The position numbers were made by a program, and so were the translations under genes. A stretch of DNA of 64,000 nucleotides from positions 2,976,001-3,040,000 of the forward strand of contig JAYWIR010000023.1 of NCBI GenBank assembly GCA_036172245.1. Reading direction: 5' to 3'. Of this stretch, positions 1-64,000 are shown piece by piece. Under the pieces are notes generated by a model. It had not been told where the DNA came from. It saw nothing but the letters and a program-made list of their open reading frames with translations, and did no database searches. Numbering within the stretch: position 1 is the first letter of the stretch; each line of letters begins with the position of its first letter. The stretch is from Raillietiella orientalis. Taxonomy: Eukaryota.

Positions 1-1947
1 CGTGTATTCTTGTAAAGCAGCTGTGCTTTCTTGGTGTTTATTGATACAAACTTCAAAAGTCAAGATTTTATTATATCGGATTTGTATTGTACATGTATAA
101 TTGAGTGTGTTAATTATATAATTGTTTGAGTTTGATAATGTCTCAGTGTGCTTTCATGTGTTTTGACTAAAAAATAAAACAAAGGAAAAAAAATCCCACG
201 TAAAATGTTTTGGGTTGTTTCCTGTGCAAGTTTTTTTTATTCTGAGCGTTTTCAACATAGCCGCCAGAAATCTGTGAACACATTTGCTCGGCGCGAAAAC
301 AAGCCAGGGTTTCACCGAAAGAAATAAAGGAAATCTTCCATTGCGGAAAACAGAAGATAATAGACGAAATCTATTCTTATAAAATGAAATAGAGTGAAAT
401 CATATCTCCTGTGAATGTTGGCACTGATTTCTAGGCGGAAATATGTGGTTGAAAATATCTGGTTGCAATCAGGTTACCTTTTTTTTTTTTTCCTTATCGT
501 GTCATCTGGGAAAATATCGAACTCTGATTAATGCCATTACTTGTAGGGGAAAAAATACGATTGTGGCAATTAAGGGGATTTAATTTCCTGGAAAGACCTG
601 CTGGGATACATTATCTGTTTGGAAATGTGGGTGATAACTGTCGGGATTCAAAAGATCTCGGTGAACGGTAGTGTGGCAGCGAAGAGTGTTGGGATGAATT
701 ACTGAGTTTCAGGGAACTCCTCGAAAATGTCAGGAATAGAAGTGTCCGTTTTTAAATACATGTTCAGGTCTTGCATTTTGAGTGTTCATCTAATTATTTG
801 TATCTTAAGGCCGATTCGGTGATTGTCATGAAAACAAGTAACGGGATATCTCAGCCCAGTGAAAAGTTTCATTTTCATAAAATCGACATCATGGATGGGG
901 GGGGGGACTGAAATGGGACATCAAATGTCCCACTGCGTACACTGTTTCACGTGTTTATGTGTTTGTATTTTGCTTTTGTTGTCCTTACGTGAAATGGATC
1001 AGAAAGCAAAGCAAAAAATAAATATCTTGATTGCAATATCCATTTTCAAAACTGATTGTGCTTACAATGCTAATAACTACTTTAGTTTTTAAGTGAAAGA
1101 AAAAAACAATCACATTTTGTGATTTCTGAAATGCATTCAGATCTTAATTGTGAATAATAGTGATTGTGAATTGGGTTTCCAGCTTTTAAACTTTAAAGAA
1201 ATATTCCTAACTGGATCTGTTTTTTCTTATCTGCATTGGGTTATCTTCAGCGTATTCCTGTAGGGAGACTGTTTTAATTCTTGTCCTGGATTACCACCGT
1301 AACCAATTTTTGTAGCTTCCATTGCTTCCGTGTGAGTTGTTATTTTTCCTCCTCTTTTGCACTGGATTCAAGCCACTTGCAAAAACAAGCTGTGAAGCGT
1401 GCCTTGGAGATTTTTGTTACAGAAGTGGCAGCTGAGCGGACTATGTGAATTCTGTTGGAACCCATTCTCTGCCTTCCGATTTTTGGTTCCCCTTTTGATA
1501 GGTGCATGCAATTTGGGAACATCATATGCATAACTTGAGGAAGAGCCAGGGTACCTGAGTATGAATCTGAAGTATTAGAAGTATCCAGCTTGCCATACGG
1601 CGTTTTGTAATTATGGATTGATATCATGATTATGAAATTCTTTTTCTGTACTTCAATTGTGGACCCAGAAGAGATCTAATACAAAAGTAACGATCGTGAA
1701 AGACCTAACGTGAATGAAAAGAAAGAGTGTTTTTTACACTCCAGAGTGGATGCACTCAGTTTTGTGTAGGAAAATCCCAATTAATAATACTCCTGGTGGT
1801 AATGTCCATTTTGCAAATACAAACTTTCAACTTTTTCATGCAACTTACGTTTGCATTTATCGCCTGTGTGGATTGTCGGATTATGTAGTTGCTCTGTTAT
1901 AGATTCTCTAAAAAACTGTCTTATTTTGATTTCGTGATTTTGATGAT

Positions 1948-1950
<3 letters not shown>

Positions 1951-1976
<26 letters not shown>
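1951..1976. repeat. (AT)n microsatellite
   Basis: Uninterrupted AT dinucleotide run. Confidence 0.9.
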
Positions 1977-1978
<2 letters not shown>

Positions 1979-3024
1979 CTTCCTTCCTTTTTCTACTTCT
2001 CATTTCGTTATGTACCCATTCGTGATAGTTTGGACTACTTTTATTGTTCTCCTGTGAAAGTGATTACTGGCAATTTTAATAGTCATTTTCGATCGTGTGC
2101 GTGGTCATCCATGAGACAGCAAAGTACTGAAAAGAGAAGATGTATGCTAATGGCAGGTAATTTGGTTTTTTAGAAAGTCTACGAATCGCCATTCCATCAG
2201 TTAAATGCACAGTAGGACTGCATCGATTCCTGCATGGAAAATTAGATGATTTTTCAGGTGCCTTCGCCTAACGCTGAGAGTAAATCACTTTTCGCGAAAT
2301 AGATGAATGACGAGAAAGATGCGATTTTTAATAACGTAGAGAAAAAAAATTCAGAATTGCAGATTTGGTGCTCAGATGTAGTTTACACTTAATCTCAAAA
2401 TGAAATAAGTAGAGAGAAACTTGTTTGTGGTGGCTTTGCATAAGCAGAAGATATGCTTTCTTTTTGTCTTTTGTGACATGTTCTTGCCATGTTCAACAGC
2501 AACGTGTCTTCAGTTTTGAGGATTTCTTTGATCAAGAACTTATTCCTGAGTGACATTTTCCGTCTTTCAAGCGTGATGATCTCCCATTCTAAGCGTATGT
2601 GATCACGTTTATACAAAGTCATGATACTGGAAAATTTATACTGAAAACATTGCTTACAAATGCTTGCTTGGGGTTTTCCTTTTCGGAATAGAATTTCGCA
2701 TTTTTTACACATCCAGGTGGTGTCCTCATGTAGCTTCTTGCCAGCTTAAAATGTCAAAGAAGTCTTACACTTTGTAATAATAATAATAAAAGCAAGTAAC
2801 ATCCTCATATTTTCATGTTTTTAGATTGTGGCTCATTGCACAATGCACGGTTCTCAAATTTTTAGTTTTCTTAGAGATCGAAAAACCGTGGGTTTTCAAA
2901 CTTCTCATGAGTGTTTTTTTTTTTTTAATACTTTCTTTCATACTGCTTTGCATTTTTCGTTAGCATGTCTTCACTTATTTTCTACCCCACGTGAATACGG
3001 CTCAAGTTTACTCGTTTTCTGGAC

Positions 3025-6000
3025 ATGCCAAGCAAGCTGATGATACGAGGGATCGAAGTGCCGTTTCCACACAAACCCTACCCGTCTCAAATAGCAATGA
3101 TGGACAAGGTGAGACGTTCATTCATTCATTGCATCATTCATCCGAAATGTAGCCCTTATGCAGTTGTGATGCTGAGGTAATACAGGAATCACCTTGGTCT
3201 ATATGCTTTCAGAATCACTTTATGTTATAAGAGTCCTGTTTTGTTTTTGTTTTTGTTGTTTTTTAACGCTCAGGTACTACACAGATAGTTTTTAGTGATA
3301 TGATGGTATCATTTCATGTTTCTTCCTCACTTTCCGTGTTCCATACTATATTATTGATTAGTTTTTGTTTTCAAAGTATTTTTTTTCTCCCCTTTTCTAC
3401 TGAAATTCATTAATTTTATTATTACTGTTTCCCATCGTACTTATGTGCTGATATAATCAATGCTGTTTCGACTTCGAAAAGTATTCTAGAATGTTCTTCC
3501 TCCTTGTGCATCAAATAACTTTGTTCTAAATGATTCTTGAGTTCTTTCCTCATTTACTTATTTAAGTGCAGCTCTGTCCTTTATATGAATCACTCAGAAA
3601 GACATGCTGCCACTGTTCGTTGCTTTGAGAGACTGCCCAAAATATTGTATGCATTTCAAAGGGATTTCCTGATAGCGAGATGTAACTTTTGTGTGCTTAT
3701 TTTCGTCCTGTATCCGTATGCGTATTTGAATTGTGCAGCATCACTTTGAATAGCCAGCAGCCAAACTTATGTATTTAATCAATTTTTCCCCAGATAATAG
3801 TAGGTCTCCAAAGAGGACAAAATTGCCTCCTAGAAAGCCCTACTGGTTCGGGAAAATCTTTAGCTTTATTATGTGCTGCGCTTTCTTGGCAACAAAACGA
3901 ATCTGGTAGGAAATATCATCATTAGCATATAAGTGTTATTCAATTCTTTGTGCATTTCCAATGTAAACGAATCTTGCTTTTTGTTTGTTATTTTGAGGTT
4001 CCTAGAAGTTTCAGGAACTCTGAAACTTAGAGCCTTATCGGTTGGTATCATCAGACACACCGATCCGATCCGGGATGATGCGTTTCTCTTCCGAAATGTA
4101 TCATTTAAGATATCTGTCTTTATTTGTTTGGAAATTCTCATCTTTCACGCGAACAAGGTGCACACCAAGTCTACTTAATACTATCAGCGGGTGTTTACAC
4201 CTCTTATTAAATGAATTTATTACACACAAATTCAGTCACATGCTTCTACCGGAGTATGAATGAATTTTCCGCGTGCTAATTATTTATGGTGGCAATGTAC
4301 TCTTTCAACTTTTTAATTTCGTTTTGTGTTCCTTTACTGCAACGCTCGATATGAGGCAGCAGCATTGGTGAATCTGAAGATCCGGTTGGTTACTTTTTAG
4401 AAGCATCAATTAAGTATGTTAGCTAGGATTCTTGCTTACCCTAGATGAGTATTTAAAGTTTAAAGTGTTGAAGTGCACTTAAATTTAAAAGCTTTTAAAG
4501 AATGACAGTTGTAAATTTCAACGCCAGCAATTTTTTTTTTATTGAGAAGGAGCAAATTGTATCAAAAGTGGTTCATCTTTTACGGAATGGGTTGCTTTCT
4601 GTGGTTTGTTCATCGACTGATTTCTCATTGAACGTTTTGTCTGAAAATGGTCCTCAGCATACCTCGTGAAAAACGCACTCAAATTTCAGTCTCAAATAGA
4701 GAACTCGCGTCATCAATGACGGCTTAATAAAGAGAAACACGGCACATGGAAAGGTGATTAAAAAAAAAAAAATAAAGATCCAGAAAATTCTGAACGTCTG
4801 TTTTCCCTTTCAGAACAATTTATGGAAATTTAGTGTATGCTATGAATATTAAGTTTGAAAGTTGGGTGTGGAATTGGTAACTGAATTGCTAATGCTGAAA
4901 GCACCAAATCGGAATTTTTGATAAATTTGAGAAAGCATATATGTATATTTTTCTTCGTGCATAAATACATAGATATGTATATATATATACAGTGGACTCC
5001 CACATAACGCTCTCTCCTAAAACGCGAATTCGTATAACGGGACGAAAAAATCGCGACTAGTACTCGCACAACGCGATCAGCAGTCCCGTATAACGCGTAA
5101 GATAAATTTCAACATTTTGACATACTTTTCGACTTTTTGTTTAAAAGCGCAATATGTATACACTCATCTGTGGTTTACATATACACAGGGAAAACAATAG
5201 TCATAAAAGATGTAAAGGTTCATCAAAAAAAGTAAAATCCACATCTAAGGATACGGGGGGAAATATTTTTACTCAATTTTTAATTAAAGCAAAAGTAAAA
5301 ACACTTTGCCATTTGACATTTATTCACTTTATTTATTCACGACATTTATTTATTCACATTTCACATTTATTCACTTTGACATTCATTCGGAAGTGTCCAC
5401 AAATGAGTTCCAACGACGTGGTCTTTTTCTTTCATTGGCTGTACGGATTCATCGCTTGGAGAGTCCACAGTTTCGTCTTTAGTGTATCGTTATTTAAAAG
5501 AAATTCTTTTCCCAGATCATTTTCGGCTTACAAATATGGGGATAGGCAATCATTCAATTTTCTTGTAAATTCCATATAGCGCTCTATTGACGCATCCATT
5601 TTCATAAAATGTGCTTCTAGCGTTTTGGCTATTTCTATAACCCGTTCTTTAAAAGCCTCCAAACTCAAGTGTTGCTCTGGTTCATTAAAAATCTGGAATG
5701 AGCTTTCCTCACCTTTACTGGAATCAGAACCATGTGGTAATTCTACTGATTCGCTTTCATCAATATCTTGGTTGTCATCAGTTAATTCAATGATACCCGT
5801 GCTCCAAATTCGTGTTTGTGTAATCCATTAGAAGAAAAGGACTCTGAATCTTTGAAATGTTGGTAAACCATCATTGCCTTCTGTTTTATGACGGTACACT
5901 TCTCGAGTAACAATCCTTAATCCGTACCATCAAACACTCTTCTACCTTGGGTATCAACACGTCTTTTATACGAGCTCAATAAAGATGTAGTGGACATTAG

Positions 6001-9000
6001 ATATCTCGTAGTTTGCTTTCATTTTGCCGTGTTGTACGAAGTGCTGACTCCCTCGTATGTTCCAATGCTTTAGCAATGGTTGCCACTGTCGCTGCAGGTT
6101 TCAACTCTTCCAAAATTCTAATTTTTTTCTTCCGTTTTCCCCTCAGCTACTCAGGTACTTTTTTTCTTTTCATTTCAGTACACATGGCTAAAACAGCAAA
6201 GACTTTTTATCATTTATAATAATGGTACATAATACTTTTTTGTAATTAACTTACCTGTCTTTCCTTTGTTTAAAGAAACTTTATTTAAAACAAGTTGATG
6301 AACAGTCTGTACGCAATGCAACCGTATTTGAAACGGATCCACATCTCATTAGCAATATGCGATCCGTACTGGAACTTGCTCTGAGATTAAACTTGCATAA
6401 ATTCATCTGAAAATGCGTGTCTCGTATAACGCGGTTTCCTATAACGTGGAGCGTATCCCCCGCGTTATACGGGAGTCCACTGTATTTAATGATTCATGTT
6501 TCATCTCAGACAGAGATGTTTTGCTGTATCCCTGTATTCCCGGTCGGCCGTCAACAAATGAAGATTTCTGCCTAAATTAAGAATTTCGTGTGTCAGTTTC
6601 AGAGTTTTTTCGTCAGCCATTTGAATCTGCGAAACAAATTACTAACGTTTAAAGAACGTAGTTTTAAAAATCCTTGGAATGTTTCGTTTCAAATCAGTTA
6701 GAGAATCAAACTTCACTTTTCGTATTAGGAGCCGCTTGAGAATGCTAGTTGGCTGAAATTCTAATTGATTCAAGTAGCATAAATAAAAAATAATAATAAT
6801 GTGAGTGTATGTGAGTGCTTAAATATCTTTGAAATTATCAGTGTAAATAGTCAAAGGGATTTCTTTTCGGTAGAGGTCATTGAAAATGTAGTTGAATCAA
6901 CTAAGGTAATCTTAGTAAACTTACCCAAATACGAATGCACTTCAATGATACAAGCATTAAGCGAAGTGGATTTGTACCATGACAGGATGTATATTCTTAT
7001 GGAGTTCTAATTGCAAAAAGAATTCTTAAGAGAAAACGATTAATCCACAGACACCGTGTTGGTCTGAGATCCCAGATTCATAATGCAAGCAAGAAGAAAA
7101 GTTCCGAAAATTATATGCAACATTTGCGTCCTAATGAAATTGATTGATCGGTTGAGACTGATTGTCACGGAACCTTTGTTTCATTAATGATTTCGTACAG
7201 TAATCGGAAAGTCTGAATGACAATAATCATTTTTCTTGACGTTTTATAAAATTGAGTTGATAACCCATAATTTTTTGCATTTCTTGATTGTGTCCGTTCA
7301 TGATGATATGTACATACTTGTTTTCGTTAGTCCGCATCCAGGCTCTCAACAACGCTATTGAACTGGGATTGGACCCACTGGAAGCAGAAATGGGTCTTCC
7401 ACCAGGTAACGTACTTAGCTTGCTATTTTTCATTTCCCTTCGTTGTCTTTGTAAAGTGCATTGAGTTTTCTGGAACTACGTAGGCATCCTCTTCACCGTG
7501 AACTTTATCCCTGAGGTTTAGGGTTCCAGTCCACCCGGCAATTCTTTCACTCGCCCAGTAAGCCCTACCATTTGTTTTTTTATAGTTAATCTTCCGTTTC
7601 ATTGCTAGTCATTTCTCATCACTATCACACTGATTGAAGAGTAAGCTTCGTGGCATATTTCTATTTTTCTCGTTATTGGAGTGCATATTTTCATGTTGTA
7701 TGCGTCCTTGGGGTGCGTTTTTGATCTTTTCCCCTTTTGTCTTAAATAATACTCCGATTTGGGGTTCACCTGGATATCTCATTGTGCAGGTTACACAATC
7801 AAACATAGGTTGAGCTAAAAAGCAATCTTTTTATTTTTCTGAAAGTGATCGTGACTATTCAATAGAATTACATGCTCATAGATTGACAGAAAACTTGTGT
7901 ACATCGGTTCAAGAAACTGAAAATGACAAGAGCTAAGCTCACGTCATTCATGTCTTTGAGGAAAAATCGTATAACCATGTTCTCTAGACAAAGTAATCCA
8001 TAATTCCTGTCGAATGTTTTATTTATTTTCTGGATTGACTGCTTTGTTCATTACATAGACAGGGACTTTTCAGATGTTCCTGATTCCAAAGTCACACCAT
8101 GAAATTCCCCCAAGTTGCTTCCCAGAAATGAACTGCCTGTGGTCTGGTTTTTGATTTGCTCATTTCATGGATTTTCTAGCAGTGGCTCTCCGGCTTTTTG
8201 CATAATCAAAGGAATTATGATGATTGTGATCTTGCAGGGCTCGAAAAAGAGTTTTTTTTTTTTTTTTTCTGACTTAGCGCATTCACTGTAACGATCGCAA
8301 GGGCATTAATCTGCCACAGACATCTACACATTCTTATGTGTTCTGATCGTATTTCGTTTAACATATTAAAGAGTGCATAAGCTGGTATAAGGTACATCGA
8401 TGGCTTGCAGGAACTCAGGAAGTTTATGCTCACTAGAGGTTTTTTTTAAGGGAGGACATGGTTTGTTCCTTGTGCTGGTTGTGTATGTGTGTGGGCTGGT
8501 GGGTTTTTCATAGTAATGTCCGATCCGAAGTCATCGGTTAGGCAAGTAAATTATCAGCTTTCGGTTTTTTCGTCTTCATTATCAAAGGTTCAGCAGAAGC
8601 ATTTAGTTATGTAAACCTGTACTAGTTACCTAAGCATCCTTAAAGCCGTGTGTGAGTGACAATACCGTTCATTCACGAAAGATGAATTCTGGATATCTTG
8701 CATTAAATAAATTGTACTTCATACAGTCGACTCATTGAAATGCACACAAAAAAATGATGGGTTGTTCCATAATTCGGTAAAATCACTTCCCGAGTGTATG
8801 GTAGTGTCTTATGCTCATTGGGTTTGGAATAGATCTTCTATGTGTGTATTCCGCCTGAAGTATAGATATTAATTTATGATTTGATTGGGTGCAGGATCTG
8901 AAAAGTATCTCTCAATTCACATCTTGCGCATTCTTTTTTAATTGAGCACATATGTTGTTGCTTGTCTTCCGTGGGACTGTGATTTTCTTAAGCCGTAAGA

Positions 9001-12000
9001 TTAGGGCATTTTTTTTCTTTAAAAAAATCTCCTTTTATGTGTGACAGCAGCAAAAGCTACACAGCTGAACATACATGAATTTTTTTTTTTTTCATTTTCA
9101 CCAACAGCTTTCCTTTACATGTTTTGTTCCAAAGGTTGTTTTCGAAATTTAACTTTGTTCAGAAGTTTTGCTTGCAAATAATTCTCGTTGAAGAGATTGA
9201 TGAGGACTGATGAGGCTTACGCCAGTTTCCGTAGTGATGTAACTAATATAGGCGTGTATCCATCCTATTGATGGTTCTTTTCAGAGAGTTTCAGTCATAA
9301 CCATAGCTCATGAAAATAAAAAATATAAACCTTTGTCAGATAAAACCATTTGTTTCTAAAGTTGTTGTGAACACTTGTTGATGTCTGTTGTAACATCTTG
9401 GTATGGTTTTTTGTTTCAAGAACACTTGTGATGCTCTTACAGTCTTCACACTATGAACTAGACCATACACAACCTATGAACTAGAACATAGATGTACCTC
9501 GTTTTGCCGTTCCTGAATATGCAATGTAGTCATTTGTTTGTATAACAGGTGCCAGAGTTGCATTAGCATTCCGAATATCCCTTCAATTTCCAGAATTTTT
9601 GATACAATTTAACTTAAATTCTAATCGAATTGGTTCCTATGCATTTTGCATGTGGTAAATTCATTGGATTGACTTCCGCAACTTTGCATCGTAGCTGCTG
9701 GTGGTGTTCCGGTGGCCCATGCCATCCTTTGCATTCTATCTGTATTTGATCTTCAGAGGATTCGTTACGTCTGTGAACCTAAAGCACTCAGTTTCTTATT
9801 TCATGTTGTTCAGTGGTGGTGAATCTCTATGATGAAAGTTTAATCAGTTGTTGTGGATCTGATTTCAGGTGATCTTCCTACGAGCACGAGCACAGCCGAA
9901 GGTGATATCGTGAACCTCCCTTTGGATATGTCTACTGCAGGTGGATTTTTCTTAGAAGGTGAGTGAATCCGAATTATCAAATGTGATTTAAAGTATTCAG
10001 TTTTCAACTGTTTCTCCTTTCAAGAAACGTCGTACAATTGCTGTTTCACCTCGAGTTTTGATTAAATGTTACGAAGTGTCATCTCTTTTATACCCATTTG
10101 TATACGGAACCGGTCGTGTATAAATCAAAAACCATAGATCGCACTGATTGTTTTCTCATTGACTTTTCAGTAGAGTTTTTTTTTTTTTTTTTAACGTGCC
10201 CACCAATCCTTACGGTATTGTAGAATATCAGTGTATTTCTTGTTATGCTATGCATGCATGATATCATAAATGGAAACATACCAGAATTGTCCTTCTCAAT
10301 ATATATTTATTCGTATTATATCAAATGTTGATTTTCTTTTCCACAGACAGCGTTGATAAGAATTTATGAAAAAAATAAGAGAAGCGTGTTTCAAGAGCGT
10401 TCTGTTCTGTTATTATTTTTGTGATTTGAATTGTACAATATTTGTATTGAATTATGCTTTTCTCTTTTTGTACACATTTTTGGGGAAAGTGGACCTTTAA
10501 TCGTATCGGTTCCCACGGAAACAAGTGCGGGGCTGCTGGCACTTGGGAAAAGTATTTGTCGTGTATGAACAATTATATATTATTCGTTATTATTGATATT
10601 CATGTATTTTTGCTTTTCATTTTGTCCGGCGAGTCAACAACCATATACACAACAAACGAAATTTCCTTTCCATCTTGAAGATCCACAGCTTCCTTTGTGT
10701 GCTCTACCTTTAAGCTGTTAGAGCTTCACCTACGGTCTTTTGGATCTTCATCAATAAAATTCGAGTGCAGAAATGCAAGCGCTTGAACTTCTTTCTCACC
10801 CCAATGGCCTTCCAAAGCCTCAGCGACTCCTTCGGTTGTTGAAAATGACTCTTGACTCGAAAAGTATTCTGATAAAACGCTGTTGCTTTCAAAGGCTGCC
10901 AATTATTATGTGCATAGGAGTTCTACGCTTTGCTTCTTCTCCCTTATATGTGTTGTACTGCGGTTTTCGCTTTTATTTAATAACTGCTTCCACGGATTAA
11001 CCTGTTTCTATAACAGGAAACATCGTTCAAAATAGACAAAAGCAAGCTATAACTTGAAATGCTCTGTGAAACTGAAACATGAAAATCTTTTTATCATTTC
11101 TTGAAAATTAGAAAAGTAGTATTTTTTTTCAAAGAAGTTCCGAATGAATGAGTTTTGATCTGTCACATCTCAAAGTGAAATTGGATGAGGAATTGCAAAA
11201 TTTCACAGTTTGTAATGTTTGAGAGAAAATAAATGTGTTCCTGTGCTATTGCAAATAAAGACATTCGTAGACACACATCTGTGAACAAATAGATGCAATG
11301 AAGGTTTCCTAAATTTATCGCTCCTTAGAGTGTGGAATTTCCTCTCATACGGTATACCGAAATATCATTCTGTGATTCCGGTGCGATTTCCCCTCGATTG
11401 ATTCTTTTTAGTGTCCGAAGATTTTTCAGGGTCAGGTCGAATGCAGCGCTTTACACCATGTAATAGTCGATGTCTCCGTGGACTTCGGAAAGTTTTGCGT
11501 GGGGTCCACATGAAATTTCCGAAAGTATGTCTGCTCAACAGTTCATTTCCCCCTTTTTTATTTTTGCCTTCGCGATTCCAAATAATTCGTGGATGTTTCA
11601 TTTCTCTCATGAAGCAATTCGAAATGGTCACACCGACGTCATGCCCCGAAGAACCTCATGGTAGATCGTGTTTGCTCTGCCTCTTATCTTTTTTCTTTCC
11701 TTAGATCTTTAAAGTCATAGGCTATTTTTTAAACAAATATTTATTTCGTTAAGATTCTGGAAATAAGGTATACATTTGCCTTGCTTTTTTTTTTAATCTA
11801 TGGAGAATAGCACCATCTTCGAGAAATCTCGATTCGTGAGTTCTGAAACCAAAGCTTGATCGTAAGCTGCTCATCGAATATTGAATTACAATTATTTGAA
11901 ATGCTTAAAAGGAAGTGAGGCTGAACTTTTGAGATCTTGAGAAGTTGCCGCCTGGTAGAATTCTTATTAACATTTTAAAGTCACCTAATGAATAAATAAT

Positions 12001-15000
12001 ATTCCTATAACTTTATCTTTAACTCCCTTCAGATTCGAGAGTAAGAATCAGAGCAAGAAAGAGATGAAACGCCTTTCATATTCCTTAGAGTATTCCTGTA
12101 TAGCACAAACCATAGTGAAGTGCAGTGATGTAAAAAAATTGGAAAACGCAGGACTCAGTACCGGGAGGGGGGGGGGAGTAATTCGAACATGATTAAAGTT
12201 TTGAAATGATTACATTTGCATTACGATAAATCGATCGTATCCAGCTGCGGGATATAAATATGGAATCAAATGTTTGGGCGTTGATGTATCTTTTAAATAA
12301 GACGGCATGAGGATATCTGCTGAAGTATTGCACCAAAGTTAGAACGTCATGAAATTAATCAATAATTATTTAAAAACAATCATTGAATTGTGAGTCGTAA
12401 GATGTGGTGTATTATCTGCTGACAAAACCGAGACTCCCTCAGAAGTGGTAGTGTGCAGGTTTTCTTCTGGATAGTACCAAACGTATGGAGTTACGATGGG
12501 TGCGAAACGAATCTTTAACATTGATGTGCAAGAACATGGATGAACACGTTGCTATCTCTAACACTACTTTCTTGGGATGTTTCTGAGGCTGTGTATGTAT
12601 ATTAAGGAAACTCGAAACGAGAAATAATAGGACCTCTTATTATAAATTCTTTAGTAAGCTATTGAAATCAAATAGCCAACCCAAATTGGTTGTTCTCTTA
12701 TGCTTTCTGCAGCCTGTGCAAAGCAAAGTGCAAAAAGCCGCCAGTGTTTTGGGACACAACGCCTGGCAACAGCATCACATTATTTAACGACAAACCATTC
12801 CTGTAGCTTAGAGTTGGCAGTTGGAAAAGTCAAATTCATAGACAATTACAAGGGACATTTTTTTTTTTTTTTTTTTTACAAAGGAACTCCTTCCTTATTC
12901 TTCCATTACTGCAGCTTCCTTTGCATTCCGTTGGTCTTAGCCGAATGTTAAATCTTCGTTTGTTTCATTTGCTGTGCATTCCAACAGTCCTGGGAATCGA
13001 AAATCATGGATACTAAAAGTTCTTTTTTTTTTTTCTTTCAGATGACGCAAACTTCCAACCTAAGAAATCATCGTATATTAATTATGGAACTTGCCAGGTG
13101 ACTTTGGCCTGTGTTCCCCTTTCTGACGAATCTACCATTCCATTTTCAGGAAAATGCAGAATCCAAAGTACCATCTCCTATGAATGCTCCGGATACATAT
13201 GGTGTCGTGACGTCGAATAGAATGAACAGGTAAGTAGTTGAGGCCCCGTGTAGCACTCTGAACAGTATTTTGGAAATGTCATCATATATTGTTTCCTGCT
13301 TCTGCTTTCTTGCAGATTGCCGAAGATCTTCTATGGAACTCGTACCCACAAGCAAGTCGAGCAGATCATCCGGGAACTGAGCTATACTGCTTACAGTCAA
13401 GTCCGGTAATGGCAAAAATTTCAACCTCCGAGAAGTGCTCGATAGATCCCAATGATTAGAGTGATGCAATGTATGTCTCTGGTACCTGATAAGTAAAGAT
13501 GCACGGGAAACAGTGACGGGATCTATCGTTCCTTCTCAAACTGAAAACGTGCCACTTGTGCAAGTACTTTTCAATCAGTGTCTTCGATCCAAGGGGTCGA
13601 AAACTCGCAATTAGAATCTGCGTATTTTTGATCTACTCCTTTGAAGTTATAAGGAAAAACAGGATGTCTTGTTTAGGCTTGGCTTTCTCTTTCCATTCAT
13701 TACATTTAAATATCCATGCCACCTTGTTTGCACACCGGCCGGCGGCATTGATGTCACAAACTGATTATCCGTAGCCATTTCCAGTTGTAGTGGAAAGGCG
13801 TTTTGTGCATTGAATCCGACTGTTTGTTTACTTATTAAAAAAAATTAATATTTGCAATCCCTCCATAATTGTTTATTGAGTATTCTTGTTAGTTCAGTAG
13901 CTTCATGTTGCATATTTTTTATGTAAAAGTATGCACTCACCTGCACTGTCCCCCTTAAGTCCAGCACCCTTGTATTTTTTAATTATTTTCGACTGCATCC
14001 TTAATTGCATTACGAACTCTTAGAGAAGATTGGGCTGTAATTACACTATTTGTGGTGAGAAGTTATCTTAATTTGTTGTATATCTGTATGCTCATACTAG
14101 CGTGAATGTCGGGATTATTCCTCTCCGGCGTTATTCTGCAGTAAAGTGTTAGTAGAGATTGAACGGACAGGTAGTGTTCCCGTATTCATTCAAAACACTT
14201 TCATAGAGGCTTAAGTTTGTCTTTCCTAACCCCAACAGGAACTTAACGTCGGGTTGTCGATTCGTTCATGTCTTTTCGTTTTTCATGCCTTCTCTTTTCC
14301 TTCTTTTTTTTTTTATTTTATTTATACTTTCCAAATTATCGACCTAAACGAACAAAATGCGATTTTATGGAAACTTCATAAATCCGTGTGGCACTCCTTT
14401 CTTCTTGTCCGATTATGTCCGTGTGATTTGACTCGTTATTGCCATCGGGCACTACGCTTTTTTTTTTCCCCCTCAGTCCGGATCGTGAAAGTATTTCGAC
14501 GGCGTTCGTTTCAAAGCCGATTTATTTTGCGATCATGGCAGCAGGAAAAAGATTTGTGAAGAAGTATTGGCGAGCATCCGTAACACTGGCATTTCCTCAC
14601 CTCGGATCAGGTCGTGCATTTTGGCAAGCAGAGAACGCTGCTGCGTCCATCCGAAGATATCCGGACGACCCAACACCTCCGAGCTTTGTGCCGAGCTTTT
14701 GGATCAGATGAACTTGGAGGAAGGAAGGCAAAGCCACAGTGAAAAAGAGGTGACTCCTCAGTGTGATGAGTTTTTTTTTTTTTTCTCTCGTTGCGATTTT
14801 CCTTAACGTATTTTTTTGTCTTTTTTTTGTTTTCAGCAGACGTGCGCCTACTACTTCAGAGTAAAAAAGATAAACACACATGCACAGTTAAGGGCTGCTA
14901 ACATACCGGTTCCTTGGAGCCTCAATGATCTCATCGAGTTGGGTCACAGGAAAAAGGCCTGCCCGTATTACGCACAGAAAGATTTGATCGAGGAAGCCGA

Positions 15001-17943
15001 TATTGTGTTTTGCCCTTATAATTACATTATCGATCCATCCATTAGAAGAAGTGTAAGAATTCTTTGATTTTTTGGACTTTGAACAGGGAGAGTTTAGTCG
15101 CTCTCCTTAACCCAGATCTTAGAAGATTGAAAGCGAGAGCAAATGTTATTGAGAGCAATCGAGTTGATTTTTTCTCATTCTACTTCAATGACTTGCCACG
15201 GTGTCGTGGAAATTGCAATAAAAATAAAAATAAAAAATGGACTTGTTAAATAACAGTAGCCTGATGAAAGATCGCCAAAGCTTTCACGGCATTTTGAATT
15301 ACAGAATGTATAGAAAGTGGATAAAAACATGAGATGCGAAATGAACGACGAAGTGGACTTTCAAGTTTTTTACTCATGGGTTTTCCATTTTTAGTTGCAA
15401 TTGAACTTGCAAGGCCATGTTTTGATAATGGATGAAGCACACAATATAGAAGATTGTTCACGTGAAGCTGTCAGTAGCAGTTTCACGCAGGATTTTTTCC
15501 GTTATGCTATTCGTAATCTCGAAGAGATAGCTGGAGTTGGGTACCATGTCGATGCTCACAACTGGCTGGTAAGGAGAGCAAAGGAATTCACCAGATCCAA
15601 CATCCCAGGCCAAAATGCTGTCTTCGTTGTGCAACTGGATGGATCGTCAGGAACTGGAGCATTACCGGGAATCCGATCAACGTAGCCACATCATGACGGG
15701 AACAGAAATGGCAGCCCATTTGCAAAACTTGGGCTACGGCCTAGAGAAAACAGATGAAATGCTGGTGAGAGTAGATTTGTTTTTGTTTTTGTTTTTTCAT
15801 GTTTATATGTAGAAAAACATAGCTCTGGTGTCGAAAAGGAATCAGAAAGATGAAGAGTCAGAAGTAAAACGCGTGAGCAAACGTACTGTCAAGACACTGG
15901 AAGACTGGGCACAATTCGTGCAGTTTTTAAACATGGAAGGCAAGGTTCATCTGGAAGACTTCCGTGTTGTTATCATCCGTAGCAGAACGGAGGAAATGGG
16001 TAGCCCCGTGAGTAATTTCAAAGTGGTGCTCATGATTTACTGACTTGCAGAAAAAGGATTCGTGGCTGCGCGCAAAGCAAAAGGTCGGGTGGCTCCTGAC
16101 GTTGCACGTTTGGTGCCTGAATCCTGCGCTGGCCTTCCAGCAGCTCAATCAGCTTTTGCGATGCATCATCCTCACATCGGGCACCCTAGCCCCTGTCGAC
16201 TCATTTCAGTCCGAACTAGATGTGTCCTTTTCGATACTGCTCGAGGCCAATCATATCATTTCCTCGAACCAAGTCTGGGTTGGTGCAGTTGGCTGTGGTC
16301 CCACCGGAAAGCCTCTGCAAGGAGTGTTTCAGCAAGTGGAAACGTTCGCTTTCCAGGATGAATTAGGCGGCTCCCTCCTCCAGCTGTGCCACACCATACC
16401 GTTTGGTGTCTTGTGCTTTCTCCCATCATATCGACTATTGGAACAGTTGGTTAATAGGTCAGGCAGTGTGTAGAAATCCCGAGTCAACTCGTTTGAAACT
16501 AGATGGAAAACCACGGGGTTGTGGAACCGGCTACAGAGGATCAAGCAGGTTGTCGAGGAACCGCGTAACAGTGATACACTCAATAGTGTCATGGAGCTGT
16601 TCTACAAAGCCGTCAGGGCTAAGGGAGCTTTATTTTTGGCAGTGTTCCGAGGAAAAGTCAGCGAAGGACTGAACTTTGCCGACAATAATGCACGGGCCGT
16701 AATAGTCGTGGGTATTCCCTTTCCCAACTACCGTGACCTTCAAGTGCAGCTGAAACGTGAATATAATAACCAGCGTCAGCATAAGCTTCAGTCCGGATCT
16801 CAATGGTATGAAGTACAGGCATATAGGTGAGGTCAACTTTCATTTAAAGCAGCATTTGTGTCTTAGAGCTTTAAACCAGGCGTTGGGACGCTGCATTCGA
16901 CACAGAAAAGACTGGGGTGCCTTACTGTTGCTTGATCAACGTTTTGTTACCTCCTCGAGGCACTCTAAAGGTCTATCCAAGTGGGTGCGGAATAAACTAT
17001 GCACCTATAACAATTTCGAAAGTACCCTCAAGTCTCTGGATTCTTTTATACAACAAAATCTTCGCTCTGCCCTGCTCCCCTCGCCTTCAGATAACTGTGA
17101 ATCCCGTTTCAAAACCAGTTCTGTCCGGGATGAGATTCAGTCCCAAATAGAAAACGTAACCAGCAAAGCCAGTAAAAATGTCTTTTCATCCAAAACCGAA
17201 TCTTCTGAAGGGAGGTACTGTAAAAGATCTCGGTTGACGGTGAGATACGAAGCCGCAACTCGGGAAAAGGAAACCCGTGATTCGACTTGTAAGCCTTTTT
17301 CTTCTTTTTCGTAAACTGATTCTTATTTCATATTTGTTCAAATTTGACAGTTTGTTCGTCAGCCCAAAGAACTGATGCTTTTCCATATTCTGGAGACAAG
17401 CCTTTAGCGGCGGACGCTTTGGGAAGTCGTGTGATTGCGGACAACGACACGGTGAAGCAAGGTTCAGATCTCGGTTTAGGTCCGCTCACACCCGTCCCTC
17501 CTGTCGAAAGTCGTAAGCTCATTTGGCCTCAAAGAGGGAATCTGTCGAGCTTACTTTTGGCACGCGACGTGCCTCACGTATCTCCAGTTGGTGCTTATGA
17601 ACCCGCTTTTAGAAATCTAGGTCGATCGATTGAGGATGAGACAATGGAAGAATCAGATCTCTTGAACAGAATAGAAAAATCACATACGTTGCAGTTTTCT
17701 ACCCCCGGAAACGATGTTCCCCCTGTTTCTATGCATCCCCAAACTAAGGACTGTACGATTGACTCCAGAGTGGAAGTTTCCGCGACATGCTGCTCCAAGC
17801 TAGTTGATGTTAACTGCAGCACGCAGGATACTCAATTGTCTACAGATCTGCTTCAATCGAGTGATAATGAAACTCCGAAGGTGAAGTCACGATTAAGTTT
17901 ATCACAACGGCACAAGACGTTTGCTCAAGTCAAAAAATACTAA
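3025..17943 (+). CDS. BRIP1: Fanconi anemia group J DEAH Fe-S DNA helicase (FANCJ/BRIP1/dog-1), 16 coding exons
   Basis: Exons with continuous phase: 3025-3108 ([29 protein letters not shown] motif), 3794-3905 ([11 protein letters not shown], Walker A), 7331-7405, 9869-9958, 13042-13097, 13150-13229, 13316-13405 ([15 protein letters not shown]-type rather than RTEL1 ASRTHSQ), 14611-14749, 14837-15052 (Fe-S cysteines in RCCVHP, ELC, TCAYY, ACPYY), 15395-15568 (DEAH), 15609-15764, 15813-16007, 16051-16457 (LTSGTL), 16503-16826 (RGKVSEG), 16867-17288 (QALGRCIRH), 17351-17943. Exons 3-6 encode a low-conservation linker and are less certain. Confidence 0.93.
4990..6482 (-). mobile_element. Internally deleted Tigger/pogo-like DNA transposon (Tc1/mariner superfamily) in FANCJ intron 2
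   Basis: TIRs CAGTGGACTCCCACATAACGC (4990) and its near-perfect reverse complement ending at 6482, with flanking TA on both sides and repeated subterminal CGTATAACG motifs. The minus strand encodes a decayed CENP-B/Tigger HTH N-terminus ([19 protein letters not shown]...[18 protein letters not shown]...[12 protein letters not shown]) joined to an acidic Tigger-like C-terminus ([26 protein letters not shown]). No DDE domain is visible. Confidence 0.85.
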
Positions 17944-17951
17944 TCAGAAAC

Positions 17952-17967
17952 AATAAAAACTTTTATT
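17952..17967. terminator. Back-to-back polyadenylation signals of FANCJ (+, 17952-17957) and dynamin (-, 17962-17967)
   Basis: AATAAA on + 8 nt after the FANCJ stop; TTTATT (AATAAA on -) 9 nt after the dynamin distal stop. Confidence 0.7.
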
Positions 17968-17976
17968 TTTGATTCT

Positions 17977-25618
<7,642 letters not shown>

Positions 25619-28600
25619 TGTAACAGGAAAAATCACAAGTTTACACTATAAGAATACACTGTTGCAAGATGATATGCTGAATGAGAGCTCAAGAATATAT
25701 GCTGCTCATTTAAGGCATTCTCCACTGCCATTACTTCCAACACATTGTAGAAGAAATACATTTTTTGCACTTATTATTTTGATTTTTACTTGGCATTTTT
25801 AGTCCCTGAAAAGACAAAATGAAATCACACAATGAACATGTAAGATAGGCAACATTTTAAAGCTAACTGGAAATTGTCAAATGATTCAAATTAAGAATTA
25901 CCACAAACTGGATTGATGATTAAATGCGACAATCTAATGATATTTCTATATGAAGTAATAACAATTACCATGGCTGCATTTTTTTTTTTTACAATGTAAT
26001 TGCAGTTCACAATTCTGTGAGAAATAACAGCATTTAACCTGACAATACATGATGGCTAATTTAAATCATAAACGCAAATTTCGTACTGAGATAATCTGAA
26101 AACTTATTTTTGTCTACCAAACATTGTACTGGATGGAATCCATGAATTTCTGATGAAAAACTGCCTTGACAGAACTTCCAAAACTTGGAAATTTGGAAAA
26201 TGAATTGAGCTACATAAATAATCTGCATTTAATGTGTAAACAGGTTCAGAAATACATGCTTTTCATGGTTTCATAAATATGCATAGCCCATTCGTGTTTG
26301 CACGCTAACTCAATGTCGGAAGTCAATCTCAAAATCACCGAAATTCGACATTACAAGATACGTGATTTTGAACATCTCGTTCGATAAAATGAAGTTAGAA
26401 ATGAAATACCTAATACATAACTATAGGTGCATAGTCTTCAATGCTAATGGGCTTGGATTCGAATACCAACTGAACGATCGGTGACTTTACCGATTTACCA
26501 TAACCAGGTAAAAAAAATAATTCCAGGATATACATCCCACCACAACCTGTTTGCAAATGGGCAGAAATTAAAAAAAAAATTCACTAGAAATGCAAGGATT
26601 CATATACTTTTCTTGTAAATTTCCAATGTCTTAGAAAAAAAAATTGTAAAGCAATTACACAAAGGCCATCAGAAATTGGTGCAACGCTAATTTTTTGGGA
26701 AATGAAATCATGCAGCAAACGTTTTTAAATCTTGATAACGGTGATTTCGGGACCAAAGCGAGCTAGGTGTTTTCTTAAAGTGCACTGATCCATTTCAACA
26801 TTGGTTTGCTCCAGTCACTCAACGGTATGTGGAAAAAAATGGCACAAATTGGAGCTCTTTATGAGATCTGTACGACACGGTCAATACATGCGCAGTCATT
26901 ACAGCCCGTGTAATCCACTACAAGCAAAAAAAAAAAAAAAGATTATCCTCGTAAAATAAACAACGGCTCCCTTTTACTTGAAAACGAAATGGTTGCAACT
27001 TTTTCCAAGAGACTCGGCGAGCACAGGTTTCAAAACAGTTCAGAAACGCCCACCAAAAGTGTCGCTTTGGTCTCCTGCACAAAATCAATCGAAGGGAAAA
27101 CAAGGGATACGTTCGAAACACTGCAAACGGGACCGGGAACACTTCTCGGGGCCCAAGCAGGCTCACTGAACTCCAAGAATCATTGATCAGTTCACCGAAA
27201 AGGAAGCTCCCCAGGAAAACTGCATCCACCGATGAGGGTGGTAGTGGTTTCGGGAGTTTCCCCCTGCTCGAATCACCCAACTTCGACTCTGAAGTTCATC
27301 CCCAAATAAATAAAATTAAAAAAAAAAAAAAATAGAAATCAATGACGAACTTCGAGTTTAAATACATTCACGCGTGAATGCGTTCAGTGCCAACTGAATA
27401 AATTAAACCTCCGTCAAAATTCATCCTAGTCTTATCAATTACTAAGAAAAAAAATTTGAAAATCCTTTAGTAAGCAGATTTTTTGGTTTTTATGCATTTT
27501 TGTCAAACATGTTTGCTACAGTGAGCAACGATGTTACAGATTCAAACGAGATGAAAGTCTCATCCATTAGCATCCTCCGACGGAATGATTCAACTTGAAT
27601 TGCAACTTTCGGTGCGGAAAAGTGGGCACACGTGATTACAAGGCGGGCTGAGAAAAAACATAAACCAGTACTTGATACCTAATTTGAACTAATAAAAATT
27701 CAACATTTTTTTTTTGTTTAATGCCAAGCCCTTCAAAATTTACTTGAAGAGGATTAATGCAAAGCATCCGTAAAAATCATAATTAACATATATTTGTGTG
27801 TGTTCAGAAAAGAGATAAGCAATAAGCAACTCCAGGGTTCACATGCTTTACAAATTATAGATACTTCAGAAACATTTCTCAACGGCGAACACTGCAGGAT
27901 CTTTTTCTCTTTGTTTAGTTCCGAAAAGAATTCATCTGCTTCCTCAGGATCCTCGGTTCATTTCTAGATAAACCTCTTTCTCTAAGACATGATTTCTAGT
28001 GGTAAAATTGACGGCATTTCGAATCTAATCCCTGAAGTTCTATTTACTCCTTTCATTACAGTATTATATTTTTTGAGAATTATTCTCAGATTTAGGTAAT
28101 CATAGGTGCAAATTTTCAACAAAGTAATTACTAATGAGCAAGTTATTCTTTAGGGTGAGCATAACAGGATATGATTACATGAAACGTTGGTGAAACTTAT
28201 TAATAGAACGTTTTGATTACGAAAAAAATCGATACAGATGAATGAGAGAATTTAAACTTGAATTATCTACTGGCCTCCATTAACACCGATAAGACATGGC
28301 ATCACAAAAAATGAGCTATTATTTCATGAAATGTTTCACTGCAACAGTCATCGTGGTCGTGTTCCATTGACTGATTCATCTTTTTCATTCATTAGTATTG
28401 CTTGAACCCTTTCGATTCTAGTCCCATAAATTCCACTTATGCATCTCTGTCTCTGCCTCATGTACATCTAAGTGTCCTATTTTATGAACATTTGGTTTTA
28501 ATCCCTTTGTTTCATTTTTCTGAATGGCTCATGTGTGCCAAGAAATTGTCGATATTAACATTAAAAGGTAAAAAAAAAAAAAAAAAAAAAAAAAAAGACA

Positions 28601-30249
28601 ATCATAACCACTGTGCTTTCGTCATCATAATGCATCTATTAGCGAAAACCATTCTGTTCCTCGTATTGAGCACAATTAACTGAGATTTCCTCACCATCTC
28701 TCCTAAAAGATTTTTTCCCTTATCGAATTTAATGCGATTAGATTCAGGCAACTTAACAAACGCATTGCATGATGTACTTAAAGTTAGATGCACTTGAAGA
28801 GGCTGAATTTGTATAACGTCGAAACTATGTACCGAAAATGTGTCTTCTTTTTCCACCATTGGATCCAACACTAAACACAACCGGAAACAGGCTCACAGAA
28901 TTAAAGTGTTGCTCGCAAGCTGATTTAGGCGAGGACGTGTAAAAACACACTAAGAACATATGACCGAAAAATGAAAATTGCTCTTGGTTGTAAAATTGCT
29001 CAGAAATCACGCACTCTATGAACGTTTGTGCATCCGGTAGGATTTCCTAGAGTGGAATGGAGATGGAAATTCCCAGAGTTGGATACTAAATTAAAACACA
29101 GTAAAATGGATAAAGGATCAAATCACAATAAAAAGGTAAACAACTCCAGAAGTTCATATTAAAGAGGGTTACTTTTTTACTACATTTTCGACAGTAAAAT
29201 GACAAAACATGGAAGCACTGGACAAACAAAGCATGAGGAAATGCAAAAACATTGAAAAAGATAATACTACCATACAAAAGTGGCTGCAAGCAAACAAGGA
29301 GCAAAAAGAAGAGGAAAGAAAATGGAACAGGTGCAGAGATTTAAGAGCCCACACCCTTGCAAAATCGCCCCCACCCTTGCAAATCAGTCCATTAAACAAA
29401 TGGGGATCGTAATTGAAAATTATCAGCCTGGACTTTCATCACCTTTATTTAAAAAATGGGGATAGTTGCTATTGCATCATTTGACGTTAGCGGCGATGGT
29501 CTGAAACCATGAGCCGTGCGTTCCTCAAGCTTCAAAGTAAAGTCTTTAGCAAAGTGAACAAACGCGGCCGGCAATGAGCTAGTATATGGGTAGAATCATT
29601 GCATCTGGTGGCATCGTACTTTATTGTTTTTGCATTCCTTTAGCAAATTGCGACACTTCTCTGGTTTTTGTTTATGAAGGATTTCCTTTTTTACATGTTG
29701 GTGCTTATTCTCCGACCTAGAGTACATGTGAAACGATATATTTTCTTTTTTTAAAAGAGAAAACAACGAACTTAAAGACGGATGCCAAACAGTCAAAGGG
29801 GATAGATTACATGGTTCAAAAGAAGTGCTTTAATAAGTCTCCTTAATTGATAGATAGCACCCCCGATTTGTTGAAGAACTGCCCATGATTCCAAAGAGTA
29901 AACTTCTTGAAGGCGTTTCGAAACTTTCAAGACTTATGCTGAAGACGTATAAGAAAAGAACATATCAAGAATCATGACAGAACTGAAGATCAGAATTTTT
30001 TAAAGAGTTTTCTGAATAGAAATTGCTTGAAGGCATGATACGTTTAACCCTTGTCCAGAATTTTATAGTTTATCCAATTGAGCAGAAATACTTCACCAGC
30101 TTGCCACGACGCCATTTGATCAAAACTGACGAAATTACATGCCTAGATAAAGAGAAAGACTCTGAAGACACGAGTCTCCCCACGAACACTGTCGTTCAGA
30201 AATTCTTCAAGATCACAACTTTTAGACTACTTGAACAGTGCTTGCAAAA

Positions 30250-31470
30250 GCATTTTACGACCACCCTTAGCAGCTAACGAGACCAAGGGATCAATGCGTT
30301 GCGTTGTTTTCAAAATGCTACTTTATTTATTTGGACCCTATTTCAAATTGACGAAATCATTTTGAGATCGAGTTCTAAGCACAGAATACTGACGATGGCA
30401 TTTGCCCTGAATGAACGAAATCATTGCGATAAATTGAGATGATAGGAACTTTCAGTTCGGAAGCTCGTTTAATCTTGGAACTTGACAGGGATGAGAACCC
30501 CAACAAGTGTCTACAACAGTGTCGTGGAAAAAGAAAATTCATGAGCAGCTTAGTCGTGAAATGGATCACTTCGCAGCATTACTCATCCACAAATGCTGCA
30601 AGGAAGAGCACTAAAAGAGAATCACATTTCGAGGAATGTTATCGCGTTGGATGTTGGATCTAATGGTTTTCAACTATAATCAGGCATTCAGGAATGCCAG
30701 TACTATTAACTTTGATTCGTCACTGCATTCGTACCTTTGAGTATATTCGCTGGTTGATCAAAGCCTTTGGAGGTTACGTAGGAAATCCTGTTTTTGCAAA
30801 TATACAGAATATATTCAAGCTGATAACAGGTGGAGATTGCTGAACACTCGGATGGATGTGCATCCGTAGAAAAGAGAGAAATACACAGCTCCAGAGTCTG
30901 CTGAGGTATAAAGTCGTCTTAATTAAACAGAAAAAAAAAGCACGAATGCCAAATGTGGCCTCTTCACCAGGTCGTTACACATGTGAAACTCTAGTCTCAA
31001 AACCAGAAACCGAGGTGACAGGTTCCAACTGTTTGAACTCTCTCACTTGTATTCGTATAAACGTGTTTCGAGTACCATGCTCATGAATGGGATACAAGGC
31101 TAATGAAAAGGAAAATTGAAACTGAAAGCGCCGATCGCAATGCATACGAATGGCATCTGTGGGCAAGCATGCCACTTTATGACAAAGCAGAAGTCGAATT
31201 GGAATTCGGACCTTTTATGTGTATTCGAGTCCGACTGCATTATAGGAGATTACAACGCTAATTGTCTTTGGAAAGGGGTCTTTAAAAAGAATAGTTTCCG
31301 GTGATAACCATGGACAGAAGTCCCGAAATTTGGACTGAGAAGAGCATATTCGCTTCCTGTAAGGAAGAGTCTGCTTGAAAACTATTAAATTAGGAGCACC
31401 AGGAAAATCCTTCGGGCACATGATTTAACGGAATTCTTTTTCCAAGTTCTCAAAGACAGCATTATATCAT
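30250..31470 (+). mobile_element. Heavily decayed Helentron-like remnant (Pif1 helicase C-terminal motifs followed by an APE endonuclease)
   Basis: Fragmented translations in order: WTLFQIDEIILR...MAFALN...IGTFSSEARLIL (Pif1-like), TLGWMCIRRK (cf. LAWACTIHK), then HTNGICGQACH...SDLLCVFES and CIIGDYNA (APE-like). Many stops and frameshifts; boundaries approximate. Confidence 0.4.
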
Positions 31471-34400
31471 GAATTTATTGCCTGTGTGCCTGTATTAACC
31501 AAATGGAAGCAAAGGTTAGATGTTTTTTTTCATTGAGATTCCTTTTTGAACCTGGTTGATTTAGATGTATGAGTTTCATGCATTTATCCAAATCCGCTAA
31601 GCATACATAAATGTATTATTCGATTTTGAGATCCAATATTTAAGCTGTCGTTGCCATCATAATTAGCCATGTTCTGGTTATTCTAGTGAATCCAATAATA
31701 AAAATCAAGCATATCCATGCACTCAACGTAATGAAGAATGAAAATTCATTCGATGTCAAAATTTGACATCAAAGGAACCTTGATATTTGAAAATTTCAAG
31801 AATTTTTGTTTCCTGAAATAATATTGTTATTCATAGTGCTGCAAACTCCATCTGAGAATTTTGCAAGGGAAACTGGTACTAGCCAAAACAAGGAAACCGC
31901 ACATATAATTCACTCAGGCACTGAGAACATGAATGGGAGAGAAAGGCCTTCTGTTTGAATCAAGGAGACACAGTGATAACACTCAATGAACATCTTGCGT
32001 TTTGGGTTTTTCAAGCAAGAGACTCAGGAGGCTGCGATCACCAAAGGATTTCAACACAGTCAATCTTTGTACGAATGGCAAAATCCAGTATTTCCCAAGT
32101 AGGAGGTTCAAATACGTGGGTTAGCTTTTTAGTAGTTTACGTAGTTCAAGAGTATAGTTAGTATAGTCAGTAGTAGCCTGCAAGCATATGGAATCGCCTA
32201 GAAACGATTTTATTATTCTTAGGATGTGTCATACAACGAATTTCCATCACAGTGGGAACGGTAACCTTGTAAGGTGAACACATCACGTCGGTCTTTAAAT
32301 AAAATCAGATAAGCTAAGAATCAGATAAACTTCCTCTAAGGGTAAATGAACTTCCAGGTTTAATAATTCATTGGAGAACACGTGTGTAAATCGTTTCAGA
32401 AGGCACTCCGACTGAAAGTTGGTTCATGTAGATCGGTGGGTGCAATCCAAAACTGTTCCAGAAGTTTCGAAATAGGTCAGGAATCGCTCCCAAGTTTCCA
32501 ACCAAGTTCAGCAATTTCACCATATGGTGGAAACAACGAAGTAAAAGCGCTTCAAAAGTTCTAAACATTTTCTCGTATTCAGTGGGCTCATCTCGTACAT
32601 TCTTATTTTTATTTGCGGTTATTAAATTAATGTCATAATTCAATTCGAATCCGATTACTAACTTATTTCATAGTACGGCAGAAATCCACTTCCCAATTAA
32701 GCTAGGTACCTCGACTCCATTAGCATATTGCATTAATTAGGACATTAGATTTTATCAGGTTGCTCATATTTGCATCAGATGTATACTTGGATCTGGTTTT
32801 CCGTTTTCTATTATTTTCGCTTGCAAATGTGATCTGAGACACAAATTGGTTGAGAAGTCCACACACTTCGAGGACCAATGCTTCAATATCAGCAGTTCAG
32901 ACTGGCTAAGTGACTAATGAATGAATTTCATTTAAAGTTTTAATATTGGTGATGTCTTAGTGTGCCAAATAAATTTCAGAAGTTTCTGAAAGTAAGAAGA
33001 GAATACATGCCTTTGAACTTGCATGCTTTACTAAACAACCGAATGCAACCTCCATTTCCAAATCCAATTTCCAAAACACAATTTATTCTGCTAAGATATG
33101 AGAAATTACCTGAACCTACATGGATGCTGTTACAACGGAACACTCCCGTAATTAAATTATACCAAAATGTATCCATCAACTTTATCCTCCAACTATGAAT
33201 TTCATTGCGATGATTGCTAATTTGCACATTTGAAGAGCAAAGCAGAAGTGCCAAGTACAAAAGCATACTAATAGCTTGGATATTTAGCTGTAAACGCTGT
33301 TTCCTACTCAGAATATGGCTTCAGGAACTTGTTCAGGATGAATATAGAAAAAAAAGGCCTTTTCGAATTTATGCTTATCTCCTAATTTAATCTGCAAACG
33401 GATTCATTTCTTCGGTCATGACAATTACAGATTATCAAGCACTATCTGATACTGTCATATCATGGAGTTATCGAAAGAGAAACCCAGACAAAAAGTTTTG
33501 CAGCTCCGTGTTTCGAAAAGCATATATTCGACTTCTGGATCAAACTGTGGATACCAATTACTTGTTTTGCAAACGTTCCACACAGTAATTGATATAAATG
33601 AACATGGTTGAAAAATTCCTAGCAAAAACTGGCCAATCAATAAGTATGTCAAGTTGAATCAGCGAATGAAAGTAAAAAATGCATACTCCAATATTCTATT
33701 TTTCGCTCGAAAATTAAAGAAATGAATTCCAGTTCCTTTATGCAATTAATAACTGTCTCGTTCATGCACCGTCAATACGAAAAATATCCAGCGGTACGTC
33801 GTGAATTAATGACAGCGATTCGTATTGATTATACTATGGATCCACCAAAAGTCTGTATTAACTACACATAATTGCTTCATGGATTCACGATGGCAATCGA
33901 CAGTTTACATGTTTATTCGATTTCTGTTGTTCAAGGTATCCTTTAAATTAACGAAACGGCTTTCGCGCGACTTCGTTGACAATTCACAGAAATTTCCTCT
34001 CGTTTTTCTCAACTTTCTCCAATGAATATAAATACCACGAACATTCCCATGCTCTCAGAAACAAGAAAATTCTTCAAATTGAGGTGCATTAACCTACAAG
34101 AGACAGGTGAGAAACGTTACATACCTTATCAAAACCTCATATCGTAAGAATTGATTCATGAAGCAGCGGTGCCATCTCGCACAAACATTTTGAGGAGCAA
34201 ATTGATGACTTCTGAGAGAACAGAAAATTGTAGACACAAGAAAATTCTAAAAGTTCAACTTTGTTGGCGAATAATTTCATCATAAAGAATTTAATCAACT
34301 GCGAAAAACCTATATATATTTAGAAAGTATAGAATCCTAAGAATTTTCATAGAAAACTTTTTCCCCTAACTCGGGTCTATTGACTCCAATTTACACTCTC

Positions 34401-36891
34401 AGCTAAGATGTTGATTTCATGTGTTCTTCCTATTAGAATTCGTATCAATTCATTACACTGATTAGAATAGAACATAGATGCATGTCTTTCAGAACGAGCA
34501 ACTAATACAAATTACTTGTCGAAAACATTTACATCATTCGTGAAAAGTTTAAAGGAAAACAGCATTCATGAAAGTTCGTTGGAATCAAATGTCATAACTT
34601 TAAACATATAATCTTATGCTGAATTTAAAAATTGTTTTTTTTGTTTCTTGACAGTTGTCCTAAGTTGTTAGGAGAATAACCACTGAGCGCCTACAATTCA
34701 CACAAAGTATCATTTCACTAGGATTAATTAAAAGAGTATTCAGAGGTGGATTCAAGAAAGTTCACCTAAAATTTGATAATACAGATCACTTATATGTGGA
34801 TTTTTTTGCAATTATAATTTGTTTCTGCTACATAGATCTAAGAATCATTTTATAATGTCTACAGGGCAATACTTTCCCATGACCTTATTGTCGAAAGGAA
34901 ATAATTTCAGTTAATGTCAGTATTTCATGATTGCGTGGACTGAAAATAAGAGTTTGTTTACTGTAATTCCTAATTAGCACTCTACACAAGAGCAACAAAT
35001 TTTTTCACCCTCACATTTTTCAAAACTCTGTTTATTTTTCTAGGACTTCATTTGATAGATTTTCTCATTGTTTTCTAATTGCATCATACTGTTCTTTCTC
35101 ATTCAAGTTTATTTTAATTTATTTATTAGTCTTGTCTATTTAGTATTGAAATCTAATTATATTTTTCTTCAATCGATAACTTCTCCAATACCCCCCGTTT
35201 TCTATATCATCACAGAATGTGTTTTCAATTCTCTATGCATTTTTGTGAATCCTTTCCTCTATGTGTGGATGAACGAAAAAATCAGTTCTTTTCTGTAAAT
35301 CAGTTCATTAAACATTTCTTTTAAATTAAGAGAAGTTTAATATAAAATTATGGATGTAAAGTAATTATAAGGTTTCTGCATAGAGAAAGATAAGTTAAAT
35401 ATCAATGCCTCTTCGAAACTTTAATATAATTCACTGCGGCTTATTTACACACTTCTATGTTAGATAATCTTGAAATTAGCTGAATGTGAGAACTCTATAC
35501 CTTTCTGAGTAGTTCAGGGAATTCAATATTCAATTATTTTCTGTTGTTTACTGTAATTAATATTATTTGATAAAATAAATAGGAAATCCTAATTGAATCA
35601 GTTTCAGGTTTTGTTCAAGGTACAAGAAATTTGGTAAAAACTTTCTTTTTATAAAAGCAGCCTCATTTTTTCAGGACTTATCACACAGGTATATATTTCA
35701 GGTGACTATTTAATTGTAATCAACTTTCGTGTTAGCGTCCATATTTTTGTTAGTATTTGCATTCAACTACAATGATAGTCCTACATTCAACAGTGGATGA
35801 ATAAAACGCATTTATTCAACATAATTTAAGCTGCAACACATTTAGCCATTCATAAGAAATACAGAAGATGGAAGCAATGGGGCATATTTCTAGATGAGAA
35901 GAAGGATAATCCAAGAAAAACTTATCCATTGAGCATGGATGTTTGGATGGTATTTGCTAAAAAAAGTCAACCCGATGAGTGAGGAAATTGTTTTTTCAAA
36001 ATTGAGCGTTTCAGTTGAAGAGTTTACAGTTTACAGTTGATTAATGATAACTATCTGTCTTCTAAGAGAATTCTCACATTTGTGTGTTAAACTTTCTAAA
36101 TCTAATTTCTTAAAGAGATCTAATCTAATTTCTTATACATCAGTCCGTTAAAAGATTCTTAAAATCTTGGTTTCCAGCAGAAACTCCGAGTTCAGAATTG
36201 AATTCAACTCATCACATTAGAAAATCCTCATATGGCTCCAGTGGACAAAAAAAATGATTTGTATGTATCTGTGTAAAAGTGCAGATAGATTTTCCATAAG
36301 CCTAGTGCAACAGCGTAAAACATTCTACCTCAGCCATCGATGCTGTTTCTCAGTTATAAATGTTTGAGAACTATTTGTGCAACCAGAAAAGGAATTTTTA
36401 AATATTTGTACATACAGTTCTGTCTGGTTATTTAATTTCATGACATAATGTACTTTTTTCTAGCTTCTTTTTTTTTTTTTTATGTCTTATCATAGATTCT
36501 CATGTTTACTAAATTAATATCTTTCTTGAGGAATAGCTTTTTTCCTTTCATATAATTGAGAATTCTAAAGGAATTGCTACTGAGAGTTAATATTAAGAAT
36601 TCATTCTTGAGATTATTCGAAATTATCAGAAAGAAAATATTTTCTTGAAATGTTTCAATTGCTGAATAAGCACATGCTGTTTAAATACACTTGGTAAACT
36701 TAGCGGGAAGAATGAATCTCTTCAAAGTACGAATCGTGGGAAAATTGAGCATTCTGTATGATTTCGCTGCTGAATACTTTTATCTCGATGTTAAAAAATT
36801 TTGGTAAAAAGCAGAGTTATTCGGAAGCATGATGATGATTTCCCTGGTGAGCTCGATTTTAAACTACAAAGACAAGTTGTAGCCTTATAAA

Positions 36892-39800
36892 ATGAATGAA
36901 CTGGATAATAGAGAGTTTTATACAAATATTATTCAAATGTTATCGTGTATGGATGAAAGAAGTTCAGCAGATGCAGTTGATTTCATTCTGAAGTTTTTTG
37001 TATCCTTTTTTTAACGATAATTTTCAAGAGGGACAGCAATCTGCTTTCAATGAAAAGTTTGGTGTATGAAAATAATTTGATGTTTATTAGTTGTAATTGT
37101 TAATAATTTGATGTTTATTAGCTGATAAGTAAAATTGTTTAGAATAGAGATCGGGGGGTTATTAATTTTAGTCATGTCGCTTATTTAAGTTAGGCATAGA
37201 GCTATGTCACATAATTGAAAGCACGGGGTTCATTCAAAGATTCGATTTATTTATCTGTGAGCATACGAAACACCATCGTTATATTTATTTATATTATCGT
37301 TCTTATATTTATTTCCTGCTGTTGGTGGCTTCTGCTTTTTCCTTAACTTGTTGTAGAAAGTGCTGGATGGTGACATTCATCCTAACAATATGAATGTTCA
37401 CATTTCATTTTTGGAGTTATTGCACAGTAACTTATTTCCAGTTGTAACGTTTTCCCTACAGATACTCCTCACCAAAACGATTCTCCCAGCAAACAAATGT
37501 TACATTGCACAAGGTCTTCAGTGCTTAAATCAAAATATGGAAAGCATAGAAGATCATAAGGAGCAGTTGATGGTAAATATTCTACATAACTCTTTTTATT
37601 GATTGTTCATAAGATGCTGAATCAACTAATAAATCAGACGGAAACAGGATTCAGGTGTTTGAACCAGCATGCTACTGATTTTGAGTGGTTCAATATTGCA
37701 TCTCTTCTACAACATGGATTTGATATTCTTGAAACAATCTTTGCTGGATGGGGAAATAAGTACTTAGGAAATGTGAAGAAAGTGATTTTTTTTGTTATTA
37801 GAACATTCAACAAGACAAATGGATGCGAGGGAGCACTTATTCAAGGAACATCTGCATTGCTTGATGACTTCTTACAGATTTTGCATAGTCCAAATTTCAA
37901 TTTGGTTTTGCAGGAGGACATGCTTGCTCTCTTAGATTGTAAGTGCTTTTGTGAGTGTGCATGCATGTGATTTTTGAAATTTTCCGTAATGATTATTCTA
38001 TTTCTTTGGGATGAAAGATTGTAACTATTGTTAAAAATGAAACATCTAATCAACTGAATAGATGTTAGTTATGCCAAGAAATCAGTTGGAGTGATTATTT
38101 TTGTATTTAAATAAGTGGGGAAAAAAAAAATTAGTTTGGTAGAATGTGCAATAACACTACGTTTAGTATGTGAAAGAATGAGTAGATTGGGAACTCTGCT
38201 TATGAGCAAGGATGTACAGATGTGTACTGTGCTATGGAAATCCTACTATCAACTTTTGCAGCCACGTATTGATTGTTTAAGATCTTGTGTGGATATAACC
38301 CCTGCTGTTCTCTCTCTCTCTGAGAACATCAGTGTCTGTTTGATGCAGCTACAAAAGCAATTAGTAAGCATATAATAGCAAATCTTCTGAATTCTCAATT
38401 GGACCATTTCAGGAAAGAGAACAGGCAACATATCAAGCAAATGAAATGCAACTGATCCATTTGCAATTGCAAATATTAGTGTTTCTGTGTAGCAGTTTTC
38501 CTTGTTTATCTGATTGGCATGGATCTCTCATTCAGTTAACATGCATTTTGCTCAGGTTTTTGATGAAAATAGTGGTTTTTTGAGTGACTTTGTTGCAGGC
38601 TGCCAATAACTTGCAAGGAACATTGTCATATCAAGAAAATCGAACATTTGGTAATTATGGTGGATCCTCTAGTTGCCTCCTTAGCCAATGATGCCAACTT
38701 CATTATTGTACGTTATTACTTATAAAAAACAGTTCGCAATTTCTCCTACAGGCTGTGAAGACAGTTAGTTATTCATTGTCTTGTGGGGATTCTTGTGCAT
38801 TAGGGATTACAGCTTCATCTCTTTGCCAACTACTTGCTCTGATTTTGGATCAAGTTAAAATATGGGATGTTACCATGTGGCATCAATTTATTGGATGTGA
38901 AGATAATCTGTTGCACAGTTTGCTTAATCTAGTGGATCTTTGTGAGTAAAACAAGGAACAGGCAGATTACAGGAATAGGTCATGTGGAACTCAGTTACCC
39001 CTTAAGACCACCAGCTGCATGGATGATGGGCAGCACACTTTCCAAACTCAGTTTGTACCAGCATCTAGTGACTCACATCTGTGGCATGCTAGCTGGAGTT
39101 CCTAGTGAATGTTTTGCAGCAATAGAAAAAACTCTGCTCAAGGGAATCTTAAGTGGCTATTATTGGCAAACTCTTATGACAGCTGATGTGTGGTGTTTTC
39201 TTCTTCGGATCAGCAGTCAGGAACTGAGCTTCTCTCACTGCAGCTTACTAGCCAGCATATTGTTGAATAGTAGGTGTCCATCTATGAATACATCATTCTG
39301 CTTACTGCACTGGTTGCTGTGTCGCTTGGTGGCATTTTTGTCACCTAGTCAGCAGGCACACTTTGCCCATCAGTTTCATCAGCTTAGTCTTTGGAGTGTA
39401 ATCTCTCTGAAACCGCTAGTTCCTTCTGTCAAAAAAGTGGTTAGTCAGCAATTAACTGAACAAGTGCGTGTTATCCTCATGAAGCTAAATGAATCTTTGC
39501 AAAGTAATAACTTGGTGCGTTATCCTGCATTGTATCTTCTCTAAGTACAGTTTAGCTACTACTGTTACATCTGTTACACCTCAATGGGGAAGAGCTGATG
39601 GGAGAATTGTATGCAGTCTTGCCCACAAAGCTGTTTGAGTGGACATCAGCTGTTCTGCCAGCCACTGGAGTTTTAGCTCCTTTAGGAATAGGCATATTAA
39701 GTGCTTTAAGAAGTGTAGTCAACGCCATTTCTGCTACTCAGATGCAACAAGTAAGTAAAATATTTTCGGCAAAAACAAATTTTTCTAGCTGTTACACTTG

Positions 39801-40417
39801 CTAATATGTCATCTAAATAAAATGCCTGATGCAATCTGTGAAGCCTGGTGCTTACTACTTATAAAAATGGGTCAACATGTCCCTAGAGATGGTGAGCTCC
39901 ATCATAAATTCGTTCAAGCCTTTTCGTTTCTGATACTGAGGCTTTTGAAAAATGAAACCCTAGCAGGATTTGCCTTGTACTCTTTTTATAGGTCAGAATA
40001 ATGAATGAATGGAGTATGAGTTTTGTAATTAACTCAAATAAATTAGAATGGCGAAACTTGCAGCTCATGCTGATATTGTTAGTGCTATTGGAGCTAGTGA
40101 AGAGCAGCTGAACTTGCGAATAACAAGTTTTTTAAAACAGGTTGTTGATGCTAAAATGCAGCATTTCACATTTATTTTTACAGAATGTCTATTTCGGGAA
40201 TAACAGATTACTGGAACACTTCCTTGAGCAGCAGCAACAGGATAATCTTCTGTCTGCTGCATCTATTAATAGGTCACAGGCACAGCCTCTGCTTACTCAA
40301 CTTCAACTTTTGGCAGAAGAATTACTTAGCATGGCACCTTTGTCCAAAACTGATTATGAGAAACTAAATACTGTAATGCACATACTGAGACAGTCATTGC
40401 TATGTGGCAATCCATAG
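36892..40417 (+). CDS. FIRRM: FIGNL1-interacting regulator of recombination (FIRRM/C1orf112/FLIP, DUF4487 family)
   Basis: Exons: 36892-36999, 37357-37572, 37614-37759, 37802-37938, ~38116-38363, 38413-38555, 38599-38707, 38752-38941, 38979-39514, 39556-39750, 39789-39991, 40047-40140, 40184-40417. Family-like block LYQHLVTHICG...FAAIEKTLL...LMTADVWCFLLRISSQELSFSH. An upstream start at 36829 via a 36-nt intron is possible. Confidence 0.8.
37000..37356 (+). other. U12-type (minor spliceosome) GT-AG intron in FIRRM
   Basis: 5' splice site GTATCCTTTT; branch site TTCCTTAAC (37339-37347) 9 nt before the end of the TAG acceptor; phase-0 junction keeps the frame (KFF|KVLDG). Confidence 0.88.
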
Positions 40418-40434
40418 AAGTACTCCTTATGAAA

Positions 40435-43400
40435 CTACAATTCAATGTGATGACTAATAGGAGAGACAGCAGGAAACCATTCCTCTGTGTCACTGATGTA
40501 TCCTTCTTCTCCAGTGTAATGAGTTGGGTAGACAAAGAGAGGCTCTGTGGAATATGCAAGCAAATGACGTTTAGGATAGTAGTTTTTCCATGTATCACTG
40601 CTTATGATAAGAGTGTGACGTCCATCATTTGTTGTTTACTCACTTGGGATGATGATCAAACAGCAATGGCAGAAATTCGTCGACTGGCAGCAATTTGGTT
40701 AAAGGTTCAGCCTGAATTAGTTTATAAGCTCCTTGCAAGGACAGTAAGTAGCTCAATGTCCAATAGGAATAATTTGGCTGTACAAGAATTCGGCTCCCAG
40801 AAACATAAGGTTCAGTCCCATTGTACATCCTTTTGCGCCCTAAATAACTGCAATATATCCCAGTGAAACTGCATCACATTATTGTTATCTTTAAAAGAGT
40901 GTTCACGTTCAACTTACAGCTGAAGAATTGCACATTTATATGGAATTAAAATGCACGAAAGCGATCGTAAATAAAAAAAAATTATGAAGAATATTCAATA
41001 TTTTTGAAAGAATTCACTACAACTAATTCTGGTTTATAGCCTTTATTTCTACATACTGGGTTATGCAATCATAAGTAACGTTTCATTTCGTTATCGAAGT
41101 ATGAGGAACAAATCTTGTTTTAGTCAACTTACATGAGATCCCAATCCAAATTTAACCTTGCTAATTCCTGAAGTAAATAATTAAATTTACTTCGGAAGTG
41201 TGGTTCAAAATGAACATCATCTTCAAATATCAATGCTGATTTGTATTGATGCCTCACCACCTGAAAGATTTGTGCACAAGCATATCAATTATTTAAATCA
41301 CTTCATAAACAGATATTTTTTAAAGAAATGAATTTTGGTTTGTTTGGTTTTGTATGCTGCTCAGCCTTATGGGCAACCAAATGAAATGATGCTATAAGTT
41401 GTTGCTTTCTTATATCAAAGACATGTTGGGTACATCTACACAAACATACACTTTTGAAGAGTAGGTGATATATCTTCATTTTGTTTTGCTTGTGAGCCAT
41501 GAAACTGGGATTCAATATGAAATTTTTTAAATTTCAGTTTTCTTTCTGGTTTAATCACATTCTTTTATGAACTGGTAAATTCCTTAAAGTATAGCAATCC
41601 GTGGAATAATCGCTGTCATCCTGGAAAATTTTACTTTTGCATCTCAGTGATTTGAGCAGTGTATCTGAATATACTCTTATTTACAAAAACATGCAAAGTG
41701 CTTTTCCGTTTCATCTTATTTCTTATCCTCTAATTATTAACATAAATTTATATGCAGAAAACTTAGCTGATAATCTACTTATACTTTATTGTGACCCTAA
41801 ATTTGCTTTCCTATAAAGTAAGGGCTCCATTCTGAGGGGCATTTCAATCGCAAAATGCGATAACGTTCTCCTTGGATATATTTCATGTAGATTGCCATTT
41901 ACTCACAAGTAAAAACAATGTAATTAAAACTCGATTTCCGACTGCAACCCTTGATGTCATGTCCTTTGCTCTGATTGTTTCCATGTGTGAAAGGTTAGCT
42001 AGCAATAAATTGGTATTGGTAATATTAGATTCTGTGCCATTCAAAGAAGATAAGTCACCTTTGATCATGCTAGGGGTGAAATAATTTTCGGCATCTTTTT
42101 TCTCCCTACGTGAACTTCAACACATTGGTCTCTTCAACAATTCATTTTCCTATCACTTCAATGCTAACCAGGTCTTTCATTCTTTTAAAGTCTCATATTT
42201 TAATACTTTTATTCTGAGCAAAATCCTGTAAATCTTAAAAAATTGCCATTTGTTTCGCATTAATTATTCATTACCCTGAGTTAAATCTAACTGGTGCTCT
42301 CCTCTGACTCCAATTAATTTTTGTGACATCTCATCTTCATTACTTTTAATAATTTAGGTGACAAGAAAATAAATATCTACGAATAATTTCTATTATGCTC
42401 TTCCCCAACCATTACATGGTTCTGCAATATGATGAAATGGCTGTGGGAAACATTAGCTGTCCCTTGGCTCTTCATATCAATGTCAATCCATGCTAGCAAG
42501 TTTGTTCAAAATCGCAATTTTTTTCTGATTCTTGTTTATTGAGAGAAGCACTGTATGATTGCAAACATTAAGTCATCTTCCAATCTTAAACTTTATAAGG
42601 TTCACAATCTTATACATCTGAAGTGGCATGCATAGATGTCTCACCAATTGCATTATGAGCATCAGTTCTTTGAAGACTCAAGTTTACGGTACTTCACTTT
42701 ACGAGAACAGTTGTTTAGATGACATGCAGCAAGGACTGAAGTTGTGTTTCCTGCTCAATCAGACAGTGCTCAAGTTCAAAAGGTTCCATTTGTACCACTC
42801 AAAGTAAGCAATGACGATCAGAAGGGTTAGAAGCTAACTTGATCTTCATGTTATCTCTATAAATGTTGGAACTCATTTCTTTATTCCTGCTTATGTTTGT
42901 CATTCCCCTTCACTGTCATGTAATGTTCTCAATAAGTTCTTTGCAAAGTGCATTGAGTACCTTCTATTCCAACTACATAACAATTTCGCCACACTTGCTG
43001 TTGTAAAATCCATATGAATTCTTTAAGGAAAAACATACTTTAAGGAACAATGAAGCAATAAACTCCAGATACCAGCCTGGTTGTATTCATAGTATCAAGA
43101 ATCAATTCCATTTACCAATTACCATCATATTGTTGGCAGTTAAGCTGATGTAAATTCACATTTACTATGGCGTTCTTGAAAATCTGATGCTCAATACGCA
43201 CCATTCTTTTCCGTTCATATCATTTTAAAACAATAAATAAAAGATTTTCATAGACCCTTTCATGTAAGCCAAATTCATTATTTATTATTTTCTGCCAGTT
43301 TTGCATTGATTCTTCAGTAATTTTATTTAATCGAACTTGTATTTATACTTGATGCTTTTTGTTTTTTTTAATTCAGTAAGTTCACTTTGTACTTTTCCAT

Positions 43401-46400
43401 GAATTTTCGGCTTCATCTGCATTTCGGTTATCATGAAAAAAATAGAAACCATGAAATACAGGCAACAAAAATCTCAAACTTCCTCTATTTAAGAAATGAA
43501 ACTATCTACATCAAAAACATGAATTCCACAATTACTCTATAATGCATGGACCAGCATTGTTGGATATTTACAAATTGAACCAGACTTTGAGTTGAAAATA
43601 AGTTTCAATAAGATTATTGATACACATTCAAGGTTTCAAGAACAATGGTTTCAATGCTGAATTAAATTATTTCTCGACTATCGGAAAATTGGAGTAACTC
43701 AGGGACATTCAGTGGTGAAGAGGCATGATTTTTTTTAAACAAAATAATGTGAGAAAAGACCGTTGTTATGAAATATCCAATGAAAGTATTGAGAAAAATA
43801 GAAACCATTTTCTTAGCCTGGTGCTATATGTTATGAATTCCAATTAGGTGCTCAATATACGCTATCAAGTGTTTCATGCTTAATTTTAATATTTCTAAAT
43901 CGAAAATGATTCGAAAACATCAAATATTCTTGTGAGGTGCATGTACTATATAGAAGGGAAATGTTTTCCAAACTGTGAGTACTAGGAATTTCGTGCCTTA
44001 CTGTGAATATGACCTATATATGTTGAGCATGAAACAAACCGCATTACGAAAAAGTCTATCCTGGAAATTCAAACTGAATAAAAAATGGAAGGAGCTAAAA
44101 CCTCTCGGATGTCGGCTGAAAGCGAAAAGACTCGCAACTTAAAATAACATGCACGATCGACAGAAACAGAAATCAAAAGATCAAAACCGTTTAAGTCTAC
44201 TCGTGCACAATTTAGTATTGTGAACATCGGATATGAGCTCTTAAGTTTCGTCAAAAGGAAAGATACAGCTTAAATCGCTGAGAAGAAGCACGAACTTCAA
44301 TACAAATATCACAAGCAAATGAAAGTTTTATAAGCCAAACGAGGAAACTTCATCAATTACGCACAATACGATATCAATACTATACAATTTACTTGACCCA
44401 TACTAATGACCATAGGACAACATCCAACCACGAGTATGTAAAAAAAAAATGTGTATAATTTTCTTCAGGAACACAAAACCATAATAAAATTTCATACGTC
44501 GTAGTTTTTGGTGATGCTGCTTGCAATGGCCTTTTTCTCAGTTTCTTGTCATATATGTTTCTATTCAGTTTTTGTGGAAACTCTTATGGTTGTGATGTTT
44601 TTTCGATCTTTTTGGAACAATGCCCATTTCTTTTCGATATCTTCCCGGAATTTGTAAGCTTTAGCTTTCAATTCGACTCTTCATTATGCTGTTTTGTTTC
44701 CAGATTCATTCATATTTCAAATGCTCAGCAGATTATATGTGGTACAATTACTCAACACTCTGCATTATCTCAGGAGTATGCAACTTATTCCTTTGAAAAT
44801 AACAATTCTTGTCCAAGCTTGATATTGATCCTTTGCTAGCATTATACTAAAACTGCAATCGATTTTATTTTTTATAATAAAATAAAATAAATTGTCACTG
44901 TTGTTATTCTGGATAAAATAACAACAGTGACACTTATGTACACTAAAAGTTCTTACATTTGCAAGGTTGTATATATAGAAGACGATTTCATTAGCTTTTT
45001 AAGAAAACAATACTTTCTGCACTAGGCAAAAAGGTGTACTGATTGATACTTTTTTAAAGAAACGAATTTCTCGCCACTGGTGGAAACTTGAACTAAAGGC
45101 AATCTGTGTGTACATAAGTATACGCACCTCAGCCCAGATCTGATAGTGGCTTAAAAAACAACCAACTTCTCCCATAGTGATTGATCTGTAATGATGTATG
45201 ATAATGCAGACACAATACTAAAGTTACCTGTGCTTATATGGATCTTCAAACTCTGGCAAAATCTTTATTCCCATGTGCTGCAACTTATCTGATGTTAATT
45301 TCCTACCACCAAACAAGTGGATTCTAGAAAAAGGCCAAAAAAACACTCACCTGCCATCAACTGCCGGAATCCATTCTGCTTGAATACCCAGAACTTGAAA
45401 ACTTTCTTGCATGCGCTGGCGCCGTTCAGGACGTCTATCTAGGTTAATAAAAAAAACCTTGTCAACACCCAATGCTTCCACATGGGAAGGAACAATGAAC
45501 TGCTTCATGGGCTCTGAAAGGGGAAGTCCTGATCCATGGACTACAAAGAAAAAAAGTTGTATTTATGTGTGCTACAAAGGATTCACAACTTTGCACATCA
45601 CATCTTTATCAGATAAGTTTTTCAACAAATTACATTACCAAGTGCTTCTAATTTGATATCCTTGAAATGTTCATCCTCCTGCTTCAAACTGTGACTTTCT
45701 TCGTCTGGAGGTGGCAAGAAACCATATATCTGATCATTAAGAACATACATTGGAATACCTACAACAAACATTTCTACTATGTAATTACTTTATACAATGG
45801 CGAAAACCTGTTTGTTTTGCACTAACTGCAAAAATTATAATATCATCTAATGGACCAGAATAATTGATGAGGCGTTTAGGTTGATACGAGAGTTGCAAAG
45901 ACAAATTATTTTGCAAATTAAGCAGTACAGCACTGTGTATTAAGGACACCTGGTGAAGACCCTTCTGTTTTCTTTGAAGAATTGGCAAGTAATCATCTGT
46001 GCGTTGATAATAATAATCAGCTCTCATGCCTACAACAAACCAAGCTATTGTCAAGATATAAGTTCCCTTACCACACCAGAAATTTGAGTAAACACCCAGA
46101 GAATTCAGTGAAGGAGCAATCAAAAGTTTGTGTTGTGCTATAAGAATATCCAGAACTTTTGAATTTGTGAGCATAACATCACTATCCAGGAACTAATAAT
46201 GGAAACAGATTTAAAATAATAGGGAAAGTGCATAACCACCACAGCCTTAGCACAAAAATGATTAGATTAGAGCTCATGTACAAATCAAGAGAGAATGTTG
46301 TTTTGGCATGTAACAATATGACCACTTTCTCACCCATATGAAATCAAATTCTTTTTTAGCTTTTTCCAATGCTTCTTCTTTGAGATCAATGATGTATTTA

Positions 46401-49400
46401 TATCTTTCTGTGGTCCAATGTAGTGGGCCTTGTTCGCCTTCATAGGATTCTGGCTTTGTTTGAGATTGCCAATAAAATGATGAATAGCTGGACTGTTGGA
46501 ACTTCATCCATGTTTCAATTATTTCCACAGAATTATCAATATTGTGATCGCTTCGTATCCTCAAATTACAATTGGTTGAAATAACAAAACAATACTGATA
46601 ATGGAATAAGTATAATAAACATGCATTGATATTCTGATATGTAAGTAATATAGTTTGAGGTATATACTGAAGCACTAAATTTTAAAGTGCATAACTGTCT
46701 CGTAAAGCGGAATACGATGTTAATTTAACTTTTCTCCGGGTTATCCACAATTTCTCATTTAATCCTGAAATCCAATTCCGTTATCGGAGCAACAACAGTT
46801 TTTGTCATTATCCTTGAACAATGAACAACGAATAAGAGGAATCTTGAAAACAAATGAATTTATATTCCCTTTACAATTCTAATAACTTGTGCTCACACCA
46901 AGAGTTTTAATTTTTGGAAATTCATGTTACTTTACGAATGAATAATATTAAACTCCTACAGGATAAAATAATTGCTTGCATATGGATCACTTCTACGCGA
47001 AGTGATGGAATCAAACCCCAATATTCAAGCAAGTATTTTTTGCAGGAATAGTCCATGTTGCAGAAAGAACTTGCATTTCTTGAATTTCAACTATTTAGTT
47101 CTTTGAATACGTTTCGTCTTTTATTTGTTCTTTCATGATTCATGGCAATAAGCAACAGAAACACTAAAATCAAAATCAGAAAGGCTTAATAAAATGAACA
47201 TTTTTTCTGAAGAATAACACACAACAGTGCATACACACACGTTATTTCACATGAGGCATGTAACTTTTTAATGATAAATAATAGCAAAGGAAGGGGTGAT
47301 GGAGAACATCAAAAGGAAAACAAGGCCATACAATTCGGAACAGATGCACTATTTTTTTACGAGTACTTCACTATTTGTAGAAAAAACAGTGAAAAAAAAA
47401 TAAAAACACCATGGGCAGCAATTGCTTTGAGGTTGGCCAATGTCCGGTCAATCACCAAGTTTGCAATCGAACACAAAAATAAGAAAAGAATAAGAAAACA
47501 AGAACAGAAAAATCGATCAGAAAAGGAGTTGGCTCAATTATCTAAAGGCGTTTTCAAGTGAAAATATACCTTCTCTTGAAATGATAGATTTTTGGAAACC
47601 ATGCTGTGAATTTCAAGATACAGATGGTCGTCTTATTTACAATGTAAGCCAGTACTGCAATGCAACTTCGAAGAAACTTTTTTTTTAGAAAAAAAAAAAA
47701 TTGCAAAGGAGTTTGTAAAAGTGGGGCAACCTTAATATTTTTATAAGGATTCGAATTTTTTTAAACCGCTTGAGCAGTAATTCCCTACATGCAAGAAGAT
47801 AACACTGCAAAAAAATGCAGTTGAACACTAAGTGATTTTTGTATATGCCCAACGGGGGAGAACTGACTTTCAATAACAAGAAACAAAAAAGGCACGAAGT
47901 TTGAAGGAAAGCACATCCCATGAAATTATAAATCAAATGGGAGGATCCCGATCAAACAGTTAATTTGATCCTCGTACAGAAAACTGGAACATGCACTTTT
48001 AGAAATTACAGTAAGGGACAAAATCGGGACAGCAAACTACTGTCCTTAATTAAGGGCATTTTTCTCCCCTGAATTCCATTTTAAATAGGAAAGCCAGTTT
48101 TTTTTGTGAAATGCGCTCGAGTGATAAGGAAGCGAATAACGTTCGTACATGTACAGTGCAGGGTTTAAATGGTATTTCAGACCTCAAGTATTGACCTCTC
48201 GTACACACCGAGAAAATTTCGTGTGAACTTTCTTCCATTGCTTTACGTCATTATTGCAAACACGTAAACATCATCGTTTTCTGCAGTTGCTCAACCGCAA
48301 TGAATAACATATGCATGGATCATGCATAATCGAAAGAGGGAATCTGTATTAAATCTGCGATTCAAGTAAATCTCCAAACGGCGCGAAAAAAAAAAATAAA
48401 AAAAATTCAAAAGTTAAGATTTGGGCCCGCACTAGGGTCAATGACGGTGACCTCGATGCAGATAAAGATGCAGAAGGATTGGAGACGCGTATCTACAGAT
48501 CGGTCAACGTAATGATCAACGATGTTGTCGATCATGTGTAAAAATAGCATTCCTGTCGCATTCATAGATGGCGCATGCAGACGAGTTGCTTTCGTAACTC
48601 TTCCTTTCTGATCCCTTCGCGGGGAGGAGGGGGGGGGGGAAGAATGTGTTTTTTTTTTTTTTTTTTTTTTTTTAGATTCCGTAACCAGATCCCACCCACT
48701 GAAATGAAGACATTGAATCGACTGGTTTCATAAACTTTTCGTTGAATTTCATAAATTCTCGACCATTGCATAAAAGAAATCTTGAATATAATAAATAAAA
48801 TTTAATTTGTGGTGTTTTGGGTTTCTACACCATAAGCTCGCAATGTGATATATATATATACATACATACACGAGTTTATGTGTATGTACACATATGCACA
48901 TCTATTTATGCACAAATGGACAGATATGAATAGACGTATAGGCAGATGGACACACACATACACCTAGACAATAATTATTTGACACGCTTCCAGCTTGAAC
49001 ACACGAAAGTCTTCCGACTGCTTGTGAAGAGCATCACTCGGCAAAATCAGGAAGTACATCCTAGCTTCTGGGGAAATTCAGTAATTGGTTCGGAATTAGG
49101 AATTCAAAAGAGAAACGCATCACGAAATGTAATGCGCCTTGCTATGGCAGCTGTGATTTGAAGTACGTTACTTTATACACTCTTTTTAAATTATTCTGTC
49201 TGTTTCCGCAACAAACAGATGCATCACGATGAGCCTGCACGGCTGAGCCATCACCTATGATACCTAAACCACCAAATTTCCCCATTACTGCCTTTAGAAA
49301 ACCTCACTCTAATAAGGGGACATTCCTCAAGATTTTCAAAAGCTAGGGACAAAAACCTACTTGGCTACACGTCTTTGGATACGGATCAGTCGACTATTCC

Positions 49401-49870
49401 GCAAGCACGCCATAACAAAGTTTCTGAAGATTGATCGGTCATCAGTACTCGAACAGCGGGCACTTATTCAACCCTAAATGATCGCAGACGTTCGAAATGT
49501 TCCCAAAATCACCAACACGAGCTTGTTCGCCCATTCGCTGCTAAGAACGGAAGTAGGAGACTTCGGCACAGACATCTGCGGTTTCCTTGCACTTGGTCGC
49601 ATGCAAAAGAGTGTTTACCCCGAATCGCGATTTGCGAGGAGCACACCGCGCCTCTTACCAGACAGAGATCTTGTCTTTGGGGTAGTCCAAGTTCTCGAAC
49701 AGGGAGAAAAAGTAAGGCAGTGCGAATGCTTTGTTCCGGACGAGGAGGGCGACCATCACCGTCGGCTTCTCCGTGGTGTGTTCGGGGTGAACGCTGCCCA
49801 TCACACGGACACCAAAGTGCAGCACCAAAACGGCGAAGAAAGCGTCCGTTGCTGTTCTGAAGAAAGCCAT
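40435..49870 (-). CDS. COLGALT1: Procollagen galactosyltransferase / glycosyltransferase 25 family member (COLGALT/GLT25D)
   Basis: Exons (-): 49870-49659 (signal peptide, [20 protein letters not shown]...[11 protein letters not shown]), 46559-46334 ([10 protein letters not shown]), 46192-46072 ([13 protein letters not shown]), 46029-45808, 45758-45639, 45540-45351 ([10 protein letters not shown]), 45302-45228, 45185-45128 ([10 protein letters not shown]), 41260-41133 (FEDDV), 40847-40644 ([15 protein letters not shown]), ~40600-40435 ending in ER-retention-like HIEL*. The symbol denotes the family. Confidence 0.92.
41750..43250 (-). mobile_element. Decayed LINE remnant (ORF1 knuckle-like region plus APE endonuclease fragment) in a COLGALT intron
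   Basis: [14 protein letters not shown] (cf. APE IxGDFNA) at 41883-42068, with Cys/His-containing fragments upstream at ~42600-42800. Highly degraded; boundaries approximate. Confidence 0.3.
44893..44932. repeat. Perfect 16-bp inverted repeat with 8-nt loop
   Basis: TGTCACTGTTGTTATT-CTGGATAA-AATAACAACAGTGACA. Confidence 0.85.
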
Positions 49871-50042
49871 CCTGGATCGAAATTGTTTATTGCGACACGA
49901 GTGGGTGTTTGGCACAGGGTTTTGTGTATGGCACATGCGAAACACTCGCTTCCCCTGAAGAAAACGGGAAACTGAACCATCGCACTGCTGGCAGCATAGC
50001 TGTGTCTGCGAGCGACGGATAGCATGCAGCCCTGCGAGGGGT

Positions 50043-50043
50043 A

Positions 50044-50076
<33 letters not shown>

Positions 50077-50089
50077 CGGGAGAGAGAGA
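50043..50089. repeat. Compound (CA)n(GA)n microsatellite upstream of the COLGALT ATG
   Basis: Direct reading of the sequence. Confidence 0.85.
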
Positions 50090-51049
50090 AAAAACAAACA
50101 AAATGCTAAGCATTCGTGCAAAGAAGTAGTAGGAGAGCATGGAAGCAAGACTGTAGTTATAAAATAGATCCACTTGATTCTGGTGTGTTGCATGAGGATC
50201 TTTCCTAGTAGTTTTCTTAATGTATCGGCAAACTCAGGGTACTTGTAGTTTTAACTGTAAGCTGTATTGCAGAAAGCAAAAAAATAAATAAATTAGACAT
50301 TCCTTATGAAGTTGATGAAAGTATGGATGCTCGCTATGGTGTGTTGAGATGAAATAACTGACCCATTTTCTTTTCGATTTTCCCAGATCGAGAAGACACG
50401 CACACTCGATCCCCGCCCTTCAAAAACGCGTTGACACGCCCGCGGCAGGATTCTCCGCAACGCACGCTTTATTCGTGCGTTTCGTTTAAAAGGGTGTGCA
50501 GCAGTCGCCGAAGATGGGAAATCCCGTTTTTGAGGTCAACATCCAGAAAACTTCGCTTCTGCTGCTTGGAATACAGCAGAACTACAAATGGTCAAGGACA
50601 TCTACCATTTTTCGAAAAGTGTGTGCTCGCCCTTGTGGTTTCCATTTTGGTGCTGACCGCACACGTGCGTGCTGTGTACAAGACAGTTCTGCAACCTAGT
50701 TTTTGGGACACCTTGTTTATTCATTCAAAAAGAATAGGCGATTACATTCTGGTCCAAACGCTTGGTATAATATGCAGCATGCTCGGTGTTTTACTTGTGA
50801 CGAGTGCAGCCTTTCGTGTCTTGGGTATTTCTCATTTAAAGTTTACTTGAACAGTCTAAGGAAAATGCCACGATTTTGCAACGATTCTCTCAGATGAAAG
50901 AGAAATGAGAAAGGAGCGTTCGTCAGAAGCTTCCAACAGAACACAAAATAATAAAGGCTTAAACTCCCATCCTGGAGATTTTTTTTTTTTTTTTTTAAAT
51001 GCCAAGATCCTTAACACTCATCGATCGCTTTACCAAGGACACCGAATGG

Positions 51050-51950
51050 GAGAAGCCTTCGAAAGATCAGGAGAAAATAGTCTTGCCTGAAGCATCAACA
51101 AGGAATTCTCTGGAAGATTAGGAAAGAAGCAAAGTAGAAATGGAAAAAATGAAGCTTGATAAATCTTTCAAGGAATTGGAAAAAGAACAAGAAATAACCA
51201 TGCAAATAAACGTTTATTTAGCTTATCGAATAGTGACGTCGGTAGCTATTGAAAAATCCAGCTGCTCCACGACACCTAAAAATGAAAACTGGAGGAAGCT
51301 CTCTGTGTGAGGGTAAACAACGTGAAGAATATCCAAGAAATAGGCTGCTGCATCTGTAATGGTTGCATCCAGGAGAGCACTTTTTGCTTTTGCTCTGAAT
51401 TATTTGGAAATAGGAATCGGAGACTTTGGATGGCTGGAGACTCGAAACTCAACTAAGCTCGACTAAGCAAACAGCAGTAAAACCTATTAGATCGCAAAAC
51501 AGCGACCATCTCTCGGCGTAGAAAAGAACTTCTATGGCAAGGATACCGAAATCATGTAAATTTTCTGGAACTTTCCTAAATCAAGCTTTTCCTTCACCTT
51601 TAACTCAAATATGAAATGAAGAAAAGTCCTAATCACTAAACACGCTAAATTTTCTACAGTGATGAAACCAGAAAAAGTGGATGCAGTACCAGCATTGATT
51701 ACTAGATGAGGCTGCATGCATCTATGAAAAACATTCGAAAATCCGTTGACCACTGATTTATGGAAATCGTCAACGGTCTTAGAAAGAAAAGAATCTGTGA
51801 TAAACGTGGAGTTGGATATCCCCAACCAGTTAAAAGCTGTGTGTTCTGAAAAAAACTACGATAATGCTGGGATATGGTTAGGAAAAAACATAAGACATTT
51901 GTGTATGGCGACGGGTTTCGTAGTTCACTGAACTTCGAAAGTGGGGTGTG
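51050..51950 (+). mobile_element. Possible decayed L1/Tx1-like ORF2 remnant
   Basis: Coiled-coil-like fragment, then MKPEKVDAVP (cf. K+PG.DG) and NAGIWLGKNIRHL (cf. YLGIxLxK); many stops. Confidence 0.25.
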
Positions 51951-52779
51951 ATCCTCCTCAGAAGATATCCTTACAGTTCAGCTTTAGGTGATCTTTGGGC
52001 AGGAACAAGGCGATCTTTTGTGTAATCTTCGTTCTGAGAATGTAGGAACAGATGTTTGCAAACATTTCCCCAAAGTTTGTTTACCTGCAACCAAGAATTT
52101 TTGTCTTGAGGCTCAGTAACAACTTCCAGCCTTCTTAGGACACTGGGTTTGCCAGCATTCGGTCGCATACAGAATGGCACATCATCACTGCTAGCAAATC
52201 TGGTTACATAGTGATTGCAATCCGGAATAATTTCCGTTTGTTAGGCGTTTTACGCTTCTTTGTCTCTTTGTTTCCCGTGAAAGTCAGTTAAATTTAGTCT
52301 GATGATCATTCCTTCCCCTTCTCACTCAGGACTTCTGCTTGATTAGGACAAGGTGTTCAATTGCGCTGAAACGCCCATATCGATGTTCCAAGGCTCCTTG
52401 TTGCCAAGGAATTGATAGCTGATTCGCACATCATCTCAAAACAAGCATTCGAATTGTGGAAGATTCAGGATGACATGGTCAAGAAAACCTATTAACGGAA
52501 GTACGCTGCTGTTGACAAAGATGAGGTTTCAATTTCTCAAAGTATACCTCCTTATGTGAGGTACCACAACTCATAATGACACAGGAAGTAAAGAGATCGG
52601 GATGGGCATGACAGATGAAACTAAAAAAAACGAAAAAAAAATTGTTGAAATTTACTATGACTGATTCGGCCTAGAGAACTCTGTTTTGTTTAAGGAAAGA
52701 GATGAAAGCAAACTGAACACCTTCTGTTTTCTTTGCGTGGTTTGCTTTGTTTGTGGAATAACTCTTAGATAAATGATGC

Positions 52780-53950
52780 TGCAAATGGCCGTAGCCTTTC
52801 CTGGATCCTGGAGCCGCTTCCTGGATTCATTCATGTTGCACGTGACATGATGCGCAGACGTGCTGCAAATCTGTTAGTTTGCCTTTCTTCAACTTTGGTC
52901 ATCTAGTATCAATCACTGGTATTTTAAAGACGAATTCAATCAATTAAAAATGAAGTAACGCCTTCAATGCTTTCTTCGATCTCCGCAGTGATCGTGCTTG
53001 TAGTTCAACTACTATCTCAATACCGAAAGTTAAACCGATCTCAATACCTCTTCAGCATCCACATACATTGCTTTCTATGAGATTTTTCCGTTTTGAATTC
53101 TACATCGGATACTCTACCATGCATTCTTGCTCCCGGTGAGTGCAGCGTCTCTCATCATCAGTGACATCTTCCGAGGTCAACGATATCATATTCTGCATTT
53201 CTAAGAGGAATCTTCATTTTGTCCGTGACCAACTAGTTTTCTGATCTCCTGTTCGTCCTTGGTGTCTCTCTAGACACGTCTGATTCATCAAATTTCCTTT
53301 CATGAACGGGGACATGAGCTGGTTTGCAATTTGAACTGTGTCTAGAGGAATTACGAGATTTTAGAATTTAGAGGTAAACTGTGTTGGAAATGAGAACGGA
53401 TTAGTTAATTTTGAATTTCACTGCAGGCCATCGATTTCTCTGGGGGAACTCAAATGACTCTTGGAAAGTTGCCAACTGCTTTGGGAACCAGCTGGTTCCG
53501 AATAAAATTTTCTCCCAGCACTTGCTTCCTCTTGAATTAAGGGAGATGAGTACGAGGTCGAGCAGTAGCCTCACTGTTACTCTGGACAGTCTCTATGTCA
53601 ATGTTGTGGTGTATGCGTGTGCACCCATTAGTGACTCTCTGAAAACATCTCAGAAGTGTTACTGAAAAAATCATAGATGATGGTAAGAACTCTCTGTAAA
53701 GATTACTAGGAAAAGCAGCAGAACTCTAGTTGCCTCACTGACGAATAGGATCGATTTCCTATCGTGCTACAGATCATTTTGGGGTGTACGGATCTCGTCT
53801 AAGATTTCATACTAGACAAGATGCAATGAAGCTTCGCGGCCTATGCTCCCAGGCATCTCGAATACTGCCACTGAGAACCAAGAGAGTAAGTAAAGGCCGT
53901 TCAAAATACCCACGAAGCTTATACTGATGCAACAATTTAAGATGGACTCT
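52780..53950 (-). mobile_element. Decayed non-LTR retrotransposon RT fragments (probably RLE clade), copy C
   Basis: Minus-strand fragments LRGYFERPLL / IRDAWEHRPRSFIA / LLLDLVLISLNSRG...W (cf. YADDLVL). Boundaries approximate. Confidence 0.45.
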
Positions 53951-54425
53951 TGAGGGCTTCACGGATATATAAGCTGGTCATTCATTGACGTGTTCCACTA
54001 GGAGTGTCAAGAAGTGTTGACTGCATTTTTTTTTCTTTTTCATTGGGGAGGGAGGGTCCCTCCGGAGAGAATGAAAAAAAAAAAAAAGTGTTGACTGCCT
54101 CGGGACTCCGAAACTCAGTTTCGACTTGCCAGAATATCTGTTGATAAAGATTATTGTCAGTTGGAAGTCCCCCTGAAGCCTCAACTTCCTCAGGACGACG
54201 GAAGAGGGAGACGCTAATGCTTAAGAAACATCAGCGTCTCTTCCTTCTAGGCAGTCCCTTTGGCTTTGTAAACTGAAAGAAGAGATCAAACAACGACAGT
54301 GGAAAGAAAACCTGGGTTTTCCGAAGGGTTGGTGCGAGACCTCTAGCCTTTGCACACTTCGGAGTGTCAGTTATGAAACTGCGTTTTGGCTGAAATGATA
54401 CATCTTTTGCATCTGAAATAAACGA

Positions 54426-54489
54426 TCCAAAGATCTTTTTTATGTTGACCTCCAGTAGCGACTTCTGAGACGTGATCATAGAAAAAAGA
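54426..54489 (-). pseudogene. Strongly decayed U2 snRNA 3' fragment at the 3' end of copy B
   Basis: ATAAAA|TCTTTTTTCTATG...TGGAGGTCAACATAAAAAAGATCTTTGGA resembles TCTGTTCTTATC...GGAGGACAA...GATTTTTGGA (stem IIb and Sm site) at about the right spacing. Confidence 0.4.
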
Positions 54490-56010
54490 TTTTATGCGGA
54501 GAATTTGAATGCAAGACTTCATGGAAGGAAGTTGCTTCCCTCCATTGAAAGACTTGCTGTGCATATGGAGCTTCTTAAATGCAGTGCATAAATGCTAGAG
54601 AAAACATGAGATCGATGTGCTATGAGTCATAAAAAGATTTTCCTCGAACCGAAACCTTGAAGTTCGTTCACCCCTGAGCGTACCAAAGGAACTGGATATG
54701 GATCTTTTTGCATACACTCTTCCGCGCCATGATAATCACAAACAAGAGAGGGTGCTCTCACTATCCACTGCTCCCTGAAATGTGAGAAGTTTCCAGTAAA
54801 CTGCTCCATCATAGAACTTTCAAGCCAATGCTTGTCAACTTAGGGAAGAGGAACCAGATGCAACTTTTTAAGTTAGCGTCTGCTCATCGAGAGGGTAATT
54901 CTCGGTTCGTAGAAGTGCATTATCCAGACACAATCAGGACTCCTTGAATCTCGAACTCGGATATTCTAGTCTCATTTTCCTCTTCTGAGGAATGATGGTG
55001 AGGCTAGTTCCTCTTGAGTCAGAGAGAGGTTGTGATGGGACTACTAGAAGGTTACCACTCTCTTTGTAGAAAAAAGGTGCTTCAGGTTCTTATTCGAGAA
55101 GCCACCCTTCCTAAGGAGTAAAGAATCAGGTGAAATGTGAATAGAGTAACGCTCAGAACAGATGTCGACCGTCTTTCAGGAAACAAGGATAGAGGAGTCA
55201 TGAGCTGCCTTCAGAACTATTCTCCTCAGCACGACAAGGGACTCCTATTTCATGGTTTCATCAGAACAATTCCATCCCACAACCATAGAGAAGAACTCAC
55301 TATGGGGGTTGAGTCAACAGTCAATGTGAATCCGTGGTGGTGCTTAGACTATCGATCTCCTCCTACCAATTCCAAACCTCATGTGGTGTGCTTTGAGAAG
55401 ACCACAAGGAGCAGATCTCAGGTATTCCTGAGCTGTTCACTGAGATGCCTATGGGAATAATCACAATACAGCAAGACTGCTTCTCCGTCTCTTCTGGACA
55501 CCGGAGTGGTCAAGAGGCTCGGATCGATGAAGTTGGTCCGAATGCCTCCATCCTTTGGAGCCACGTAGATTTGTCCACTGGTCTCTTTCGGCATGCATTT
55601 CGTGACTGCCGAACATTTCCTGCCACAAGCGGAACTTCTTGAATCCCGAACTAGGATTTTCTATTCCCACTTACCTCTTCCCTCTCTCCGAGTGGAAGTT
55701 GCTACACATTCCTCGAATACTGATCTACCTGGAGGGTGATTCTCTTCCTCTCCGCTATCAGTCTGACCTATTCATCTCCTGCTCCGTCTCCTTGGAGCAC
55801 TGGTTTGGAATCCATTCCAAACTGCGATAACGAATGATATGATTCACCCTCAAGACTCGTGGAACGAAGCACATGCCTCCGTACCATTCGGTTGCCGTCT
55901 GTTGCAGGAAGATAGGCCACGGTTCCTTGGCGCGGAGCCTTAGACTATGCGGGAAGTGTAGGGTGGCTTTTCGAAAAAGGTGTCTCCACTGATTGGGAGG
56001 GAGCAGCAAT
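54490..56010 (-). mobile_element. Utopia/NeSL-like RLE non-LTR retrotransposon remnant, copy B
   Basis: Ordered minus-strand fragments: RT (VGIENPSSGF), thumb MPKETSGQIYVAPKDGGI, C/H knuckle remnant, SPDCV (RLE PD), PVPLVRSG, and terminal SSIYALH (cf. SRDIYxEH). Confidence 0.6.
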
Positions 56011-56599
56011 GCAAAGTCTTAGTGGAGGGATGAGTAGTTCCGGAGGAAAGAGTGTATTTGCAGTACATTCCCTCCCTCTTGCTAACTGTGTCACGATGAC
56101 GTATCGGTGAGGTAATGCAGTTCGTCATGACGGTAGCAGCGGAATTTGAGTTCGAGGTTCAGGGGGGCGTGACTTCTACCTACTGCAAAGTACTCCGACT
56201 GTTTCCTGCGTCGGGCAGTACCGCGAGTCAGCACGCTTTGTGTCCGTTAGGGAAATTCAAGATTTGGGGACCATTGATTTTTCCATGCTGTGCCTCTTGA
56301 TCTCCAGCCTGTCCGAGCAACGACCAACGGAGACCGCGCCGGTCGCGCGCGTGTTTTTACCCGGTCACGCCGGGGCATTTATTTAGAAAATAAACTCACA
56401 AGACGGGAACCCGGTTCCCAAAAAAGAAGAAAAAGTAATTCAACGGGAATGACCACCGGTACGCAGGCCGTATTTTAGGGCGATCTGGAGGGTGGGAGGG
56501 GACAGTAAATTAATAAAGATTGGAAGGTAGGGAAAGGACAGGAGTCTTTGGTATGGAACGATCCTTCGTTTCTGAAACGGACTCTCTATGGTAGCTATC

Positions 56600-57783
56600 T
56601 CCCTGGAGACTTCTTGCTCCAAGTGAGGCCATCTCGCAGCCTCTGTCCTCATCAAGGCGGCTGCCATGTGGACGGCCTCCCTTCGCTGCGCCCGAGACTC
56701 CAGCACATGGCGGACTGCGACGATGGCGTGGCTGCAACAGGGCGTTGCTATCACCGCCTGCCGTGAGTCCAACTTGCATGAAGAAACGTGGCAGCATTTC
56801 TGCAAAGAAGTCCTCAGGATGGTGGAGCGTCGAAGAGAGTCTTCGCCAGATGTCCCCGAGGGCACCGCGGTCAATTAAGGGGTGCGGGAACGATTCCATT
56901 GCCCTGCACCTTGAGCAGCTTGGGGAGCATGTCCCCCGGAAACCAGGTGCCTGTGCTGGTTGCACCGGAAACCCCGTACAAAAACAGCAGAACATCTTGT
57001 TTCAATCTCAGTGGGAACACCGAAGTGTTCGTGCACTAAGGAGGGACCACGAATTCTTCGGGGGATATGCCAAGAAGGTCACTGTGGAGGGACTATTCTC
57101 CTCTGGGGGACTATTCTCCAGAGGAGGCGTGGTCCAGCTGCCTCCAGAAGGCAGAGTCGGAGATCGGTCCATTCCAGGGTGGCAAGTTTCTCTTGCCGGG
57201 ATGGGCCGCAGTGTGGAACGCGTTTTTGATTTTCTTCTTCCGCCTTCTAAGTTTTGTTTGCCCCCCATAGCATTAAAAGGCGGATGAAGGACCTCCTGAG
57301 AATCGCCCTTCAGGGCACAGGGAGGCCCGAGTCCACCTGAAGGACTTGTGCGCTCCGCGTCGGGACGGAGACCTCGGCCTTCTGACGCTGGAGTGCCTGG
57401 AGTAGCAGCTCCAGTGGAGGATGCTTGCCCTAGTAGCGAGGGTTGGGAGCACGAACTGGTGTGAGCCCGCACAATGCCTGGTCAAGCGAGCCATAGGCTA
57501 AGCAGGACTGTCTTCGTTCCTGGCACGGCTGCGCAGGCGCAACGTGTCCCGGAAGGGATGGAAGGGATGTGCATGACGATGAGAGCTGATGGGAAACCGC
57601 CTCGTGGCTAATTTTATCCGTCAGCCCAGTTCGTGAAACAAGAGAGTTACAGTGGGAAGTTTTTTTCTCCGTCGCGTCTTCATCCGAAGAATACAGCGTA
57701 GAGCTTCGGGATATTTGCGAAGCAGCCCTAGAGCCGACTGATCTGTATGTTGCTATGCAACGGAATGAAATCATGACATAAAA
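56600..57783 (+). mobile_element. Utopia-like RLE non-LTR retrotransposon remnant, copy D (plus strand)
   Basis: Ordered fragments: WQHFCKEV, SPGNQVPVLVAPETPYK (cf. PxNWRPIxLxxTxYK), GWAAVWNAF (cf. AWLDLxNAF), LCAPRRDGDLGL (thumb), KRVTVGSF, LRDICEA. Ends in ATAAAA directly joined to U2 sequence TCTGTTC. Confidence 0.65.
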
Positions 57784-57871
57784 TCTGTTCCTACCAGTTT
57801 TCTGTCTGATGCGACACCCATCTCGCGGCCAGCACATTCAACTACTAGTTTGGAAGTGGACGCGAGGCTTG
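57784..57871 (+). pseudogene. U2 snRNA fragment (5'- and 3'-truncated) starting at the Utopia target junction
   Basis: TCTGTTCCTACCAGTTTTCTGTCTGATGCGACACCCATCTCGCGGCCAGCACATTCAACTACTAGTTTGGAAGTGGACG; roughly three-quarters identical by eye to the minus-strand U2 copy. Confidence 0.75.
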
Positions 57872-57976
57872 GAGAGACTGTCTTTGTGCTAAAGGTGGGC
57901 CAAATCCTCTCCCGAGGGAATGCGGAACGTGGATCTCACTTTGCATTTGCCTTTCAGTTCTCCCGTAATGGGGAGT

Positions 57977-58126
57977 AGCGGGCCGATCCCGGGGATGCTG
58001 CAATACCGGGTCAACCCGTGACAGGAGAAGAGCAAGTTTCAAGCATCCCGTCCACTTCCAAAAAGTAGTTTAATATACTGGCTACCAGATAGGTGGCGTA
58101 TCACATATCAAGCTGATAAGAACAAA
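57977..58126 (-). pseudogene. U2 snRNA 3' portion (from ~nt 39 to the mature 3' end), mutated
   Basis: The minus strand reads TTTGTTCTTATCAGCTTGATATGTGATACG...TATATTAAACTACTTTTTGGAAG...CTTGCTC...TGTCACGGGTTGACCCGGTATTGCAGCATCCCCGGGATCGGCCC, matching U2 stem IIa, the Sm region and stem-loops III and IV. The 5' end and branch-recognition GTAGTA are absent. Confidence 0.92.
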
Positions 58127-58990
58127 TTTTATTGAATTAATCTTGTGGTACATAGCATTTATAAGCGCTAGTGGCTCGTCCTCATCTTCCTGTTCTTCCG
58201 ACGATCCTCTCATTTTAGAGTCTGCTTATTCCGGACTAGAGGTGCCATGCATTAACAAGTACTCAATGGGATCGCTTGAATCATCCAGTGGATGTCCCAG
58301 CTTATGCGCTCAATAAATGTCCCTGCTACTTATGCAGGAGGAAACTACCAGTTTCCTCATTTTGCTGGCATAGTTCCTGGGAACACCTGAAGTTCGCAGC
58401 CCACTGTCGTTTTGGGGATCCCACTATCCTAGTAGGTCAACCAGGAATGCATGTAGTGTGACCCTTCTGCTTGTCTGGTTTATCATTTGGAGAAGGTTCC
58501 GGTACTTATCTTCCTTCTCTTTGCACGTCTTGGTGAAGGCCTCTTCTCCGATTTCAAGTGGACAGGTGATGTCCACTATCACCTATCTTCCTTACTTTTC
58601 AAGGACCAGATCAGGCCTTAACGTAGAGTACACTCCAGGGACTCGATTCTGCACATCTAAAGACGTGGTAGCGAGACCGCATCTTTGGATCTACTGGGGC
58701 TTGCCTCACCTAATGATCTCCCGATTTCACGCTCAAGAGTTTTTCTTTTTAGACTGGATGGAGCGGCTGGCTAATTTACCGGAGCAGACAATCATTGCCT
58801 CCAGAACGAGTTGTCCGAACGAAAGAGGGAACGCTGCTTGAGTCTCAGTTGATTTCCTGTTCGAGTCCGTGGTCCAGTGAACGTGGGAGTGGCAATTCGG
58901 CAGAGGAGTTGGAAGTGTTCGAGTGACTGTCAAATTCGAAACCTTCGGAACAGGGTCGTCACTGTCAGCACGAGCCGTCTCGTCATTCTG
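58127..58990 (-). mobile_element. Utopia (U2-targeting, RLE) non-LTR retrotransposon, internally deleted, copy A
   Basis: Clear RLE domain VPGVYSTLRPDLVLEK*GR*VIVDITCPLEIGEEAF...KEDKY...AFLVDLLG*WDPQND...YASKMRKLVVSSCISSRDIY. The 3' UTR ends TCAATAAAA joined to U2. The pre-RT motif ASRSIQSKKKN...REI lies directly upstream of the RLE, so the RT is deleted. 5' boundary approximate. Confidence 0.88.
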
Positions 58991-59849
58991 TTATCATGCG
59001 CTCCTGTAGGTTTCCGAACTCGAGTGCTGCACTGTCCTAGAATTTGGCATTTTCAAAAGGCAAAGATCGATTTCTCCCTCCCTAAGCACGAAGTTCTTTT
59101 TGGCAGCTGGCTAGATCGCGCTCCTAGCGTGAGGAAAAAAGAGTGCAGAAAATTTGAGAATCTGCAGAAATGCACCTCGGGATCTTATTCCTTCGAATTT
59201 TTTTTTTTTTTCATCAGTGCGGGCTCACGCACGTATGCACGAAAGGAACTTCCCAGATTGCAGAATCCATGCCGGGACACGCATAAGAAAGCACGCACGC
59301 ACTTGCAAATGAAGGTATTCAATGGTTCGTTGCCATAAGGACCTAAGAGGTAGATTGAGCGGATAGCCGACACGTAAAGCGTAAAATGGGAAAGATAGAA
59401 CCGCGGGATTTTCCAATAGAGTAGCTACACGCATCAAGAGCCGCAATGAATCAGAAGGGTGGAAGTGGTTTATTTGGTTACAACAGCCTCTAGCGAGCAA
59501 TGTAACTGTTTATTATCAGAAACATGAGCCATACTTTATCTTACGTCAGTCATCCAATCAGGTATGATTGATAATTGCTCCAGAGGAACTAGATCATTGA
59601 GGAATGGAAGAGGGTAGGAATTCGGCTGCTCCATCATGCTGTAAGAGAAGCACATCAGACGTTTTGCAGCATTCTGTGCGTGGCTTCCATTCAGAAAGTT
59701 AAGATCATTTTAAGGTAGATACATATCGTTGGCGCAATTATAAACTGAGGTCTATCTGAGGAGACAAGCGTCTAAATTATCTTTGTTCCATTCCTTTTTT
59801 TTTTTCTAGTAGAACCTACTTCTCCCCTGATCTTTTTTTCATTCTGCTT

Positions 59850-60520
59850 CCCTCATCGGGTGACTGATGATAGGGAAATGAAAATGCAAGCGAGTTTTTC
59901 TAGAGCGGTTTGTTGAAGCCATAGAAAAACAAACAATAAACAACGTAATGGAGACTTTGTTTGCAAAAATAAGGCAACAGGGCAATTCCATTCAGTCTGC
60001 TTGCCTTTTCTACACAACAAGATGCCTTGCTCGAGGTGATCAAGCATGTGACCATCGCTTCTTGCTCGTTGGGGATCATGCAGAACTCGAAATTCGAATC
60101 AGTGGTGTTCGAAGAGTCCCAGGTGCTCATGAACATCTAACCTTATCCCACAAGAGCAGTTTTTTGTGGGCTTGGTTCGAGGAAATAGAAATTGCCAAAA
60201 ATAGACAAAGGGGTGTCAGTTCATAGACATTTGGTGATTCGTTTCCCTCCCCCTCGTGATTCGCAGCAATCCGTCTGGAAAGATTGTGGATGCTCTTTGC
60301 AGTTTCTTTCGATCCCTGCTCCGGAAAAAACGAGCAGGACAACTCATGATATCTGTGAATATGTTTGATCCACTTCACATTAAAGAATAAGGCACGAAAC
60401 GAACTCAGGAAATCCCGAAGTTCATCGGTTTTTATCGTTAGTTTTCCAGGAAGTTCACGGTGTTCGTGAGCATAGTGGTGAGTCTTCAGCATGCTGCAGT
60501 TCCCAGCAGCAGGCAATGAG
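59850..60520 (-). mobile_element. Decayed non-LTR RT fragment
   Basis: GNESPNVYELTPLCL (cf. PxNYRPISL) and downstream QGILLCRKGKQT; degraded. Confidence 0.3.
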
Positions 60521-61879
60521 AACAGCCGAGAAACCTTCTGAGCAACCTAATTCCTAGCCCTGGAGGATTTTAGAGCCTTTCCTTGAGAGCAGCTCGCAAA
60601 TTATCTAAAATTCACGTAAGGGCATTCCTTGTAGAGTCGAAGAAATTGGTAGGGTATCTGATGTCCATAGCTCCGTCACGGTGGTTCACAATCTTGCAAC
60701 TCTAACGCAAGAATCTTCGAATAACGAACGATCGGCGAAGAATCCCTACAAAGAAAAGAAAAAGAATGCTTCTCATTCCACGGAGCACTCCAAGAATGTG
60801 ACCTTGGAGAAGAGGACGCTCTGAAAAAGTTTTATCACGTAGCAGCAGTCAAGTTTAGAACGAAAAGACAACACGTACACACACACACGTGTGTCTACGT
60901 GTTGTGTGTACGTGATAAATGTGTGTCTACATTTTTTTTTTGTTGAATTCCAAGGTCCTTCAGCGAGTGGTAGATGCTGTGGCAATCGAAAATCTAGAGG
61001 AAATCAGATAGTCAGCTGATGCACCACAGAAGGTGACACTATTCCGGGAATTGCCACTAGACTGGACGCTGCCACCAAATCTCTTGCGTCCTTTGTATGG
61101 AAAAGGGTATATGACACGTACATTCCGAAAACAAGAAATCCCAAGCTGGAAAACGGAAATCGAAATCTGCAGACGACCTTGAATGGAATGAAAATCAAGC
61201 AAAGGACATGGACGCCGAAGAAAAGAAATCGGAAGAATATCAAAGAAGAAAAGCAAGAGAAACAAAGAGCAGACCAACGAAACATCAACGAGGCCGATAT
61301 ACGTGCGGGAATGCAAAAGACTGGCAACAACTTTGCATTGATGGGAATAGGTATGGGCTGTCCATTCTGTTAACAGAACAAAGACTGAACGAGCGTTCCT
61401 CAACTTTTTCATTGGCATTCTTCATGAAGTGCGCTTCTCGGCCAGCCAAACAGCCAGAGATCTGCCGAAATCTTCTACCGGTAAGCCGACTAATCTTCCA
61501 GAACGAAAGAGACCACACACGAAAGCTGACGTCCCTCCCAGACTTCGAAGCGGAAACAGCAGCTGCGGAGGCGGATGGATATTGGTGGACCGTTTGTTAA
61601 ACCTTTTACTGTTGAAGTTTTGCGGAAATGGTTCCCCGGGAATCCATGCGCACCAGTGAGCCGCGGAAGCTTGTTTGGCAGCAACCCACTACTCTGCTAG
61701 CGTGTGTAAGGAGATTTCCATTTCAAGCATCGTAGAAACATCCATCTAGTGATGTGGATAACAGGGTGGGGCATGGGAAAGTTCACAGCTTTCTTGTAAG
61801 AGTATAAAAGCAGAGAACACATGGGTTCTGTTTAAAACCCCAAATCAGCAAAGGATCGAAATTCCGAAAGATCATTAAA

Positions 61880-62600
61880 AAAATGAATATGTGTGTTTTT
61901 TATATATATTAATATTAACTTTGTACATGGATTACTGTGTGGATTAATATATACAATGAATATTATAATGCTTATTGTGTATATAAATACAAACATAAAC
62001 ATACATTATTAAACGAATTTATTTGAACATACAACAGTAACATATTTGTTTTAACATATTTGTTCATTAATATTTATTAACATACGTATTACTAATATGG
62101 ATCAATGTATTATTAATATACGTTCAAGATCAAGATGAATAAATCTACGTGTTTATTATATATATTAACATGTGTTTGTGAATAAAATATACATTAAACG
62201 AATATGTAAAAAAATAAAAGATAATAATGGCAATCAAAAAAAGGGGAAAAATTAAAAAAGAAAACAAATTAAAAGACCAAAGGAGGAAGTTTGTACTCCA
62301 CTCAATAAATGAAACTTTCGCAGCAAATGATGAATTCTATTTTCGGGATTTTAATCATTTGATAAATATACACCTTTGTGATTACATACTTACATATTCA
62401 TTTAATATACATTTATTTTGTAAGTAACATATTTAGCAAGCATATATTATATTTATTTTCACAATCTTTATAATATAAATGCATATTAATGAATATGTGT
62501 GTTACAATAAATTTGTAGATTAATCTGTATATAAATATATAATAGTCTACACATAGATATATGTATTCGTAAACATAATAAGCATATACATTTAGTTTTT
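61880..62600. repeat. Very AT-rich low-complexity tract with short repeats (e.g. TAACATATTT)
   Basis: Abrupt composition change; TAACATATTT recurs at ~62038, ~62052 and ~62424. Confidence 0.6.
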
Positions 62601-64000
62601 GTAATCTTTCGGTATTTTGATCGAAATCGGAACACATGTCCGAGGAGATGGCCACCCTGTTGTAATCTATGAAGCTTTAATAGGTTAGGTTGAGTTCCAT
62701 TTATCACATCCTAACTCCATTTTGGAGGTGGCTTCTCAATCTGGTCATTAGGGATGTTTGTCCCGGATGAGAAGATGGCAGAGAAAACAGCTATCCCAGC
62801 ATCCGAATACTGCATCGACTTTAAAAATAAGTGGGGTGAATCTGGTGGAAATCATCGTGATCTCCTTCGGGAGCTTTTTTGCAGGATGCGGGGAAAAACC
62901 AGATGGAATACGGAAAAGCCTACCTTTACGCTCGCACGCAGGCAGAGGCCTGGAGCATTCGTCAACTTCCAGAATACGAAGGGAGAGCTGAGGCGAATCT
63001 GGCGTTCCACTGCACCAACAGCAATCGGCGGAAGTAGAAGAGCGCAGTGTGAAGAGGAAGAAATGCAAAGTTGTCGAAATACTTTGCCACCGACTGTGTG
63101 GCGCGAGAAGAGATGGTGAGGCGGCAGCTGAAATGCTCTCAACAGCGACCAAGTGGACATCCATGAACAGCCTTGGGAATCGGAAAAACGGAAGGCTTCC
63201 CGGGGAATCCAAACAGTCGGAAAAATCCAGTTTCCTGTGGTTCCTGGAGAGAACAGTGGAGCCCTACTGATTTTCACGCGACATTCCTAGAACATCCTTC
63301 CTTGACTCCTTCCCCCAGATGGAACAGTCACTGAAACGCATGACCAGTAATGGACGATGGGCAGTGCGCCGACGGTTTTCGCGAGTCAGATTTCCACCGA
63401 GCTCTTGCAATCTAAAGAGAACAAAGAATCGAAGACTTGGCGCACTTTATTTTTATTTATTTATTTTTCCCAGAAATTGTCTTTTTACGAAACTCGTTTT
63501 TGCAAAGGAATGGAGCAGTTGGCCATCTTTTCACATGAAGGAAATGAAGGTAAGCATTTATTGGCAACAATAAACATGGTTGACTGAAATACTGATCTTC
63601 CGCCCATTCCACGGCATAATTTCCCGGATCACCTGTATGTCTGGTCAGCATGTGGACTATCAGTTCGTAAGCGCTCATCGTAATGGCAGAATTTGGGATC
63701 TGCCTGAACAGTTGGTGTCCATCCTTCTGTACATGGCCCCAAACCTTTTCTTCCTCCCTTATAACAAGAACTAGGGTTTGAAAAAATCGCTTGTACTCGG
63801 ATCTCTCTTCCCGAGATCGCGTTCTTGCCTTTAGTAAACCTTGACCTGGAAACACTGGTTTCACAATGAGGTCGGTCAATCTTGAACGGGATCATCAGAG
63901 CCGAAATCAGCAGCTTCCACTCAGATATGCGGTGGAGTTTAGCAAAGAAAAGACAGTCACGAGCCTGTTCTGCTCCCATAGTGGTTAGCAGCGAGAACAA

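Follow-up and report, generated by a model that had tools for sequence, protein, structure and literature searches.

Organization of the locus

The window, meaning the whole stretch of 64 000 nt analysed here, contains two U2 snRNA pieces in inverted orientation (Table 1), and this pair is real, far beyond chance. A sequence-only reading had placed the junctions at 57784 on the plus strand and 58126 on the minus strand, with both pieces starting at the same U2 position and about 105 nt between their ends. Both junctions are confirmed at those bases, each piece starts at U2 nt 39, the two face each other, and the measured distance is about 102 nt. The same reading let the plus-strand copy stop at about the mature U2 3′ end; this copy in fact ends at nt ~126. 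Nor does the minus-strand copy stop at the mature end, as it continues into the flank of the U2 gene.

Table 1. Features in and around the inverted U2 pair (positions within the window)
Feature	Position	Strand	Basis or remark
RLE non-LTR element (Utopia type), 5′-truncated, dead	58127..58690	minus	tblastn; family relatives
PD..D endonuclease remnant with stops	~58255–58689	minus	tblastn, 3e-32
3′ UTR of the RLE element, ~130 nt, with an A-rich run at its end	within 58127..58690	minus	
Main arm: U2 snRNA from nt 39 to the mature 3′ end	57974..58126	minus	Rfam U2; alignment
Spacer: 3′ flank of U2 gene	57872..57973	minus	alignment to U2 genes and cassette loci
Anti-U2 arm (inverted U2 of older date, nt 39–~126)	57784..57871	plus	alignment; clade membership
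Remnant of pre-arm sequence	57734..57783	plus	common to related loci
Presumed L1/Tx1-like piece, C-terminal RT region, outside the U2 unit	57100..57550	plus	high-copy repeat
Related, presumed L1/Tx1-like element, 3′ end, outside the U2 unit	56350..57060	minus	head to head with 57100..57550

In an Rfam search, proposed as a check by the sequence-only reading, the minus-strand copy matches U2 at 85.6 bits and is the sole Rfam U2 match in the window. The plus-strand arm, searched alone (57784–57871), gives no match at E≤10, yet is U2-like by alignment: it matches the best U2 3′ piece at 80 % over 91 nt (E 3.6e-17) and the minus-strand copy at 78 % over 94 nt. The Sm site is broken in this plus-strand arm. 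The main arm matches the best U2 copy at 93 % over its first 92 nt. The first ~45–60 nt of the spacer match the flank of U2 genes that retain their upstream region, and the remainder is common to other loci with the same arrangement (cassette loci). Taken together, the minus-strand copy and its flank match the U2 gene on contig C389 at 87.5 % over 200 nt, U2 included.

As the sequence-only reading had also reported, neither copy has a U2 5′ half; candidates near either window junction score no better than shuffles, and a U2 upstream flank was not found within the window. Around the U2 pair the analysis identified no gene. Elsewhere in the window, at 16036–21410 and 38933–39541, there are host exons for a helicase C-terminal domain, dynamin-family domains and DUF4487.

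The minus-strand element

The minus-strand element is about 560 nt long, 5′-truncated and rich in stops, and its support ends near 58690, short of the 58990 to which it had originally been extended. The zinc knuckle has been truncated away and no RT domain is left, but the PD..D part of the PD-(D/E)xK endonuclease (RLE) is retained. Its relatives match at 60–80 %; the family includes L038, L043, L087, L088, L089 and L090, with L088 matching at 72 % over 613 nt. In a longer relative, L061, the RLE domain matches R2 structures (E 3e-14) and RVT_1 is found twice (E 1.6e-33 and 8.7e-15). Named homologs of a related RLE come from ticks, spiders and the dragonfly Ladona, none of them labelled Utopia; on this basis the genome is probably that of an arthropod.

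Utopia elements are U2 snRNA gene-targeting RLE non-LTR retrotransposons of the NeSL clade (PMC4640811), and the 3′ junction site at 58126 and 57784 is the site in S1 Fig of that paper. Keno, of the Tx1 clade, uses the same U2 site and 3′ junction but has an APE endonuclease (PMC4640811), whereas the endonuclease here is an RLE; Keno was rejected for the minus-strand element on this ground. Given the combination of RLE and nt-39 junction, from which the label is taken, the element appears to work like Utopia. The Utopia-type junction recognized by the sequence-only reading is supported.

RLE relatives are common in the genome, with 151 matches among 150 scored candidates. Among the matches listed, 4/40 sampled RLE 3′ ends have ≥20 nt of U2 directly behind them, a figure that mixes several families, two of them adjoining 28S sequence, and is not the specificity of any one family; many families therefore insert elsewhere. 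Within the family relatives, 3′ ends without U2 are seen at L087, L150, L158 and L161, and L090 shows a ~75-nt duplication at a non-U2 site (read by eye). L172 and L174 are RLE 3′ ends in the vicinity of long open frames of 817 and 924 aa; the sequence that follows them is presumably antisense 28S rDNA, from its appearance.

Sequence upstream of the plus-strand arm

Two elements had been proposed at the locus. The minus-strand RLE, with its in-frame stops, stands; for a plus-strand RLE, tblastn gave no coding match in the 7 kb upstream of 57784. On the plus side the U2 unit includes only about 50 nt before this position. In comparisons of L038, L045 and L047 the shared pre-arm sequence is as long as 216 nt, and it is confined to cassette loci (3/3 genome matches). 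Against a profile built from five RLE C-termini, these 216 nt give background scores, with no RLE coding. The window arm likewise scores at background, and of eight arms only one, marginally, rises above it. An RLE C-terminus ~0.9 kb upstream of the inverted arm is found at L047 only. A short UTR motif occurs at 27/51 main arms and at 6/8 inverted arms (the latter not independent), compared with 10 % at random; as suggestive evidence only, it points to an old Utopia 3′ end before the arm. The remnant at 57734–57783 is probably such a 3′ end.

Further upstream, 56350–57550 is a high-copy repeat (3421 candidates, best 40 scored) that stops near 57550 and joins a 3′ end on the minus strand to a piece of the RT C-terminal region on the plus strand. 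The plus-strand piece has one unnamed RT homolog, at 59 %, and obtains no label from Pfam or PDB; the presumed L1/Tx1-type label is taken here from motifs in that one homolog. Ending ~230 nt before 57784, the plus-strand repeat is unrelated to the U2 unit and was rejected as a member of it, and Keno by way of this repeat was rejected for the same shortfall. The head-to-head L1/Tx1-like composite recurs as a unit of ~2.4 kb with its tails outward (window 56350–57550; L081–L086), and is possibly a twin-primed non-autonomous derivative that amplified.

U2 genes in the genome

In the 210 Mb assembly the U2 model gave 46 matches among 47 scored candidates. All of the 30 U2 matches retrieved start at the nt-39 junction, and the sequence in front of it varies (read by eye). 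No intact U2 gene was found in the assembly: a 17-mer spanning the junction matched seven times, never within a full gene. Nor was an empty source flank found in it; the source locus is therefore not seen. On C389 the order is upstream flank, U2 nt 1–36, a 1.4-kb truncated RLE element and U2 from nt 39 onward. In-place hits of this kind (C389, the end of C30, and C482) retain nt 1–33/36 together with ~800 nt of upstream flank. The same upstream flank occurs at the C30 end and on C482, and in C30 it occurs in both orientations. A remnant of a U2 cluster lies near a contig end (L131, L061 (C30:2712101–2730099), L091 (C389) and L133 (C482)); each U2 gene seen in it is interrupted, and the cluster has probably collapsed in the assembly.

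Retrocopies of the U2 5′ part number at least 190 genome-wide, against 3 in the control, and U2 RNA is therefore often reverse transcribed in this genome. These pieces (e.g. L101–L130) are tailless retrocopies that start at +1 and end at nt ~30–36, and many of them show short target duplications that overlap with the final bases of U2. Two further loci, L177 and L179, start at U2 +1/+2, lack the upstream flank and have partial U2 3′ pieces. An internal U2 fragment that is uninterrupted has a U1 snRNA match of 100 bits (L031:1–126, minus strand) about 1.4 kb away.

Recurrence and origin of the anti-U2 arm

An anti-U2 arm lies 230–270 nt downstream at 13/51 main-arm junctions, in a sample enriched by 20 regions picked for likeness to the window; each arm scores above 100 shuffles, two of them marginally. 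The flank type of the window is present in 11 of the 13 arm-bearing loci, with L047 and L050 added by alignment. In all, the cassette occurs at 13 loci distributed over 12 contigs, downstream of several Utopia subfamilies. Homology among the cassette loci ends at the ends of the unit; segmental duplication was rejected, as flanks are not common to the loci.

In a tree of 51 rows and 90 columns, with shorter pieces left out, the six full arms form one clade (100/100 support). They share 17 changes in 88 nt and bear 65 private changes, and the main arms remain near U2 (median 88 %, window 93 %). The single clade and the shared changes, set against main arms so near U2, show that the arm arose once and was then copied; it had decayed next to a U2 gene still under constraint before the unit began to spread. 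The window copy is among the less diverged of the dead products. The two U2 pieces belong to a single passenger cassette. In place of two retrotransposons meeting at this locus, as formerly read, the arm goes back to one older event and was passed on to many dispersed copies.

Inverted arms at L053 and L054 have other breakpoints or lack the shared changes, and are apparently of separate origin. In L042 (4700–5250) a private change is common to the two arms, both of which follow one upstream family, and the outer arm resembles its own main arm, which likely reflects gene conversion between inverted arms. Concerted evolution of the arms in general was rejected, since such a pattern is seen in L042 only. 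Twin priming yields tails-out, non-overlapping pieces; it was rejected by reasoning as the origin of the pair, the expected geometry being different.

Probable read-through transduction and its alternatives

The probable vehicle of the cassette is read-through Utopia RNA reinserted off target, that is, 3′ transduction. On this model a short Utopia-U2(39–126) piece would have landed backwards ~100 nt behind the 3′ end of an ancestral U2 gene, once, and then decayed; it may have arrived by off-target reverse transcription of Utopia-U2 read-through RNA. Several Utopia subfamilies would later have hit copies of that U2 gene at nt 36/39, and their transcripts would continue past the junction into the remaining U2 sequence, the flank and the anti-U2 arm. 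Such a long transcript would escape 3′-box processing. Reverse transcription would prime at varying points in the read-through tail, and the 5′-truncated element with the U2 3′ part and flank would be pasted at ordinary genomic sites, as seen at sister loci and presumed for the window, because the Utopia families here have loose target specificity.

Transduction was among the options offered by the sequence-only reading, and it is supported by a sister copy, L088, in which element and U2 piece lie inside one target duplication. The 25-nt direct repeats sit at the 5′ truncation and at the end of the U2 piece, with their first bases overlapping U2 sequence, and score 19, where 600 swapped controls reach 16 at most; this is the most telling case. 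At L099 a position-matched 15-nt repeat (p 0.048) makes a target duplication around element and cargo likely, and at both loci priming seems to have been internal, by microhomology. In contrast to genes hit in place, a U2 5′ half is present at only 2/51 main-arm junctions (C389 and L126) within the 4.8–7 kb scanned. RLE sequence reaches to within 500 nt of the junction at 30/51, mostly under 1 kb long, and the 3′ extents grade continuously between 24 and 417 nt. Also in favour of an RNA route are shared sequence that ends with the unit, family relatives inserted at non-U2 sites, L177 and L179, and the frequent reverse transcription of U2 RNA. For the sequence-only reading, a genuine flank of the U2 3′ side beyond the main arm would have refuted transduction. 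Such a flank was found, but read-through RNA carries it as well, and the only transcript it excludes is one that ends where mature U2 does.

Flank variants are correlated with element subfamilies (Mantel r 0.21, p 0.015, 42/51 loci), a signal that fits RNA export and time-structured insertion in place alike. At the window, the best candidate target duplication is a 6-nt match with a score of 9, equal to the control median, and none was found at any cassette locus. Overall, 6/54 units exceed the control 95th percentile, with about 3 expected by chance. The cassettes show no trace of A-to-G editing from a double-stranded RNA stage. An ADAR-type trace was rejected: shared arm changes are T>C 6/31, A>G 2/20, C>T 1/17 and G>A 0/20, and A>G changes in cassette main arms are 9/233 vs 52/742 elsewhere.

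A less probable course, though one to be taken seriously, is spread at the DNA level, in which U2 genes with the arm dispersed from the U2 cluster, were hit in place, and lost the 5′ half and promoter by deletion. Differing Utopia subfamilies on the same flank, U2 units in both orientations in the cluster at the C30 end, and cassette loci without target duplication would all suit it, as would the 5′ 38 nt that are missing upstream of an oomycete Utopia in the part of PMC4640811 consulted. However, the in-place insertions in this genome retain the U2 5′ half and upstream flank, which none of the cassette main arms does; no uninterrupted dispersed U2 gene was found; and L088 shows an RNA route for the same family. 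Local origin, whether two Utopia copies independently entered a pair of inverted U2 genes or an inverted duplication took place locally, is barely credible, even with both junctions at nt 39, with L042 showing that arms can be rewritten locally, and with L053 and L054 carrying arms with other breakpoints or without the shared changes. The window arm bears changes common to five other loci, there is no RLE upstream of it, and it resembles its own main arm (0.74) scarcely more than others (mean 0.72, max 0.76). The single arm clade across contigs has by now largely refuted this alternative. The inverted gene pair or old inverted duplication envisaged by the sequence-only reading may explain the first origin of the arm in the source U2 gene, but not its presence at this locus.

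The fold-back of read-through RNA into a U2/anti-U2 duplex, which had been anticipated, is a real potential in silico, with a predicted minus-strand fold of -163 kcal/mol (z -10.7) and plus-strand fold of -141.9 (z -6.7). It is most improbable that the cassette was kept or amplified because such a hairpin feeds small-RNA silencing of Utopia. Tail-to-tail arms did arise at least twice, perhaps three times; yet any recent inverted repeat gives a strong fold, the six arms have gathered 65 private changes and go on diverging, many copies are truncated, and arms are not homogenized within loci except at L042. Equally far-fetched is a model in which U2 genes repeatedly gained an anti-U2 arm whose ~90-bp hairpin would trap Utopia read-through and yield small RNAs, the cassettes being exported, possibly active copies.

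With read-through transduction as the preferred reading, the cassette is a dead, recurrent U2/anti-U2 fossil with no sign of function, probably exported by Utopia read-through. The evidence points to an ability of a site-specific RLE retrotransposon, once its specificity is relaxed, to carry away the 3′ part of the gene it targets together with the flank. Finding a Utopia-U2 junction would then not prove that a U2 gene was hit, and tallies of ‘disrupted U2 genes’, or target specificity derived from 3′ junctions, can be inflated. Transduced flanks would also record older versions of the U2 locus. For host biology, the cassette is a dead fossil unless small RNAs turn up.

Comparison with known systems

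L1 3′ transduction moves downstream host DNA of variable length on read-through RNA, and the progeny mark the source locus. The cassettes would likewise have carried downstream host DNA of variable length on read-through RNA; they differ in that the enzyme is an RLE, the cargo is the element's own target gene, and no poly(A) follows the cargo. For R2, target sequence on the RNA, acquired by read-through, is an aid (PMC6795142, portion seen).

In the portions of PMC4640811 consulted, Utopia shares with the elements described here the RLE, the nt-39 3′ junction, an excess of disrupted over intact U2 genes, coexisting families, tandem insertion and, in some families, weak specificity. A U2 5′ half at the 5′ junction is seen there for some arthropod families and is not required for weakly specific ones. 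Insertions are described in U2 genes or short U2-like sites, whereas here the U2 3′ half and flank lie at unrelated sites; the same portions describe no export of U2 3′ halves with flank and no inverted U2 arms. The portions of PMC13188248 and PMC13580325 consulted hold nothing bearing on the cassette arrangement, and no description of it was found in literature searches, with subscription papers and Repbase entries outside their scope.

Tailless retropseudogenes, as far as covered in the parts of PMC5322556 and PMC4494074 consulted, arise by internal priming on a few complementary bases and have variable 3′ ends and target duplications. They are 5′ pieces of mature RNA, whereas the cassette is a 3′ part that reaches beyond the mature end. 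SINEU, in the part of PMC4494074 seen, resembles the cassette as a mobile unit with U2-derived parts, but it starts with U2 and ends in poly(A), whereas the cassette carries U2 in its tail and its upstream element varies.

A U2 piece of 20 nt at L135/L175 was rejected as a transduction, being a duplication before a second full-length element. In the long Utopia copies L175 and L178, ~20 nt of U2 from downstream of the cut site precede the 5′ ends; this resembles the 20-bp duplication described for reptile Utopia, while arthropod families are said to make none.
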